Positions 1 through 64,000 of a stretch of DNA of 64,000 nucleotides are shown piece by piece. This DNA comes from Orbicella franksi (taxonomy: Eukaryota). The stretch's first letter is position 1; each line of letters opens with the position of its first letter. The notes beneath the pieces are model-generated. The model ran no database searches, was not told where the DNA came from, and worked only from the letters and a program-made list of their open reading frames with translations. Both the position numbers and the translations under genes were made by a program. The stretch spans positions 3,968,001 through 4,032,000 of the forward strand of contig OZ116708.1 of the NCBI GenBank assembly GCA_964199315.1. The letters are read 5' to 3'.

Positions 1-50
1 ACAGCAATGCCTTGTTCTGTGTAAGCAGAGATGTCACTTGGTCGATCCAT
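1..50 (-). CDS. 5' end of a BH3-only-like microprotein gene (copy A), truncated by the window edge
   Basis: ATG at 50 (-) gives MDRPSDISAYTEQGIA, matching MNHPSDLSARTERGFT of the 3012 ORF. Acceptor TTTACAG at 102-108 and the UTR (ACCATAAGGG...AATAATTTGAGCAAATC-ATG) match the + copy. A non-coding first exon ends at a GTAAG donor at 461/462; TATAAAAG lies at 575-582. The BH3 motif itself is outside the window. Confidence 0.75.
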   Translation of the reverse strand, partial: MDRPSDISAYTEQGIA

Positions 51-559
51 GATTTGCTCAAATTATTGCCAGTGACAATTTGCCCTTATGGTAAGTAGTT
101 CCTGTAAACACGAATCGTAAAATCATTTCATGTTTAAATATTGGTCTTAATGTTGGGAGTAAATTAATATCACAGAAATGTGACTTCAGCCCTTAAGGCA
201 TGCTTAACCCGTTAGTTTGTATCATTACGTTGTCCCATTGCAATATTGCTGTTGGTGCGATTCGTCCAATGTACTTAGCGACCTCACTAATGAAAGCAAA
301 ACGTGCTAGGAACGAGGAACGAAAAAATGGGATTCAATTGTGCTTGCAAAACAAAAACAACAAATATGTTTGCTCAAAATTCCGTAGAAAACGTTGAAAA
401 ATCGATGGCACATGAAAAACCAAAATATTCTAGAAACATTGACCTCTGGAAACAAACTTACCCAGAGTTCTGTATCCTTCTCACTTCTCAGCTTGACTTT
501 TTGCTGAAGTTCGACTCTCTTGTTCCACACGGGAGCTGGTAAGAGCTAATATGAACTAA

Positions 560-720
560 CCATGGCATGAAGCCCTTTTATAGGCCGAACCATCGTCCAA
601 AAATCACGAATCACGAAACAAATAACACGAAATATCACGTAACTCCATACCGTGTTTGTAAATCTTAACAACAATACCTCAGAGAGAGCCGGAGGGCACA
701 ACATCACGAGAACGGATTTC
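560..720 (-). promoter_or_regulatory. Promoter module of copy A (TATA box plus clustered CACGA motifs)
   Basis: Aligns in reverse complement with 2430-2590, e.g. TACAAACACG...CGTGATATTT..TGTTATTTGTTTCGTG.TTCGTGATTTTTGGA...ATAAAAGGG. Confidence 0.65.
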
Positions 721-989
721 AATAAAAACAAGCTCACATTATTTCACCAAGACTGAATTGTTTTAACTTCATGATTTTTCTATGTTTAAATCTTGCTTAA
801 GGCATATGTTATAGTAAACATAAGGGTTTATTTGCGATATCGTGTTGTGTACCGTGGTCTTGAAATCACATGAGGAGGATCACGTTCACTTATTCTCAAA
901 AACAAGTGAGTTAAATACTAGTTATTACTCACGATATATTATTTATGTAAATGTGTATGAGAAATGTTATGATTATCAATCTGAGGACT

Positions 990-1770
990 ACTGAAATTAC
1001 TCTGAGTAAATGTATTAGCCCAGTTCATGTCATGACAAACTTCAAGAGGTGACACTTCCTCAGTTAATGTGAATTGTTTTTATGAAGTGTCCTTCAACTT
1101 GAGAATATTTCCGGTACATCTGTTTTTCAATTTATTTTTCATCATTGACTTACGATAATTTTATTCCCGACAAATTACGTTGGCAAGAGGTGTTGTAAAA
1201 TATATGAAGCGTGTTTTACTTGAAATATATATCTGGCTAAATATCTAAGTAGATAAAGTCAGAGGAATTTAAGCTTACTAAAAAAGCAATTTTCCTAGCA
1301 TGGTAATGCATACAGAAAACGTGAAGGTTCCTCAAGAGATGTAAATCGCCTTTCTTAATCTTTATGCCATACAATTCAATTTGTTTCATATAGCAAGAAA
1401 TATCTACAGCCACAGTATGTAATTACAGTAGATGGTCGCGCCTATGGTGCGAAGTTTCGCTCTCAGGTCAACTACTCTGGCTTGACTGTTGCTGACATAT
1501 TTTAATCCAGCTCTGTGTAGTACGTAAGTCCACAATTTAGATCTCAGGAGAAAACACGAAACACAAAGAAAATCACAGAATCAAAACATCGTCATTATCA
1601 TTTCCCATGTTCACAATAGTAGACTAGTAACAATAACTCACGAGAGGGCACTGTACTGAGAAACGTCACGAGATAAAAATTGGATAAACTTAGGCTAAAT
1701 AAACATATTGAACAAAATTTTCCACTCTAATGTTCACATATGACGCTCATGTTTAAGATACTACAAACAT
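990..1770 (-). pseudogene. Probable decayed third copy of the BH3-only gene (promoter, first exon and coding relics)
   Basis: 1625-1680 matches the promoter module (AACAATA.CTCACGA.AG.GC...TCACGAGA.AAAATT). 1475-1498 matches the copy A first exon (GCTTGACT.TTGCTGA). 1084-1122 reads MYRKYSQVEGHF, a possible eroded BH3, with stops and frameshifts. Confidence 0.45.
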
Positions 1771-2429
1771 TTCCATATACAAAACTTTCTTTTTGTTGTA
1801 CTGATATCTTTGCTCTGTTAAGAAACTAGCCCGTGTATGCAATGGCTAATTGAAATAATGCTAGAAAATGAGGTCGATCGGGCAGGCAACCTATATCACA
1901 GTATTTATCATGTATAATTTTCATTATTATCTGTCATTAATCAGCGATTTGATGAAACTTGAATTGATATTTCGTTTATTCTGTCAAGCGAATCTATAAA
2001 AGGTCTAGAACTCTTATACACACACGGCTAACATTGCTAATAACTATGATTAGTTTTGTAATAAATAAAATGAAAAATCGGCAGAATACTTTTCTATGTA
2101 AATATACTTCGTGAGAACGGAAACGATCCTTTCAGGTTTGTCCTGAAATGAACTGAACTCTTTCTTAGCTATTCTTGCAGTCATCAGAATAATAATCATA
2201 ATATTTGTCAAAAACATTTGCATGAAAAAGATAACGTGAGTAAAAACCATTATCTATGTCGCTTTGATTGTTTTTAAGGTGTGCGTCCTTACTAACCTCA
2301 TGAAAACAGCAGATAACTTAAAGATCACAGAGCGAGCTTTCACCTTTACTATGAGAGGTTCGTAGTATCATGTGAACAAATACAGTTCAAATGGTTGAAA
2401 TCTATGCACTAATAGTATAATCTGAACTT

Positions 2430-2590
2430 TTTTTGGCTAAAATTTTGTCTCGTGATGTTGTTCCAAAAAGCTCTATCGTGAAGTATTGTTGCTAAGGGTT
2501 ACAAACACGATTTTGTGTTGCGTGATATTTGATGTTATTTGTTTCGTGTTTCGTGATTTTTGGAGGTTGCCGTGGGCAATAAAAGGGTCC
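2430..2590 (+). promoter_or_regulatory. Promoter module of copy B
   Basis: Inverted homolog of 560-720. AATAAAAG at 2578-2585 precedes a non-coding exon ending at a GTAAGT donor (2675/2676); intron 2676-2967 ends in TTTTCACAG. Confidence 0.65.
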
Positions 2591-3011
2591 CACACCTTGA
2601 TGAATTCATAACTACCAGCTTCGGTGAGGAGAGGAACACTGAAACATTGATCCCTTCGAAATCATTCTTGGCTAGGTAAGTTGGATTTTTAGAGGTCATT
2701 TTAACAAAATATTCTGGCAATTTGCATCAAAATGAAACTGCATAAGAGAAAGATTTGTCTCGTTGAAGGATTTTTGCTTTGCCAGCCCGATCATCCCTAT
2801 TTCATTCCTTACTCAGATTTTTCTTCAAACATTACGTTTTGTAACACCGACTCCCAACTTCATATCTTCAGAATCCCTTCATATCGACGTTGCGATAGAT
2901 CATGCTGGGTCAGCGAAAACAGCGGGGCATTTTACTGAATGTAATAATTTTATGCTTCTTTTCACAGGATCTGCAGACCATTAGGGGAATTTTTAATAAT
3001 CTGAGCAAATT

Positions 3012-3221
3012 ATGAATCACCCAAGTGACCTCTCTGCTCGCACAGAACGAGGCTTTACTAATAAAGAAAATGCAGAGGCAATTAAATTTGTTGCCGGAAA
3101 ACTGGCGCTCGTTGGCGACCAGCTGAACCAGTCATATGAAGAATCGCGTTGCAGCGAAGTCAGGTCATGTATAAAGCTGGAAAGTTGCTTAGACATTTTG
3201 CGTTTGGTGCTGAAGGCGTAA
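3012..3221 (+). CDS. BH3-only-like microprotein (copy B), 69 aa
   Basis: Residues 27-42 VAGKLALVGDQLNQSY fit the BH3 consensus h-s-x-x-L-x-x-h-G-D-x-h-N. Amphipathic C-terminal helix LESCLDILRLVLKA. Spliced 5' UTR, and a paralog with conserved N-terminus at 1-50. Confidence 0.8.
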   Translation: MNHPSDLSARTERGFTNKENAEAIKFVAGKLALVGDQLNQSYEESRCSEVRSCIKLESCLDILRLVLKA

Positions 3222-6003
3222 ACCAGAAAGTTTAAAATAAACAAGAGGGCGACTGGAAATGCTCGGAAGTGTGTTCTGAAAGCAGGAAACTTATTGAGGA
3301 TGCTTCAAAATGAGATTTGAATGAAATGTATGCTCTGTGGACAAAGTTCAGGAGTTTTATCTATGAAAGAACGAAAATATGAACTGATCGAACACTGAAT
3401 TAAAGTCAAATCTAGAAATCCGATAAAACTGTATTTTATTATAAACGTTTTGATAGACTGAAACGACTAGTTGATCGCTTTTCAGTGTAATTATATTTGC
3501 TTATGGCTTAAGATATAGTTTTTTAGTTTTAGAATCACTGCAATTTAATCTTTTACTTTCTAACCAAACGGCAAAAAGCTAGTTAGACTTTTTGCCCGAT
3601 TGTTAAGAAGGTTCTGTTGACAATATATATGAAGAGGGAAAATAAATCTACCGGTCTGATAACATCCGGTATCGACTGATACTTTGATGAAGCATTCCAC
3701 TTATTTACTTGTCGGTTAACATATGTTCAGTCCACAGATTGCCCAAAGTAGTAAAACAGTGTGGGGTGATAAACTTGCCAATGATATTTTGTATCCTTAC
3801 CATTGAGATCACATGAAGCCAAACAATTTCATGACCTGTAAAAAAAAATAAAAAAACATTCGTAACTAAAACAGAAGTGAAAAATTTGCATTTTGCTGTC
3901 CTGCATGCAGCTGAAAACGATTTCTTTTGAAAAGGTGGTAAGTGCCTAATATATCACAAAGGGACGTTAAAAAGAACGCGAGCCAATGAGGAATACTGCT
4001 TTTTAACTACTGTCGTAATTACTTCTCACAAAATATATCAAGCACGTCAGTATGTTTTTTATGGTCGGGAGACAGCGATTCATGCTAAAGGAAGGCCAGT
4101 GAAGAAAAATCCATTTCCCACTAGCTGACTTCCCTGATTTTAAGATTTTCAGAATATGTGGAAATCGATATGCAATGGAGAAAGTCTATGTTTACTGCGA
4201 CATTCAAGCTTTGTCACAAAATAACCATGTAGGCAATTAATTGCAAGTGATTGCCTCACGAATGAGATATTTTCTGAAATTTACGTTCAGAAGTGATACT
4301 TTGGTATGATTATGAATACATAAGCAGCTTTTTTAGCTTTGAGATCTAAGAGGAAAATGTCTGTACTCGTTCTTAACTTTTAATAGATTTACAGGCCAAT
4401 CTAGTCTGTCCCATCTCTTTATGTTTTCAGAAAAGATAATTGCTCTTTCTCGTTGGTACTGAATATAGCAAATAATTATTTTAGACTAGCGTCATATGTG
4501 CAAAAAACCGCTTCATATTATCCTAGAAATCGCACGAAACATATTTCAAACTGCAATGACCGATTTCGTTTACTGAGGCTTAACCGAATCACTAGTTAAT
4601 CGCGCGAGATTGAGAAAGCCAACTTAACTTACCTTCAAACGGAATAAGTTTGTAATCTTTTAAATTCATAAATCGTGTTCCTATTTATAAGGAAATACAT
4701 TTGGAAATGGAAAATTGTAAGGATGTATTTTGTCTTTTAATTTCACAAAACAATACCAACAACATTAGTGGATTTAAAAATTGCCATGACGACCTGAGGA
4801 ATTTCGCCCTTTACGTCTTTCGTCACTAAGAGCTAAGAAAAATAAAAACAAAAAAATCAAGCTTTATTTGAAAAGATTTCAAGCTGGTCTTCGCTGTGGT
4901 TTTATCTTTGATTTGTGGTAAAATTGTATCTCATTTATCTTTTGTGGAAATAAGTGTGATTTTGATTTTAAACCTCTCCACTGGCAAATCGTGATAGAGG
5001 CACATTATTCCAATCATAAGGAGGTTGAAACATCTGAAACAAGTAACGTAGTCAACACCACGTATTTCATGAACGAGAAAAGAAAATCAGAGTATTTAAT
5101 TCAGGGAGGTACTAGAGTTATCCTGAATTCACTATCACATTAGTCACTTTTTCTCTGATAAAATGTAAATTTCTGTCAGTCGATTTTCAGCCCTCCATCT
5201 CTCACGATTGTAATTACTGCTTTTTGTGTTCCTTATATTTGTGTTGCTTATTTGATAACAAATGAGCTTCATCGACCAGCAAAATGTCATAGATCAGGCC
5301 GAGTTTATTTAACTGGGAAGATTGTTTTCTAATTTTTTCGATTTTCTAGCGCTCCCATGATTCACTATACATATTACCTCAGTTACAAGGATAAATCGTA
5401 AACGTCCCGGCCCAACGGACTTACGTCATCACCTAAAAAATTGCCTAATCCGATTACATCACCAGTAGCCTCCTACACAGAGGATTACACAGAGGCTCTT
5501 TAGGCTCGTCACGCAATCTTCCTCTCCCATAGGAGACTAGATTACCAGCCGCTGGTCGGGAAAGGAGCAGGCGCCCTTCCCCCGTGGATGGAACGTAGTC
5601 CAGAGGACTCGAGAGAGCCTTCTTCCCACCCCTCCTCAAAAATAATCCAATGACTGGATTAGGGTCAGGGTCACCGGCGCTATACTTAGCTAAAATAAGT
5701 CTACAAGACTGAAAGAATTTTTACAACGTTGTTAAACTTTGAATATATTTCTAAAAGTAATAATATCATTTTGAATACACAGTTAAAATTCTGATAATGA
5801 TCCCTGATGTCTTTGTTTTTAGCAATGTCATTACTTTATGAGACAAGCAAGCTCTAATGTCGTTCCAAATAAGTTCATTTTTGGAGAGACGGGGTGTATT
5901 ATCATATCAGGGTTTTTTTCGTCATGGATTTCAATGGTGAGGGGGAATATTTATAGTTCCGTGGGGACGGATTTGCACACAACAGGGTATTTAAAATAAG
6001 CTG

Positions 6004-7314
6004 TTATCCGTCTGAAAGTGATACGGCGAGGTCATATTGTGTTGTATCTGACCCATTCACCGGTCTATAATCGAGGAGTCTCATAAGAGATTGACAGCTT
6101 TCTTCTATAATATTTACAATACACGGGTCCATGTCAACCCTCCATTTGTCGACAACAACTTTTGAGTTTCTGTTCGTTGAGAAGTGATTTTTTTCTTCCT
6201 TCTCGTTGATTGCGCCCTCGCCAGTGTGAGCTTTTATCCAGTCGAGAGAACTCTGTTGCATATCAAGTCCTGTGATTTTATAAACTCTTCGTAGGATTTC
6301 TACGGGATTTCTAGCAAGGTCCTCGTATCGAAGCATATATGATCGGGGCTTCATCCAGCTCGGTCGGTTTTCAAATATCCTCACATTTTCCTCCACTTGT
6401 TGGCAAATAGTTTTGCTGTATTGTCTAATGACCGGTTGAGGCGAAGGAGTGTTTGTTTTGCGGGAAGCCCAAACAAAACCAACTTTCATATGAGAAAAGA
6501 CTAGCGAGCGAGGATCCCGAACCAGATAAATAATCCCGCAATCACTCGAATTACACAGCGGGAACAGCGAGTCGACCCGAAAGCTGGGGATTCTCGCAGT
6601 GAGAATTTTCAAGACTGTTTTACTGTAGTTTTTGCAGACAGATTCCATATTGTAGGGATTTAAGTGCACGCATTGCAATTTCTTCTTGCTTTGATTCTGG
6701 TTTTTCGCGGCGCATAATGGCGGAGACGAAAGCGCTTTGCTGGAGAGTCTCCTGAACTTCTCAATTTCTTGAATATATTGTGGAAATTCGAATTTACAGC
6801 GCAGCATTCCTTCAAGGAATTTCATCGGTCTTGGGTCGTTAGGTTGCTTTGGTGGAGCGATGCCATACAGAGGCTCAAACAAGTAAAACACATCTGGATG
6901 TTGATTGAAAGCATCCCCAAGAAACGATGATCCCGTGCGAGCTTGCCCTATGATGATAAGTCTTCGTACTGACGTTTTCATGTCCGCCAGCCGCGCAGTT
7001 TGGATGAGAGACGATCTTGACAGTTTCACGTTCTCTTGCCGAGCAGTTTGACCGGGAGACGATCTTACTGTTGCTTTCGCGAGAACGTTCCCTCGCAGAG
7101 CAGTATGCGAGATGATACCTCGATTTTCGGTGGCCCGAGTCACGACAAAACTGCTATCTTGCCTCAACCGTTCCGATTTGCGCGATCTCTCCTCGTCCGT
7201 GTGGATCCGTTCATGTGTCAAAGTCCACGTAAATAACGACAGAGAAGATGCAACAGCTAGGACACCGAGAAGGCGAATGAAAAATTTCTTTCTTATCAAA
7301 ATTGGCGCCATCAT
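6004..7314 (-). CDS. Carbohydrate sulfotransferase (CHST1/CHST3-like Golgi type II membrane protein), intronless, 436 aa
   Basis: N-terminal transmembrane segment; 5'-PSB motif IIIGQARTGSSFLGDAFNQHPDVFYLFEPLY; 3'-PB motif IIYLVRDPRSLVFS; LRYEDLARNP and KWR motifs. Confidence 0.93.
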   Translation of the reverse strand: MMAPILIRKKFFIRLLGVLAVASSLSLFTWTLTHERIHTDEERSRKSERLRQDSSFVVTRATENRGIISHTALRGNVLAKATVRSSPGQTARQENVKLSRSSLIQTARLADMKTSVRRLIIIGQARTGSSFLGDAFNQHPDVFYLFEPLYGIAPPKQPNDPRPMKFLEGMLRCKFEFPQYIQEIEKFRRLSSKALSSPPLCAAKNQNQSKKKLQCVHLNPYNMESVCKNYSKTVLKILTARIPSFRVDSLFPLCNSSDCGIIYLVRDPRSLVFSHMKVGFVWASRKTNTPSPQPVIRQYSKTICQQVEENVRIFENRPSWMKPRSYMLRYEDLARNPVEILRRVYKITGLDMQQSSLDWIKAHTGEGAINEKEEKNHFSTNRNSKVVVDKWRVDMDPCIVNIIEESCQSLMRLLDYRPVNGSDTTQYDLAVSLSDG

Positions 7315-7764
7315 GGTCTATGAACACTAGATACTTCCGATCAGTAATCACAGTTTTGTCAGTCATCTTGTGCACGCAACCGGCGAAATACCTGACAAGG
7401 ATTGCGGCGTGAACTGTAGGGGGGCTAAATACGCGCGATTTAGCTTAGTTATTCCGCGATTTGTGGCCAGCTCTGTGACACAAGTTTCGCATTCTTCTAA
7501 ACTTATTGCGTGATTTGCCGGCTTTTCGCAACAGTTTTGAAAGTCTTATAACGACTACTTGAAGCCTGCTTCGCAGACAGTACATACCGTAGCCCGGGGA
7601 GAGGCGGCTGAGACACAGGCTATACATGCCGCTGGTATACATTACAGGGTTAAATTTCCGCTAACAAAGACGTGATTGAACAGGTGTAGGTCCGCAATGG
7701 GTACTGACCTGGCTTTGCATGTTCGGGAATCAAGAGCTGCAGCCGAGGCCATAAACATGATCGC

Positions 7765-8080
7765 CAAATTCCGACTTTTCCTTGATAAAAATAAAATTTC
7801 CCTGACCAAAGAAATACAAATTGCCAGGTCTACATGTAGTAGCGGCTTCTTCCACTCCTTCATTAAGAGTGACAATTTTTCGACAAATTTTCCTTCTTTA
7901 TTGAGAAAAACTATCATTGAGATCAGTGATCCAATGTTTCTTGTGGCCTTCAATAATATTAAATCAGCCGTATTAAAAATATTTCAATTTTCCCTGACTT
8001 TCCTACAAAAGGTTTTTCCCTGACTCGAAATAAAATTTCTTGACTTTTCCCTGACCTTGAAGAATATTTTTTCCCTGTGG
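7765..8080 (-). repeat. Interspersed repeat fragment with recurring GTCAGGGAAA motifs
   Basis: Four TTTCCCTGAC copies on + at about 7797, 7989, 8016 and 8047; it accounts for most of the ORFs at 7642-8023. Confidence 0.55.
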
Positions 8081-9210
8081 CAACTCTGATAAGCTTGCAA
8101 AAGGCTCGAGCTGACCTTTACCACCCTTTCCTGTATCAGCGAAGCCCAAAACGTTTAAATTAAGGGAGGGGAAAGGCCAGCGCTAGAGCTTTTTTTGCTA
8201 AGAGAAGTAACCACCGTGAAAGAATTTGCGGAGCTTCATTCAATGAAACTTTGAAAAGGAAATTTTATTGCCTTGGTTTTGAAAAAAAAAAGATGTTACA
8301 GAAAAGATTTTCTCGTAAAATAAAACTTGCATGACTTTATAACTGAAAACTTTCAACAGTCGGGATACAAAAGCTGTTTACACAAATCTCCGTCAAGCTT
8401 TCGGAGGGTTTTCAATTACCGTTAACCAATCAGAAACAAGACCGAGTACTCATGAGTACTCCGAACATTCTCCCACGTTCTTTGCAATGGCTTTGCGTCG
8501 TCGTTGTAAATTCCAGACCCCTATTTAAATGATTCCGGAAACGTGCAGCAGTTATTGTTCGGGTCACTGTTTGAGTCATTTATTTAGTTCTTAGTGACCT
8601 AATAAAAAAGTTCGAACTACTGGGGACGATAAGCAAAAAAGCCTCCTTAAACCCTGACTGTTTACAGAAAGCATGGCAAAGAAAACTTGGAAAAATTGAA
8701 GCATTAAAAACTACAACGAAAATTAAAATCTGACGTGGATGGTCTTAACAAATAATCTCAGAAAAACAGATTATTCTTGAATTAGAAGAACTCGACAATT
8801 CTGGCTGACATACTGACTAAGATGCTCCAACAATGTTCAGTGTGTACACGATTCCACAACGAAATACAGTTCTCTTATATATAATATTTTGTCTGGGTAA
8901 ATTATCCGTACATAAACAAATAATGTTTGAATCTGCTGTTCTTTTCTCTTTACCCACATTTAACACGCGAGAAAGTCCGTCAGCGTCAGCTGGAAAATAC
9001 ACTGCCCATGTTTTATATCACGTCAGGAGACCGCAATCGCATGACCAGGACGAAAACTGCGGCTGGACAAGGATACAGGCATCTCACTTCATCTTTTCAT
9101 AACAATCATGTCACGTGTAACTCACGTACCACTCACGTGACAGCTCTTGTTGGATAACGGTCTTTCTTTCTCGTTTGACAGTTTGGAGTAGTTAGCAGAA
9201 GCGGGGAGTT

Positions 9211-17942
<8,732 letters not shown>

Positions 17943-19228
17943 TTTTCGTGTGGCTGGGGCTCAACAGAAATGAAGAAGTACGACAATTTGAAAGTGTCAA
18001 GCTGCCATTTTGAATTTCAAAGATGGACACCAGATAGGAGGGACAGATGGGTATCGTTTACTTGAATATGTAGTGCCCAGTTTTCTCCGATGGTACTTAC
18101 ATGTACGGAAAACGGACGATAACTGCAGAAATTCTCGCGCACTAATTGGCTAATTTTCACTGTCAATAAGCGGACAGACACATGAATTTAGAATTTATGC
18201 GATGTGTCAACGAGCGAGAGCGGACAATTTGACAATTTGCTGTTAAGGACAAATTGATGTCAGTTGTCTTGCTATTGACAACGAATTTCGTCATAACATT
18301 GTCAACAGCTACTTTGACAGGACAGATGCATGAAAAGCTGACGTTAATTTGTTAAATGGCTGATGAATTATGCTCGATTATTTTTTCCCACTGGTTGTTA
18401 TGATTTCTTTTATTCAAGCACTACCCATTCGGGTGGACGAAGCAGTTTAGCCCTAACGTAAATGTACTGTGTGAAGGGGTACTTCCTCGTGGTCACGTGA
18501 CTAACCCATGTAAAGTTACGTCGTTCTCACCTCATTTAGGATAAGAATTAGTCATAGAGCACAAGGATTTTATTTGACACTACGATGTAAGCAATCGTGG
18601 GGTATCCTACTCAAGCTAATTTTAGGGGTCGATTTTTAAGCGACGCGTTAATTTCCATGCATCTTGCCAGGTGCCTTGATTGGGTGAGACGTTGGCAGGC
18701 TGTTCATATTTTAGAAATCACATCGAAGGGACGTAACAAGACATCGGAATACCGAGGAAACAGTGTATTTTGTACATTTTTACAACCTTTTGAGGAAGTT
18801 TATTTAGAAAAGAAAAACTCAATTGTCCAATTATGAAATCTAGTCTAGGACAATGGGAACCTTATGTCATCCCCATTTCGCGCACAAGTTCAATTATTTT
18901 TCAATCGCAGCAAAAATGATAAAGGGATTTAAGACGCAGTTTGTTCTTCCAGGATGAGGAATAATTGTGTGAAAGGCAGTCCTGAATTATTAAATAGCTA
19001 TTAAGCCATTGAGCCATTAAGTTCTGATTGAGGAGAAATTTTGAAAAAAATGTTAGTTTACGTCGAGACATGGTTTCCGATATCCACCATCAGAATACAT
19101 GCATGCAATGGGATACATTTCTGCTATCTTTTTTGATTAGTTAATGTTGTTTTTTTGCCTCTCCCTTTGACGATTAAAGTCAGCAACGCATCAGACTTAA
19201 TCTCACTCCAGGCTTATCCACAATGGCT

Positions 19229-22200
19229 TTACTTAACTTGCTCTTGCAGCTTCGTAACTTCCTTACTAGAGATACATTCTGGCCTTAGGCTTTGCAATAT
19301 AGTTTCTAGATCACGGGGATCGCGTTGTCCGAACTGCATGTCGTCTGTACCTGAGAGAAACAACAGTATTGCATCTAGAATCCAAACACGAGCTGTTCTC
19401 TCCGCGATGCTGTTCTCACCAAGAAGGAGATTGCACCCTTCGACGAAGAAGGACGGCATGTCACCAGATTCAATGTTCTGCTTCATTTGACCAAATATAT
19501 CCAACAACCTGACGACAAGGTTTCTTCCCTGCCATGATTCGCTCTGTAGAACTCTGGCCAATTCAACAAGGAATGCTGTTTTTAGGAGATACGTGTGTAT
19601 ACAATACACACATGACCCCAGACCATCCACATCTGGCACCTTGCCACTCTGCTGGAGGAGTACCTTTCCCAAAAGGTACGCGTCCCTCTTGTAATCTGGT
19701 ATTCTTTGAAGGAGCTTGGTTTCTAATTTCGACATAGAAATACGCCAAACGAGATTTTTGTTAAGTCTTGAGGTAGAAGTTGAAATAGGTTTTGGGACGA
19801 GATACAAAGTAGCTGCACTTTCAAAATGGTCGCTGGAATCCTTAACTCCAGACAGGACGTCCCAGGACTGAGTTGTATAGTTCATGTCAGCCTTCTTAGG
19901 ATCCTCAAAAGGCAAAGTTGGGATAACGTCGACCGTAATTTTCAAACCTGTGTACAAACCCTTTCTCCACTCCAAGTGTAAAATGAAACCAGGTTTAATA
20001 TCACTTACTATCCTATGTTTATCACTTTCTGGCATGAATTCTTCGAGGTAACAACGTATCTCCTGTGGTACGTGGACCCTCTTGAGCAGAAGCACATCTT
20101 CAATGTGGCTGAAAAGACACGCTTTAATTCGCTGGGGGAACAAATATTTTCCATTCTTTAGCAGGTCTCTGACTTTTTCACCGCTCCTGTCTGTCTTTAA
20201 TTCAACTTTACAGTAGCCTGCTGGGTCATCTGGAGAATGCACAGGCACAAAGTTTTCAGCTAAAGTTGGCAAACATAACATGAAGTCAAACTCATCAGGC
20301 TCTCCCACCTTACAGGATTCAGCCATACTTCCTGATAGTTTAACTTCGCCAATGAAACGTGAATCAAATTTTCCAACAGCTGTCATTAGGTCTTGAACAA
20401 ATACCGTTACAACTTGAGATATTAGTTGTGCCTCATTCGACTGTGGCACCTTCCCGACTCCATCAGTCTTCAAGACGCGCTTTAAATACCTTGGCAAAGT
20501 CTGTACGTTGACAGAATCAGATTTCTTCTCTTCCTCTGTAACTTCTGTGGTGGCCACACAAGGGGCTTGGAACTCCCTCATCACGTCAACAAAACCTCGA
20601 CGACAGCAGATGCTGGAAACTGATTCTCCATTGCATGTTTTCTTACGATCCGCCCCTGCTTCAAGAAGAATCCGGACAGCTGTTTTATGCCCATTAAAAG
20701 CAGCAAGGTGTAGAGGTGTAACACCGCCGTAATCTTTCCAATCGACATTGGCATTCTTTTGTTTGCATAAAAGTTCAACGATTGCATCATGTCCTTTTCC
20801 TGATGCGAGATGCAGGGGCGATATTCCATTGCAATCGATCGAGTTCACATCGGCACCAATTTGCAAAAAGAGTTGGACTTTGCGTGCACAGTTAAGTTCC
20901 GCAGCAAAATGCAACGGTGTTTCCCCATGTGCTGACGTCACACTCAAACAGGCCCCCGAATCAATCAACAGCTTTGCAGATTCTTCTGTCCCATCTATTA
21001 CTGCAATGTGTAAAGGCGTCAGACCATCTATGGTTTTGTCCTCTAAGGATGCCCCCTTTTGGATCAACAATCTGATAATGACATTATTCTGACTGGATAT
21101 TGCGTGATGAAGTGGCGTGACACTTGAAGCATCTTTGACATTAACATCCGCGTTAAGGTTGATCAACTGCTCTACCATGTCAATCTTTTGGTTTAACACA
21201 GCATTATACATGGGTGTCTGTTTGCCAGGATGAGCTAAACAGTTAACTGAGACACCTGCCTTGACAAGAAGCTGCAAGACACTTGGCTTGTTACCAAAGA
21301 CGGCACAGTGAAGAGGTGTCTCACGCTGACCGGTGTCATCAGGACACTCCGACAACTGGCGAGGATCGTGACCACGGCGTAGAAAGAATTCAGCTACTTC
21401 GTACTGTCCACAGTATGCTGCACAGTGCAAAGGGTAGTACCCTATTTCATCAGGAACATATTCATTGGCACCAAAAGAAATTAAGAGCTCTACAATGGGA
21501 AGATACGTGGGCTCGTAACGGATGGCTTGATAGAGTGGAGCAGCATCATTAAGTACCCCATCCACCTCGGCACCTGCCTCAAGGACAGTTTTCATCGAAT
21601 TGTATTGTCCTGAAGTGATTGAAGTCATTAGAGGGGTGTGCATAGGGTCGTTGAGGTAACAATCGACCTCCGAGCCCCCTTTTATTAACAAATCCATTAT
21701 ATCCGTATAACCTTGTTTGGCAGCAATATGCAATGGACTGAAACCAGCGCTATCAAAAACGTTCATTTTCACCCTTTGATTGATCAAATACTTAATGATA
21801 TCTACTTGGTGGTTGATCACAGCTTCGTGCAACACAGAAATGCCTCTGTGATCTCCAGATATGGTATCAATGTTAGCTCCATGCTGATGAAGGACTTTCA
21901 CAATTTCAAGATGTCCTTTCTGACAAGCAAGATGCAGAGGAGTGCACCAGGAACCAAATCTGCTCAGCTCAGCAGGTCGTGGAGCCTCTTTCTTGGCACC
22001 TCCTTGCAGTAGATATTTTACAACCTGGACATGGCCATCACTGGCTGCGACATGCAAAGGTGTTTTCAGGTGATTAGAAGCAATACTATTTGGATCAGCG
22101 CCTTTCTCTAGAAGCGCCTTAACAATCTCACCAAAACCATTCCCAGCGGCAATGTGAAGTGGGGTTTCCTTTGCAATAGTCTTCTCAACTCGCAGTTTCA

Positions 22201-22483
22201 AATCTGCCCCCGACTCAAGAAGTGCATGAACCACCTCCAGGTGGTCAAAAAAACATGCAATATGCAAAGGTGCCATCCCATGAAGAGCTGGCTCGCCATG
22301 GTTGATTTCCTGTAATGTTGGTTTAAGCTCAAGGATGGTTTCCCCTTTGCCAAGAATGCAAGCCTTTACAAGACTACTGCTAGTTTGACTGCATAAGTAT
22401 TGGGAGATTTGTTCTTCAAGCTTTAAACTAATGTATTTAAGTGACACAGCAGGAGTATTTCTTGATTGACCACTTCCATCCAT
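19229..22483 (-). CDS. Ankyrin-repeat cGAS-like receptor (ANK plus Mab-21/cGLR nucleotidyltransferase), 1084 aa, single coding exon
   Basis: About 16-17 ankyrin repeats (TPLHxAAxxGH), then GSMAESCKVGEPDEFDFML (GS...ExD), ITVDVIP (third Asp), YLVPK, WRISMSKLETKLL, TYLLKTAFL and PSFFVEGCNLL, all collinear with cGAS/Mab-21 motifs. An in-frame stop lies just upstream of the ATG; acceptor at 22525-22527; candidate non-coding first exon ending at 24468. Confidence 0.93.
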   Translation of the reverse strand: MDGSGQSRNTPAVSLKYISLKLEEQISQYLCSQTSSSLVKACILGKGETILELKPTLQEINHGEPALHGMAPLHIACFFDHLEVVHALLESGADLKLRVEKTIAKETPLHIAAGNGFGEIVKALLEKGADPNSIASNHLKTPLHVAASDGHVQVVKYLLQGGAKKEAPRPAELSRFGSWCTPLHLACQKGHLEIVKVLHQHGANIDTISGDHRGISVLHEAVINHQVDIIKYLINQRVKMNVFDSAGFSPLHIAAKQGYTDIMDLLIKGGSEVDCYLNDPMHTPLMTSITSGQYNSMKTVLEAGAEVDGVLNDAAPLYQAIRYEPTYLPIVELLISFGANEYVPDEIGYYPLHCAAYCGQYEVAEFFLRRGHDPRQLSECPDDTGQRETPLHCAVFGNKPSVLQLLVKAGVSVNCLAHPGKQTPMYNAVLNQKIDMVEQLINLNADVNVKDASSVTPLHHAISSQNNVIIRLLIQKGASLEDKTIDGLTPLHIAVIDGTEESAKLLIDSGACLSVTSAHGETPLHFAAELNCARKVQLFLQIGADVNSIDCNGISPLHLASGKGHDAIVELLCKQKNANVDWKDYGGVTPLHLAAFNGHKTAVRILLEAGADRKKTCNGESVSSICCRRGFVDVMREFQAPCVATTEVTEEEKKSDSVNVQTLPRYLKRVLKTDGVGKVPQSNEAQLISQVVTVFVQDLMTAVGKFDSRFIGEVKLSGSMAESCKVGEPDEFDFMLCLPTLAENFVPVHSPDDPAGYCKVELKTDRSGEKVRDLLKNGKYLFPQRIKACLFSHIEDVLLLKRVHVPQEIRCYLEEFMPESDKHRIVSDIKPGFILHLEWRKGLYTGLKITVDVIPTLPFEDPKKADMNYTTQSWDVLSGVKDSSDHFESAATLYLVPKPISTSTSRLNKNLVWRISMSKLETKLLQRIPDYKRDAYLLGKVLLQQSGKVPDVDGLGSCVYCIHTYLLKTAFLVELARVLQSESWQGRNLVVRLLDIFGQMKQNIESGDMPSFFVEGCNLLLGENSIAERTARVWILDAILLFLSGTDDMQFGQRDPRDLETILQSLRPECISSKEVTKLQEQVK

Positions 22484-23408
22484 TTGAAACAGTCAGAATA
22501 TTACGGATGCCTTATTTTCCAATCCTGGCAAAAAAAACCATGGTACTGATTCAGACATTAAAGAATGAGATTAAAAAATGTACTTTATTACCAGTACTAT
22601 TCAAATTGATCCAAGTGATAATTCAACTAACTTGGGAAAACACATTTTGTAGGATAACATACAGGCTTGTTTTCAATACTAGCTAGTAAGGTTTTGAGAA
22701 AAGAATATTCATGAGCATCTTTTGTAAAGAAAATATTGATTAAATCAAGCAGAAAACCCCAAATGATGAGCATAACTTTGAATAGCATTTTATAACTGAG
22801 CGTTTTACGGAAACTGGTCAGAATGACTTAGAAACCCAAGAAAGGGGACGTTAGGCAGTTTTATGTTTTAATGTTGCATTAAATACAACATATTTCCAGG
22901 GGAGCATGGCCCCAGACCCCTCAAGAAGCTTGCACTTCATTGTTTATCCTGGATCCGCACCTGTGACTAGTAAGTTTTCTGTCACAGACAAGCTGCATAT
23001 CTTTTATGAATACACTGTACAGCCTGTGTTTTTGAAGCAGCCGGCACCCAGCAAAAATCACCACCTACTCCATAGTCTTGGCTGGCTTTTTACTGGCTGC
23101 ATATGTGGGCTCTTCATTTAATTCTTCAGAAAGATGAAAAAATCAGCCTTCTCCTTTATACAATAAAGCCAGCTACTTCAGAAACTTTGTTTGTATGCTT
23201 GCTTTTGTGGTCTTTGTTTCAAATGTTCAGAAATCAGACCTGGCCACTTCTGCCATCCCTAACAACTTGGACCAGTATTTTAATGTGTCTCAGAGATTTT
23301 TTGTTTACTTTATCGGAATCTACATGGGATCGTGATATGGAAATTGAAAAATAGAATTGAATATCGTTGATTTTTCACCACGTTTTTGCCATCTGCAAAC
23401 AGGAAAGT

Positions 23409-23853
23409 CCTGGGGGGTACTCCCAGAAAAATTGGGGGGTGTATGGCCCGCTTCCCAAAATGCTTACCCTATTTATAACCAAAATCTGCGATATTCCCTA
23501 CCCTATTTATGACCTGACCAAAAATTTGAAACCCTATTTATGACCTGACCCTTAAATCAAAACTCCGTTTCAGACCTGCGTTATAATAATATTAGTTCCC
23601 TAGTTCAGACCAATGTTAAATTACCGTAAACATAATTTGTGATGGGCTTTTGTTGATTTTCTCTTCGAGAATGATGAAAAAGTGGCTTCTTCTTAAAAAC
23701 ATACCCATATCAAGACTAGAGTGCAAAAATCATACCCTTTTTATGACCAAAATGGCCAAAATCAGCTAAATTCAAAACCCTATTTCTGACCAAAATGGCT
23801 GAAAAACCATACCCTTTGGGGCCACACATACCTATATTGTTCATTTAAGGGAG
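23409..23853 (+). mobile_element. Interspersed MITE-like repeat, copy 1
   Basis: Starts CCTGGGGGGTACTCCC with internal ACCCTATTTATGACC repeats; homologous to 38750-39166. Confidence 0.75.
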
Positions 23854-26800
23854 GAGGAGGAAAGTTCACTTCCAGTTGGTCATAAACTGCAGCGGATAGA
23901 GGCCTGGGTTAAGTCCGGTTGTGACATCAAAACAAGAACATAGGAAGACATATTTTTGGGACCAAACAAATAGAAACAAAAAAATAAGTGATTTATACTA
24001 GGAATTAGGCAATCTAGCATAATTCCAATTTTAGTACAAAACTGTAAACATTTACAAAAGATATGCTAGATGTATGTTCTTCTTTTGATGTCATATTGCC
24101 TAACTAAATAGTAATCCAAGGTTCTAACTGACCCAACCGGAAGTGAAATTTCACGTTTACAGACAGCTAAAATGTGATGAAGAAAAAAACATCAAGATTC
24201 CATGTATATATTTCCATCAAGCAAACAAAAAAAATATCCTGGCTGGGAACCACTCAGGCTTTGAAATGGGATCTATAGGGAAAGTGAAATATATATAGTA
24301 ACTATAGTGGAAGGCCACTTACTAACATATGGACCCTCAACGCTTCTAAGAACGAAGCATAGAAAGCATAGAGAAACAAAAGGAACCATTCAAATTAAAT
24401 GAGGTGTACACGAGTGGTCCGGTATTCTACACCTAGCCGAACCTTCAACAACAAGGCTTCTACTCACCGCTATCTTTCTCTGCATTCTTCGTGACGGCGC
24501 AGAAAAAATAAATGAAAAGCCGAGTCAATAATATCCTAGCGCTCAAGCCACCATTTTGGATATTTGAATACAAGCAACACCTTATTACCTCTTACATGAT
24601 ATGCTACCACGTACTTGAGCCGGTTGGAGGAGGCGGAGGCCTGCAAATGCAAGACAAATGGCCAAACACTGACCTTGTTAAACGTTTGCTTGTATTGGCC
24701 AGATGTTAAAGCCTTACAACTTTAACATCGTCTCCGCAGTCCCTGGTTCACAAGGTTGGGAAAACTCTACAAATTGTTCTCATTCTTCAACAAAACTTGT
24801 TTATATTGAGGATTTAAGGGGGGGGGGGGGAGCTGTCAGCTTGGTTTCTACATGCACCAGTGCAGGAGGGGGGTAGGGTTAGGTTAGTGGGAGGGAACAC
24901 TCGTTTACACCAGCAGTTCTTACAAGTTGGGTATGCACAGTAAAAATAAAAGTTGATATTCTTTCCAGCCTCATCAGAACTGAAATTTTCCTACTTGAAA
25001 GGAAAGTCCTTCAAAATGCAACCAAGGCGTTATTTTGTTATAATCCATCAAATGCTGCTAATGCACAACTGGTCTAATCAATTCATGGACAGGCGAAATT
25101 GGGATAGCCACTAGATCTGATGCTGCATTATGTAGTGATGGGGCGGATCTGGAGGGGTTTGAGGGATTCAGTTGAACCCCCTAAATTAAAAAGAAGAGAG
25201 AGAGAGAGAAAAAAAAGAAAAAATGGGGTGTTGCCCCACAAAACAGCAGCAAATCGAGCCTTAGCCAAGACAGGCCTTGTGGAAAAAAGTATTTGATATG
25301 ATAATGAACAAGAGATCCTCCATGCGGCCTCAAAAAAATCATCCATGGAAGACGACAGAAGCATATGTGCAGTTCAAACTTCAGACCACTAAAGAATCTT
25401 GGCATTGTGTAGTTTTTAAAAAATACAAGGCTTCAAAGATTCAAGTCCATGACCTAATATATGCCAATGGATAGAGGACCATTGAGTAACATACCAGTAT
25501 CGCAGAAGTCATAGTTTTGACTCCGTTTGTATATAGTCTTGAAATCTTCTCAAGCTAACAAATGCAATAGCTTTTAATATTGCTTACACACTTGACTGCT
25601 CAATTCACTTCTGGATAATCTATCACTCGACAGTCAGAGTTCATCCTATCATCCTCAACCTTCTTCACTGAAAATTGTAAAAAGCCAGCCAATCCTGCCA
25701 AGCCCCAAGAGGTGCCTGGCATGTCAAAATAGTTCTCTTTATGGTACACAGTCCATAGTCAGCATCACATGTTTGCAAAATGTCAAATATCATAGGAAAG
25801 AAGGAAAGAATGGACTAGGTAACAAAATCTGATCCAAAATGTAAAAAAGTATAAAGTATGCAAAAGTCCATAATATATTTACTTAGCTCTATAAGAATCA
25901 GTTCCCTTGTAATTCTTTCGCCGTTTTTAATTTCTATGTGCAAGCAAGACAATGGATGGATCTCTGTGGAGATACATAACTATATATAGTGCCCATACAG
26001 TTTTACAACAGTAACGGTAGAACCCTAGTTAACACATCCCCTGAAAAATACGATGCAAAAATTCCTCAGACAATACCCCACCTCCCTCCAACCCCACATG
26101 TACCCCTATGTTATCAGAGAAAGATATATGAACCTTTTTGCAATTTATATTTTCTTACAATGCACTCATAACAATGGTCACTTCAAAACTTAAGAACAAG
26201 TTCTTTTGATGTAACAACCCTTCTAAAAATAAACTCAAACATAAGTTAAAAAAGGAGACGTGCTCTCCAAAATCAATGTCCTCATGATACCAACAAAATA
26301 TAATACCATAAACTGCCATTTATAAGCCCCCCGGCTTGTAAGTGCCCCCCCCCCCCAACCCCCATTATAGGAACATCTACCTGAAAACCAAAAAATACAT
26401 CTGGTTATAAGCCACCCTTTAGCTTTCCTTGTTTTGAATTCATTTTAATAGTGAGGTTTCTTAAAACCTCACTATTAAAATGAATTCAAAGCAAGAAAAG
26501 CTTAAGCTTAATTACCAGTAAATGAAAAACCTATTTTGACCAGCATGCAGCTAAATGTAGCTCATTTTGAAACGGTTTTTTTAAGCCCCTCCATTTATAA
26601 GCTCATCTACAAGCCCTTATAAAGTTGTATAAACCCAGGCCTTATAAGTAGTTTACAGTAACCTGACAAAACACAGAAATGGGAGCCAAGAACACCTCAC
26701 AAACAACTTGTGCTTGTCTTTTTATTTTTATTTTTCAAAAACAACCTTTACATGGAAGGATGTTTCAGTGTTTACAGGCTTCCTTGCATTATAAATGCTG

Positions 26801-28636
26801 TTCAAAGTCCAAGCTCCAAGCATGCAAGTAAAGAGGCATGGACAACAAGTGTTGATATAGAATGCAGCTGCAGCTAAGAAAAGATTCTCTCACACAACAG
26901 AGGCTACATTTTGGTACAAAATAGATAAGATGATCTTCCTCAAAAAGGTTATGAGAACCTTAACACTGACTGCTTTATCAACAGGGTTATTACATGGCTT
27001 ATTTTCTTGAAAGATGATAGAACTGCCCAATACAAACCAGCTGCTAAAACTATTTCCAAAAGGGGTCAGGAAACAAAGATTCTTTGCCACCTGAACACTT
27101 CCCTGCACTTCTCATTTCTATAAACCTTGGTACAACCCTGCTGATAAGGAGTACACACAACTGTAAGTGAGATCATTTGTATAAGTGACTCTGACTTAAC
27201 ACACAGTAGCCCTGTTTCTGCTATTCTGGGAACATCTTTAAGGCAATAATACAAGCTTCAAATGTGCCCAAGAATCGATCTGCTTTCAACTAAACAAACA
27301 GTATATAGTCAAACACAGCCTAGATTAATATGACTTCCTGTAGATAAACACTCGATTTCACACTCATTGAACGCAAGATATATTCCCTTTCTTTGGTAGT
27401 AGTAACTGAACGGCGCCAATAGATCGATAGCAGTTGTAGTAAAGCTTGATGACCATTCAGGGATTGCAACTTGAGCTATGTTGGTCTCTCCTTTTGGGCA
27501 GGAAAACTAGTATTGTCAACTTGCATTAGCAAATATCCTTGGAATATGATGGCATTATTTGAATGTATAGTACATCTCAGCCATGGCTGGAAAACACAAG
27601 TCCAAGGATAAGACAAGTGAACTTTACAAGCAATATGCAACAATGAACTCAACATGGACACGTGCTTCCCTTCTAGTGTAAATCCACTGCACTGTTCACA
27701 AACTAGTGTGGGATACAAAAAGACAGCTTTTTACACCAGTAGTAGTCCGATATTTCACACATCACGTTCTTTCGTCCTGACACAAATCATGTACTCTTTT
27801 CAACCTGTGATGATACCCCTAGCCAGCCAGGGTTGCTGCACTGACTAACCATGAGCAGATGATTTGGGAATGGTTACGTCCCTACACAATGTAGTCTCGT
27901 GTGCCCTGTGGATATTCTTCTTCGAACATTGTTTTTAAGAGGAAAGTAAGCTTTGAAGGAGCATAAATGCAGAAAACTAGCCTGTAAGCTTTGAAAGATT
28001 CAGCAAATATTGCAAACAAGGCTTTCAACATGAAAATCCACTTTCAGTGTTCACAGTTACTGTACATGAATCTGTTGCTGAACCTTCTAAATAATTAGAA
28101 AGCTAACACCAACATCTGCAACAACTAGAACAATACTTGCACCATTCACGTCATCACTTCTTTCATATCCGAAGGAAGTAAGCTTTGAGATAAGAATATG
28201 AAGATGTGCACATGTTTACCAAGAGACATGATTGTCTTGTATCCACATTGTGACTGCTCATGCTACAGATTTCAAAGCGGAATGACCACAACTTGAAGGG
28301 AAAAAAGGCCAGTAAAGGGGTAACTACGATGTTACCAATATTACACAAACATTATACAATAACACAATTTTTCTTTTTACACATTAAACATCAATTTGTT
28401 GATTTCAAAATGATTCTGTTATTAATTAGCTTACAGTGAAGCAAAGATGATACGAAAACATACAAAGTGCACTCAATAACACAAAAATGTAATGCTATGA
28501 GGAGTCAAATTCGACATATTTAATCAAAAAGGGGTGACAACCATCTAACAAGTAGTAAATGCATAGTCTTGGTCACAATGCAGATACAATGAAAGTGTGA
28601 AAACAGGCAAGTGCGCAAAAGGAGCTGACAATATTT

Positions 28637-31219
28637 TCACTTGTTTAAGGCCAGAAGAGTTAAGCCAGCGGCACAGATACTTCCCACTGTGAACAAACTT
28701 TTCCACATGGTTTGTGACTGCGAAGATTCTGAAAAGTGAGCAGTAAAGCCGTCCTGAAAAAAAAAAAAAAAAAACACAATAAATTCAATTTCCATGTAGA
28801 GCATCAATGACTTAGCACCATTCATATTTGCAGAAGGTGATAATTACAATCAACTTAAAGGGTGGATTGAAGAGAAAGCAAAAACATACTTCCCATTATA
28901 TTATAATCCACTTACTTCTCAATACACCACTATCAATATCTTAAAATTCAGCTTGATAGCGAGACCTAGAAGACACAAACAAAAGAAATGAATAAACATG
29001 GTCATTCAATTTCCTTTGTTTGTGTCCTCTAAGCCTCACTGCCAAGCTGAATTTTAATATATCAAAAACGGTCTATTTTATGTTGCATATCATTTTAAAA
29101 CATTGTAATAAAATAATTCCATACAGGATTATAAAAGGACACATCACATTTATGACAAATATGCTACAGAGTTGCTTAGGGTGTTTAACAAAATTCAGAG
29201 ACCCGAGGATACCACACTTTATGATTATTCATACCCTTCACAGGCAGCTGTACTAAGACTAATGTATTTGTCTGCAACCAAGAAATGAGTTGGTGCAGAT
29301 GAGTGACAGTGGCTTGACAAAAAGACAAATATTAGTCTTCTGTCTGAGGACATTCTTGCCAATAACATGTTCAGTTTTGGAGGAAGGAAGTTCATTTTCA
29401 ATTAGTTTAAAAGCGACTGCGGTTCAAGATAAATGCAATTAAGACATGTATCACAACATACGATATAGTTTAAAAATTGGCAATATGGGGCATTCCACTT
29501 TTATTCTGCACCCCTCTTTACATGGCAAACTCCAGCACAGTGCCTGTTGGAATATTGTTTTTTAAAGCAGCTGAAAAAATTTTGAAACTCTTGGAAGCAA
29601 ACTTCAAAGGTGCAGAAAATAAAAAAAGATAGGGTTTTGGAATCTGCCCTTCATTGCAGGGATGCAGATAAAAAATGGAGTGTTCCAATATATGGTTAAG
29701 CAGCATAGACACCAGTATCGTAAATTTTCCCAACTTTAAACAGGGCTACACAAAGAATTCCTTCACATAAAGTGTTGCTCTTTGGAAATTGAATTTTTTG
29801 TTTAGGATTTTCTCACTGTAAAGCACTTAGGACAGCAATGTATAAGCGCTGCATAAAAGTTTTTACTATTGTTACTGGTATTATTAAAGTTCTTTATTAT
29901 TGTCATTTTGTGATTTTACTAGAGAGAAACTTGCAACACTGAAATATAAAACAGACAAAACTCTCACTAAGTGGTACAAGACATTTAAATTTTTTTAACT
30001 TGAATTTACCGGAAGCCGTGTTCTGTCTTACTGGGTAGAGCGTATAATTTTTTAGTTTGAATTACGTAACTACGACCAGTACAAAATCCACCAAAGGAGG
30101 TACTTGAATGTTAGAGGGTGATCAAAAATGCATGAATGGAAATTAACTCCCCCGGGGCAATATACTAATACGAACATTTGTCAAACGGAAATACTTTTCA
30201 CGTTTTCTTCGCGCGAATTTTCTCTATTGAATCGAAGATCGAGAAAAAGCTGAAATTCTTCTGTTCAAATTTGTTAATGAAGTTATTCACTTGTCAACAG
30301 AAACAACCAGACTATTTATGCAGTGAAAGTTGAGGAAAACAGCAAGCAGAAGAGGTGCCCCGCTGATGCAAGAAATTTTCATTTTACATGTTTACATTAT
30401 CTATGGCCCCAGAATTTGTCTCAAGATTGAAAAATTCTTCTTGAATTTGCATCAAAATAACATACCTAGGTGTTTCGAGACAAAAACGTAAACGAAATGT
30501 CGACAAGATAAATGAATGTCTGACTCATAACTAATGTAAATACAGACTGAAATTTGCATTCAGTAAATTACTACAGCACGTACGTAAGCTCATGACAGCT
30601 GGTAGGCTAAAGAGAAAAATAACAAAAAATTTTTAAAATAATGTAAAATAAATAAAAAAACCACAGCGAATTTTTTCAAAAACTCAGGATTACAACTCAC
30701 CCATCCTCCATTTTCTCTGATCCACGTTAATAAGTTATCGGCTATAAATGAGGCAATCCATTCCACGATGTGTTGAGCCATTTCTGGTCGTTGTGTTTCC
30801 ACGAAATGATGAGCCACTACGCCTCCGAACGTGAACAACGCCACTATTCTGCCCCAGTTTGTTCCTGCTTGAAAAATCTCTTGCGCCACACCGACAAACG
30901 TAGGATAAGCTGTAACTGGTGTAATTCCTAACGTTGTGCACAATGATTCGAACAAATCAGGGTGTTCTGCCTCCATAAGAGTTGCCAGTTTTCGTAGAGT
31001 ACTCGCTGATGGGTTTGTTGGCGTCTGAGGAATAAGAAACTGTCGAGGTAAACCTTTAAGTCTGCTCTGTTCAAATTTGCTCCTTAGCCGGTAAGAAATA
31101 TAGTCAAGTGTGAGGGAAACTCCTTCGTCGATGATTTTCTTATCGTACCTTGACATTTCAGAGGTATTGAGGGTAGGAGAAAGGTCCTCGTTGTTCAGCG
31201 CAGCTGTCGCTCCGGCCAT
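28637..31219 (-). CDS. Pro-survival Bcl-2 family protein (Bcl-xL/Bcl-w type), 211 aa, two coding exons (30701-31219 and 28637-28753)
   Basis: BH4 LTLDYISYRL; LGITPVTAYPTF..VAQEIFQAGTNWGRIVALFTFGG (BH1); WIRENGGW|DGF with the intron at the conserved BH2 position (GTGAGT...TTTTCAG); C-terminal anchor WKSLFTVGSICAAGLTLLALNK. 5' UTR intron at about 31338-31482. Confidence 0.93.
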
Positions 31220-31559
31220 ATTGAGTGATCGTAGTTAGAAAAGTGAAAGTGTTCGCACGCAAATTCCTTGTTTCGGCCCTGCAGTTTGTTTTTCTTCTTT
31301 AAACAAGGATACAATTTAAGGAAATGGTATCTTTGTCCTAAAAAGAGAAAAAGACATTAAAACCAAGCACCGTTGTCGGTGGCGTACTTCCTTGCTGACG
31401 CATCAACGTAACCGCACTAGTAGTGAGCTTAGTGAAAACACAACCGAGTGCTCCCGTTAAAAGAAAAAATATATATACTCACAGAAGTTAACCAATGTTC
31501 AAAACACTTGGCATAGTACTTGAAATAGCAATTTAAAAAGCAAAAGCAAAGGAGAAGTA

Positions 31560-32560
31560 GAGAGTAGAAGCAAGCCTTGGCGCGGAAGCACTAAAATAAC
31601 TACCACCATCAAACGAGCCTTGCAGTGGCGAAGAAATGTCGCTAAAGAAAAATTTCTTTGGCACGCCGCTCTCTTACGTGATTGGTCAGCTTGACAAGTT
31701 AGTGCTTTCTGATTGGTTCCGGTTGATGACCTGTCAACACACTTCTTTCCGTTGAATTTCATCAAGAGATGAGGTCACTGAGATATATGGAACAGAAAAT
31801 TAAACATTGACGGGAAAATTTTATTTGTTCCACTCAAGATATCTGTCAGTTATTACAAAAGTAGCATTCTGCCTCCCAAAAAGACTCATTGGAACAAAGT
31901 CTGACCCGAAAATCGTACGAATTTTCAACTACGGTTTGCAGAGATCTTGCGAAACGAAAGTAGAACAAAAAGTACATATGTAAGCGAAAAGTAAACATAC
32001 ACAATGTTTTCGCCGAATCTTTCTCGACGCCTACCATGAATAATTTTGTTTGCTCTTAGCTCTATGTCACCCGTAAGGCTAAAGAATCACCAAGCATTAA
32101 AAGAAACGCTTTGAAATGTATAATAAAGATTGTAAAATCGAGAAATTTAGGTTGAATTGTCAAGATCATCAATATGTTGGAAAATTATGCAAATTAACCT
32201 CAAAGTGCATTTTCATGAATTATTAATGTTAAAACATGGTCGAAAACCAAAAGAAAGCGTGGTTTTGGTGTGCTCTTGTTTTGAAACTAAAACCGTAAGC
32301 TTGTGCACGTGGACAACGGAATACACATCAAAAGAACAACTTTGATTGGTCAAGAAACAATGGCAATAACACGCGCGCGAACTATTGTCCTTGAGACAAT
32401 AGCAGGACTGACAACGTCTTAGACGCGAGCCAATCAAAAAATACAAAAATATTGCAACGTATTATTTGGCAGAATATCAAAAATAGGTGAATATATTTAT
32501 ACGCAGTTAAATATTTTTTTCGCGGGAACTTTTTTTTGGCGACGTTCAGTGAGTGAAGAG
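31560..32560. promoter_or_regulatory. Divergent promoter region between the Bcl-xL-like gene and BH3-only gene C
   Basis: ATTGG/CCAAT boxes at 31681, 31712, 32345 and 32430; E2F-like TTGGCGCGGAA (31577-31587) and TTTCGCGGGAA (32518-32528). Confidence 0.55.
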
Positions 32561-33175
32561 GCAAAAGACATTCGTTGCGAGAAGACCGACTGCCGAACAT
32601 TCGGTCTTGCCATGAATTTTGCCCTTCCTTGAGGAAGGTTAACAGTACTTGAAGTAATTACCAGCGAAGGAGAACTTTCTGCGACCGTCTTTCCTTGTCA
32701 AACAAGTTAGCTTCGAAGGCGAAACTTCAAGCAACAAGTTGTTGACTATTAAAGAAGCGAGCCGCTTGAAGATCATTTTATTTCGCCCTGGTAAGTGGCA
32801 TATTGAAAGCTTTCCACGAACAGGGCGTTAAATTACGTAGCTAACTGTCTTCCACAGCTTATCCAAGATGCTTTTATGGGCCATCTGCTTTCAAAGTTTT
32901 TATTTTGAAAGCTCGGATAGGAAATGGGTTCGCGAGCGGCTCTTTCTTTGCCGAGAATATAAATATATAAACAAGGGTAGTTGTTGTGCTTCACAGGGGT
33001 GTGAGACATAAAAGAAGCCGATAATTTCAATTTGCTTTTCTAAATGGTCATAACAGAGCAAAGTATGACTAATGGGCTGTCCTCTTTAGCAAAATAACTT
33101 CGAGTTTAACCTGTCCTCAACTCATGCCCATCTGTTTATTATATAGACCGCTTGGAGAGGATATACGTAACTGGT

Positions 33176-33430
33176 ATGGACCGCGACAAGCCAAGATCAG
33201 CCGGCAGCAAGCCACAAATAAATCAACTGGCTTGTCCTTCATGTGAATTGAGTCAAGAAAGTAAAGAATTATGCCGAGAAATTGGGAAGGTGTTGGCCAG
33301 AATTGGAGATAGAATAAACGCTTTGCAACTGACAAGGAATGGACACAATCTTCACATCAACTGTCGCGATGGCGAAAGGATAAACGATGATGATACGAGA
33401 CCCAGGACGGGGGTGAATAAACTTCCGTAA
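33176..33430 (+). CDS. BH3-only-like protein (gene C), 84 aa
   Basis: ATG at 33176 follows an acceptor at 33146; non-coding exon 1 ends CCTG|GTAAGT at 32790/32791. Residues 36-50 IGKVLARIGDRINAL are a canonical, BAK-like BH3. No BH1/BH2 or transmembrane segment follows. Confidence 0.8.
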   Translation: MDRDKPRSAGSKPQINQLACPSCELSQESKELCREIGKVLARIGDRINALQLTRNGHNLHINCRDGERINDDDTRPRTGVNKLP

Positions 33431-35349
33431 ATACCGGAAGGTTTTTATCTACCAATTACTTTTAAAAATTCTATTTCTACGCCAGAAGAATTGTACATAT
33501 TATATGCAGATTTTGCTGTAATCTAGATGTAACGTACTTCATTTTGGAAATGCGTATATGTATAATAGTTTTTAAGACTCGAGCTGTGAGCTTTGTAATT
33601 TGCATCGCTGATTTTACGAAAACAACAGTTCCTGAGACGAATTGTTTTAAAAGGAAAACCCAATCTTCAAAACGCATGTAAATAGTTTTCACAATAGCAG
33701 TGACATACAAATAAAATCAGCTGATGAAGAGCAATATTTTGGTACTTAGTGTCCATAGCAACTTATTGTTCTCCCGGCGAGGACATTTGACACAATGGCG
33801 CTAAAATAGCGAAACAACAGTGACTTTGCACAATGGTTCTTTATGCTTTGAGGAATCAATGATACCATTGTTCGCTGCAAACTAATATATTCCGATTGCA
33901 CGGGCTGATCAGTGGATTTTTCTGCAAAAGCGGCATCTGGAATTTTTGCAGGGTTTTGTCAACAACTAACTTTGATACGTCGAGACGAATGAAAGAGAAA
34001 AGCCCTTGAGGCCAAGGTTTATTAAGTCGGACAGAATTAGTTGCTTTTTTGGGTGGTCGACCTGGGGTGTTAACCTTCCCGCTATACTGTGACCGATTTA
34101 ATAACAAAACGCAACAATATTTTGACTGTATACATCAATGAAGCTTTGTTCTCCCTTCGCTCGACCAGCCAAGTCGCACTGATTGAGAAATCTATCAAAA
34201 GGGATGGGTTCTTGCCTGTTCCGTACTATAAACATTGCCGCTCTTTTTTCCTAGGGTCAGCAATTTGTCTTCTGATATCATGACTTAGGTTTGCAGGGTT
34301 TCCTTGGCTTTTCTGACCCGTCAAGGTTTCAATCAAGTCATTTGTTACGCTCGATTTTCCAGAGTTAAATTTCTTCTCCCAAGCCGGTGTTTTAAACCTT
34401 TGCCTTTTCCTGTGATTGCATAATCATTTTACGAAAAGGTTGTCTGGCTTCGAATTCTGCGCGCAGAGAAGATAGTTCGTGATTTCAAAGATCGTTCATG
34501 GTGAGTCGAATATCACAGAAACTTCAAGAGTGTTTCACATCACGCTTTCTACACGAATTTCTTTTTCTGACAAACTATACCCTCGCAGTGCCGGTAATAT
34601 AAACAGATAACATTACTGTTGTTTTCAAAGTTTTGCTTCTGTGAAATTAAATCGATATTTCCTTTGACGAGTGGGCAGTAAACATTAATGAGAGATAAGT
34701 CTAAAAAATTGTGCTGGAAGGATCGAGATTCTAATGATGATAAAATTTCACCGCAAAAACAACAGACTGACTTATACCACAATGTCTGTCTGTTTATAAA
34801 ATCACGTGCAAAACAAATACACAATATCAAAGTTTGCAAAACAAACTCGACGCCTGCATAACATGCGCAGTAACCGACAATATAAGAGGGGAATTTTAAG
34901 CAATACAGTAAAGTAAAATCGCGCTATCTCAGACAAGGAGAATTAGAAATAGGCATTAGTAAATGACAGAAAGAGTATATCCAAAATAATTTCAATTCGA
35001 GATAGCGGGGAATGAGAGATACCCGGTTTCAACTGTTTTAGCGAGGAGTCTGAGAACGAGATATTACATCATTGCCGGGGACAAAAGCTTACTCCGTTTT
35101 CAGTGTTTGTCTGCTTGGCTCTGTGTATCACAGGAAAAAACTCGATTTTGAATACTCGATCTTGGGAATTTTTCGAAGTAAAGGATGTCAAAATTTGTTC
35201 CGTCCAGTTTAGTTCTCCCTCGATCTCAGACTGCTGAAGTGGATGAATTTAAGTGGGTTTCTGTCACTTCGTTACACAGTAGAACCACCGGTTGTCTCGA
35301 TCGAACTCCGCACTTATCTCGATCTCAAATCATTTTTTCCTTTTTGTAT

Positions 35350-35850
35350 TTTTTTCAGTTCCTTATTCGAATCCCCGACATCCCGAACTATATTTCATTT
35401 CGCATAAGACTTCGAGATAGCGGATCTGCAATTGATGTCTTTTTTTAAAGCCATAAACTTCCCCCCCCCCCCTCCGCCACGATTCCAAAGTGATTTTTGA
35501 AACTTCATACTTGGTAACTGACGGATACGCATATACACGCTGCACGAACTTTAGGCCCCCCATAGAAGCCGTTTTAAAAAGGCTGAAAAAATTTCAATCT
35601 AAACTTTTTCAGTCCTTTATTCGAATCCCCGACATCTCGAATTATATTTCATTTCGCGAAAGACTTCGAGATAGCGGCGGTTCTGCAATTAAATGTTTTT
35701 ATTTGAAAGCCATGAACTCAACCCCCCCCCCCCGTCACGATTTCAAAGTGATCTTTAAAACTTCATACTTGGTACTTCTGACGAATACGCATATAACGCT
35801 GCACGGACTGGTATCACGAGATGTAGATGTCATTTAGGCCCCCCATAGAA
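35350..35850. repeat. Direct tandem duplication of about 250 bp
   Basis: TTCAGT(T)CCTT(T)ATTCGAATCCCCGACATC.CGAA.TATATTTCATTTCGC..AAGACTTCGAGATAGCGG recurs at about 35355 and 35608. Confidence 0.8.
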
Positions 35851-38749
35851 GCCGTTTTTTGTTTGTTTGTTTTTTTTTTTTAAATAATAATGATAAATAA
35901 AGAATTTTAATTCCAAAAATGAAAAACACCTGCTTTACTTTAAGGCTTAGGACACCCAGTGGGGAGAAAATTGATACGTCATGTACAACACCATGTCAGG
36001 GTCACACTCTGACCAGATGCATGCAGAATGGGTAATCATTTGCCGCTTACCAAGGGAATGTCTCTCTCTCAACACCAACACACAACTAAGGGGTACACGG
36101 AACTAAAATGACTAAATTTGCGACGATAGCTTTGGAATGAATCTAAGATCTATACGTTTAATCTTTTTAAAACGTTCTTTGCCGTGAACGATTCCCTTTT
36201 TAGTCGCTCAAAAGACATTTCTGTCATTGAATTTTCTTGCCGGCAAATATAACTTTCCCCCCACCCCCTCCCCCCACTTCCTCTCACCACCAGGACCCCA
36301 TCCTACACCACCCATTGCGTTCAAAACACTAATCTCAAATCTCCCGTAGTTAATTTTCTTCTTGTGATCTCGAAAACATCTAAGAGAAAATAGACGGTCA
36401 GACTGGTTCCAGATTTAAGGGAAACTCTTATATTCCTTGAGGAAGATCGTTTCAGCTTGGAAATGACGAATACAGGTAGACTGCGCAGGGATTAAGCCGG
36501 AAAATTTCAAATTCACGTAAATTTCAAAGACTTACTGATTGAATTACCCTGGACATGATCATGCACATTGCTCGAGATCGTTGGTGATCACGTCCTTAGA
36601 AATTTCAAAAGGGGCTACTGGCGTTTCAAACTGGAAGATCTCATAAAAATTTACCTCGAATCATATCAAAACATTTTTAATATTGCTGGAAATAATATAT
36701 TGGTTTACTGATAAAACTCTTTAGAAGTTGCGTCTAACCAGCTTCCGCCTCCCTTGTAGAGGCTAGGGGACACTTGTCACAACAGGACGAAGGCGACTGC
36801 AAAATGTCGGTTAATTTAATTTTGTGGAATTATGTTTTCTTTCCCACTTGGAGAAGATTAGTCAGCACTCGAAATATGAGTCGAAAGTTCATCTAAAAAG
36901 CTGCCACCTCAATTTTGCAGAGGGCAAAAAACGCTTGGACAAGAATGAACAAGAAGCAAGATTATCCATTCATTCTCTTGAAGTTGAAGCATTCATTGTT
37001 TGACTGACCTGAAGCAAATTTAGGAATTTAACAATTAAACCAGGTGAAAAGTAGCGGACCTCGGGGTTATTACACTGAGCCTTACGAACTTCATCGAGAT
37101 TAATTTCACAGTAAACACAAAATTATATCAGTTTCAGTTTGGCGAACACTCTTCAACGCTTTTGTGGCTGACATTGAATGACATACTCCCAGATAATATT
37201 GAATAGGTCGCTATTTTTAGCCTCCTGAATTACTCATTTCCCCGAAAACAGAAGAAAGTTTGACTGGAACATCAGATCATCACGTTTAGTAGCAACATTC
37301 CCCGAAATGAAGTAGGAAGCTTTCAGTTACTGCTTCGACTCTCTACTTTCAACGCACAAATCAGTTTGTATATAATTGGTACAGTAAATTAAATGAATTA
37401 AAAATAATCTTAATGAATGAAAGTACATATGAATGATCTCGTGAGAATAGTGTTGTACCTAGTTTTACAAAGAGATTTTAAATGAAATACCTGCAAATTT
37501 CTTTTCCACATTCAACTATTAGTGAATGAACGCTCGCAACTTCACTGGGTTCAGTCCTGCGATGGAGGGAATAAAACGACACTTCAAGAAAGCTCCTCCA
37601 AGTTCTAACACTTGCGTCAAATGAATACCCTTGTCGGCTTTGCCTTCGCTTTTTAACCATGATGATTACCAGGTAATTTATAAGACAAACACTGCTATTG
37701 GATATTTTGAGTTATTATATAATGATGGGTGGTGAATATCACGAGTGCCGTAAAAAATACGGTGAACTGATCCCCTGTCCCTCTTAAGTTCCTGTTTTTC
37801 TAGCTATATGGGCCACGATTGTTACATTGTGGTTGAACACGTGTGTTTCCGAGTTGTTATTTTTCGTGCCCCAGTATTTTTTTTAAGTAACTTTCAAACA
37901 AAGCGGGAGAGCATTTTAATGACAGGCCGCTAACAGCGTACTGTATGAGGCATAACGGGACCTTCAACGGTTATCCGTCATTTCTGATCAAGTAGCAATT
38001 TCTCGTCAGTATTAGGCGATAAAAAAGCGTTGGGGAGTTTCATACTACGTGATCTGGGGTGATAACAAACGCAATTGTGCTGACAAGTGCAGACAACTTG
38101 TGTTTGTAGTCACATGTGTTTGAGAAGTTGTAATTCGCCTGTAAGGATTTTCCCGTCGCAATATTCAACCTTAAATCGGCCAGATTGCTGAAACCGGGTC
38201 AAACATGATCGAGATTGTGGAAATACATCAGTGAATCGACAGAGTCACGTGCTAATGGGTGCATGTTGGGTAATTCGATCAAAATCTTGCGACGTGCAAA
38301 CAGTATATAGTTGAACATGGAGGAAAATTTTGGTGAGATTACCAGGGCTGCATGTAATGGGTGATAATCTTTTAATGATACATTGCAAGCATGAATCATG
38401 TTTTGGTGATCTGATCCACACATCACACTTCACTCGTCTTAAATATCAATTTAAAATATTTGCCAACAGGAATCGTGACCTTGGAACTTAGCTTAAATCA
38501 CCGTGTTTAGTGCATGTCTCAGGTGTGCTGAGCGACACAGTTTTTTTGTATCCAGGGAAACAAAAGCGCTTAATGTGTGGGAATTTTTTTAAACAACATT
38601 GGCTTCTGCGCATAAAATACCCTTAATGTACCCTGCCCCCCCCCCCCTGGCCGCGCCCCAGGAGACAAGAGGCAGCCTGGACGGAAAAGGAAAGTTGGAG
38701 GATCAAAGACCACACGGAAAAGGACGGGTGGGGTGGGTGGGGAAGGGGG

Positions 38750-39166
38750 GGAGAGGGTGTATTCCCATGCAGGAAAATTGGGTGGGTGTGTGGTCCTCTT
38801 CCCAAACCCTTACCCTATCCATATGCCTATCCAGGACCAGAATCTGTAATTTTCGCTACCCTATTTATGGCTTAACCAAGAATTCGATATCCTATTCGAG
38901 ACCTGGCTTAAATAAATACCCTGTGTCAGACCTAAATTATAATTAGTTCTCTAGTTCAGACCGATGTTAAAGCCATTGTGAAGGGCTTTTGTTGATGGTC
39001 TTATCGATAATGATGAAAAAGTAGCTTCGTCTAAAAAACAAAAACCACGGCCTATTTGAGACCAAAATAGCAAAATGGATACTCTATTTCTGACCAAAAC
39101 GGCTAAAAAACCATTGCCTTTGGGGCTGCACATGCCTACAGCCCATGTAAAGGAGTATCCAACGGG
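38750..39166 (+). mobile_element. Interspersed MITE-like repeat, copy 2 (same family as 23409-23853)
   Basis: Shared blocks AAAATTGGG, TACCCTATTTATG, TTAGTTC.CTAGTTCAGACC.ATGTTAAA and ATGATGAAAAAGT.GCTTC. Confidence 0.75.
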
Positions 39167-42100
39167 CCTTACGCGTCACTTGGCGAGGGTAGAACTAAGT
39201 AACTAACCGCCCCAGGCCGTACGGTGTTTGCCAGGAATTGCTTCATGGGAGACAATGGGAAAAAGATTGGACAGGACAGGAAACACAAATAAGATCATAA
39301 CTAAGATAGTTATAAAACCACTGGGGAGCAAAAAATGATGAAAAACGGAAGATATACTGGGTGGGGGGCACCTGAGTTCAGCCAAATCAAATCTTTGCTT
39401 ACTTTACTTTACCCTGTGTTGCGCATTGCTAACTCGCTTACCGTACTAGCTTTTACCAGTCGAGAAAGTTTTTGTCATGCATATTTTTAAAAGACTAACG
39501 GAAATGTTTCAGAATCTTTGGATGCAGAGGGCAATAGCTGGGCAGCAACACATTAACGCAGCCGGCTTGTCTGTCAACTGATCTCTTACTCAAGAAATGC
39601 CGATACCAAACGTTATTGTATGAATAAATTAAACCAAATGGGTAACGAGACAGGCAATAAGGTGAAATTAAGGGAGAAGTGGTAATTATTCGGCTCAGTA
39701 CTGCAGGACTGTAACCATGGTAATGAAAGTGTTTCTTGCGCATTTTAGGTTTCGTTCCGCTAAAAGTGTTCAATTTACATTTGCACAGTTGTTACATTTT
39801 ACGATAAGTATGCTCAGGGTACGTTGTTAAACTAAGCCACAAATAAACAAGAACTAGAATACGTGTTCAAATAGTCCTAGTACAGTTGGATTGATGGAAA
39901 TTATGCTTATTCACCTCTAGAAAATGTTGTCTCTTTGAGGGTGAAACTCGATCAGATTAGTCATGCCCCAACAATACGGGGAGTACCCTCTACTTGTTTT
40001 TTCATAATCACTGATGAGTAGTTCTCTCATGCAATTTTACTTTGAGTCCCTTCCCGTAAGCCAGACTTAAACGATGAATTTAAATGAGCATATTGAAACT
40101 ATACATACTGTTACACTGTTAAAATGAATCCTTCCTTTGACGTTCTCAAGCACAAATATACCCCGGAGCCTCGAACCGGCCCTTTCTATCCAAGAGAACT
40201 TTAGGTCGGTGTGATGGGGTTCCGATAACAGAGGTTTCTTACAAAGCCGCAGGTGAAGACCTATGAATACATTCCATGCAGCTTGTGACAGTGAGTACTA
40301 CGATTTCTATTGGTTGAAAACCTGTTAGCGGACCGGCTTTCAGCGTCAATCAAAACTGTATATAAAAATTTCTGTTTGAACAGATCTCTTGTTAACGTCT
40401 GATTGCGTCTCATTTCCAACTGTGTATGGAACAAACAGGAAACGCCATTTCCTATATTTTTTTCTTGGATTCCTGCAAGCTTACAAAAGTTACTTTCATA
40501 GATTTTTTACAGTCCGTCATTTCCTTGAAGAGCATTAGTCAAGAATTCTTAGACTATTAAAATTTCCTTCTTTCTTTTTGCCAGAGGAAAAATAGCTTCG
40601 CCCTCGACGTGTTTGCGGGGCTGTTTTCACTTCTCGCTAGGAAAAAAAGAGCGACCGGTGATAGTCTTGAGAAGTCTTTATTCATTAGGGTGACGAGAAT
40701 CTAATTTCTCTTTTCAAGACAATTCACGGCCAAAATGACGTGTAATGGAAAAAAATTAATGCCATCAGGAATATAAGGGCCATCGTCCGAGATGTTACAA
40801 CCCCGTTCGATCCAACATGAAATTCTAGTTACGGGTTACCTACATTGCTGGACTCCAGCTTCGAAGTAAACTTTAATTTAAGGAGAAGAAGAAGAGGGAT
40901 TTCACTGAAAAATCGTGACAATCGGTATTTGAGCAGTAGAGTGTAGCGTCAAACTTAAGAGCATTCTCCCGACTTCGGCAGACTTGTTGCGATGTTTGTA
41001 ATGGCTTTTACTAAGTACTGCAGTTTCCCTTGAAATTTATTATTTATCTTAAAACGGGAAATGTTTGAGTTGTTATCCAACGTATGTTGTTCTGTTCTCT
41101 AAGAAAGTAAAGCAGATTCTCTGGCTTATCGTTGTCGAGTCGCCGGCTTGTCTCGGTGTTACATTGGCTGATCTTTCTGAAGAAATGGACTAGTCTTCCT
41201 GTATGTCACACAGAATTGCTATAAAACCCCAGGGTTTTTTTTAAAGTTAAAACCCTCAAACTAGGTGTATCATTTAAGCCTTTGTTTACATTTCTGAAAG
41301 TGCAAAAATCGCCACTTTGGAAAGCTTGTTTCTAAGCCAGTTCTTTCGTTTTCCATGCACGAAAATCGTGGAATAAATGATGCCTCTCAGAAACGCGTGA
41401 GGAACCACGTGCCCGTGATCACGTGTGGCTGATCACACACTGGTCAGGTGCTCTGCATGTAACAAACGCGCTGAGGCGACTCCTTCAGCCAACTCTCTCA
41501 CCCGTCAAAGCTGACAGTCGGCTGTCAAGCGGACAGCTTTTTTCAGTAAGGCGTGTGTGCCTTTTTAAAATAAGGCAGAGTTCGAACCTTGCCCAGTTTG
41601 AGGCTAGTTTGAACTGTCGTTGCTAAATTATTTTCTGCTCTGTAAACAGTGAATCTATACATAGAAAAAGCTCTTCTACGTTCTCCGTGTTGATTATTCG
41701 GAAAATCTGCGCAAACATTTCAGTTTCAGTAAAATTAAATGTGCTCACTTGTGAACGAAAGGATTAAATCAAAAAGTCTTATAATAAACCCATTATAGCT
41801 CTTAGCTTTCATTCCGAAAGATAAATTGTTGATTGATTGATTACTCCAAGGTCAACTGTAGCGTTTTTCAGCTGCTTCAAAGAAACTATAAACATTGTTA
41901 CAGGTGTTAATTGTTATGTCATGCGTCACCCTTGAACAAGTCCACAAGCTCTCAGGAAGAAGGAAAATCAGCCCGTTTAAGGCGAAATTCAATTCTAATC
42001 TTTTGAAAACGGACGGTGTTGTGTAATTGGACTACATTCTAATCCAATTTGAAATAACTTAATTTTTAAAAATTTGACTCGGCTGCTGTCCAAATTATTT

Positions 42101-42471
42101 GCTAACTTGGATGGACACTAACCAATTTAAGAATTATCTTGAACAGTTTAGAAAAAAAAAAAAAAAAAAAAGGAAAAAACAATTAAATAATAGTGTTAGC
42201 CCTTGATTGGAATAATAGTTTCAATCAACAAACGATATGCCAAGTCATGAGTAAAAATTAGATTAATGATAGGTACCCCGGCGGCAATAAGTACCCGGCG
42301 TTTGTAGAAAACTCCCTACCTTGGGCGCAAAATTGCCAAATCATGCAATTTGCATGGAGGGTATGAAAGGATCAAATTCAGCTGATAACATTTTTCGATC
42401 GTCAACCAGCCGGTTGAAAATAGGGAAGATCTCCTCTGCTTACAAACATCGATTTGAGCGGTTGTTTCACG

Positions 42472-42831
42472 CCCCGTCCACACTACGCCGAAGAAGTTTT
42501 AAAAACGCACCTTTATTTCTACGGTTAGGCCTACCGCCCACATTAATCCGTCAAGAAAATAGAGCTTTTCGAAAACGCTCTTCAAACCGGAGGAATTTGA
42601 AAACGCCGGCTTTGCGTTTTAATGCGGACGGAAAACATTTCGAAATCGGAGCTTTTCGAAAACGATGACGACCGATAATCAGATGATTTCCTTGCCCAAA
42701 TGTCCAAAATGACCGTTGATTGTTGCGTTTTCAAATTTCTCCGGCGCAAGTGTCCGGTGGATAGAAAACATTTGACGCATTTCAGAATGAAAACTCCGCT
42801 TTCAAATTTCTCAAGCATAGTGTGGACGGGG
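42472..42831. mobile_element. MITE with 14-bp inverted repeats
   Basis: CCCCGTCCACACTA and TAGTGTGGACGGGG; internal GCTTTTCGAAAACG repeats. Confidence 0.8.
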
Positions 42832-43918
42832 TCTTTAGTAGATCAATTTTTTAAAAATAATATCCAGGCGGCTTCTTGATAGGCTCAATCAAGCAGCCGC
42901 TGTTCGGGAAATGAGCCCGCGCTCCACCGAACTCGACTGAGTAAGCAGCCTTCAAATCGAGCCTACTTCTTCTTGACAGAGAGAACAAAGGTGTCCACGC
43001 GCATTTCATTGACTGAAATCTTGTCCGGTCTCCCATTTTTATTTATAACGAGTAGCTCTGGGAAATAAATTGCTTATCCAAATTCAGTAGCTGGAAGCCA
43101 AAGCAACACTCGTAAGAAACGAACAGCGCGTTGCTGAAATTGCAGTCTGCAAGTTTTATCATGTTAGATATTCTAGGAATAAAAGACTACATACCCATCG
43201 TCTTCGCTTTTGCCTTCACTTGATCAGTCCAGTTTCGAGTTACCATGACCGCTGAATAAAGACTAAAGACGCATCTATATATTGTCAGCCTCGATCTGAG
43301 GTAAAATATTCGAAAATACCAGTGAGAAAGGTTGAAACCACGAGCTACTGAACTCTGTGTATTCTCTCATCTTAAGCTTCATCACTTTGTGCCGGTATTT
43401 TGTGAACAATTTGCTTGTTTTTTTTTCCGTTCAGCGGTCTCGCTTATAACTCGAATCTGTGCTTTTTTATGCAATTTCTCTTCACTTGTGATCTATCGCG
43501 ACGAAAGCCTGAAGAATCTTTGGCCGAGAGACAAAAAGAAGAGGAGTGAGATGGGACCTTTGCGGATGCGTAACAACGAATTTTCCAAAGTTGCAAGTTG
43601 CGTGACTAAGAAAACCGAGTACCGCAATCCGGGGCCCCAGCGCGTACCAGAAAATTCTTCACTCACTTGAATTTCACACACACATGCCCAAAACAAAAAA
43701 AAGAAAACAAAAAAAAACCAAAAAATACAAAAAAAACACTCAACAAATTGTAGAAAAATATTTATTTTTTTATTGAATACAAAAATCGTTCCGTATGCGC
43801 GTACAAAATAAATGTGACAACTATAGCGATCGCATGCAAGAAAAATCGAGAAATAAATATTTGATGTACCAAAATGGCAGTCATTTGGAGCGCGTTATAA
43901 TACAATTATAATATAATA

Positions 43919-44507
43919 ATTCTTGGTTTTCACCAGTCATGTGATCAAAACTAAAAATCGTAACCATTCAATAAATAAATTCAAGAATCTAGGATATGAT
44001 AGATGATTGCTATATAAACAACCTCGCCAAGAATCAGGTTTCTGCTGTTGTTCATTCGCTCGTTATTCGCAGAAGCGTGTCATCCAAATTTATAGAGCTT
44101 TGTATGGAGACGCCATGTTTGTGCCCTTCGGAGGGGCACAAACATGGCGACCGTAAAATAACAAAAACATCCGTCCTTGAGTTTTGCTATTGAAACGAAC
44201 ATTTTTACTCTAGTGCTCCGACACATTGAAATAAATGCTTCTTCTAGTGCAAGCACCGTTTATTTAACAAAAACTAAAGCGATAACTCGCCTTTTGACCT
44301 ACGCGACAGTCTTTTCTGGCCGCCATTTTCATGTCACGCAACGCAAAAGCTTGGAGTGCTCTGTTACAAAAAGAAGAACTCTGTCGAGCTAAAACATTGC
44401 CAAACGTCACGTTCCTACAGGGCCTTTTATCTGATGAAACTAAAACCTCAGAAGGAAGGATAATTTCTAATTTTGGAATATGACTACGTCACATGAAAAC
44501 CAAGAAT
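43919..44507. mobile_element. MITE with 14-bp inverted repeats and an internal palindrome
   Basis: ATTCTTGGTTTTCA and TGAAAACCAAGAAT; core CGCCATGTTTGTGCCC-TTCGGAG-GGGCACAAACATGGCG. Confidence 0.8.
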
Positions 44508-44777
44508 ACATACATACATACAAGTACTAAAAATGATTTTCATAAACTTAATTTTGTTCTGAATTTGTTATAAAAAATGACCTTTTTCCTCAAAAAGAAT
44601 TTTTCAACATCTTTTCTCTTAAGATACATTCCGTTCAGGTGGCTTAAAATACAAACCAAATGCACTGGTCGGGGATTTTACAAATTGTTAAATGAAGAAA
44701 TCCACTTTTAAGCCTTTGAGGCTATTTGCCACAACGAAGAAAAATCGAGTATAATTTATATTCACACTATCTGTCTC

Positions 44778-47700
44778 CTACACGAAGTAGTTTTTCCTTA
44801 AAACGGACATGTATTGCTTGGACGAAGCGGTCAGCGGACCGTACGAGCCGCTGTCCCCATCACTTAATAGACTCGGCTTCAGATCGAGGTCTGACGNNNN
44901 NNNNNNNNNNNNNNNNNNNNNNNNNNNNNNNNNNNNNNNNNNNNNNNNNNNNNNNNNNNNNNNNNNNNNNNNNNNNNNNNNNNNNNNNNNNNNNNNNNNN
45001 NNNNNNNNNNNNNNNNNNNNNNNNNNNNNNNNNNNNNNNNATTTGGAGTCACTTGTTTTACAATTTGTCTCTCTTTTTTTCAATTCTTCAGAAAGACATA
45101 GGAAAAAAACAGAACGGAGAGTTTTACTTTTACAGAATCACAACGACAGAAACAACTTACCGCTTTCTAAATGACGCTTTATACTCTTGTTCAGTTCATT
45201 TTCTACAGCCTTCATTAACTGCCCGTCTCCCTGCACGAAAATATACAGTATAACATTACTTTAAAACATTTCGTTTGCGGTTTAATTGAGGACCAATTCA
45301 TGGAAGTGCGAAATCCGAAAACATATTGTATGGATGTGCATCTAAATTCTCCATAGAAACTTCGAGAGAAATGTAAGGCAGTCAGTAAAGGGAATCGATA
45401 ATTCGAGCACGAAAATCAGAACGGGTTTGGGCCACAAAGAAGTTACAGTTGTCAATGATTGATTGTGACATTTTTCGTGAAATCTGCCTTTTTTTTTTTT
45501 CAAATCTCTCGAACAATCACACAGCAAATAACCGCGTATGGCAAACATTCTTTGACACTACTTCTTTAATATCCCCGTTTCCCGGCATTTGATTGGTCAA
45601 ATATAAAAGGAGAGTTCAACACCAACAATGTTGAGCTTATTTCAATTTATATAATTGTCGCGAACTTTACCTTGGAGTGCATTCGATCTGGACTTCTTTA
45701 ACATCCCCGTTTCCCAGCATTTGATTGGTCAAATATAAAACGGAGAGTTCAAAACCAACAATGCTGAGCTTATTTCATTTCATATAATTGTCACGAACTT
45801 TACCTTGGAGTACATTCGATCTGGACTTGTTGCAGGTGAACCATTTAATAGTCCAGCAAGCGCATCTGAATGAGGAGACGTGTCACGCTGCAAGCCGTCG
45901 AAATTTCTCCGTGACCTCTCAAAACTGTGAACGAACAACATATTACATCAAATTACTACTTCGCTTGATAGATTATTCACTTACTAGCAATCATAAAGCT
46001 TGTTTTACAAGCTGCAAACCAATTTTTTTTTACTGTCAATCCTTTTCGTCACGACAAAAGCAATTTGAGTCACGTCAAATCAATATTAGTCATGACATAG
46101 ATTCCGAGTCACGCCAGAACCACTCTCGACTTCCAACAAAATCAATTTGCGCGATCGGATATCATTGTCCGAAAAAATCTCAAGTCACGGCGAAATCAAT
46201 TTAAATAAACCACTCGCTTTCTCAGCTATCGTCGCTGTTATTTTAAAACGTGCACTTAGAATCGAAAAGTGCTGCCGTCTTTTGCTTTGAATTCTTCTTA
46301 GTTCCTTGCGGAACGTATAACGTCCGACACCAACGCTTTCCATCTACATGTACACCAGTTTTGGACTGCTTTCTTGGCAGTGGCTTTTAATTAAAGCTGC
46401 ATTGCAAAACAAACACACAAAACAGATGCTTTTCTATGGAGTTTTCACGCCACTTACTTGAGCAACGCTTGGGACTCCGCCATCTTCTCGTTTGCTTTGT
46501 ACAAACGATTGGCCAGCTTATCTTTAGACTTCAACTCGCTTTCGTACAAATCCTGAAAACGAAACAAAAATAACAATTTCAGTTTTTAAAATTCCAAAAA
46601 ATTTTAATAAACCGAAAAGGAAGTTTGCTTGGAATCATTGTTATTAACAGTACCTTATATCGCTTGGCTTCAGCATCGAAGGTTTCTCTCTGGGTTTGGC
46701 TCTCATGGTAGCCGGCGCGCATCTTAGCCACATCGGCCTAACGAACAAACAAAAGGGAATTTTTAGGTCTTGGGATCACAAAAGACTTAAAAACAAAAGA
46801 TTCAATAGATAATACAGAATACCCACACCAAAACATAATTGGCAACTAAAAAAATTTCCAACCTGCCAACGATTATAATTGTAACTTTTGAGTATAAAAA
46901 AGGTAATAACCGTGGTTGAACACTTAGCGGCGCATCGTAAACCCCAAATTGTGACTCTGCTTATGAATTTCGTCACATTTTACCGCTCTTGGAACTGGTG
47001 ACACAATTTCCCCCCCCCCCCCGCCTCCCCACTGATTATGCGCTTTAGTGACATGTTTTCCCGCCCTAGCTACTGATGACGCGTTTCTTGCTGATCCCAT
47101 TGGTGACACGTTTTGCCTCCTTCGCTCCTGGTTCAACTTTTTCCCATCCCTGGCCACTCATTATGCGTTTACCGCTCTTGGAACTGGTGACACAATTCCC
47201 CCCCCCCCTCCCCACTGATTATGCGCTTTAGTGACATGTTTTCCCGCCCTAGCCACTGATGACGCGCGTCTTGCTGATCCCATTGGTGACACGTTTTGCC
47301 TCCTTCGCTCCTGGTTCAACTTTTTGCCATCCCTGGCCACTCATTATGCGTTCGCCGCCTTCACCACCGATTGTGCGTTTTCAGGCCCTTGCCACGGAAA
47401 ACGCGATTTTCCACCCTTCTCATTAGCTACAGGTTTTCCCACCTTCCTCACAAATTACACGTTTACCCGCCTTAGCCACCGGTTATATGTTTTCCCGCCA
47501 CTAATACCGAAGATGTATTGTAATGAAGAACTATGGACAACAACTGAGCAGGAAAGGATCAACATTCCGATAAGAAGGCGAAAGTAGGGTTGGATTGGGC
47601 ACACCCTCAGGAAAACTAACTGCTATGTCACCAAGCAGGCACTGAGATGGAACCCACAGGGGAAGAGGAGCCGAGGCCGTCCCAGAAACAGCTGGAGGAG

Positions 47701-50700
47701 GACGGTAGATGACGAGGCGAGCAAAGCAGGCTACACCTGGTGGCAGCTTGAAAGGATAGCCCAAAACAGACCAAGATGGCGAGCAATGGTTTCCGTGGAC
47801 CTGTGCTCCACTGGGAGCGAAAGGGTTTAATGAATACCGTTTTCGCCTTTGGCATCCGTTACATGTTTTCCGCTTTAGCCAGCGGTTACACGTTTTCCCG
47901 TTTACCACTGGATATACGTTGTTTTCTCGCCTTTGGCATTCTCGCCTTTGCTGCGTAGTTTGACAGGAGAAATACTGCTCACCTTGAGGTCTGCTATAGT
48001 CATCTCCAATTCTTTTCTTGTCTTTGATTCGTTTGCTTCGCGCATTTTGTCTAATTTCTCTCGGGCAACGGCCTGCGGAGAATTGCAATAATGAATTTAA
48101 TATATAGATACACTACGACACAGGTGATTTTCAAAAGTACAAAGACTTCTGTGCATCACAGGAAGTCCAATAGTAACAGTGGGATTTTGCAGAACAGTAC
48201 TCGACGCAAGACAAGAATCCTTAACGAGCTCAGGACGGAAATAGAAACTCATGTTACAAGAAAGAATCTCTGTTTACGAAAACGTGTACCTTCATTCAAG
48301 AACACCAATAGAAAATTCTTTGCCATGTCTCACCTGCTCTTCCAAATGAGCATTTACTTCCTCTAGTTTACGATTTAGTTCAAACCGAGACTGTCGAAGA
48401 AGAAAGAACGGTGGTCATTAAACAACAACATAGCACAACCGACTGCTAACTTACTGTTATAGGTTTTGGATTCCTCTAAATTTCGTCGTTGTTCTAAGAA
48501 ACACCTTCATGCTAAGCGAAATCATGCCTACAAACCTTAGCTTCGAGTTCTTGCTTGTAAGCTTCCAGCTGTCCTTTCTCCACAAAATTATTTTCGTAAA
48601 AGGCCTGAAACAGTAGAGTGAAACGATTAGGGGGCACTCTTTATCAGTGAAGACACTTACATATGACTACATAGAATTGGTCTGTTCCAGGTTTCCAAGC
48701 TGCGGAAAAACGAGCAAATCGTCCTGGAACCTGAAACTATGTTAAGCTGGGATAGCTCAACATAGTAATCTTCTTTACCGATTGTACTCAAGCCTCCCCG
48801 CTCCCTCCCACCACTCTTTACAAATACCTGACGGTCTCGCTAACTCAGACCAGACCTATTTTCGTCGGCACGCGGGTGGCAGGAAAGGGTTTAGAGCTGA
48901 GCCCTTCCCCAAGATACGCTACTGCAGACAACTATGAGGGTCTCCTGAATACTCTAGCGCGTCTCGAGACAACACTTGTCCTCAGAGAGAAGTGTCGTTG
49001 CCGCGGTGACAAACCAAATAACGGCTATAAAGGCATCGACGAACAGAGTAGCTAAATGACTAGCGACCTTGGACAAATGCTCTTCTACTTGACAAGAAAA
49101 CAAAAGGCGATGTTTGCAATGATCATGATCGCCATTTACCTTGAGTCTTCCGACTTCTTCCTCTAGTTGTCTGTTGGTCTGTTCAAGACGTTCTTGGTCG
49201 AAGAGAAGGCGCTAAAATCAACAAATCGACAAATTGTTTAAACATAAAGATCTTTGCTGGTTTTCAGACTGGATATGTATAAGTGTAAGCGTCAGTGGAG
49301 CACGATTTGGAAAAGTAAAACAAAATTCTACCAAAGGTGTAATTACTGGAGAACAGATCTAGCATGCGTGGTATACAGAACTGGAACAAACAGTAGCGTG
49401 ACAAGCAGTCTTGGAAAGTACTGAAAGCTCTTTAAAATCAACGCGGTGAAGTACTCGTTACCGGTTCTCTTAGTTCCTTGTCTCCTTCCAGGAAACAGCA
49501 AACAAGATACTTAAAACTAGTCTTAGTGGTAAGAGATTGTCGAATTCAAAGCATAACGAATTCACAAGTTGCGTCAGATAGCCAACTTCTAAGAGCATTT
49601 CACGCTCCACAGCGAATGAAGAGATTAAATACTTACCTTTTCGTGTTGTATCGCTGCTGATAGCTCTGTAGAAAGCAAATTAAAGCAAAATAAAGGATCA
49701 AAGACATAACCTCAATTAAACTTAAAACTCTGACAAACAAATTGTTCTTAAGGTCCCACTAAAGGAGGACGAAGATGAGCAAACGGTATCCATGTCATAA
49801 CAGGCACATTATTTTGGCCACGTATGTAACATTACTTTTAAATTGAAGGAAACCTGAAAATAGTTGTTTACTAAGATGGAAAAACAGCAAGGCGATAATA
49901 ATAAACCATAAAGGAACAAGGATGGTTAAGGATGGAGAAGATTAACATGGATTACAAACGACAAACCTGAAAAATTTAGATTAAACTTTTCAAAATGAGC
50001 AAAACGTGACGTAGCTCCTTTCAGTAAGGCGGCAAAAGCTAATAGAATCACCCTGTTGCTGTTGTTTGGATGAAAGCTCCACACGTGAACGATTTTCTGA
50101 TTCTTGGTGAAGCCGCTCGCTCAAGTTATCCAACTGGTAAAAAGAAAAAAACTAGATTAGAACCGGAAACAAGAGTATTGTTTTCATAATTACAAAATCA
50201 CCTTCAAATTCATGGAAACCTCCAAACTAAGACAGAAAAACAGGAAAGAGGCGAAATAAACTAAAAATAGGAATATGGCCATTTAGGCCAAACCAATCAA
50301 ATCCTTACCAACCTTGAGATAACAAAAAAACAACAACAACAACAAAAACAAACTAAAAAAGCGAACCTGTCTTCGCAAGGAAGTAATGTGTGACTCCATG
50401 GCAGAACGCTCCTTGTCAAACTCAACTCGCAGAGAAGGAATCCGACTCTCTGAGGCTTCGTATTCCTTCAAAATATTCAAAAATGGCAAGCAAGTTACTA
50501 CTACTATAGTAAAAAAATGTATATCTTGTTATCCTCGGAAGTGAAAATTTTTACAATTTCCAAAATCTGTTTTTCCTATTTTTCTTTGGAATAGAAAAAC
50601 AACGTTAATCATATAAAAGAATGAAGAAAAGTCTCCATCGTGTAATATTGTCCCGATGTAACGAAATTCTCGCAACGAAGACTAAAAGAAATATATGGCA

Positions 50701-51420
50701 ATGAGTAAAGAGAATTTTTATTTCTACCTTGAGCAGCTTACCTTGAAACGTCGTTTGTAAGACTTGAGCTGCGTTTTAAGAGCAACGACATCTTTTTGAT
50801 GTTGAGATGATCTAAAAATTATGAAGAACACAATTCAGTTTTTTTTTTTCAACTCATTCGTAATTCATTTTGATTAGAGAATTCAGTGTGTAAGAGGAAA
50901 ATATATCTTCTGCGCGGGGAAAGCTCTCCTACGAGAATCTAGTGAGCCCGCAGTTTCTTTCATAGGTTGCTAAGCAACATGGCATATGTCACTTGTCACG
51001 TGAGAACACGTGACACGAGTGCTTGTGCTTTAGTGATTGGACAAAACGAGTTTGAAATCCTTTTGAGTGCTTCTAAGCTTGTCTGGCAAAAATAGAACGC
51101 TTAATTTCCCCCGACTGGAATTATTCAAGGTTTCTTTTTTTTGTAAAAAACGTCTTAAACCCACCTTTGGTCGCTGGCCTCTAACTTAGCTTCCAACACT
51201 TTCTTCATCTCCAGTGCTTTACGAGTTTTACGCTTTTCCTACATTGGAACAAACAAATATCAACCAAAAACACCAAAAAAATAAATAAATGAATAACTAA
51301 AAAAATAGGTAAAAAATTGAAAAAAAAAAAAAAAAAAAGAATTAATTCGAGTATTCTCGACGACGTACCTCGTCTATTTCTGTTCGTGCTTCGTCCAGTC
51401 GCTTTTCCATTTCCGCAATC

Positions 51421-51451
<31 letters not shown>

Positions 51452-54400
51452 AAAGTAGGTACGCAATGCATACTCAATACCTCGTCAAATTTCTGTGTTT
51501 GTGAAACACACATACCGTACCTTAGCACCCAACTTTGTTCTTGACCGTACTTCTGCTTCCCATAATTCCTTATGTTCTTCAGCCTCTCTTTCGTGTTGAG
51601 TTCGAGTTAGTGACTCGGACTGGTGAACGAAAAGAGAACACGCATTATTATGAAATAAAACCAGGCCAAAATGACCTAAAACTCAAGCCCATCCTAGGTA
51701 ACGCAGGATTAGGCGGCTAGGATTTTGCCGCGTTGCGCTATTTGTAGCCAGTAGCACTGATGGCAGGAGATAGAGGCATTGGAGAGCAAGTGTCTTGCCC
51801 GGAAACTCAACACAATGAACCAAGCCAGAACTCCAGGGTCCAACGCGCTAGCCGTGAGGGAGTCACTTACGAAAATTCAAAACTTGGAGTTTATCACCTC
51901 TGAAAAAGCAAACTAGCGGTTTATGTTCAAACTGTGGACGTTACGCTTTTGATCACCAGGCCAAATTTCATACGTTCCTTTTCATTGTTAGTTGAGGTGG
52001 GATGGAGACACGAGTGGAGTATAAGACAGTTTACAAGAAAGAGAGAATGAGGAGCAGACTTAACTCTGTTATACCTGTAATCTGTTCTCTAACTCTATAG
52101 AGTCTCCCTTGACATTAGATAACAGTTTCTCCAAGCTCTGCCGGGCCTGTGGGGCAAAGAAAAAGACTGATGACTAGTCTGATCTGTGTTAGCAACCTTG
52201 GACCTTGGCTTCCGTCGACAGCGCAAGCCTCAGCTTTAAATAACTTCTCGCTAAAAAGTAGAATAGTTGGATAGTTCGAGAGGAGAATTTCAAATTAAGT
52301 AACTTAACAGAAGAAAAATACGGAAAAAGACGTAAAAAATCCCTGAAAAAGAAGGTATTTTAAACGAACTTGGGAACTATTTCTCGTCTCAATTACAGTA
52401 CTAAAATTCTCTTTTATTTATTCATATTTTCTTTCTCGAGCTGACCTCTTCTTTTTCATTTTCAGAATCTCTCCACTTGGAATTGTCAGACATACAGTAG
52501 ACATAACTTTAAAATTACTATTCATAAGCGAAATAAATCTAACAAACACAATACAATGCATCTGAAGTACCTCATGTTTGAATTTAGGGACAGCGTCGCG
52601 TTTTCGGAAACGTACTTTCTTGCGATCTTGCCCACGGCAAAGGAACAAGACCACGTTATCATCAAATTTTTCTGGGATTTTCTCCGTTCTGTCGACGTTT
52701 ATGGACATACTGTTTTTGAAAACGGCCCTTCTTAGCAGACACAGTCATCAAACGCCTCACGCTTAGCTACTTATTCGTGTTGTTGAAAGCGACGAAACAC
52801 AATTGAATCTTCTCGCGTCTAGAGTCTTTTAAAATATTAGTATCTAACTAAATCCGCGCGTGATATTTTTTAATAAGGTGAATAAAGGTTAACGATTGGT
52901 TTTAAATTGTAGCAGAGGCAATTAAAATGCATAATTTAACACCGAGAACAATGGATTTTAAAACCGCGATAAAAGGCAATGGATTTTTACTGATAATTAA
53001 TCACGACACCATTAAAAAACATACTACGCAACATTACATCTAGATAAAACAACAAACGCAGATAGATCTTACCATTAACAAAACTTTCGTGATAGTGAAG
53101 AAGGTTTGGAGAAAGATGTCGCTTCTTTTCGATTAAAACCACTTGAAAAAATATGTACTGAAGTTGTTCAGGAACTACTAAAACGCTTTGTGAGCCAGTG
53201 GAGTTTTGCTAATCAGATTTTTTCACCAAATTAACGGAAATGACTTCAAAACGACGGCGATTAGATCCCCCAACATGGCGAGAAGCGAGCGAGTTTGAAT
53301 AAACTGTGACATCATAATTTTAAAACAAATACCGACGCGATTATATTTGTTGTTATCCAAAATGACTACAATTTTATTCCTACATTAACATAAAGGATAA
53401 TCAAATCACGAAACAAAAGCATACAAACAGCTACAGAACACTACAACAGCTAGCAATACAAGACCATAAAAATTCTTACAACCTCTCGCAAAAAATATAT
53501 ACACAGTCAAAACTTTTACTTTTATTTCATAGTTTCCGACTCCTAACCAACGAAGCCGGCTTTGACATCTGTGATATGTAAATTTTTTTCCTGATAAATT
53601 GATCTCGTATAGCATTTCCCTGATTAGCTTTCGTTGCCTTGACCGACAAAGCCAAGCTGAGTTTAAAATTTATGAATTTCGTTTTCCACGTAAGGCTTGT
53701 TTTTAAAAGAAGATATGTGAAATGTCAACGTGACAACTTATCCAACACAAACCAGGAATGTTAATTCTCGAACAAGAAAATCAAATTTACTCCTTAGAAA
53801 GATGAAACAATAGCGTGAATTTTACCAAGAAACGTTCGGGCTTTGTAACCGCGTCATGGTTTTTCAAGATGGCGGAAAAAGATCCCAGCAGACTTGCAGC
53901 TGATGGTCTCACCTCGTTTGCATCCTTGACTTCTTTCAACAGCATGCCACATTTAGCCTCCTCTTCTCTCAAAGACGCCTCCACTTGGGCCTTCTCCACT
54001 TTGAGTTTTGTCACCATCTTTTCTAACTGGGCCTGAGAAAAGAAAGGTAGTTTTGGACTGTTGTAAGTAAGTAACTTCCAGCACAGATTAAATCGCATTA
54101 TCAAGAGAAAAAACCAGAGCAGAGCTCAACTTAAGACTTTTTAAAGAAAAACTGCCACGGCTATTTCTCAAAGCTGTAAAAAATTTATCGACGCTAAGAG
54201 AGTTTTTGGAAAACTTGCCAAAAACGCGAACCTCTACCTTTCAAGGCGTTTTTTAGGCAAGCTGTAATCGATTTTCATCGTTAACTGTTCTCACTTGCTA
54301 ATGGATTCTGCCATTTTTTCACCGCTGGTTTAAAAAATCAAACCGTTATTGCTGAATTTTCTAAGATACATCTGTCTCGCTCTTTGCGAGCTTTCAAAAC

Positions 54401-57400
54401 CGAGTTAAAAACTGATGACCGTATTCCCCTAAACTTGCTACAAATTATGTATACGCAAAAACCCTTTGCACTGTACCAAATTGTTTTGCTGCATTTTTCT
54501 GCTTTACACAAAATCCAATGAATCTTTCGGCTTGCTTTAACCTTAACCAGTCCAAACCGTGCCTCGTATTTGTTAAAAAAGAAAATTTTGGAATTTATAT
54601 ACCGTCGGATTCAATTAAACAGATCATTTTAAATGTCTCAATATATTTGTGTTTAATTGACGCAGTTTTAGGCGAAGTTGACGATAACAAAGTAGACTAC
54701 ACGTAAATCTTTTCTTTATAACTCTGCAGGGCCAGAAAGATTCATAACCTCCTGTCTACAGCAGAACTAAAGTTGTTATATCCTTCTGTCGCCAGTTATA
54801 AGCAAAGCGTTGTTAAAAAGGAATTCTTAAACAGCTTTACAATTATTAAACACCCGAGTAAAAGCATTAAATAGCTTTCTTAATTTTCAATAACCAATCA
54901 GCTGTCAGAAAAGGGAACCCATTTAAATGAAAGAATTAAAACGCATTACGTCTTTGCTCTTTTTTAAGATTTTAGGCTCCCGGCGGTTTGGGTTTAGAGA
55001 CATTATTTAATAATTTTATGGCAAGACGGAAAGTTGATAGGAAAATAACTACATTTTACATCCTGTTAGATTTTGCTAAAGTTTTAACGAAAAATGAGGA
55101 CAATTAAATTGAACCAAAAGCTTTTCCCACGCGATATAAAGTTTAATTAATATTCTTTTCTGGATGGCTGTGTTATTATGCACACTTGCAGAAAACTATT
55201 AGAAATTTTTGGACGTAAATGTAGACAATGAAAACCATCTCTGTCGGTTAAAACCCGAAAAGAGTTTATTCACAAAATCCTATTATTTAATTTCGAACAA
55301 AATCAGGATGAACAAATTGACAAATGGTAATTGATTTAAACGTAGTTGTTTTATTTTAAATTGCCTCCTGCTAAGAATTGATTGTTCAAATTGTTCTGGT
55401 AGGAAAGGTTAGCCATATCTTGAAAACTGTTGTGAAAAATTTCTAGAACTGCGTTTTTTACAGTTAAATAAGAAGTAAGTTACGTAAAGGTTACGTGAAA
55501 AAATTATAATAACCCAACGAAAACTTTACAACGGAAGTTATAGTTGGAAAGAAAGTTTATCGTGTTTAATATCATAAACATCAGTCTCCCTTACAGCCAT
55601 TCTCCAGGCCTGTCAAGCACTGCGTCATGACACGTTGATTTGAACGTGACAAAAAGCATCGCGTGACAACCCAGGAAACGATTGTAAATGGAGTTCATGT
55701 TATGAGTTGTTTCGTTACCGGTTCTTCGCCATCCTCTTCTAGGGACTGCGAGAATAAAACAGTATTAACAAATTTAACACACAAACACGACCTTTTTATA
55801 ACATTTTAGAATGATTATTATAATTATTATTGATATTATGCTTCAGTATTCTTAAAGCAACAAATGTTGCTACTATTTGTAAACAAATAAATATTGAACA
55901 GTGAATTATGTGATGGCGAATGTTGAAACAAGGCCGAACTACACCATTACATTTAACAATTAATCAGTTGGCATAACGAAGCGTCAAGCAACAATAAAAT
56001 CGTTAAGGAAAGAAAAAAATTGTACTCCAGGAATTATTACATCTACTGTAGATGCCTCTTTACCCTTACGTAAGAAATTTAATAGCTTACCAGGGATCGG
56101 GTGACAGATTCTACGTCCGCGCTTCTGGAGACCAGCCGATCAGCGGTCTCTCCTTGAACTCGTTTGGTGTGCTCTAGTTCCTCCTCGAGTTTCATCGCGT
56201 GGCCGGTCACCTCACCTCGCGTCGCTTCCACTGTTGCTACCTAAAGAGCGAGAAAGTGACACGGAAAAAACCACTGTCAGTAAAATGATTTGGAGAGGAG
56301 CCCCGATCACATCTGGACAACGAGCTTGTGATCGAACTCCATTTTGATCTTAGAGCGACAGAGTGGCCGAAAGCGTGGTTACATCACACAATCTAAAGGA
56401 ATGTCTACAGTATAAGTAAAAACTTAATTAACTCACTGTATTTTCCAGATTAATTAACTGGCTTCTCAACTGAGATCGCTCGTCCTCCAGCTCTTCACGG
56501 AGCTAAAACAAAGATAAAGAAAATCAGAAATATTACTACAATACGTCTAACCAATTGACAGCAAAAGGTATACAGATCGCGCACTTTTTGTACGCACACA
56601 TGGAGACTACACTTGCGCTAAATTTTCTCAAGCCTAGTCCCTGGACTCTTCTTAATCTGCCCGGCAAGGAAGGGCGAGTTAGACTTGACTAACCTTCTTC
56701 TCGTATTTTCAGTCAGATTTTACCCACTGGCTGTTAAAAGTAAGAAGGTAGTATGTAAAATACCTTGGTTTGCATCTCCAAAGCTGTTTCAGATTGAACA
56801 AGTTTCTTGGATGTTTCGTTAAGTTCCTGAAAGATGAAACAACACACGAGATCTATAAGTATCTTATCCTTTCAGTATCTGCCTCATCACCAGTCTGTGG
56901 CGTGAACTGGGAACGAGGCAATAAAACACACGTAATTATTTTATTTGGTTTTTCAGTTTGAGTGGGCAACTGGGGATCAAAAACGAAACTCAAACAAGTA
57001 AATGAGTTTACTAATAAACACAGAAGAACAAAAAATAAAAAATAAAAAATAGCAAACCGACAAACTGGTAAACGAACGTACAAACAACTGAACAACCAAA
57101 CGAACAGACAAACGAGCAATTGAAGACTACCAAAAAGAGAAAGAAGAAAAAAAGACAAAACAAGGGAAGAAAGAAAAAAGGCAAAATCAAACCTGTTGTA
57201 GATCTCTGATTTGAGCCTTCTGTTGTGCACTCTTTTCTTTTCCTTTGTCGACGTCCGACTTGAGTTTATTGATTGTGTCCACGAGAGTTTCTTGTTTCTC
57301 TTGCATAACGTGTTTACTCTGAGAAAACATGGGAAGAAGCAGTCACACTAGGGAGAAATCTCTATAAATTACTTTGTCGCTTTTCAAGGACGAAGTTCGA

Positions 57401-60400
57401 GGCACGTTTAGGACTGCAATGGGTTTCTTTACAAGGTTTCAAAACTGAACTAACCAAAAGTCGAGAAAACAATCAATATAATGCCATCGACCAATCAAAT
57501 TAAGAACGTTGGAATCCAAAGCCCTCAATTTTGGGACAGAAGCAGTTCTAGTCTCATAAAATTTTCCGAAACAAAATGCAAAAAACGTTTCGCTATGTTC
57601 ACGAAAACAAGTTCCCTGAATTGAAGGATAAAAATGTGACGTACCTTCTCAAAATCTGCTCTGGATGAAGCAAGCAAAGCGTTGAATTTCTCCTACAACA
57701 AACAGAGAGCATCAATGACGTTCAGTGGCTCTCGCGCAAATTTAAAACCAAACTCGGCTTATCAAAAAGTAAATCACTGAGGCTGCAACAAGCGAAAAAG
57801 CCAATGAGAACTTATGCATGGGAGTGGTGAAAAAAGCGGGAAAACATGCAGCTGACGGCAAGCGCGGGAAACGTCAAACGAGCTAAACCACGATTGATTT
57901 TGCTTTCGCAACTGATTGGCCAACCAAAATTCCATCTTCGTTCCAATTGGTCAGAAAGCGTTGGCTGTCGCAAGAGTTGTATAAACCAATTAGGACTCAC
58001 CAAACAGTTGCTTTTGGAAGTAACCAAAACCGCTTTAACATGACGTCCAAACGTAAACGGGAATATAACGAGAATGCCAAGTAACTACTGCACAACTTAC
58101 GCGGATAAAGTCATACAAATTAAAAACCCACCTCTGATCTTAAAGTAGATTCCTCTTGCTTTCTCAACTTTTCAGTGCTTTCTTCTAATCGCCTTCTTAA
58201 CGAGTCACAATCACTGTGAAGGCTGGAAATTCTGAAACAAGGCAGAAATGAAACAAGCCTCTTCAAAAACCAACTCAAAATATTCCCAAGTTTATCGTTC
58301 TTAATCCACCTCAGTCTTTCCCAATCTTAACCATCTTTATTCCTTTTTGGTTTGTTAATGTCTCCTTGTTGCTTTTCTATCTTGATAACGTATTGTTTTC
58401 AGGTTTCAATTTCAATTTCAAGGCTCTTTTTAATACTGCAAAAATTAGCAGAGCTCCTTCCACATAAAGCCCAAAAGTTGATACACGGCCTGGACTAGGA
58501 AACCGATGGACTAACGGACTGCAGAGTTAGTGCTTAATGGATGATTTAACCTTTAATTTGTGTAGTTTCGAGGAGACTCTTCTTCCGAAATGCTCGGGTT
58601 GTACTCAGTTTTTTTGACATTCAAGGCTAATCATCTAACACATGCTTATTATCACTGTTATAAATGACTTACTTGAGGTCACTTCCTTCTAATTTAGCAG
58701 TGAGTCTAGAGTTTTGCTCCTAAAAAACGAAACAAAATTTATTTCACTTTGACTAAATAAAATACTTATTTATTAGGCAGGGAGACCACTAGACCCCAGC
58801 CAATTACAGTGGATTCCTCGTTTATAAGACTTAAACTAAAGTTACTCATATGTAAACAAGAGGAATCAAAAGGAAACAAAACAGAAGTTTAAATTGCTAT
58901 GTTGCACCTGGGACAGATTGTTCCCCAGTTTATTATGTCGTCAACGTCGTATAGATCTAGAGCCCTATTGTAATATTGAAGTAGTTAACGTTTAAATGAG
59001 GCTAGAGAGGTGTGACCTGTAGGTAACTCAGTGGGCATAACATTCCACGTGCGGCACGAGAATATGAAAAATGATCGTTGATAAGTAACAGTTCTACTTC
59101 GCTCAGAAATATGGAGAAAACCTTTAATATAAAAAGAAAGCTATGGAGAAACCTTTAATATGGTAGAAAATTGTCTACCCTTCAGTACTTTCTTCGTATA
59201 ATGTGATCGTCTTGGTCAGGGTGATTTTGAAAAGGACTGTTGTTGTTGACTGATATTTCGACCGCCTGAACAGAAGTTATTTTAAGAGTCAAGAGAAACG
59301 CGACTACAAAGTTTAGATAATGTTGTAAATGTTTTTTCAATTTGATTAATTTTGATTGTGTAGTTATTAGTAACTTAGTAATTTAAGTAATTGTTCCTGA
59401 AAAGCCCCATTGGGGAGGTAACAATAAAGTATGTATGTAAATGCTGTTCGTTAGTCGATCAAGCTAAGAATCTCTTGCGTGACTAGCTGGGTTCGATAGC
59501 GTGACCAAACCATTGGACATGACGTGACATAGTCGCTTACCTTTTCCAGGCGTATTTTTTCCTGTAGTCTTTCGAACTGAGACTTCTGATGCTCCGTGTC
59601 ACGCTGTACAATGTTCAGTTGACTTCCTCGTTCCGTTAGAATGACATTGGCAGTTTGAAGCTGAAAGGTAAGCCAGGTCAGGTCAGGTCAGAGAGGAACA
59701 AACAAGGTACTTTGCTCTGCTTTCAACCGTCTCCAGTGACAAGGGAGTGGGGTGGGGGGGGGGGGGGAAGTTCCAACTCTTTAACCCCGGTTCCCACATT
59801 TCCTTATTCGTTGCGCCTATTTGCCTCTTTTTTGCACGGAAAATATTAAGTATTGTTGCGAGGTTTGTTCTATTTTTCATGGCGCCTTGGGACTCCTGTT
59901 TCCCGCCCTCTCTTTTCCAGTACCCCGTGGACTTCCCGTCCCCTTTACTCCCCGCTTCTCGCCACTATGCCCCCATCCCTGAAAATTTTTTTCCGGTGAT
60001 CTCCAATGCTTTATCAATTAACACATGAAATGCTCAAAGACGCCGTAAATGTTTACTTACCTCGATATCAAGGTTACTTGCTTTGCTTTCAACCGTCTCC
60101 AGCTTCACCATAAGAGCCTTTGAAATCGAAAAAATATAAAACAATAAATAACATTACTATAAATAATGACGAGTGCTTAAAAGGAAAATACTGACGATTG
60201 CTGATCGACGCGGCAACAGACAATGCAATCAAATAAACCAGAACTAAAAAAACAAGTAATTTCTTTTCATAGAGTAAGAAACTGAGAAATCGCTCTGAGA
60301 CTCAACTTAAAGAAACGAAGGCTCGAGAATAAGCTATACGATTTAAACACAGTACCTTGTTTGTCTCCTTCAGTGAAGCAGTTTCTTTCTCAAGTCTTAG

Positions 60401-63400
60401 CTTCGCCTGATAAAGTTCATCGCGCAAATTTTGCGCTTGTCTAGAAAAACACAAGAAAAAGACCACAAGTTACTTTAAGCTCTGTCCAAACGGGAAATGT
60501 TTGGCGACCAAACACGATCAAACATTGTTTGGTGGCCAAACATTTTGCCGTTTGCACACCTTGTTTGATCGCGTGTTTGGTAAAATCTGAACGTCGACAA
60601 ACATTTGATCAAACACTGGCTTAAAACAGTTTGCTCGTTTGGACGGTGATCAAACATGTTTGATACCGTTTGGCCATTCATGTTTGGTCACCAAACAATG
60701 TCTGAATTTTTTATCATGTAGTCTTAATTTTACGTAGGGCCCCTTTTGATACCAGCCCATGGCTGATGGAGCTACCCTGCCTAAATAAAGATGACTTGAC
60801 TTGACTTGACTTTGGTTGCCAAACATTTCCCGTTTGCATAGGGCTTAGGGCTTCAAGATCCCTTGGGCACCACTGGTGGCAGAGGCGATGATAATAAACT
60901 TCATTCCACAGTGTGCTGTTCTACTCCTTGCGTAGTTACAGAAGGAAGCGAGTAATACGTAAGAGACACAAATGGCCAGGTTTAAAACCCTTCATTGTTC
61001 ATTCATAACGGATTAATGCAGGCGAAGAAACCAGATAAATAATAACTGCCCAATTTTGGAAGGGGTCGGGGGTTATTATAAGATTTGAAAGCTCTGTACC
61101 TTTCAGCTTCCACTCTGCCGACACTGGCTCTTTCTAGTTCTTTGTCGGATTTCTCCAATCTCGATCTTAATGATGAAATCTGAAAACAAAAGCTCGACTG
61201 TCAGTGTTTTGTCTTGTTCCATTCTTGTCAATACAGAGACAAAACCTAACTAAAAGAAAGTAAGTTTCAACCCAGTAGAGAGAGGAAATGTGAGAATACA
61301 GTGTCTTATCCAAGACCACAATAAAACAACACAGAAAACAAACAAACAAAACAAAACATAACCGAGCCATAACTGCGGACTCCCATCTCTCAGGAGGTCG
61401 TCCCGCTTCCTTATTGTTAACGATACACATCACATTAAATTACATGACGTACTTCAGACTCCAGGCGAGTTCTGGTCTGTGTCTCGCTTTCCAACTTGCT
61501 GCTGATCTGCGCGTGCTCATTCCTTCCGCTGGCCACGTGTGAGTCGAAGTCGGCGCGTGTTTGGAGAAGGGCTTCTTCGCTTTTAGCCTGTAAGGTTAAA
61601 ACAGCAATTTAACACCGACTCACCTGTGAGGAACACTTCCAAAAAGACAGCATTTCCTTGGATCCCGCTTAACAAAATTTGAGCTTGTAATCTACTGCTA
61701 AACTTACGAAGAAGCCTTAGGACTTAAATCTGTTTGTTTGGGAAGGGATGAGAAGAGGAGGGAGGGAGAGGGGAAAGTTTAGTACAGCGTATTACTGGAA
61801 AAAATACTGCAACTTGAAAAGCCCTGGCAGTTGAATTTAAATATAAGATAATCTAAAAATGATACTCGTGTTTACGTATCAAGGTAATTTTTATGCCCAA
61901 AATGTTTCAGTAAGGATGGTCTACCAATAACTGTGCTAAACGAATTCTGACAGGCAGTAAATCATCTTTGTTGGTTTGCCTGTACTCTCTTTATACAAGG
62001 AAAATCACTTACCACTTTCTCTGCTTTCTTCTGCAGTTTCTCCTTCAAAAGTGCGATTTCTTTTCCCATGGACGCTTTAGTAGCCTCCAGTCGAGCTTTG
62101 GTATCGGCTAACTCAACCTAATAAATAAAAACAAACTTTAGAGACCTCTTGATGTACCACCAAATTGTTTAGTGGGGAGAATTTATACTTCAAACTTGTT
62201 TCTCACCTGTGCGGCTTTGAGCTCCTCTCTAAGCGAGCCACTGCTGGCTTCGTAACTCCTACGAGTTTGATCCACAGCTTCGAGTTGGTAAAGAGCTTCA
62301 CTCTTCTGTATTGAATGATTACGCGACTCTTCAACTAAGGCTTCGTTCTTTCGTTTTTCATCGTCCAGTAACTGGTTCTGTACCGCACGAGCTTCTTGTT
62401 CTTCAGCTAAAGCTCTTTTCAAGTCTCGCACATCAGATTCCAGTTGTTGTAAATTGTTTCTCAGTGATTTATTTTCAGTTTGCTGCTGGCGTTTCTCGAC
62501 CTCAACGTTTTGACGGTTTTCAAGTTCCCTGAAGAAAAATGAAAAACACTGCGAGTGAGCAGTTGATAAGTTTGAATATTCACAACACTGGATGAGCACG
62601 CCAGCGAAAGTTCGCTAATGTATCTGGCCGAGTTAACTGTTTTTAACTTGGAAGCATGTAAAATCGGACAAAGTCGGAGAATGGCGTAGCCAACGTTACT
62701 ATCCGTTCTCTCCGATTGCTTCCGATTACAAAATACGAGAACTGAAAATACTACAAAACGTTACACAAATTGCTTTCGATTTTCAAGCTGCAAGAACCTA
62801 AGCTGAAAATGTCAGTTGTAAAAGTTAATAGAAGGAAAGTCTTGGAAAAGCTTCAAGAATCCGAAAAGGGTAAAAGAACGCTTGTTTATCTAATTGTGCG
62901 GTCTCTCCAACGAATGGGAGTATCTCGAGAGAAAAGTTTACCGAATGTTCCCGATTCACAAGTCAAGAAAATCAGAAAAAGACGGAAAATAGCGAACAAC
63001 TTCCAACAAAACCCCGATACAGAATGCCAAGTAGACAAGGCATCGAGAGCTAAAACTTCGTATTTGAACCTACTTCGCCAGTTTTTCTTCCAATCTTGTG
63101 ATCTGTTCCTTCAACTGAGTGAGAAGAGCTTCCGATACCCGTCGTGCTTCACTCTCCTGGTCGTGTTTATACTGCAGTGTCCTGTAAGCAGCTTCCACTT
63201 CCATCTTCAGTCGCTCAGACTCAGACTTCTCTTTAGTAAGAGCTTCAACTTTTCTGATGAAAGAGAAACCAAGACAATCTTTTAATTCCATTGCAACAAT
63301 CATTGACTTAGAAAGACTCGAAGGAGACTGTTGTGTTGCTTCGGTGAAGACAATTTCCCTCGTCGACTTTAAGATTTTTACACGAGAAACTTTTGCAGGT

Positions 63401-63882
63401 CATCAACTCTATATAGACAGAAATAGTAAAGTGCCTTTCTAAGCTCAGTTTTGGTTTTTCTTTTTTTTTTTCCGGAAAATTGACACTGTTATGCTGTGTT
63501 GGCGTGCAACCGATCGTTCTATGTTAACTCGCGGTCAAAACCTTAAATTCGCCGACCGCTTCTACAGAGTAAAGCATGTCATTAGTACTGCGGAAAATAA
63601 TGGACAAACAAAGCAAACAAACAAACAAACTTGGGATTTTGATACAGCATCTGATTGGCAGAAAGGAAAAAGAGTTGTTTGGAGTAGCCCTCTATTAGTA
63701 ACAAATCGAAATTGTTTAAAAAGCATATTAAAAACATGTCAGTTCTTACTCTTGCAGTTCAGACAGGTCGACCTCCATTTGTTTCCTGCTTGTTTCCAGC
63801 GCCACAATTCTCTCTCGCTGTTTATCCACTTGTCGTTTAGACTCGCGAAGAGCCTCTTGAAGTCGAGCGAAACTTTGGCTGT
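44778..63882 (-). CDS. ANKRD26: ANKRD26-like coiled-coil protein, C-terminal roughly 33 exons; the gene continues beyond the window end
   Basis: Coiled-coil exons read in phase, e.g. 63750-63882, 62207-62530, 56088-56240, 51519-51620. The C-terminal series FVEKGQLEAYKQELEAK / SRFELNRKLEEVNAHLEEQ / AVAREKLDKMREAN / DLYESELKSKDKLANRLYKANEKMAE / AVENELNKSIKRHL / ASSKQYMSVLRKNYFV* parallels human ANKRD26 (MVELGQVKQYKQEIEERARQEIAEKLKEVN...ASREYVQVLKKNYMI). The ankyrin N-terminus is not in the window. Confidence 0.85.
44897..45040. other. Assembly gap (144 N)
   Basis: Run of N; it covers the start of the last ANKRD26-like exon. Confidence 1.
45561..45830. repeat. 133-bp tandem duplication spanning an ANKRD26-like exon end and its donor
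   Basis: CTTTACCTTGGAGT.CATTCGATCTGGACTT recurs at about 45665 and 45798. Confidence 0.85.
46975..47350. repeat. Tandem duplication of about 185 bp with adjacent low-complexity GTTTTCCCGC-type repeats
   Basis: TTTACCGCTCTTGGAACTGGTGACACAATT...GCCACTCATTATGCG occurs twice. Related motifs at about 11280-11350, 47400-47500, 47840-47930 and 57815-57870. Confidence 0.8.
47507..47830 (+). mobile_element. 5'-truncated RTE-clade LINE, 3' end of ORF, inactive
   Basis: PKMYCNEELWTTTEQERINIPIRRRK*GWIGHTLRK...KQALRWNPQGKRSRGRPRNSWRRTV...WQLERIAQNRPRWRAMV is the typical RTE C-terminus, with an internal W-to-stop change. Confidence 0.88.
59203..59290 (-). mobile_element. Degenerate Penelope-like terminal repeat fragment
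   Basis: Reverse complement GACTCTTAAAATAAC...GTCGAAATATCAGTCAACAACAACAGTCC resembles a Penelope-like terminal repeat with an eroded hammerhead core. Confidence 0.5.
60479..60844. mobile_element. MITE with 19-bp inverted repeats carrying a nested retroelement tail (about 60703-60812)
   Basis: CAAACGGGAAATGTTTGGC and GCCAAACATTTCCCGTTTG; the insert ends AATAAAGAT(GACTT)4. Confidence 0.75.
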
Positions 63883-64000
63883 CTGAAATAGATTGAATAT
63901 ACGTTTTAAAAAACAATTACTGTACGGACGATGTAAGGAAATTAAAAGTGAGAGGTAATGAAACAGGGCTAGGGCCTCACTTCAGATTTCTGCACAAAAA

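Follow-up and report, generated by a model that had tools for sequence, protein, structure and literature searches.

Copy A, a small gene at the edge of the 64,000-nucleotide stretch of Orbicella franksi DNA analysed here (the window), is probably a functional two-exon microgene for a BH3-only protein of 76 residues. Its best-conserved stretch is a BAK-like BH3 'death motif', and copy A most likely acts as a trigger, so far uncharacterised, of mitochondrial cell death in stony corals. It forms an inverted, head-to-head pair with a second gene, copy B, and both belong to a family of coral microproteins.

Results

The start codon of copy A occupies window positions 50-48 on the minus strand, and the frame, which opens with MDRPSDISAYTEQGIA, exits the window. 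With the flanking genome fetched, it runs on unbroken for 76 codons, encoding 76 amino acids. By tblastn, copy A lies at G000:C11:3967823-3968050 of the 497-Mb coral assembly (window -177 to 50), and the stop codon follows at 3967820-3967822 of the same contig. Translation and placement thus confirm the minus-strand coding from nucleotide 50 that an earlier note on this DNA had proposed, and the early stop beyond the window edge that the note had named as fatal to the gene does not occur. The BH3 motif (L-x-x-h-G-D) that it predicted some 30 codons past the ATG is present about 35 codons in, as L35-A-I-I-G39-D40, within a core LAIIGDEL at residues 35-42 (surrounding residues TEVIQTVANRLAIIGDELSLSYQ); the C-terminus reads LEGCLDILLSVLKA. 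As the note had also observed, the list of open reading frames omits copy A, because frames running off the window are excluded from it. Read directly from the sequence, the ATG context is good (A at -3, G at +4), and the exon-2 leader carries no upstream ATG and has an in-frame TAA 15 nt 5' of the start codon. Copy A is a real, conserved 76-residue coral gene. Its features in the window are as follows.

1-50, minus strand: in-window part of the coding sequence (codons 1-16 and part of codon 17; the rest lies off the window)
51-101, minus strand: 5'UTR in putative exon 2 (acceptor YAG/GAAC at 102/101 in 7 species)
102-461, minus strand: putative intron (GT at 461-460, AG at 103-102)
462-550, minus strand: putative non-coding exon 1 (3' end set by the conserved donor; 5' end estimated at ~550, ~30 nt downstream of the TATA box)
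576-582, minus strand: TATA box (TATAAAA), kept in 7 of 7 aligned species and in copy B
590-725, minus strand: promoter module with reiterated T(C/T)TCGTG(A/T)T motifs, conserved

Copy B reads in the opposite direction. Its open reading frame (3012-3221, plus strand) encodes 69 amino acids that open with MNHPSDLSARTERGFT and carry LALVGDQL at the place matching the BH3 of copy A.

2415-2590, plus strand: promoter module and TATA box (2578-2584), the mirror image of copy A
2600-2675, plus strand: putative non-coding exon 1 (donor at 2675/2676; 5' end estimated)
2968-3221, plus strand: start of exon 2 and the 69-residue coding sequence (3012-3221), with BH3 core LALVGDQL

In a six-frame search of the whole 497-Mb genome, the A and B proteins match over their full length with 52% identity (E 6.8e-12). 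The promoter DNA matches in inverted orientation (window 550-711 against 2448-2610) with 77% identity (E 1.7e-26), and, judged by these alignments, the resemblance of the two copies far exceeds chance. Pairwise alignment of A and B leaves three kinds of conserved block, namely the promoter with its TATA box, the end of exon 1 with its donor, and the acceptor with the 5'UTR; between the two introns the alignment is poor. The blocks thus fall at the very sites that a two-exon gene with a non-coding first exon requires. The exon-1 donors read CTGG/GTAAGT at 462/461 in A and CTAG/GTAAGT at 2675/2676 in B, and the exon-2 acceptors TTTACAG/GAAC at 102/101 and TTCACAG/GATC at 2967/2968, respectively. 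The TATA boxes (582-576 on the minus strand for A, 2578-2584 for B) are separated by 2.0 kb, and the two genes are transcribed divergently. Hence, the earlier reading of copy A as an inverted paralog of the gene at 3012, with acceptor and UTR, first-exon end and promoter all mirrored and the TATA elements about 2 kb apart, is borne out. The further tandem copies for which the note had suggested looking did not appear, as searches of the whole genome with the proteins (E up to 10) and with a family profile (E up to 1) returned no family members besides A and B.

The same head-to-head pair is found in another coral (L015), where A is 87% and B 80% identical and ~2.9 kb separate the start codons. 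In a maximum-likelihood tree, A-type and B-type proteins form separate clades (support 99/94 and 99/97) with several species each, and both types are retained in several corals; the alignment has too few columns to order the deeper branches of this tree. Synonymous divergence between A and B (dS ~0.54-0.69) is well above that between orthologs of O. franksi and the L015 species (~0.21-0.24), and by this measure the inversion-duplication is old. In Oculina, a stretch of 10 kb contains three A-like copies, of which one is inverted, and another species has four family members on a single 1.1-Mb contig. As judged from these arrangements, the family grows by local duplication, independently in other lineages, with two copies here, three in Oculina and four elsewhere.

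Relatives of copy A are numerous. A word-seeded search gave 41 proteins, nearly all of 76-77 residues and 73-87% identical to copy A; a profile search of 1.84 billion representatives gave 33 matches, nearly all of 69-99 residues with the same layout, and a second profile run listed 74 proteins. Altogether, other coral-derived data contain more than 70 relatives of ~70-85 residues, of which a single one carries a name, a 'hypothetical protein' from Oculina patagonica. The few longer profile matches appear to be mis-called ORFs. Candidates for longer isoforms were rejected on inspection: in P0101 (137 residues, 100% identical) and P0112 the gene caller continued the same ORFs past their TGA stop, P0042, P0029 and P0037 are genomic readings extended into the 5'UTR or the intron, and P0016 (133 residues) is a fusion of two tandem copies.

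Members of the family have a common layout, in which a variable N-terminus precedes the string (E/D)xIxxVAxxLxxIGDxLxxSY and a linker, likewise variable, leads to a hydrophobic tail with LKA or LKASS at its end. On this basis we define here a coral A/B microprotein family, to which copy A belongs by its length (69-85 residues for the family), its BH3-type string, its CLDILxxxLKA-type tail and its promoter module with TCGTG repeats. All of 27 diverse members have V31, L35 and G39, and at least 90% of them have A32, D40 and L42; inside the A and B clades, I28, A36 and Y46 are invariant too.

The whole locus aligns collinearly with contigs of other species (~76-79% identity), and each of the 7 species aligned at locus A has the TATA box, the GT donor and the AG acceptor. 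A 96%-identical relative (L031) carries a 172-nt indel within the proposed intron. Identity across species differs between the segments of locus A:

coding sequence: 86.5%
BH3 codons: 90.7%
intron: 76%, the least conserved segment
promoter module (~140 bp): 83-87%

Over 8 phylogenetically independent ortholog pairs, dN/dS is 0.48 (Fisher p 1.4e-5). This value lies below 1, and the ORF of copy A is thus under purifying selection, most strongly in the BH3 helix and the C-terminal tail, which provide the signal; the constraint, at dN/dS ~0.5, is moderate only. Of the segments, the C-terminal tail has a dN/dS of 0.31, the BH3 of 0.45 and the remainder of 0.66. Taken alone, the BH3 segment does not reach significance (p 0.063), a result to which its low dS contributes. 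The earlier note had taken the conservation of the 16 N-terminal residues as a sign of selection; selection on the ORF stands, yet the N-terminus is among its less conserved parts.

With regard to expression, a 542-nt stretch with exon 2 of copy A is present in 14 RNA runs from several studies, which include random-primed, polyA and single-cell libraries, with shares of 0.06-0.70. The whole 5.8-kb locus reaches shares of 0.09-0.26 in those libraries, below exon 2 of copy A. In the polyA library X3, the coding sequence of A is covered and its intron, its exon 1 and the intergenic DNA are uncovered, while exon 2 of copy B is covered from the exact acceptor at 3-8 times the depth of the B intron. 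A contig from a polyA RNA-seq run starts exactly at 2968, the acceptor of copy B. The random-primed library X1 covers the B intron too, so that carry-over of DNA or pre-mRNA may account for part of the RNA evidence. Altogether, exon 2 of copy A is likely transcribed.

No reads or contigs spanning the junction from 462 to 101 were found, and the contig-based RNA runs end inside exon 2. Likewise, no spliced mRNA appeared among ~30 database contigs (L007-L017, L031-L052), all of which are collinear with the unspliced genome. A degenerate 25-nt pattern across the exon 1/exon 2 junction gave 0 matches in metagenome_contigs, a set of genomic contigs only that is uninformative on splicing, and the raw-read polyA runs X22 and X24 have 0 reads at the locus and are thus no test of splicing. 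The two-exon architecture of copy A is therefore given as putative, on the basis of a TATA box, donor and acceptor conserved in 7 species and between the paralogs.

Could copy A be a decaying or silent duplicate, with only copy B, or neither, being functional? The raw-read RNA runs without reads and the unobserved splice would fit such a state, as would the frameshifted family copies that exist elsewhere (L051, P0041). However, the ORF is intact at 76 residues in dozens of species, the A clade is better conserved than the B clade and dN/dS is below 1; furthermore, conservation extends to its promoter, its TATA box and its splice sites, and exon 2 is found in 14 RNA runs. We consider a silent copy A to be highly improbable, and the reading of copy A as a functional gene is retained below.

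The BH3 motif is defined by four hydrophobic residues, h1-h4, at i, i+4, i+7 and i+11, a small residue before h2 and another after h3, and an invariant aspartate two residues after h3. In copy A, V31, L35, I38 and L42 correspond to h1-h4, A32 and G39 to the small residues and D40 to the aspartate, and the invariant positions of the family recur every 3-4 residues, as do the hydrophobic face and Gly-Asp of a BH3 helix. Neither a Bcl-2 fold (no PF00452 match, E up to 10) nor a BH1, BH2 or BH4 motif was detected in copy A, which is not among the 13 PF00452 loci of the genome.

Across 27 family members, the recurrent Pfam matches cover BH3 segments only (BID in 18 of 27, Bclx_interact, which models the BH3 of BIM, in 7 of 27); BIK was matched by one of the 27. 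Copy A itself matches BID (PF06393) with 18.1 bits (E 0.002) at model positions 72-100, which are the BH3, and copy B with 12.4 bits; the gathering cut-off is 25. The best E-values of the family are 0.0021 for BID and 0.0015 for Bclx_interact (PF08945), and the scores of all members are below the curated cut-offs. Since the BID and BIM scores stay under the gathering cut-offs, we do not file copy A as a homolog of either. Noxa (PMAIP1, PF15150) is matched neither by A or B (E up to 10) nor by the 27 members (E up to 1). Compared with 177,635 distinct sequences of solved structures, the family profile finds the BH3s of BAK, BID, BIM, BAX and BIK or engineered mimics of them in 57 of the 60 best matches, and haemagglutinin HA2 in the other three; these matches are marginal, with a best E-value of 0.02. 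As such, copy A matches the sequence definition of a BH3-only protein and stands outside the BID, BIM and Noxa families of Pfam.

The AF2 model of the copy A monomer is helical; its confidence peaks at residues 21-45 (block means 82-92) and again in the tail, and is low for the N-terminus. For a classical transmembrane anchor, the tail itself (CLDILLSVLKA) has too few residues and is too polar. A candidate partner is encoded 28 kb away in the window, outside the A/B unit:

30590-31219, minus strand: main exon of a neighbouring Bcl-2-fold gene (BH4-BH3-BH1-BH2, up to ...ENGGW)

We predicted the complex of copy A with residues 20-175 of this exon. It scored 0.80, compared with 0.00 for the best of 3 controls; of 78 solved complexes, 51 attain this mark, as do 2 of 108 mismatched pairs. 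As many BH3:Bcl-2 complexes have been solved, the high score may reflect memory of solved look-alikes. Agreement between the runs extends to at least 96% of contacts, and the partner has a pLDDT of at least 57. On the side of copy A, the predicted interface consists of residues 27-29, 31-36, 38-40, 42-43 and 46, which are the conserved positions, and on the receptor side of residues 78-97, 107-118 and 121-131 (groove helices and BH1). In the model, G39 and D40 adjoin G123 and R124 of the BH1 'NWGR', the canonical Asp-Arg pair of BH3 complexes. The model thus supports a resemblance of copy A to a BH3 ligand, and it does not indicate a preference among the 13 receptors.

A BH3 is a short linear motif and can arise by convergence. 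Copy A might then be a real, conserved small helical protein that is not a Bcl-2 ligand, its VAxxLxxIGDxL string being a convergent BH3-like motif for another partnership, for example homo-oligomerisation, a partner in autophagy or mitochondrial dynamics, or membrane insertion together with the C-terminal tail. Several observations are consistent with this: every match to a BH3 family is sub-threshold, the C-terminal tail, which is foreign to the BH3 definition, is constrained as strongly as the BH3 (dN/dS 0.31), and the AF2 monomer forms a single long helix, so that disorder of the BH3-only type is not evident. However, the conserved positions reproduce the BH3 heptad pattern including the Gly-Asp, the top of the 177,635 solved sequences consists almost purely of BH3 segments, and the predicted complex seats the conserved residues in the canonical groove with an Asp-Arg pair, all 3 controls scoring 0.00. 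We regard this alternative as unlikely and continue with copy A as a BH3-only protein.

The closest solved match is BAK, with QVGRQLAIIGDDINRRYD against the family consensus sVAnkLaiIGDeLsqsYe. The coral's own Bak-like gene (L021; G000:C2:28270221) carries the BH3 RRLGEIGDEIDAKY, in the same frame as the BH3 of copy A. This likeness to BAK (LAIIGDDINRRY versus LAIIGDELSLSY), and to the coral Bak-like sequence, is compatible with an origin from a Bak BH3 exon, and it would also fit a BH3-bearing decoy or modulator, such as a Bak-BH3-derived fragment that buffers apoptosis by filling the grooves of pro-survival or effector proteins, or is itself sequestered. Against such a role, the similarity to Bak spans only ~14 residues, and the known BH3-only proteins of comparable size (Noxa, EGL-1 and HyBH3-only-2) are pro-death; sensitiser, activator and decoy roles are not told apart by the data. 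A decoy appears quite improbable to us, and the pro-death reading of copy A is preferred.

The promoter module is conserved between A and B more strongly than the coding sequence, and it is recognisable even in the relative L050, upstream of a gene whose protein is only 46% identical. The window contains 12 occurrences of the motif TYTCGTGWT (2.67 expected), and 6 of these 12 lie in the two promoters. The excess of the motif and the conservation of the module point to regulation of A and B chiefly through transcription and by one factor, in the manner of Noxa, Puma and EGL-1. Of the ISRE/IRF, HRE (RCGTG), CRE/UPRE and FoxO motifs, none agrees well with the TCGTG repeats in spacing or core.

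Discussion

The data suggest a three-part protein, with a poorly conserved and probably disordered N-terminus, one amphipathic BH3 helix at about residues 24-47 and a short hydrophobic C-terminal tail, which probably helps it to reach the (outer) membrane, as in Noxa-type proteins. Copies A and B would derive from an old, inverted local duplication that carried the entire promoter. The resulting divergent control region of ~2 kb, common to both and with the same cis-module, would probably be induced by one transcription factor. From its TATA promoter, copy A would give a spliced mRNA of ~0.8 kb. The BH3 helix of its product may enter the hydrophobic groove of Bcl-2-fold proteins, where D40 would pair with the arginine of 'NWGR'. 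Occupation of the groove would either neutralise pro-survival members or activate Bak/Bax, and in both cases favour mitochondrial apoptosis, by way of membrane permeabilisation that depends on Bak/Bax.

Several known proteins offer points of comparison. Noxa (PMAIP1) has 54-103 residues, in which a single BH3 helix precedes a short, hydrophobic C-terminal targeting segment, and its control is mainly transcriptional, through an inducible promoter. Copy A has the same layout of microprotein, BH3 helix and hydrophobic tail; this likeness is architectural only, as the BH3 of copy A is BAK/BID-like and not Noxa-like, and homology is neither shown nor likely. Human BAK1 has a closely similar BH3 (VGRQLAIIGDDINRRYD versus VANRLAIIGDELSLSYQ), including the tyrosine 4 residues after h4. 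However, BAK is a multi-domain effector with BH1, BH2 and a TM anchor, none of which are found in copy A. For BID and BIM, the recurrent Pfam matches of the coral family always fall on the BH3 part of the model, whereas the helical bundle of BID with its caspase-cleavage loop is absent, as is the rest of BIM. EGL-1 of C. elegans is a BH3-only trigger of 91 residues, regulated chiefly by transcription via a complex cis-regulatory region, in a nematode pathway that lacks Bak/Bax-type effectors; like copy A it is a small BH3-only protein, yet its sequence is unrelated.

The nearest counterpart among cnidarians is HyBH3-only-2 of Hydra, a small protein in which, as in copy A, a BH3 with the core h-x-x-IGD-(D/E)-h is the sole recognisable feature (ACLRAIGDDIQ in Hydra, NRLAIIGDELS in copy A). 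Outside the motif, no similarity to the coral family was detected, and the coral family adds a conserved hydrophobic C-terminal tail and a putative non-coding first exon. Among the matches of the family profile, which carry no taxonomy, none was recognised as a Hydra protein. HyBH3-only-2 binds the groove of the pro-survival HyBcl-2-4 at 149 nM and is pro-apoptotic on expression (PMC7489894), and it is for Hydra only that the BH3-only class has been demonstrated experimentally in cnidarians. The main study on the coral Bcl-2 repertoire called the characterisation of BH3-only proteins 'of particular importance' but 'challenging' (PMC4715348), and where a 2022 review turns to cnidarian BH3-only candidates, including those of Acropora and Nematostella, it presents them as hypotheses only (PMC8998228). 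The BH3 string of the family found no match in the text of the searchable literature.

Upstream BH3-only triggers of corals are thus essentially uncatalogued, and copy A is the second, better-conserved member of a coral-wide microprotein family. Genes of this size go missing where a window ends and are overlooked by standard gene callers, and the named Oculina entry in fact merges two copies. As reagents, our analysis supplies a BH3 peptide of 27 residues, a set of 13 candidate receptors and the conserved promoter module.

Apoptosis is central to coral bleaching and disease. A further reading, which goes beyond copy A itself and which we put forward tentatively, as rather doubtful, is that A and B form a transcription-induced BH3-only sentinel of stony corals, that is, microproteins derived from a Bak BH3 that share one divergent control region, deeply conserved and with TCGTG repeats, respond through it to one stress-responsive factor and act in the apoptosis of bleaching. 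If so, stimuli such as heat, oxidative or symbiont stress would be tied directly to mitochondrial apoptosis, and the promoter module would provide a handle for finding the factor concerned.

Shared promoter module

Promoter conservation exceeds that of the coding sequence between the two head-to-head BH3-only-type paralogs, A (76 aa) and B (69 aa). Upstream of each gene lies a module of five blocks (TCTCGTGATGTTGT, TCGTGAGGTATTGTTGCTAAG, TACAAACACG, GTTRCGTGATATTTCGTGTTATT and TTCGTGTTTCGTGATTTTTGG) followed by a TATA box. Even a relative whose protein identity is only 46% (L050) retains a recognisable upstream module.

Promoter modules
Window 555-730, minus strand: module of A, five blocks, then TATA box
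Window 2415-2600, plus strand: module of B, five blocks, then TATA box
L050:2270-2480: module of the relative, recognisable in sequence

Across the window there are 12 sites for the motif TYTCGTGWT, as compared to 2.67 expected, and half of them (6/12) fall within the promoters of A and B. Beyond the module, the intergenic stretch at window 720-1000, upstream of the A promoter, is ~86% identical across coral species. Since this exceeds the 76% found for the A intron, sequence conservation suggests that the divergent control region holds further regulatory sequence there.

In a polyA RNA-seq contig from this locus, the first genomic base is window 2968 (L006:3968), the exact start of the putative exon 2 of B. 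Ahead of that base the contig carries 15 letters of adapter sequence and not exon 1. This start may be a coincidence, or the transcript may have its 5' end there.

Family members and genomic context

Oculina patagonica carries three A-like copies inside 10 kb (L016).

A-like copies in Oculina patagonica
L016:3227-3460, minus strand
L016:8001-8234, plus strand
L016:12978-13211, plus strand

In the deposited annotation, gene model ACROYT_G034173 (133 aa) joins the two tandem copies into one protein with two BH3 motifs, a fusion that is probably an annotation artefact. We rejected the database proteins P0101 (L017:602-1015; 137 aa, 100% identical to A) and P0112 (141 aa, 79%) as longer isoforms of A: both are A-type ORFs read through the TGA stop, called by a metagenome gene caller. 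In some members (L051:723-933; P0041) the C-terminus is frameshifted, ...GKLLGHFAFGAEG replacing ...SCLDILRLVLKA; this reflects either decay of the copy or an error in assembly.

Close to the BH3-only cluster there is a sulfotransferase gene (Pfam Sulfotransfer_1) in both L015 (1-424), from another coral, and L016 (18017-19357), which suggests conserved synteny in these two corals. In the corresponding region of the window itself, GC content increases at 6000-8000.

Candidate targets

The genome holds 13 Bcl-2-fold loci, two of which, on other contigs of the assembly, are natural candidate targets of A and B.

L021, G000:C2:28270221-28270520: Bak-like by appearance, BH3 RRLGEIGDEIDAKY
L024, G000:C6:1919497-1919781: Bax-like by appearance, BH3 VAHVIRDIGDRLSND

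Follow-up and report, generated by a model that had tools for sequence, protein, structure and literature searches.

On its forward strand, the window (the whole 64-kb stretch of DNA that was analysed) contains a 69-codon open reading frame (ORF) at 3012-3221. Its translation is identical to the 69 residues given in a preliminary description of this DNA, in which the coordinates of the ORF and the numbering of L31 and D36 were likewise correct. The features of this locus and of its surroundings are as follows.

1-50, minus strand: start of an inverted (head-to-head) 76-residue paralog beginning MDRPSDISAYTEQGIA..., with its ATG at 50; it runs off the window
2450-2556: promoter-proximal TCGTG cluster, with motifs at 2450, 2476, 2544 and 2551 on the plus strand and at 2506 on the minus strand
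2579-2587, plus strand: TATA-like box ATAAAAGGG, invariant in 11 aligned orthologous loci and common to the inverted paralog
2610-2675, plus strand: putative non-coding exon 1, its 5' end approximate (about 25-30 nt after the TATA box), ending at a CTAG/GTAAGT donor
2676-2967, plus strand: putative GT...CAG intron of 292 nt with conserved splice sites
2968-3439, plus strand: exon 2 as far as RNA reaches, with a 44-nt 5' UTR, the whole coding sequence and at least 218 nt of 3' UTR
3012-3221, plus strand: coding sequence, 69 codons plus stop, starting at the first ATG of the predicted mRNA
3090-3137, plus strand: BH3 motif V27-Y42, the most conserved block of the family, aligning to the BH3 of BID, BAK, BAX, BIM and BIK
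3162-3218, plus strand: C-terminal hydrophobic or amphipathic helix R51-A69 (SCIKLESCLDILRLVLKA), the second conserved block and a candidate membrane-targeting tail
19229-22483, minus strand: single-exon ORF of 1,084 residues with many ankyrin repeats and a Mab-21 (cGAS-like) nucleotidyltransferase domain (the ANK-Mab21 gene)
30590-31219, minus strand: Bcl-2-family ORF (Pfam Bcl-2, E 4e-30) with an intact NWGR and a GGW motif
33176-33430, plus strand: 84-residue BH3-like ORF with the BAK-like motif IGKVLARIGDRIN, head-to-head with the Bcl-2 gene

The 69-codon gene, its transcripts and its surroundings

The coding sequence lies in DNA of about 36% GC, has an A at -3 and is preceded by an in-frame TAA at 2997-2999. 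The window is of coral origin, and public sequencing runs in which it occurs bear the label "coral metagenome". Residues 27-42 of the encoded protein are VAGKLALVGDQLNQSY, and residues 59-69 are CLDILRLVLKA. The putative exon 1 contains no ATG, and its donor is kept in all orthologs and in the paralog. Exon 2 would start at 2968 behind a pyrimidine-rich CACAG/G acceptor, and the TATA box, donor, and acceptor are all conserved in the 11 orthologous loci. Across the locus, conservation is lowest and indels are most abundant in the body of the intron (0.69-0.85 identity), which is barely alignable between the paralogs, with both splice sites kept. A homolog with 36% protein identity, L033, has the same order of elements (TCGTG cluster, TATAAAT box, GGTAAGT donor, long intron, acceptor), and its acceptor stands about 40 nt before the ATG, as in the window gene. 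From these conserved sites we infer a spliced 5' exon and a gene of two exons, in which a TATA promoter is followed by a non-coding exon 1, an intron of 292 nt, and a single coding exon. The preliminary description had also proposed a spliced non-coding first exon; the conserved TATA box and splice sites speak for it, although no spliced read was seen at the donor or acceptor in the RNA mapped to the locus.

The 69-codon ORF is transcribed. A 487-nt contig from run X1, a poly(A) metatranscriptome, matches 2968-3439 without a mismatch at a depth of 10.1 and covers the whole ORF, and the expression whose absence the preliminary description had named as refuting is therefore observed. Poly(A) RNA reaches a depth of 2 in the intron (two read-length contigs) versus 10 in exon 2, a 5-fold difference. 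Two contigs are unspliced across the donor, one from random-primed RNA (2541-3076) and one of read length from a poly(A) library (2669-2819). At homolog loci, no spliced transcript contig was found; all 20-odd contigs are colinear with the genomic DNA, intron included. No reads from the locus were obtained in a 12% sample of two raw-read poly(A) runs. The 5' end of the X1 contig at 2968 was considered as evidence for the acceptor and rejected as an adapter artefact, because its loose letters ACACGACGCTCTTCC together with the genomic GATCT complete an Illumina adapter. An AATAAA at 3237 is not conserved among orthologs, and an Rfam scan of window positions 1-6000 produced no match.

Two blocks at 0.4-0.8 kb downstream of the stop codon (3592-3711 and 3865-4059) are conserved like the ORF. 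The first has 0.81-0.94 identity across orthologs and is nearly gap-free, and the stretch 3865-4041 is repeated in inverted orientation next to the paralog (L009:6047-6220). At a depth of 16, a poly(A) RNA contig covers 3519-3900 and further, and an A-rich run at 3838-3857 could give internal oligo-dT priming. These blocks, spanning 3592-4059, may belong to an extended 3' UTR or form an element of their own.

The Bcl-2 protein called "neighbouring" in the preliminary description is in fact encoded about 27 kb from the 69-residue ORF, and a sulfotransferase gene and the ANK-Mab21 gene stand between the two. After its GGW motif, the frame of the Bcl-2 ORF reads V-S, fitting a TGG/GTAAGT donor at the conserved BH2 intron position, and the membrane-anchor exon of this gene is thus probably further downstream. 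The 84-residue ORF at 33176-33430 has no Pfam match, and it was rejected as a member of the 69-residue family after hhalign matched the motif only, with a probability of 8%.

Conservation and selection across the family

Syntenic orthologs of the gene are present in at least 14 other coral-derived assemblies. The ortholog contigs are genomic and share with the window a downstream minus-strand gene for a 436-residue sulfotransferase. A word-index protein search returned 14 clusters of 69-71-residue proteins at 70-99% identity, and proteins of the family go unnamed in every source queried. All 15 orthologs share L31, G35, and D36, and frame +1 is the only frame without stops in all 15 orthologous copies. 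Among the 14 intact copies, changes in the length of the ORF are limited to a one-codon indel that keeps the frame and a stop that is displaced by one codon; the 15th copy, L022, has a frameshift downstream of the BH3. Indels that are not multiples of 3 (e.g., 4 and 13 nt) are found in the intron and in both UTRs, right before the ATG and right after the stop. An antisense ORF of 75 residues (3017-3244, minus strand) was considered as a rival coding frame and rejected, as it is not consistently open in the orthologs.

Ortholog species share about 80% identity over the entire region, non-coding flanks included, and protein identity alone therefore says little. Together with a whole-ORF dN/dS of about 0.66-0.7, this means that the ortholog set on its own indicates weak constraint. 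Whole-ORF dN/dS was set aside as a coding test, with a value of about 0.7 that was uninformative until the ORF was divided into blocks. The preliminary description had proposed conservation and dN/dS across corals as a check, and by block the ratio is 0.34 for codons 22-42 (BH3) and 0.46 for codons 51-69 (C-terminus), as compared to 1.6 for codons 1-21 (N-terminus) and 1.4 for codons 43-50 (linker). Minimal counts of nonsynonymous and synonymous changes are 33:23 in the two constrained blocks versus 37:8 elsewhere (Fisher p=0.017), and the constrained blocks depart from the neutral expectation of 0.76 with p=0.0035. Purifying selection is limited to two parts of the protein, its BH3 block and its C-terminal helix.

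The wider family gives the strongest evidence for a real gene. Among 1.8 billion representatives, an exhaustive HMM search identified 29 proteins at E<=1e-3, mostly of 70-100 residues and with 31-59% identity. ORF length and layout are kept at this distance, where non-coding DNA would not align, which supports coding. In the alignment of the 29 members, V27, L31, and G35 are invariant columns, and M1, I24, A28, D36, L38, and S41 are at least 90% conserved. The best-conserved block has the consensus EAIxSVANKLAIIGDxLxQSY, the second block, at the C-terminus, reads SCxxLExCLDIxxLxLKA, and the N-terminal MDxPSDIS is conserved as well. The ORF at 3012-3221 is not a chance ORF but a real, conserved, transcribed gene.

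Two copies from different lineages, L022 (L022:723-933) and protein P0043, have a frameshift after the BH3 (...QSYEEL) that swaps the C-terminal helix for the same alternative-frame tail (...GKLLGHFxFGA...). These variants may represent pseudogenes, errors of assembly, or a tail-less form that recurs.

The BH3 motif and C-terminal helix compared with known proteins

The BH3 signature comprises 13 residues, h1-small-x-x-h2(L)-x-x-h3-small(G)-D-x-h4-polar cap, and the coral protein agrees with it at every position (V27-A28-G-K-L31-A-L-V34-G35-D36-Q-L38-N39). The preliminary description had pointed to four hydrophobic positions together with Gly-Asp and Asn, and all of them are present, with V27 as h1, L31 as h2, V34 as h3, and L38 as h4, the small residue A28 after h1, the G35-D36 pair, and N39 as the cap. 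The invariant and near-invariant columns of the 29-member alignment include the same signature positions. BH3-like motifs are short and are also present in proteins outside the Bcl-2 family. Across the six-frame translation of the window, a loose BH3 pattern had 3 matches versus 0.71 +/- 0.83 in shuffles, which is not a significant enrichment; the motif stands above chance because of its conservation and not because of the pattern by itself.

Profile searches returned BH3 proteins throughout. Searched against the PDB, the ortholog profile had BID, BAK, or Bik BH3 peptides as its top 13 matches and as 16 of its 20, and with the family profile all 40 matches at E<=10 were to BID, BAK, BAX, BIM, or BIK (best E 0.042), among them full-length BID and BAK aligned on their BH3. 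Among Pfam models, BID was matched by 19 of the 29 members, the Bim BH3 model (Bclx_interact) by 6, and Bik by 1, all below gathering scores. For the 69-residue protein, the BID model (PF06393) reached 12.4 bits against a cutoff of 25 over profile positions 75-100, which are the BH3 alone; no full BID helical-bundle domain was found in it above the gathering score, and Pfam Bcl-2 gave no match, in line with a BH3-only protein, which lacks BH1, BH2 and BH4 motifs as well as the Bcl-2 fold. Each of the three Hydra BH3 peptides given in PMC7489894 scored better with the family profile than 500 shuffles of itself. The nearest named clusters in a protein-language-model comparison were PXT1, Noxa/PMAIP1, BMF, BIM, and BIK (0.79-0.86). 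Since no single match to a known BH3 is conventionally significant, the evidence is the unanimity of the matches. The earlier designation as a BH3-only microprotein is thus favored by family conservation, BH3 profile matches, block-wise selection, and RNA, with the qualification that none of the matches is significant individually.

In terms of structure, AlphaFold2 (AF2) with the family alignment as input predicts one helix over residues 7-68 and no bundle. The pLDDT is 95-96 for residues 21-40, which include most of the BH3 motif (about 95 over its helix), and 54-65 for the polar N-terminus (residues 1-20). This predicted picture is the usual one for a conditionally folding BH3, and the polar, poorly conserved N-terminus is probably disordered. 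The C-terminal stretch of this copy has a best 15-residue Kyte-Doolittle mean of 1.4 and contains D61 and R64, and the segment with these residues is too polar for a classical transmembrane anchor. In several distant members, the mean is 1.8-2.1; their stretch ends in K plus 1-3 polar or basic residues, and their C-terminus looks like a tail anchor. Because C53 and C59 are conserved in the C-terminal helix, lipid modification could be considered as an alternative means of membrane attachment.

In the tail-anchored BH3-only proteins Bim, Bik, and Hrk, a C-terminal hydrophobic stretch with a basic residue at its end comes after the BH3. The coral protein shares this order and its basic end, but its hydrophobic stretch is short and, in this copy, broken by D61 and R64. 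Vertebrate Noxa (PMAIP1, PF15150) is similar in being tiny and in having one BH3 and then a short C-terminal helix, which in Noxa is for mitochondrial targeting, and the PMAIP1 cluster is among the nearest language-model neighbors of the coral protein (0.86). In contrast, PF15150 matched neither the 69-residue protein at E<=10 nor the 29 members at E<=1, and the coral BH3 has the L-A-x-[IV]-G-D-x-L-N form that is typical of BAK and BID. The term "Noxa-like" in the preliminary description is therefore apt for size and layout and should be read as architecture only, because the BH3 is BAK/BID-like and homology to PMAIP1 is not detectable. The same description likened the amphipathic C-terminal helix to the Noxa segment; a conserved hydrophobic helix is indeed there, but it has no sequence relation to the mitochondrial targeting domain of Noxa. 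The best sequence matches are the BH3s of BAK and BID (IARHLAQIGDEM and VGRQLAIIGDDINRRY versus coral VAGKLALVGDQLNQSY). BAK is a multidomain Bcl-2-fold protein and BID a 195-residue helical bundle, whereas the coral protein has the motif only.

Cnidarian BH3-only proteins provide a further comparison, and for Hydra HyBH3-only-2 a report by Lasi et al. from 2010 is said to belong alongside that of Banjara et al. from 2020. HyBH3-only-2 is the sole biochemically supported cnidarian BH3-only protein and binds HyBcl-2-4 with a KD of 149 nM (Banjara et al. 2020, PMC7489894). The coral protein resembles it in being short, cnidarian, and endowed with one BH3, in Hydra of the xxLxAIGDxI type, and the HyBH3-only-2 peptide scores above all its shuffles with the coral family profile. 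Homology outside the motif is undetectable, and the coral family has MDxPSDIS and SCxxLExCLDIxxLxLKA blocks of its own. Suraweera et al. presented candidate Acropora and Nematostella BH3-only proteins in Fig. 5 of their 2022 paper (PMC8998228). As described there, these are of the same class and animal group and draw on the same kind of evidence (motif and predicted disorder); beside the candidates in that figure, the coral gene has an intron-less coding sequence and a probable 5' non-coding exon. The peptide strings of the coral family (KLAIIGD, KLALIGDQ, and similar) occur in no paper of the full-text literature searched.

A candidate role in mitochondrial cell death

Most likely, the 69-residue gene is a trigger of mitochondrial cell death that has no name so far. 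It probably encodes a transcriptionally controlled, pro-death BH3-only protein of the Bcl-2 family with a C-terminal helix for the mitochondrial outer membrane and a BH3 for groove binding. In the proposed mechanism, the pathway would start with transcriptional induction of the protein, whose C-terminal helix would carry it to the outer membrane of the mitochondrion. There, V27, L31, V34, and L38 of the BH3 helix would enter the groove of Bcl-2-fold proteins, with D36 pairing with the arginine of their NWGR motif. Groove binding might either neutralize pro-survival proteins or directly activate Bak/Bax-like effectors, and the outcome would be outer-membrane permeabilization and the promotion of apoptosis. 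Splicing, membrane targeting, groove binding, and pro-death activity are each what we infer for the coral protein. A Bcl-2-fold gene with an intact NWGR in the same window was counted as support for the BH3-only reading.

Other explanations have to be set against this one. The gene could be a genuine conserved microprotein with another job, e.g., a membrane-associated or coiled-coil regulator, whose likeness to a BH3 is coincidental. We consider this unlikely, even though every match to a known BH3 is sub-significant individually, BH3-like motifs are degenerate enough that about 0.7 are expected per window, the continuous helix predicted by AF2 would also suit a coiled-coil or membrane-surface peptide, and the gene is not next to a Bcl-2 gene. 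Against a coincidence, the invariant positions of the family correspond one-for-one to the contact positions of a BH3, the G-D pair and the small residue that follows h1 among them. All eight signature positions are reproduced, which is not expected of a helix conserved for another reason. In addition, every PDB match of the family profile is a BH3 protein, and the language-model neighbors are BH3-only families.

Two further alternatives question the gene itself. That the ORF is untranslated, a chance open frame in a conserved non-coding transcript or regulatory region, would agree with the near-equal conservation of flanking non-coding DNA in close orthologs (about 80%) and with the whole-ORF dN/dS of about 0.7. 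Even so, it is very unlikely: the frame stays open at similar length down to 31-36% protein identity, selection is block-specific, the other frames all have stops, and indels that are not multiples of 3 occur in the UTRs while the ORF of the 14 intact copies has in-frame one-codon changes only. The ORF also begins at the first AUG of the predicted mRNA with an A at -3. It is exceedingly unlikely that the locus is what remains of a Bak-like multidomain gene, with a BH3 exon that was retained, instead of an independent BH3-only gene. Such an origin is brought to mind by a strikingly BAK-like BH3 (xLAxxGDxxNxxY) and by profile alignments to full-length BAK that extend a few residues beyond the BH3. 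However, conservation extends to the start codon, the stop codon, and the C-terminal block, a TATA promoter and a putative 5' exon belong to the gene itself, and the family is an old one that has kept its paired layout. Past the stop codon, the RNA contig stays colinear with the genomic sequence, which indicates that nothing is spliced on downstream. A Bak origin would account for ancestry and would not imply loss of function.

The inverted 76-residue paralog is full-length in L009 and L010, where it has VANKLAIIGDEL and the same C-terminal block (...VANKLAIIGDELSLSY...SCATLEGCLDILLSxLKA). A divergent pair of family genes is also present at L033:4789-5058 (minus) and 9971-10243 (plus) (L033/L034) and at L035:7187-7425 (minus) and 9992-10429 (plus), where one partner is split by a frameshift. 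Its presence in two more distant genomes indicates that the arrangement is old. In both paralogs, a TCGTG cluster stands just upstream of the TATA box, and another is found at L033:9238-9320. The block at 2450-2556 is 85-95% identical and gap-free across orthologs, and 10 of the 32 TCGTGA sites of the 64-kb window fall within 600-2560, each set facing its gene. TCGTG is the core selected by NPAS4/ARNT2 (PMC12774657), and the clusters offer a lead toward control by bHLH-PAS factors of the NPAS4/Dysfusion class. No full p53 response element, as for Noxa and Puma, was found in the window.

Apoptosis is central in coral bleaching, disease, and development. The multidomain Bcl-2 proteins and caspases of corals have been catalogued, and the BH3-only class merely sketchily. 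BH3-only proteins are hard to find because their sequence is barely conserved, and in 2016 Moya et al. pointed to the BH3-only repertoire of corals as an important piece still to be resolved (PMC4715348). A conserved, transcribed family with a defined promoter supplies peptides and genes for studies of binding, localization, killing, and expression, and it offers a marker of the initiation step of the intrinsic pathway for coral stress transcriptomics. A bolder and rather doubtful proposal is that the gene is the founding example of an unnamed coral, perhaps anthozoan-wide, BH3-only family, in which a head-to-head pair under TCGTG clusters acts as a trigger inducible by stress or signals. If true, this would link an environmental sensor to mitochondrial apoptosis in corals, e.g., in bleaching or symbiont control. 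Ankyrin ORFs are also present downstream of the family pair in the distant L033, which hints at conserved microsynteny.

Follow-up and report, generated by a model that had tools for sequence, protein, structure and literature searches.

What does a cGAS-like receptor (cGLR) that carries a long ankyrin-repeat array sense, and is it likely to be an enzyme at all? This question is raised by a gene in a 64,000-nucleotide stretch of the genome of the stony coral Orbicella franksi (GCA_964199315.1, contig OZ116708.1, positions 3,968,001 to 4,032,000), referred to below as the window. A first-pass annotation of the window had proposed that the gene encodes an ankyrin-fused cGLR (ANK-cGLR) with an intact active site.

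The gene lies at positions 19229 to 22483 on the minus strand, where the list of open reading frames contains a single unbroken ATG-to-stop frame of 1084 amino acids. Only about three more codons are open upstream of the ATG, giving an open frame of 1087 amino acids. That this is a complete, intronless coding sequence (1084 codons plus stop) is supported by this list, by RNA contigs that are collinear with the genome at 18610-21573 and 21587-22478, and by the ORFs of orthologues in related sequences (L021-L027), all of which are uninterrupted. The depth of polyA-RNA contigs is 24-32 over 18610-22478 and about 0-2 in the flanks. The gene is present in 14 RNA runs and its expression was low in the raw-read runs examined, with sparse reads in one (X24) and no reads on the gene in two others (X22 and X23). 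The contig evidence (X1 record 3) and the sequence place a 3' UTR at 18610-19228 (minus strand), and there is an AATAAA at approximately 18572-18577, just past the end of the RNA contig. A possible 5' UTR exon at 22675-22898 (minus strand) comes from a further RNA contig (X1 record 5), the depth table and the sequence. RNA depth dips at 22531-22727 and there is a polypyrimidine-CAG acceptor close to 22524, which together suggest a short intron in the 5' UTR; no read-level splice joint was seen for it in the RNA reads. One of the related sequences (L027), a 5.2-kb Logan contig from a 98%-identical relative, is collinear with the genome into the flanking repeats and is therefore probably DNA.

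Eighteen orthologues of approximately 1080-1120 amino acids share the same architecture, which is therefore far beyond chance. Identity is 98% to XP_020600460.1 of Orbicella faveolata and 86% to proteins of Acropora and Montipora, with the high identity between coral families being due in part to low dS (0.25-0.30). The Orbicella and Acropora proteins resemble each other more than they do the remaining coral sequences, for which identity is 54-76%. The orthogroup is known from two named coral families, Merulinidae (Orbicella) and Acroporidae (Acropora and Montipora), and it is single-copy per genome in the corals where this could be checked. Estimates of dN/dS are 0.15-0.28 overall, 0.15-0.24 for the ankyrin repeats and 0.18-0.30 for the nucleotidyltransferase (NTase), and both halves of the protein are thus under purifying selection, although values of about 0.2-0.28 indicate moderate constraint only. 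Across the more recent divergence between the window and L027, pN/pS is 0.38 and the domains behave alike (Fisher p = 1), with counts that are too small for claims of positive selection. A Bcl-2 gene lies about 8-9 kb upstream, an arrangement also seen in two other coral assemblies (L021 and L023), and BH3-only genes adjoin the conserved locus beside Bcl-2. Together, these data indicate that the ANK-cGLR is a real, transcribed and conserved gene of stony corals.

The encoded protein consists of an N-terminal cap, 16 canonical ankyrin repeats with a C-terminal cap, a variable linker and a Mab-21/cGLR NTase. The N-terminal region (residues 1-64; 22292-22483, minus strand) is modelled with a helix at 16-32 and a cap-like helix pair at 38-53 before the array, and the start of the protein (M..QSRNTPAVSLKY) is kept across orthologues. 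The ankyrin solenoid covers residues 65-640 (20564-22291, minus strand), as judged by Pfam, the repeat register and the full-length model, in which it has a pLDDT of approximately 85-95; Pfam Ank families match down to E 3e-109. There are 16 repeats in TPLH register, with T, S or A at residues 71, 107, 141, 181, 216, 249, 283, 315, 350, 389, 423, 456, 489, 522, 555 and 589. Taken with the modelled capping pairs at 622-636 and 38-53, this agrees with an earlier count of 16-17 repeats. The acidic linker (residues 641-700; 20384-20563, minus strand) has the highest entropy in the protein (1.15) and raised dN/dS, pLDDT is below 50 across 639-697, and the C-terminal part of the linker opens the spine helix (683-706). 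The protein ends in a helical tail (residues 1041-1084; 19232-19363, minus strand) that is its least conserved part in the orthologue comparison and has no cGAS counterpart in the alignments. The full-length AlphaFold2 (AF2) model, built from a shallow alignment of 19 orthologues, has a pTM of 0.50, with a confident ankyrin array and pLDDT below 50 in the NTase, and gives no usable inter-domain geometry.

The catalytic domain modelled alone gave a clearer result. It spans residues 701-1040 (19364-20383, minus strand) and comprises a Mab-21 NTase core and a Mab-21_C helical lobe. An HMM search for Mab-21 and Ank had been proposed as a check, and Pfam found both: the Ank families, Mab-21 (PF03281) at residues 721-926 (E 3e-12, 47.5 bits against a cut-off of 24.1) and Mab-21_C (PF20266) at 962-1021 (E 5.6e-10, 39.7 bits against a cut-off of 24.1). 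Structure prediction, also suggested at that stage, bore out a cGAS-like NTase. The AF2 model of this domain has a pLDDT of 85.6 and a pTM of 0.87, and Foldseek matches it to cGAS with E 1.2e-15 and a TM of 0.78. A family profile matches cGAS and cGLR1 in the PDB with E of about 1e-42. From these models, the C-terminal domain is predicted to have the cGAS fold.

The catalytic signature that had been read from the sequence is complete. The GS motif of the activation loop, together with the first pair of catalytic acids (G718, S719, E731, F732 and D733), makes up a GS-x10-DEFD motif at 20285-20332 (minus strand), and the third acid, D852, lies in ITVDVIP at 19928-19930 (minus strand; VDV at 19925-19933) and pairs with the ISVDI block of cGAS. 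G718, S719, E731, D733 and D852 are the same in all 19 of the orthologue sequences and also across 50 diverse relatives. Further residues align with the substrate-contacting blocks of cGAS: a WRISMSKLE block (W913-E921; 19721-19747, minus strand) with WRLSFSHIE, K940 (19664-19666) with the lysine of MKYLL, and Y965 and K968 in a TYLLKT block (19580-19591) with the tyrosine and lysine of SYHVKT, the last two elements together covering 19580-19666 (minus strand). R914, S916, S918, E921, K940, Y965 and K968 do not vary among the aligned orthologues, and the set of catalytic and substrate-contacting residues stays unchanged even where overall identity falls to 54%. At K898, the counterpart of a lysine in the VPK block of cGAS, three of the 12 sequences compared have a different residue. 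Every residue for metal and nucleotide binding is present in this predicted NTase.

It had also been argued that DNA recognition like that of vertebrate cGAS is unlikely because the zinc thumb is missing. A motif scan found no H-x5-CC-x6-C thumb motif anywhere in the protein, and in the profile alignment the gap between E921 and K940 is 18 residues compared with 30 in cGAS, with the 12-residue insertion of cGAS falling exactly there. The thumb is also missing from many dsRNA-sensing invertebrate cGLRs, so its absence alone is weak evidence. A stronger case against cGAS-style sensing of nucleic acid comes from the acidic catalytic domain of all orthologues (across the 19 sequences, pI is 5.2-6.8 and net charge ranges from -1 to -13) and the loss of basic residues from the spine helix, where the stretch 682-711 has two basic residues compared with nine in the aligned stretch of mouse cGAS. 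With these features added, the earlier argument holds. As a comparison, cGLRs that sense dsDNA or dsRNA have a pI above 8.5, most cGLRs are inactive with dsDNA or dsRNA, and a positively charged ligand other than nucleic acid has been proposed for the acidic ones (Li et al., 2023; bioRxiv 10.1101/2023.02.22.529553). The acidic enzyme domain thus suggests sensing of something other than DNA or RNA.

If the NTase does not bind nucleic acid, the ankyrin array is one place where a ligand may be captured. Among the orthologues, concave positions of the array, to which some structural role also attaches, are more conserved than convex positions (entropy 0.69 versus 1.04; Mann-Whitney p = 2.9e-4). 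Repeats 10-11 hardly vary, repeats 9-15 form the best-conserved section of the groove, which is acidic and aromatic, and the concave residues of repeats 9-14 include six acidic and no basic residues. Because the concave face is the more conserved, these data point to a conserved binding partner. The pattern does not separate sensing of a protein ligand from autoinhibition. Conservation is also expected of a groove that holds a housekeeping scaffold or the NTase domain of the same polypeptide.

Comparison with solved structures places the two halves of the protein in different contexts. The N terminus of cGAS is a disordered basic tail. Vertebrate cGAS (4k96 and 6ct9) has a similar fold (TM 0.78) at only 17-19% identity and shares the GS loop, the E-x-D / D triad, WRxSFSxxE, YxxKT and FFxPxxNL, whereas the protein described here has no thumb (the 12-residue deletion), no basic spine helix, an acidic domain and an N-terminal ankyrin array. 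The best sequence matches among solved structures are those of Cv-cGLR1 from Crassostrea virginica (8gjy and 8gjw; E 6e-7 for the single sequence and about 1e-42 for the profile). Invertebrate cGLRs and this protein alike have no thumb, but the Cv-cGLR1 structures do not include an ankyrin domain. For the array, the closest solved examples are the 24-repeat membrane-binding domains of ankyrin-1/2 (AnkR/AnkB; 4rlv and 5y4d; E 9e-144), which have in common with it a long continuous solenoid and an inner groove. This likeness is best read as one of repeat consensus and not of orthology. True ankyrins differ from the coral protein in having ZU5-UPA, death and spectrin-binding modules and 24 repeats instead of 16. 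We considered and rejected a canonical ankyrin (ANK1/2/3), as there is no ZU5-UPA-death supermodule and Pfam gives only Ank, Mab-21 and Mab-21_C. The ankyrin repeats of RNase L bind 2-5A, the product of the cGAS relative OAS, and are thus on the receptor (effector) side. It offers a precedent for an ankyrin domain in nucleotide second-messenger immunity, but in the coral protein the ankyrin repeats are on the synthase, and we found no sequence-specific similarity between the two.

The fusion belongs to a large family. The earlier view that cGLRs are expanded in corals is consistent with at least 90 Mab-21 matches in the O. franksi genome. Ankyrin repeats are present in 12 of the 21 long Mab-21 ORFs, giving at least 12 ANK-cGLRs in this genome, and among the 92 nearest representatives with a length of 700 amino acids or more, 80 have N-terminal ankyrin repeats. 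The ANK-cGLRs therefore appear to form a large clade and the architecture is not rare. Identity of the protein to the other long Mab-21 paralogues in its own genome is only 16-27%, and long intronless ORFs are the norm for Mab-21 genes there. The same genome has three STING_LBD (PF15009) genes (E 4e-38 to 6e-37), clustered at G000:C2:9.04-9.09 Mb. Li et al. (2023; bioRxiv 10.1101/2023.02.22.529553 / Cell 2023) had catalogued ANK-fused cGLRs before, and the protein described here is a further instance of that architecture. Their entries resemble it in having N-terminal ankyrin repeats, C-terminal Mab-21 NTase, putative active site and coral source; its array of 16 repeats is unusually long and regular by comparison. 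The parts of that study and its supplements that we consulted contain no sign that any ANK-fused cGLR was tested, and XP_020600460, XP_029209385 and XP_044164381 were not found in the portions of the supplements examined. Our literature searches returned no paper naming the RefSeq accessions of the orthogroup and nothing functional on ANK fusions under cGLR with ankyrin or cnidarian terms. The description of ANK-fused members as largely uncharacterised thus stands, as far as these sources go. Among the acidic cGLRs termed auto-active are Pd-cGLR (cGLR-01) of the coral Pocillopora damicornis, with a pI of approximately 5.0, and Sp-cGLR2 (Li et al., 2023). Pd-cGLR and the protein described here both have an acidic catalytic domain, a coral origin and a predicted ligand other than nucleic acid. 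However, Pd-cGLR and Sp-cGLR2 are stand-alone enzymes, whereas the 640-residue ankyrin module means that ligand capture may sit outside the NTase.

On balance, we favor by a modest degree the idea that this is a functional ANK-cGLR of the acidic class that is not expected to bind nucleic acid and that works as follows. The enzyme would be inactive at rest. The concave groove of the solenoid would capture a conserved partner other than nucleic acid, the likeliest being a stretch of protein that is basic or hydrophobic, and this binding would recruit, cluster or release the NTase via the flexible linker. The NTase would then turn NTPs into a cyclic di- or oligonucleotide that could be read by one of the STING receptors of the coral. 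The ligand, the product and the role of the array are what we infer here. More tentatively, the solenoid may itself be the actual sensor, making this a cGLR activated by a protein or peptide, from a microbe or from the host, that offers a conserved basic or hydrophobic segment to the groove, and signaling to coral STING.

It is also conceivable, if doubtful, that the array is purely an intramolecular regulator or scaffold, acting in autoinhibition, oligomerization or anchoring, and that the primary surface of the NTase senses the ligand itself; candidates would be a small molecule or peptide with a positive charge, or a nucleic acid bound non-canonically. Stand-alone acidic cGLRs are active without ankyrin repeats, so an NTase can hold its own ligand site, and the conserved groove suits binding in cis equally well. 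The arrays of ankyrin-1/2 are scaffolds whose groove is also the docking site of an autoinhibitory segment from their own chain. By contrast, the obvious candidates for such a segment in the coral protein, the linker and the C-terminal tail, are the least conserved, 16 repeats make a very long solenoid for simple autoinhibition, and an acidic groove is a poor electrostatic match for an acidic NTase. We consider improbable an enzyme with a different output, either one with a tankyrase-like logic of recruiting and modifying or an OAS-like maker of linear oligonucleotides and not of a STING ligand. Enzymes with the NTase fold include protein nucleotidyltransferases and OAS, the array's sequence matches include tankyrase ankyrin clusters (5jhq), and product chemistry is not readable from sequence. 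However, fold and profile comparisons match best with cGAS and cGLR1, the cGAS-type nucleotide-binding blocks WRxSxSxxE and YxxKT are conserved, STING genes are present in the genome, and we know of no protein-modifying member of the Mab-21 family.

Quite improbable, too, is a Mab-21-like protein without catalytic activity, whose role would be developmental or structural as for Mab21L1; the array would then be a scaffold and the acidic residues would serve only nucleotide binding or stability. Many Mab-21 proteins have no known enzyme activity and the screen of Li et al. (2023) saw no activity in vitro for many cGLRs, but the invariance of the GS / E-x-D / D set and of the substrate-contacting residues down to 54% identity speaks against this, and the profile favors cGAS over Mab21L1 by about 20 orders of magnitude. 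With Mab21L1 (5eog) matching at 7.7e-22 against about 1e-42 for cGAS and cGLR1, and with the active site intact, we rejected a non-enzymatic protein of the Mab21L1/L2 type. An intronless coding region is unusual among animal genes and expression is low in some RNA runs, as might be seen with an assembly artefact, or with a pseudogene or retrocopy remnant whose frame simply happens to have stayed open. This is extremely improbable, since the 3.25-kb frame is open in many species with the low dN/dS reported above, synteny is conserved, RNA coverage is confined to the gene and Mab-21 genes of this genome normally have long intronless ORFs; RNA coverage, dN/dS and the invariance among orthologues effectively refute it.

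If the solenoid is indeed the actual sensor and the ligand is a protein or peptide, this would be, as far as we found, the first described cGLR activated in this way rather than by nucleic acid. Such a sensor might "guard" a host pathway, and the neighboring Bcl-2 and BH3-only genes raise a possible link to the control of cell death. The RefSeq orthologues are all named "ankyrin-1-like", and such names hide immune enzymes in genome annotation. Because ANK-cGLRs are annotated under repeat-domain names, they may be overlooked when coral cGLRs are counted or when gene expression is studied in coral disease. This orthogroup is a well-defined candidate for finding out what the many "orphan" cGLRs sense, being single-copy where this can be checked, expressed, intact in its predicted active site and equipped with a groove that may be used as bait in pull-downs.

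ANK-cGLR is encoded on the minus strand (window 19229-22483) by one frame that runs from ATG to stop over 1084 aa, with only about three more open codons upstream of the ATG. The first-pass annotation described it as a cGAS-like receptor with an N-terminal array of 16-17 ankyrin repeats and an intact active site, and this observation is confirmed in full. The HMM search that it proposed for Mab-21 and ankyrin families matched both: Pfam reports ankyrin families (E down to 3e-109), Mab-21 (residues 721-926, 47.5 bits against a cut-off of 24.1) and Mab-21_C (residues 962-1021, 39.7 bits against 24.1). Sixteen canonical repeats follow from the repeat register. A full-length model, which is poor in the nucleotidyltransferase (NTase) half, adds to them a capping helix pair on the C-terminal side (622-636) and, on the N-terminal side, a pair that resembles a cap (38-53). 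By motif scan, the catalytic signature is complete where it had been placed, with G718-S719 ... E731-F-D733 at 20285-20332 and D852, within ITVDVIP, at 19928-19930, both on the minus strand.

Structure prediction, also suggested as a check, returned a catalytic domain that folds like cGAS. This model (residues 651-1084, 50-sequence alignment) has a mean pLDDT of 85.6 and a pTM of 0.87, and in the structural search it matched mouse and human cGAS (E 1.2e-15, TM 0.78 normalised to target) and oyster Cv-cGLR1 best. The family profile matched cGAS and cGLR1 with E values of approximately 1e-42, Mab21L1 with 7.7e-22 and MB21D2 with 2.6e-13. In the profile alignment GS...EFD falls on cGAS GSYYE..NEFD, IxVDxxP on ISVDI, WRISMSKLE on WRLSFSHIE, K940 on the lysine of MKYLL, TYLLKT on SYHVKT and SFFVE..NLL on NYFIP..NLF. 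Across all orthologues compared, G718, S719, E731, D733, D852, R914, S916, S918, E921, K940, Y965 and K968 are invariant; among such positions only K898 varies. Given the invariant active-site residues and the cGAS-fold matches, a catalytically competent cGLR is the straightforward reading. It is very probable that this is a real gene for such an NTase joined to a long array of ankyrin repeats.

Most sampled words of ANK-cGLR were present in 14 RNA runs. Two polyA-RNA contigs are collinear with window 18610-21573 and 21587-22478 (approximately 1% divergence, depth 24-32), which shows a coding region free of introns. RNA depth in the same library falls to approximately 0-2 in the flanks at 18394-18590 and 22925-23318; this confinement to the gene favours a transcript over DNA carry-over. 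The 3' UTR measures some 620 nt or a little more, and a short intron in the 5' UTR is possible. Raw reads were sparse in one RNA read set (X24) and absent from two others (X22 and X23), pointing to low expression in those samples. Further out, 18000-18393 and 23319-23900 are high-copy repeats with an RNA word depth of 5,000-24,000, compared with about 30 for ANK-cGLR. Many reads there continue into unrelated sequence, with some A-rich loose ends at 18239, and the repeats are probably dispersed, transcribed SINE- or MITE-like elements.

The whole architecture is common to 18 proteins of 756-1122 aa, with catalytic-half identities from 96% to 50%. Among those with names, XP_020600460.1 (ankyrin-1-like, Orbicella faveolata) shares 1064 of 1084 residues (98%), which places the window in Orbicella or a very close relative; the NTase half holds 13 of the 20 amino-acid differences and the ankyrin half, which is longer, holds 5. 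Proteins of Acropora millepora, A. muricata and Montipora capricornis, also named ankyrin-1-like, are 86% identical. The families of Orbicella and of Acropora and Montipora fall on opposite sides of a deep split among stony corals. Other coral-derived sequences (Tara metagenome, ENA and Logan contigs) are only 54-76% identical to the Orbicella protein, versus 86% for Acropora and Montipora; uneven rates of evolution or unrecognised paralogy could account for this contrast. Compared pairwise with six orthologous coding sequences, ANK-cGLR has a dN/dS of 0.15-0.28 overall, 0.15-0.24 in the ankyrin array and 0.18-0.30 in the NTase, which indicates that both halves are maintained. Low dS (0.25-0.30) accounts for part of the high between-family identity, so constraint is moderate rather than extreme. 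The linker (residues 641-700) and C-tail (residues 1041-1084) have higher dN/dS than either domain. A separate codon comparison with one orthologous locus (L027) gave nonsynonymous/synonymous ratios that do not differ between domains, on small counts.

On the same strand, 8-9 kb upstream, the window holds a Bcl-2 family gene (30590-31219, minus; 209 aa, Pfam E 4e-30), an arrangement repeated in two other coral assemblies (L021:1532-2077 and L023:432-1019). A functional link with this adjoining cell-death gene is pure speculation. In another assembly (ERZ25067868), short called genes with ankyrin and weak Mab-21 matches occur upstream of the orthologue (L022:2690-6351) and may be a decayed ANK-cGLR duplicate. 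The window also contains a single-exon sulfotransferase-domain ORF of 436 aa (PF00685, E 6e-16; 6004-7314, minus) and a run of 144 N (44897-45040).

The cGLR family had been said to be expanded in corals, and the 497-Mb genome bears this out with 90 or more Mab-21 matches, nearly all within open frames. Ankyrin repeats occur on 12 of the 21 long-frame Mab-21 ORFs examined, ANK-cGLR included; the identity of ANK-cGLR to the other 20 is only 16-27%. Nine (L003, L005-L011 and L019; 808-1034 aa; contigs C2, C148, C14, C11, C7, C4 and C9) carry 400-700 aa of N-terminal extension in which Pfam recognises neither ankyrin repeats nor any other family at E <= 0.001, and several lack a recognisable GS...ExD motif. 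Contig C15 carries a dense tandem array of approximately 17 Mab-21 copies within 170 kb (4677541-4845639; open frames of about 580-630 aa) and a second of approximately 12 shorter copies (about 210-400 aa) within 90 kb (3205403-3296859), one with an internal stop. An exhaustive catalytic-domain search yielded 286 relatives. N-terminal ankyrin repeats are present in 80 of the 92 closest representatives that reach 700 aa, which makes ANK-cGLRs a large, diversified clade; ANK-cGLR is a distinct orthogroup within it and appears to be single copy wherever checkable. Three STING ligand-binding-domain genes lie within 45 kb (G000:C2:9042452-9087400, E 4e-38 to 6e-37). For O. faveolata, Li et al. (2023) list two STINGs (Table S5), one fewer than here, and 47 cGLRs.

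DNA recognition as in cGAS had been judged unlikely for want of the zinc thumb, and that judgement stands on wider grounds. The thumb is a 12-residue insertion in cGAS that the ANK-cGLR family lacks in alignment, and H-x5-CC-x6-C is absent from the whole protein by motif scan. Many invertebrate cGLRs that sense dsRNA also lack the thumb, so its absence alone is weak evidence. The catalytic domain is acidic in all 19 sequences (pI 5.2-6.8, net charge -1 to -13), and only K705 and R709 are basic in the spine-helix stretch 682-711, where the aligned mouse cGAS stretch has nine basic residues. These features are stronger evidence than the missing thumb. The cGLRs that sense dsDNA and dsRNA are reported to have a pI above 8.5, and a positively charged, non-nucleic-acid ligand was proposed for acidic coral cGLRs with a pI near 5 (Li et al., 2023). 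By its predicted charge, ANK-cGLR belongs to this acidic class, and nucleic acid is probably not what it senses.

In the ankyrin half, mean entropy over the 19 sequences was 0.36 at framework positions, 0.69 at concave 'binding' positions (DARPin positions 2, 3, 5, 13 and 14) and 1.04 at convex exposed positions (18, 21, 25 and 26). Concave and convex positions differ significantly (Mann-Whitney p = 2.9e-4), with 30% of concave versus 3% of convex positions fully invariant. The groove of repeats 10 and 11 is almost invariant, and across repeats 9-14 six of the concave residues are acidic and none is basic, with aromatic and hydrophobic ones also present. This pattern marks a conserved binding groove that would suit a basic or hydrophobic peptide, and is the opposite of the diversification expected on an arms-race receptor surface.

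We lean modestly towards a mechanism in which the groove would capture a non-nucleic-acid partner, capture would gate the NTase, and the resulting cyclic nucleotide would be read by STING. The main rival, that the ankyrin half is a cis-regulator or scaffold only, seems rather unlikely. Groove conservation is equally consistent with an external partner or with the protein's own NTase and does not tell the two apart; the linker and C-tail, as the two obvious cis candidates, show the least conservation of any part of the protein.

ANK-fused members had been called largely uncharacterised. They are already catalogued in Figures 1C, S2A and 4C and Table S2 of Li et al. (2023), where 87% of cGLRs are stand-alone; the available portions of that paper give no sign of a biochemical test of any ANK fusion, our search found no later paper on them, and the examined parts of its supplements turned up none of this orthogroup's accessions. 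ANK-cGLR therefore adds a well-characterised new member to an architecture that is known but unstudied. Our analysis adds an orthogroup with synteny and expression, its placement in the acidic class, a conserved groove and the size of the ANK-cGLR clade, and indicates that the name 'ankyrin-1-like' is misleading for its orthologues. ANK-cGLR is a good, tractable candidate for finding a non-nucleic-acid cGLR ligand.

Follow-up and report, generated by a model that had tools for sequence, protein, structure and literature searches.

The window, a 64,000-nucleotide stretch of contig OZ116708.1 of Orbicella franksi, contains a Bcl-xL-like Bcl-2 gene on the minus strand (gene A) and a BH3-only gene on the plus strand (gene C) that are arranged head to head. 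As the preliminary description had proposed, both genes are real and, judged by RNA reads, transcribed and spliced, and the BH3 motif is canonical. The minus-strand open reading frame from 31219 belongs to the Pfam family Bcl-2 (PF00452) with an E value of 2.8e-30 and 105.2 bits against a curated cut-off of 31.4. All 60 of its best solved relatives in the PDB are Bcl-xL, Bcl-2, or Hydra Bcl-2-4—with Hydra Bcl-2-4 and Bcl-xL at the top—and in a tree of the Bcl-2 family of this genome, gene A stands apart from the Bak/Bax-like members L009 and L012. By sequence, gene A thus resembles the pro-survival proteins more than it does Bax, Bak, or Bok, and this homology suggests a pro-survival role. In Acropora, four of five Bcl-2-like proteins protected HeLa cells (PMC4715348).

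The transcript of gene A begins with a non-coding exon 1 (31483..31618, minus strand), which is placed by read starts and ends and by contig pieces. Its main start cluster lies at 31600-31618, with read starts or ends at 31600, 31606, 31614, and 31617-8; about 5% of the depth of RNA run X23, together with contigs of runs X1 and X8, extends upstream of it, to 31925-32060. Intron 1 (about 31338-31482, minus strand) lies within the 5' UTR, and its joint 31336/31482 reads CT..AC on the plus strand, meaning GT..AG on the minus strand. Its removal in 266 X23 reads, next to one spliced X8 contig, sets the start of the 5' exon at 31483, exactly as predicted beforehand, and the same intron structure is seen in Stylophora (transcript L004 mapped on L003). 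Exon 2 (30701..31337, minus strand) comprises a 5' UTR part (31220-31337) and coding sequence that opens with the ATG at 31219 and reaches the exon end at 30701. These 173 residues contain a BH4-like region, BH3, BH1 (NWGR, residues 121-124), and BH2 (GGW, residues 171-173). Intron 2 (28754..30700, minus strand) follows directly after the BH2 tryptophan; reads that are cut at 30700 resume with the sequence of 28753. The coding part of the last exon (28637..28753, minus strand) encodes a linker and a C-terminal membrane anchor, ...LFTVGSICAAGLTLLALNK, with the hydrophobic run judged by eye, and ends on ...MWKSLFTVGSICAAGLTLLALNK, followed by the stop codon. In tblastn searches with full-length proteins, this exon is 95% identical in Stylophora and 71% identical in Exaiptasia. 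The 3' UTR extends below 28200. X23 depth is 170-185 per mate orientation in exon 2, falls to 2-9 in intron 2, and reaches 120-160 in the last exon. A fragment of a repeat or a transposon also sits in intron 2, at about 28975-29080, and many loose ends fall at 28975-29078. In addition, a minor alternative upstream exon (37491..37600, upper end approximate, minus strand) is spliced to exon 2: 23 X23 reads pass from 31339 into letters matching 37493-37522 with one mismatch, and the exon ends on a CAG|GT donor on the minus strand. Gene C lies antisense within the first intron of the transcripts that use this exon.

Gene C is far smaller. Its open reading frame at 33176-33430 encodes 84 residues with the BH3 motif IGKVLARIGDRIN, the core of which (I36 G37 K V L40 A R I43 G44 D45 R I47 N48, at 33281-33319) agrees with the consensus used, h1-small-x-x-h2(L)-x-x-h3-G/A/S-D-x-h4-polar. 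No Pfam family matches the protein even with E values of up to 1 allowed, and neither another BH motif nor a Bcl-2 fold was found in it. Its 21 homologues come from stony corals, sea anemones, and further distant samples. Across 14 coral and anemone sequences, only G37, L40, A41, G44, D45, and N48 are invariant besides the initiator methionine, and these residues represent the BH3 signature. Stony corals additionally keep four cysteines (C20, C23, C33, and C63) and an invariant C-terminal GVNKLP. Judged by a dN/dS of 0.14-0.34, the frame is under purifying selection. Another BH3-like small open reading frame is located at 3012-3221 of the window; it has no Bcl-2 neighbor.

The non-coding exon 1 of gene C (32560..32790, plus strand) has a start that is placed only within about 32530-32594. 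The earliest contig start is that of a spliced X8 contig at 32594, a few reads lie upstream of 32600, and the stranded X21 depth is 9 in 32600-32799 versus 1.25 in 32400-32599. The intron within the 5' UTR (32791..33146, plus strand) has a GT..AG joint that is covered by nine X21 reads, six X23 reads, and contigs of X1 and X8. Because it is spliced out in all four runs, exon 1 ends at 32790—the position that had been predicted—and transcription of gene C, which had been named as a point to be checked, is established. Exon 2 (33147..33730, plus strand) contains the coding sequence and a polyadenylation signal AATAAA at 33710-33715, and RNA depth stops before 33800. In the stranded run X21, read strand agrees with both genes. 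A conserved upstream open reading frame of six codons (32612-32632) lies in exon 1 and uses three different stop codons among species. Taken together, splicing, polyadenylation, transcription from the right strand, homologues, and a constrained dN/dS mark gene C as a real coding gene.

With starts at 31600-31618 (minus) and about 32530-32594 (plus), the genes begin 0.91-0.99 kb apart, in accordance with the roughly 0.9 kb anticipated between the divergent first exons. They are therefore a borderline case of the head-to-head pairs with starts <1 kb apart that are termed bidirectional promoter pairs. The two CCAAT boxes and the E2F-like site anticipated on each side were located as well. The core promoter of the Bcl-2 gene (31622..31716, minus strand), delineated by alignment and conserved blocks, consists of GCAGTGGCG (31622-31630) and two CCAAT boxes. 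One of these, TGATTGG at 31679-31685 and thus 63-85 bp upstream of the start, is conserved in all six aligned species, and the second (31710-31716) in stony corals only. The E2F-like site of this side lies inside exon 1, at about 31575-31588. The promoter module of gene C (32186..32536, plus strand) is richer, and its elements follow one another in an order shared by the six aligned species: first an octamer-like TTATGCAAAT (32186-32195), which stands out best in corals; then ATGAATTATT (32215-32224); an E-box CACGTG (32306-32311), 37-50 bp from an inverted CCAAT box (32343-32349); CCAATCA (32430-32436), 85-88 bp from the inverted box in seven species; a TATA-like TATTTATACGCAG (32494-32506); and an E2F-like TTTCGCGGGAAC (32518-32529) within a site that spans 32514-32529. 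Three of the four CCAAT boxes and the E2F-like site of gene C are conserved from corals to sea anemones, far above chance. Only the gene C side has an E-box, a TATA-like element, and an E2F-like site of deep conservation, and a p53-type response element was looked for and not found. The assignments to transcription factors are consensus matches, and the factors that would bind these motifs are accordingly putative.

Conservation in the intergenic region forms two peaks, at 31520-31720 and 32220-32520, which are separated by a weakly conserved spacer (31820..32120, no strand). In the spacer, the share of invariant alignment columns is only 14-33% for four stony corals and 4-6% once all six species are compared; in the flanking peaks, the values are 52-75% and up to 34%, respectively. 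Two peaks with a trough between them indicate two separate, adjacent promoters and not a single shared core.

Transcript levels lead in the same direction. The depth ratio of gene C to the Bcl-2 gene is about 0.02 in X23 and about 0.02-0.06 in X1 and X8, where it derives from contig depths—a poor measure of expression. In X21, with only 183 placed reads, it is inverted to at least 7, with a depth of 33 for gene C versus at most 4.5 for the Bcl-2 gene. Hence, over four runs of unspecified tissue and treatment, the ratio varies more than 100-fold, and the two transcripts are not at a fixed ratio. Shared core elements and co-expression, as expected of one common promoter, were not found for the pair. 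The proposal that one divergent promoter region couples the dosage of both genes is thus not supported.

The arrangement is not confined to this assembly. It recurs in seven sampled hexacoral species, the window included, with ATG-to-ATG distances of about 1.5-2.0 kb: 1957 in the window, 1960 in Oculina, 1909 in an ENA coral, 1931 in Stylophora, 1817 in Exaiptasia, 1885 in Nematostella, and 1492 in L021. By this distribution, the linkage was already present, at the latest, when stony corals and sea anemones last shared an ancestor. In Stylophora, Exaiptasia, or L021, two further genes, one CytB561_N-like and one large and coiled-coil, hold their positions as well, and with such wider synteny in some species, the persistence of the pair alone is no proof of selection on linkage. 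Nematostella retains the pair and its spacing, although its genes up to 8-10 kb to the left and right of the pair have no match to the neighbors in the window. A second Bcl-xL-like gene of this genome (L007) has its own divergent BH3-only gene, a pair that recurs in two other coral assemblies (L019 and L020). These paired loci are the only two among about 12 Bcl-2 family loci in the genome. The two BH3-only families align over 17 residues only (probability 59%), and the family tree does not resolve the paired Bcl-2 genes as each other's closest relatives; these sequences do not demonstrate that the cassette arose only once. No earlier description of the pairing of a Bcl-2 gene with a BH3-only gene was found in the literature.

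A model of the complex, run three times, places the BH3 helix of gene C in the groove of gene A with a score of 0.87; of three controls, the best scores 0.53. The runs share at least 86% of their contacts, and the pLDDT of the partner is at least 55. Herein, L40 of gene C contacts V111, I115, A127, L128, and F131 of gene A, and D45 contacts N121, G123, and R124. The mark applied is reached by 51 of 78 solved complexes and by 2 of 108 mismatched pairs; since many BH3-in-groove complexes are already solved, a pass may mirror likeness only, and the model does not discriminate which Bcl-2 paralogue is the true partner of gene C. Read in this way, it suggests that gene C may bind the canonical groove of gene A.

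The closest known counterpart is Hydra vulgaris Hy-Bcl-2-4 with HyBH3-only-2 (Lasi et al. 2010; Banjara et al. 2020, PMC7489894), where a cnidarian pro-survival protein binds a short BH3-only protein in its canonical groove. Hydra Bcl-2-4 binds the HyBH3-only-2 BH3 (AIGACLRAIGDDIQ) with a KD of 149 nM (PMC7489894), meaning that binding is measured in Hydra and modelled for gene A and gene C. The BH3 cores are alike (AIGACLRAIGDDIQ versus EIGKVLARIGDRIN in gene C), with no detectable similarity beyond them, and a report on the arrangement of the Hydra genes was not found in the literature. Gene C also resembles the cnidarian candidates hypothesized for Acropora and Nematostella by Suraweera et al. 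2022 (PMC8998228, Fig. 5) in being short and disordered with an intron-less coding sequence, a comparison made by description only; that article is silent on a position beside a Bcl-2 gene. In fold, NWGR, GGW, the intron after the BH2 tryptophan, and the C-terminal anchor, gene A matches vertebrate BCL2L1 (Bcl-xL), and gene C shares its BH3 consensus with vertebrate Puma, Noxa, Bim, and Hrk. Inducible BH3-only genes of vertebrates are under E2F- or Myc-type transcriptional control; we know of none that lies head to head with a pro-survival Bcl-2 gene. Bidirectional gene pairs are likewise divergent, with starts <1 kb apart, CCAAT boxes on both sides, and strongly conserved adjacency, but the present pair differs from them by a distance at the upper edge of the definition, two discrete modules, and uncoupled transcript levels.

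These observations are best accommodated by an ancient cis-linked pair of a probable guardian (gene A) and a probable trigger (gene C) of the mitochondrial death pathway that are driven by two separate promoters, a reading to which we assign a probability of roughly 0.58. The pro-survival activity of gene A is that suggested by homology, and the pro-death activity of gene C is putative. The amphipathic helix of gene C (I36, L40, I43, G44, D45, and I47) would enter the hydrophobic groove of gene A, with D45 pairing with R124 of NWGR, and the guardian would thereby be neutralized and Bax/Bak-type effectors freed. Both genes are transcribed divergently from core promoters about 0.95 kb apart. Gene A has a simple CCAAT-box (NF-Y type) promoter and is abundantly expressed, and gene C would be kept low by default in two layers—the conserved E-box/CCAAT/TATA-like/E2F-like module and the six-codon upstream open reading frame—a layout as expected for an inducible death trigger, comparable to vertebrate BH3-only genes that respond to E2F or Myc. 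The short stretch between the two genes is crowded with regulatory DNA under constraint, which is probably why the linkage has persisted. Neither conservation nor the four RNA runs gave a sign of a shared promoter or of joint dosing.

The likening of the pair to a toxin-antitoxin module, in which one bidirectional promoter locks the dosage of killer and antidote and the linkage itself is selected, appears improbable. It can draw on the head-to-head orientation with starts <1 kb apart, on CCAAT boxes on both sides, on a linkage kept in seven species and found twice in this genome, on direct binding as supported by the model, and on the three of four runs in which the killer transcript is a small and fairly similar fraction (0.02-0.06) of that of the antidote. 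As in bacterial type II modules, a killer adjoins its direct protein inhibitor. However, two separate conserved modules with unlike elements flank a weakly conserved spacer, the ratio is inverted in X21, only two of about 12 Bcl-2 family loci are paired, and the BH3-like frame at 3012-3221 has no Bcl-2 neighbor. Moreover, bacterial modules are marked by co-transcription, autoregulated joint expression, a labile antidote, and post-segregational killing, whereas the coral genes produce separate divergent transcripts from their own promoters, and in the usual view, the "toxin" (gene C) titrates the "antidote" (gene A), which is the reverse of the bacterial case. Co-inheritance, also invoked in the preliminary description, is no evidence for an addiction mechanism, since any two genes 2 kb apart are co-inherited.

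A frozen accident is easier to entertain, although still unlikely. Here, both genes act in the same pathway, short head-to-head intergenic regions are seldom broken, and the neighbor is not the preferred binding partner; synteny of the flanking genes in several species, the independent regulation of both genes, the lack of discrimination among paralogues in the complex test, and the fact that the two pairs cannot be traced with confidence to one origin are all in keeping with this. It is countered by Nematostella, which keeps pair and spacing amid unmatched neighbors, and by the independent divergent BH3-only partner of the second Bcl-xL-like gene, for which chance is estimated at roughly 1 in 100 from a frequency of about 0.05 strict motifs in 64 kb of shuffled sequence. 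Gene C could also be a BH3-containing microprotein with a role other than that of a death trigger, for example in non-apoptotic Bcl-2 functions (autophagy, calcium, or mitochondrial dynamics) or by way of its coral-specific cysteines and C-terminal tail. BH3 motifs are also found in proteins outside the apoptosis pathway, and the conserved cysteines and GVNKLP are needless for a plain BH3 ligand; just one of four Hydra BH3-only candidates is pro-apoptotic (PMC7489894). We consider such a role improbable too, as nothing but the BH3 core is conserved between corals and anemones, the modelled contacts are canonical, and a dangerous inducible product agrees with the low basal level, with the E2F-like site, and with the upstream open reading frame.

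A more far-reaching and rather doubtful extension of the guardian-and-trigger reading is that the divergent cassette belongs, as one unit, to the ancestral equipment for cell death in animals. It would have existed before Hexacorallia radiated and perhaps before cnidarians and bilaterians diverged, would have been copied whole to give the two pairs, and would be kept for its shared chromatin domain: with the trigger inside the chromatin domain of the guardian, trigger-competent cells would already express the antidote. If this were true, few known death-gene switches would be as old as the E-box/NF-Y/E2F-like array, with its several hundred million years of conservation, and synteny would offer a general route to BH3-only genes in early-branching animals, where they have been elusive.

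The set of BH3-only proteins in corals has been described as important yet hard to find, because little of their sequence is conserved (Moya et al. 2016, PMC4715348). One BH3-only family across Hexacorallia now has transcript, evolutionary, and modelling support. A second was found purely by inspecting the region upstream of another Bcl-2 gene, so that looking beside Bcl-2 genes may be a practical rule for such searches. The toxin-antitoxin analogy gives way to two independent, adjacent switches, and the order and spacing of non-coding elements kept between corals and sea anemones are rare and of interest in themselves. The same cassette is present in the genetically tractable Nematostella and Exaiptasia; its promoter array and upstream open reading frame represent concrete, mutable handles on the cnidarian death decision, which bears on bleaching, symbiosis, and regeneration.

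A divergent arrangement of a Bcl-2 gene and a BH3-only gene was found in all seven loci compared, that is, in the window, which originates from contig C11 of the stony-coral genome G000, and in six further loci; hence, it is not peculiar to one assembly. The distance from ATG to ATG is 1957 bp in the window, 1960 bp in Oculina patagonica (L001), 1909 bp in the ENA coral (L002), 1931 bp in Stylophora pistillata (L003), 1817 bp in Exaiptasia diaphana (L005; BH3 IGKMLAMIGDEVN), 1885 bp in Nematostella vectensis (L006; IGRMLALIGDQLN, which is without annotation in the L006 record), and 1492 bp in a more distant hexacoral-like assembly (L021). The synteny of the flanking genes, as judged by tblastx bit scores, is partial: Stylophora and L021 retain a CytB561_N-like gene (16880-17950 in the window) in its position, and Exaiptasia and L021 likewise retain a large coiled-coil gene (44780-48390 in the window, minus strand). 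The 8-10 kb on either side of the Nematostella pair contain no match to the neighbours in the window, yet the pair is still present. An ankyrin-cGAS-like gene, located at 19-22 kb between the CytB561_N-like gene and the Bcl-2 gene, has no counterpart at this place in the other loci compared. Comparison of the loci indicates that the pair was already adjacent in the last common ancestor shared by stony corals and sea anemones, several hundred million years ago, if not earlier.

The minus-strand member, gene A, is a Bcl-xL-like gene. The Pfam Bcl-2 domain PF00452 was detected in the minus-strand ORF starting at 31219 (105 bits, E 2.8e-30), and its best matches among solved structures are Hydra Bcl-2-4 (6wgz) and numerous Bcl-xL/Bcl-2 entries, with no Bax, Bak, or Bok among them. 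NWGR forms residues 121-124, and the first coding exon terminates at GGW. The coding part of the last exon (28637-28753, minus strand) contains a linker and the hydrophobic tail and shows 95% identity to the annotated Stylophora protein. RNA evidence covers 28200-34199 and consists of two raw poly(A) runs (X21 and X23) and two RNA contig sets (X1 and X8). The intron in the 5' UTR (31338-31482, minus strand) is spliced out in 266 X23 reads and one X8 contig, and the read starts and ends bunch at 31600-31618. Exon 1 thus reaches from 31483 to about 31618, in close agreement with the 31483-31650 of the preliminary description, and the 5' UTR of the Bcl-2 transcript from Stylophora (L004) is divided into exons and intron in the same way. 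Extension further upstream to 31925-32060 amounts to about 5% of the X23 depth and is also seen in X1 and X8 contigs, which suggests minor upstream starts. In another minor form, 23 X23 reads, as opposed to 266 for the main joint, connect exon 2 to 37493-37522. The corresponding exon is placed at 37491-37600 (minus strand) and adjoins a good minus-strand donor; it may stem from an alternative promoter or from transcription that runs through from the large coiled-coil gene on the minus strand (44.8-48.4 kb). Gene C, the partner gene, sits antisense inside the first intron of this form. Intron 2 of gene A harbors a repeat or transposon fragment (28975-29080) that in every run shows high depth and loose ends at either side, as well as strand-switch joints, the RNA there being transcribed from elsewhere in the genome. 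In the 3' UTR, one base at 28483 is missing in all RNA runs (140 of 151 X23 reads), and at 28528 the RNA in all runs has C in place of the A of the assembly; these mismatches are either assembly errors or fixed differences of the sequenced individual.

Gene C lies on the plus strand and encodes 84 residues (CDS 33176-33430), including IGKVLARIGDRIN, which agrees with the BH3 consensus at all defining positions. It is transcribed and spliced, as had been proposed from the sequence, with its GT..AG intron (32791-33146, plus strand) removed in all four RNA runs. The earliest contig start is at 32594 (X8), with a few reads upstream of 32600, and the depth ends before 33800, shortly past the AATAAA signal (33710-33715). 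First mates of the stranded run X21 map to the minus strand in gene C and to the plus strand in the Bcl-2 gene, as expected for plus-strand gene C RNA and minus-strand Bcl-2 RNA. From the start positions of both genes, the main starts are 0.91-0.99 kb apart, which bears out the previously estimated divergence of roughly 0.9 kb.

A Pfam search of the gene C protein returned no family. Homologues were found by a word-based search (10, with 65-87% identity, one of them a hypothetical protein of Oculina patagonica) and by a profile search (21, among them Porites lobata and 87-residue proteins matching the ORF of Exaiptasia). When 1.84 billion representatives were searched exhaustively with a profile, some distant small proteins were added, but no relatives beyond small proteins of the same kind. 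That gene C might be a non-coding promoter-upstream transcript was rejected in view of a pairwise dN/dS of 0.14-0.34 among four stony corals (dS up to 0.6-1.4) and by a reading frame kept in more than 20 species. Gene C is a real protein gene. Besides the initiator Met, only G37, L40, A41, G44, D45, and N48 are invariant from corals to anemones, and these six residues make up the BH3 signature. Copies from stony corals additionally retain four cysteines as well as DDDTRPRTGVNKLP at the C-terminus, namely CPSC (33233-33244), cysteines at 33272-33274 and 33362-33364, and an invariant GVNKLP (33413-33430). The sea anemone copies lack CPSC, both further cysteines, and the GVNKLP tail. Speculatively, these features may bind metal, act as a redox switch, or form a docking motif. 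Another strict BH3 pattern, VAGKLALVGDQLN, is located in a small 69-residue ORF at 3012-3221 (plus strand), with no Bcl-2 gene nearby.

The complex model of gene C with gene A scored 0.87 in all three runs, and the highest-scoring of three controls reached 0.53; since many BH3-in-groove complexes have been solved, this score describes the likeness to such a complex rather than binding by this copy, and it is silent on whether the neighbour is the preferred partner of gene C. Among solved complexes, 51 of 78 attained that mark, as did 2 of 108 mismatched pairs. Between runs, at least 86% of contacts agree, with a partner pLDDT of at least 55. Herein, L40 is modelled in contact with V111, I115, A127, L128, and F131 of gene A, and D45 with N121, G123, and R124 of its NWGR; these predicted contacts are the canonical ones.

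The preliminary description had interpreted the pair as resembling a toxin-antitoxin system, with one divergent promoter region that couples the dosage of both genes. The alignment of the intergenic regions of six species instead exhibits two separate conservation peaks. At 31520-31720, 59-75% of columns are invariant in the four stony corals and up to 25% in all six species; at 32220-32520, these values are 52-70% and up to 34%. The trough between them (31820-32120) has only 14-33% and 4-6%, respectively, which speaks against one shared promoter. Read depths point in the same direction. In X23, the Bcl-2 exon depth is about 350 (both mates) and that of gene C about 7, a C/A ratio of 0.02, whereas in the stranded X21, a run of few reads, the Bcl-2 exon depth is at most 4.5 and that of gene C 28-33, a ratio of at least 7; X1 and X8 give about 0.02-0.06, contig depth being a poor measure. 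Despite the small sample of four runs with unstated tissue, a ratio that varies by more than 100-fold is at odds with locked dosage. Coupled dosage was dropped on the basis of both the two-module conservation profile and the uncoupled depths, and the toxin-antitoxin analogy with it, while nearly every observed detail of the preliminary description held.

These details include CCAAT boxes and E2F-like sites on each side, which are partly conserved; as consensus matches, all promoter motifs are putative sites. On the Bcl-2 side, most of the six species retain a GCAGTGGCG element and a CCAAT box that lies 63-85 bp upstream of the start (31679-31685), and conservation of the other CCAAT box and of the E2F-like site within exon 1 is confined to stony corals. 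The gene C side carries an array of ATGAATTATT, CACGTG, an inverted CCAAT, CCAATCA, TATTTATACGCAG, and TTTCGCGGGAAC, whose order is identical in all six aligned species. The inverted CCAAT is separated from the following CCAAT by 85-88 bp in seven species, and the TATA-like element of the array lies 20-23 bp ahead of the E2F-like site, which has a GCGGGAA core in corals and Nematostella and reads TTTCGCGC in Exaiptasia. All three deeply conserved CCAAT boxes show the extended ACCAATCA form. The window and Oculina differ by 0.6 synonymous substitutions per site, yet the gene C array is almost identical. Upstream of the E-box, an octamer-like TTATGCAAAT (32186-32195) and an AT-rich ATGAATTATTAATG element (32215-32228), the latter retained from coral to anemone, may be POU- or homeodomain-type sites. 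The region 31000-33800 contains one p53 half-site and no full response element.

Exon 1 of gene C further contains a six-codon upstream ORF (32612-32632, plus strand) that is conserved in four stony corals. Its peptide and stop codon are MNFALP and TGA in the window, MNFALP and TAA in Oculina, MKFTLP and TAG in the ENA coral, and MNFTPP and TGA in Stylophora. A six-codon upstream ORF is also found at the aligned position in Nematostella. An inverted repeat, CCTTCC-TTGA-GGAAGG, overlaps the upstream ORF at 32612-32632, which is probably a translational brake.

A second pair exists in the same genome. For each of the other 12 Bcl-2-domain matches in G000, the surrounding 10 kb were scanned with BH3 patterns, both strict and loose, and with two profiles; one further divergent partner was found, at locus L007 (G000:C1, about 26.11 Mb). 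In shuffled sequence, about 0.05 occurrences of the strict pattern arise per 64 kb. The pair (L007:3334-3603, minus strand, and L007:4727-5206, plus strand; G000:C1 about 26.1087-26.1106 Mb) comprises a 90-residue BH3-only ORF with VGQILQAMGDELN, 1.1 kb upstream of and opposite another Bcl-xL-like gene, and is conserved in a further two coral assemblies (L019 and L020). The remaining BH3 matches are the Bcl-2 genes' own BH3 motifs. With L007 as the only one of 12 loci having a divergent partner, a general pairing of Bcl-2 and BH3-only genes was rejected. The profile-profile match between the two BH3-only families spans a 17-residue core only (probability 59%), and the Bcl-2 gene tree of this genome does not resolve the two paired genes as sisters, the window gene grouping weakly with the partnerless L010. 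The cassette may have been copied as a unit or may have arisen twice.

The BH3-only repertoire of corals was described as awaiting characterisation (Moya et al. 2016, PMC4715348). Candidates with intron-less coding regions were hypothesised for Acropora and Nematostella (Suraweera et al. 2022, PMC8998228); gene arrangement is unmentioned there. Binding of Hydra Hy-Bcl-2-4 to the BH3 of HyBH3-only-2, which resembles that of gene C, was measured (Banjara et al. 2020, PMC7489894). The searched literature, with subscription journals mostly outside it, holds no description of a Bcl-2/BH3-only head-to-head pair. Judged by the compared loci, the arrangement is much older and more general than the preliminary description could know. 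That the intervening 1 kb is densely packed with regulatory elements would be a sufficient, neutral-ish reason for the genes to stay linked, and a shared chromatin domain is a more interesting possibility. An abundantly expressed guardian, gene A, would adjoin a tightly controlled, inducible trigger, gene C, each with its own conserved promoter and gene C with an additional translational brake; the data agree with such a guardian and inducible trigger on separate switches.

Follow-up and report, generated by a model that had tools for sequence, protein, structure and literature searches.

A Short Spliced Gene Conserved Head-to-Head with a Bcl-2 Gene in Stony Corals and Sea Anemones Probably Encodes a BH3-Only Protein

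An 84-codon open reading frame (ORF) in the genome of the coral Orbicella franksi is a real gene that is spliced, expressed and conserved. Its product, a mostly disordered, soluble protein of 84 amino acids, is likely to be a BH3-only trigger of mitochondrial apoptosis that acts by binding the groove of Bcl-2-fold proteins. BH3-only proteins sense stress and determine when the mitochondrial death pathway is set off, and the control of apoptosis is central to coral bleaching, disease and symbiont regulation; to our knowledge, these proteins are the least catalogued part of the pathway in corals. The Bcl-2 and caspase genes of Acropora have been catalogued, and in that work the characterization of BH3-only proteins was described as “of particular importance” but difficult, and their repertoire was left open (Moya et al., 2016; PMC4715348).

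The gene was analyzed within a stretch of 64,000 nucleotides (the window: assembly GCA_964199315.1, contig OZ116708.1, positions 3,968,001-4,032,000), and positions given below without a locus or contig name are window positions. An earlier reading of the window from its sequence alone (hereafter the sequence-only reading) had described an 84-residue ORF at 33176-33430 with a full BH3 core, a CPSC motif and a further Cys, and this description was confirmed. The features of the gene, its protein and its neighbor are collected in Table 1.

Table 1. Features of the 84-codon gene, its upstream region and the neighboring Bcl-2 gene (window positions)
Feature	Position	Strand	Basis
Pro-survival-type Bcl-2 gene, divergently transcribed	28637..31618	-	PF00452, 106 bits
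Neighbor Bcl-2, TM exon	about 28637-28753	-	boundary inferred from orthologue alignment
Neighbor Bcl-2, main exon, ATG at 31219	30701-31336	-	ORFs, joint
Neighbor Bcl-2, 5′-UTR intron	31337-31481	-	joint 31336->31482 in RNA reads
Neighbor Bcl-2, 5′ exon	about 31482-31618	-	read starts, joint
Conserved upstream block, promoter and/or 5′ leader	32226..32640	+	six-species alignment, motif positions
E-box-like GCACGTGG	32305-32312	+	consensus reading
CCAAT box	32429-32435	+	consensus reading
Ultra-conserved element of ~50 nt with TATA-like stretch and E2F-like TTTCGCGGGAA (32518-32528)	32486-32540	+	alignment
uORF in 5′ leader, 6 codons, MNFALP-stop	32612..32632	+	7 stony-coral loci
Exon 1, non-coding	32637..32790	+	X5 contig spans 32637-32790; stranded X21 reads
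Invariant palindrome CAACAAGTTGTTG in exon 1	32732-32744	+	alignment
Intron in 5′ UTR, 356 nt, GT..AG	32791..33146	+	spliced RNA reads and contigs
Exon 2: 29-nt leader, whole CDS and ~300-nt 3′ UTR	33147..33730	+	depth profile
CDS, 84 aa and stop	33176..33430	+	ORF call, orthologue alignment, dN/dS
CPSC, residues 20-23	33233..33244	+	alignments; kept in stony corals only
Predicted amphipathic helix, residues 27-54, with C33 (33272-33274) and BH3 core	33254..33337	+	AlphaFold2
Hydrophilic C-terminal tail, residues 64-84, ending GVNKLP	33365..33427	+	invariant end in stony corals

Gene Structure and Expression

The ORF is located on the plus strand (ATG at 33176, stop codon at 33428-33430). RNA was mapped on the segment 28500-34400 using two raw poly(A) RNA-seq runs (X21 and X23) together with the contigs of X5 and X1. 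The junction joining 32790 to 33147, which the sequence-only reading had predicted, is found at exactly these positions in all four runs, namely in nine reads with four starts in X21, in six reads in X23, and in contigs of X5 and X1. The spliced reads match the proposed layout, in which exon 1 is non-coding and one further exon contains the whole CDS. The stranded run X21 has its first mates on the minus strand, as fits a plus-strand RNA, and its read depth is about 8 on exon 1, 28-33 over 33228-33621, 6 over 33622-33818 and 0 beyond. An AATAAA polyadenylation signal is present in exon 2 (33710-33715), the 3′ end of which is approximate. The 3′ end of exon 1 is exact, and transcription starts somewhere between ~32480 and 32670; some stranded X21 reads also map to the bin 32440-32636, 5′ of the contig-covered part of exon 1.

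In the four runs, across 28500-34400, exon 2 has no outgoing joint or loose end, and the transcript accordingly stops short of BH1 or BH2 exons. Onward splicing of this kind, which would have made the gene a Bak or Bax and was named with the sequence-only reading as its possible refutation, is therefore absent, and transcription ends ~300 nt past the stop codon. Spliced cDNA contigs of other species (L006 and L013, from Logan) lack the same intron and contain the complete ORF, and the gene stretch is represented in RNA-library contigs of 12 studies.

Features of the Encoded Protein

The BH3 core, IGKVLARIGDRI, comprises residues 36-47 (33281-33316) and includes I36, L40, I43, G44, D45 and I47, with the four hydrophobic positions (h1-h4) sharing one face of the helix, h2 occupied by Leu, and h3 followed by a small residue and Asp. 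AlphaFold2, supplied with the family alignment, predicts a single helix spanning residues 27-54 with pLDDT up to 94, the remainder of the chain scoring 50-57, and the hydrophobic moment peaks at 0.76 over residues 30-47. By prediction, then, the protein is a short disordered chain carrying a BH3 helix. No transmembrane segment was detected (maximum Kyte-Doolittle value over 19 residues, 0.34; GRAVY, -0.99), and because no window of 19 residues is hydrophobic enough, the protein has no membrane anchor, in agreement with the sequence-only reading, which had also noted the hydrophilic tail. A Pfam search with the 84-aa protein gave no match at E-values up to 10, and phmmer with the full-length sequence against the PDB retrieved designed helical repeat proteins only, an uninformative result. 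Judging from the Pfam search, the single predicted helix and the end of the transcript, the protein has no BH1, BH2 or BH4 and no Bcl-2 fold.

Besides the two Cys of CPSC, the protein contains Cys at residues 33 and 63. A redox or metal role of CPSC, put forward in the sequence-only reading, has lost ground since the CxxC is confined to stony corals. In distant members this position reads YESN, CEAN, CEPN, SSST or YHPT; CPSC is missing from proteins P0064, P0065, P0067 and P0083 and from that of Exaiptasia, and the CxxC is imperfect in a few stony corals too. A metal site was considered and rejected, given that the AlphaFold2 monomer has no compact Cys/His cluster and that the CxxC is lineage-limited.

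Conservation and Selection in Hexacorals

A word-indexed search retrieved ten clusters of orthologues with 65-87% identity, one of them annotated merely as a hypothetical protein, from Oculina patagonica. More distant members came from a profile search of 1.84 billion representatives, which yielded no match in a named family; the repeat protein P0066, retrieved in the same search, was discarded as a spurious match. A third search with a wider alignment contributed an “unnamed protein product” of Porites lobata and the anemone-type members of 87 residues. The profile searches, covering 1.84 and 5.8 billion proteins, gave no hydrozoan member. The orthologues comprise more than 20 protein clusters with 42-87% identity, from Oculina, Porites and many further coral assemblies among other sources, all members starting at the same Met, and those of stony corals share the same stop codon after the terminal GVNKLP.

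Selection was estimated by pairwise NG86 comparison of nine stony-coral coding sequences (CDSs), with dS reaching 1-1.5, and the median dN/dS is 0.24. Together with the breadth of the family, this value answers the concern, stated with the sequence-only reading, that the ORF might not be conserved. Along the protein, dN/dS is 0.53 for residues 1-18, 0.055 for residues 19-33, 0.12 for the BH3 core (residues 34-50), 0.40 for residues 51-63 and, with low dS, 0.18 for residues 64-84. These ratios place the CDS under purifying selection that is strongest around the BH3. The alignment columns that stay unchanged between stony corals and Exaiptasia are M1, E28, C33, G37, L40, A41, G44 and D45, and all of these other than the initiator Met map to the BH3 helix; C33 is the sole invariant Cys, and L40, G44 and D45 are invariant in all family members aligned. 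In the L011/P0065 lineage the tail after residue 63 is lost entirely and the BH3 is kept; in Exaiptasia-type members the C-terminal tail is replaced.

A separate observation concerns codons 51-84 (33326-33427), where dS is 0.32-0.46 compared with ~1.0-1.15 in codons 19-50, in a small sample of non-independent pairs. This lower synonymous divergence hints at extra constraint at the nucleotide level on the 3′ third of the CDS.

The BH3 Motif and Its Relatives

A BH3-type pattern is not rare by chance: it matched twice in the 114,212 residues of six-frame ORFs, that is, about once per 50-60 thousand residues. BH3-like motifs also occur in non-apoptotic proteins. The motif therefore needs context to carry meaning. 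The complete ORF, in contrast, with its conservation, its purifying selection and its splicing and expression as predicted, goes well past what chance would produce. A 33-position profile of residues 25-56, compared with all PDB chains, gave 56 matches, nearly all of them BH3 segments of Bcl-2-family proteins. The best match is Bak (5fmj_B, E = 5.4e-4), human Bak peptides score 3-6e-3 and Hydra Bak1 scores 3.2e-3, followed by Bid, Bax, Bik, sponge Bak-2, Puma and Bim. With Bak peptides at the top of this list, “Bak-like BH3”, the term used in the sequence-only reading, is an objective description of the motif. The nearest named clusters in the feature space of the ESM Atlas are Noxa (0.85), PXT1, BMF, Bim and BIK, which we treat as a lead only. 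A literature full-text search for the motif string LARIGD returned no paper.

A search of the genome with the whole 84-aa protein found a single copy and one noise match (E = 0.9). When the family HMM was run against another ORF of the window (3000-3218), it scored E = 0.095 over the BH3 alone. The sequence-only reading had seen no clear similarity beyond the motif between this gene and two other BH3-only ORFs of the window (its copies A and B), and had concluded that the locus holds two distinct BH3-only types; the restriction of the HMM overlap to the BH3 agrees with the former statement and supports the latter. Elsewhere in the genome, a search with the BH3-region profile detected two ORFs with very similar BH3 cores, namely REIGRTLARIGDGLNQ, followed by a hydrophobic tail (L016, C6:26920737-26920802, minus strand), and REIGSMLRKIGDELNN (L017, C1:43209932-43209991, minus strand). 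Neither adjoins a Bcl-2 domain match, and both are possible additional BH3-only genes by the likeness of their cores.

Conserved Linkage to a Bcl-2 Gene

The neighboring gene encodes a pro-survival-type Bcl-2 protein with a BH4-like segment, BH3, NWGR (BH1), GGW (BH2) and a TM tail, and has the classical intron after GGW and before the TM exon. Its named orthologues are “apoptosis regulator R1-like” in Stylophora and “Bcl-2” in Exaiptasia, and its transcription starts at ~31600-31618, according to read starts. The genome encodes 12 other proteins with a Bcl-2 domain. At 28894-29090, inside the Bcl-2 intron, each of the four RNA runs has very high, discordant read depth together with strand-switch joints and numerous loose ends; the segment resembles a repeat or an unrelated element with high expression.

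A PF00452 gene is present head-to-head upstream in every orthologous locus that is long enough to show it. There are eight such loci: the window, L003, L004 (Oculina), L007, L008, the divergent L011, L012 and L014 (Exaiptasia). In all of them the two ATGs of the pair are 1.6-2.0 kb apart. The Bcl-2 of L012 is nearest to a Nematostella fragment, which by a rough inference from Bcl-2 identity places L012 in an anemone lineage. In Exaiptasia diaphana (GCA_001417965.1, LJWW01000101.1), an unannotated ORF of 87 codons (L014:7921-8184, minus strand) is located between annotated genes, on the strand opposite to the annotated Bcl-2 (P0049) and 1.8 kb from it, and has the core C..IG..LA.IGD. Among 1,887 ORFs searched with the family HMM, it is the sole significant one outside the loci from which the HMM was built (E = 1.6e-7). 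Because the linkage is found in both stony corals and sea anemones, the pair predates their split. We know of no comparable conserved pair of ligand and target genes in the Bcl-2 family, for which such linkage is unusual.

The linkage does not imply co-expression, since the two genes show no fixed expression ratio: in X21 the depth is ~30 for the BH3-only gene and ~0-6 for Bcl-2, and in X23 it is ~340 for Bcl-2 and ~6 for the BH3-only gene. With the transcription starts 0.9-1.0 kb apart and the ratio swinging this widely, a tightly shared bidirectional promoter is unlikely and was rejected.

Predicted Complex with the Neighboring Bcl-2

A complex was modeled from residues 20-174 of the neighboring Bcl-2 and residues 19-63 of the BH3-only protein. 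The complex score is 0.86 compared with 0.01 for the best of three controls, a value that, many Bcl-2:BH3 complexes having been solved, shows likeness to them rather than binding of this pair or a choice among paralogues, and that may in part be recall of the solved structures. In calibration, 51 of 78 solved complexes attained this mark, as did 2 of 108 mismatched pairs. Three runs of the model have at least 76% of contacts in common, with partner pLDDT of at least 67. The modeled interface is canonical: L40 is placed among V111, I115, A127, L128 and F131 of Bcl-2, and D45 contacts N121, G123 and R124 of the NWGR motif, so that in silico the helix docks in the canonical groove with the contact between Asp and the Arg of NWGR. 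The BH3 helix is thus predicted to fit the groove of the neighboring pro-survival Bcl-2.

Two cysteines deserve mention in this model. C33 of the BH3-only protein faces the predicted groove, where it contacts T107, G110, V111 and E114. Cys94 of Bcl-2 (30938-30940, minus strand, in LFES.C) is placed at the predicted rim of the groove and is invariant from stony corals to Exaiptasia.

Upstream Control Region

Six stony corals, the introns and UTRs of which have diverged elsewhere, share invariant blocks in the 900 nt upstream of the ATG. The region includes more than one CCAAT box, and the ultra-conserved element at 32486-32540 contains T-runs in addition to TTTCGCGGGAA. Assignment of E-box, E2F-type and CCAAT factors to these consensus sites is putative. 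The 32486-32540 element is also present in L003, L004, L006, L007, L008, L009 and L013, and is nearly invariant even in L013, the protein of which is ~50% identical. Since L006 and L013 are spliced cDNA contigs, part of the upstream block may be transcribed, and the element may be a promoter core, an element of the 5′-leader RNA, or both.

The MNFALP uORF, which holds the sole upstream ATG of the spliced leader in the window, is found at the same position in seven stony-coral loci, where its stop codon is TGA, TAA or TAG; in the distant L013, a shorter uORF begins at an upstream ATG in the same place. The uORF may have a regulatory function. A hairpin is an alternative reading, because a CCTTCC-loop-GGAAGG palindrome overlaps the uORF. 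An Rfam search of 32200-33900 gave no match, and no AU-rich elements were seen by eye in the 3′ UTR. Stresses that activate the gene might be identified through this strongly conserved control region.

Proposed Function and Alternatives

The preferred explanation, a BH3-only trigger of apoptosis, implies the following course of events. Once the gene is switched on, Bcl-2-fold proteins would receive the BH3 helix in their hydrophobic groove, and the partner to consider first is the pro-survival Bcl-2 of the opposite strand, 2 kb from the gene. The pockets of the groove would be filled by L40 together with the three remaining hydrophobic positions, and D45 would pair with the Arg of NWGR (BH1). 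The survival protein would be neutralized, and/or Bak/Bax directly activated, and the cell would be driven towards mitochondrial apoptosis. The gene is probably controlled at the level of synthesis, through the deeply conserved upstream region and the short conserved uORF. Of these components, groove binding comes from the modeled complex, and the pro-death activity and the regulators are inferred. It is also conceivable, if doubtful, that the two genes constitute an ancient, selectively maintained death/survival module with a conserved control region and uORF, within which cysteine tuning might operate through C33 on the groove face and C94 at the groove rim of the modeled complex.

The linkage and the predicted groove binding would equally well suit a dedicated regulator of the neighboring Bcl-2 that, in the manner of Beclin-1-type BH3 proteins, is not primarily a killer and might tune, for instance, autophagy, mitochondrial dynamics, calcium or symbiont handling. 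Further partners for such a modulator are suggested by the segments conserved outside the BH3 (TRNGH, NC and, in stony corals, the C-terminal GVNKLP), which a pure BH3-ligand model leaves unexplained. We nevertheless regard this reading as improbable: the protein is tiny and has no other domain, the BH3 itself is its most constrained part and is retained by the lineages that lose or replace the tail, and its closest counterparts are Bak and BH3-only proteins with pro-death activity. Nor is it likely that the BH3 is a coincidence in a microprotein unrelated to the Bcl-2 family, one that acts in metal or redox chemistry through its Cys and His residues or through the C-terminal motif. The motif can arise by chance, there is no Pfam match, and in stony corals the four Cys and two His are well conserved and the tail is invariant; the BH3 core, however, stays invariant in distant members, which do not retain the CxxC, H57, C63 or the tail, and AlphaFold2 finds no compact metal site. 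Coincidence would also leave unexplained the linkage to Bcl-2 in eight loci from stony corals to anemones and a list of PDB matches consisting almost only of BH3 segments.

We consider it very improbable that the ORF is not a separate gene, whether it arose by chance in a non-coding RNA or supplies the BH3 exon to a Bak/Bax-like gene with several domains. The Bak-like character of the motif speaks for this and nothing further does; the dN/dS, the conserved start and stop, the complete ORF in the spliced cDNA contigs L006 and L013, and the lack of splicing past the stop codon, with coverage ending ~300 nt downstream at the polyadenylation signal, all speak against it. As a probable BH3-only gene that is expressed, distributed across hexacorals, represented by an orthologue in the laboratory anemone Exaiptasia and provided with an adjoining Bcl-2 as a first partner, it is a concrete target for study.

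Comparison with Known BH3 Proteins

Potential BH3-only proteins of Acropora and Nematostella have been presented (Suraweera et al., 2022, Fig. 5; PMC8998228), and, in the part of that source considered here, they resemble the coral gene in that one exon contains the BH3 and disorder is predicted, and linkage to Bcl-2 is not mentioned. The protein described here would be a new, unannotated BH3-only member, with the qualification that these candidates may include the family.

Another small cnidarian protein with a BH3 only is HyBH3-only-2 of Hydra vulgaris, for which the work of Lasi et al. in 2010 is reportedly the source. HyBH3-only-2 is pro-apoptotic, and its peptide binds the pro-survival HyBcl-2-4 at 149 nM (Banjara et al., 2020; PMC7489894). 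Its core, ..IG..L..IGD.I., is very similar to that of the coral protein. In contrast, the Cys pattern, the TRNGH segment and the GVNKLP tail are specific to the coral family in a comparison with the 26-residue Hydra peptide, and, unlike the coral family, HyBH3-only-2 has no reported linkage to a Bcl-2 gene. The likeness of the two cores could represent either homology or convergence.

The best statistical match to the coral BH3 is that of Bak (PDB 5fmj_B and 2jby_B; Hydra Bak1, 6wgz_C; E = 5.4e-4 to 6e-3), the two sharing G at h1+1, L-A at h2/h2+1 and I/F-G-D followed by I-N. However, Bak forms pores and has several domains, including BH1, BH2 and a TM segment, whereas the coral gene has none of these and is not spliced to such exons. 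The features of a Bak/Bax effector, BH1 and BH2 in a PF00452 domain on the same transcript, are absent, the nearest PF00452 domain belonging to the separate minus-strand gene.

Noxa (PMAIP1; PF15150) is, like the coral protein, a very short, soluble BH3-only protein, and the two have a feature similarity of 0.85. The PF15150 profile does not match the coral protein (Pfam, E up to 10), and the likeness is a lead from feature space, without evidence of common descent. Both proteins have a Cys on the groove face just N-terminal of the BH3, that of the coral protein being one helical turn further from L(h2) than that of Noxa; in human NOXA, C25 can form a disulfide bond with C55 of BFL-1.
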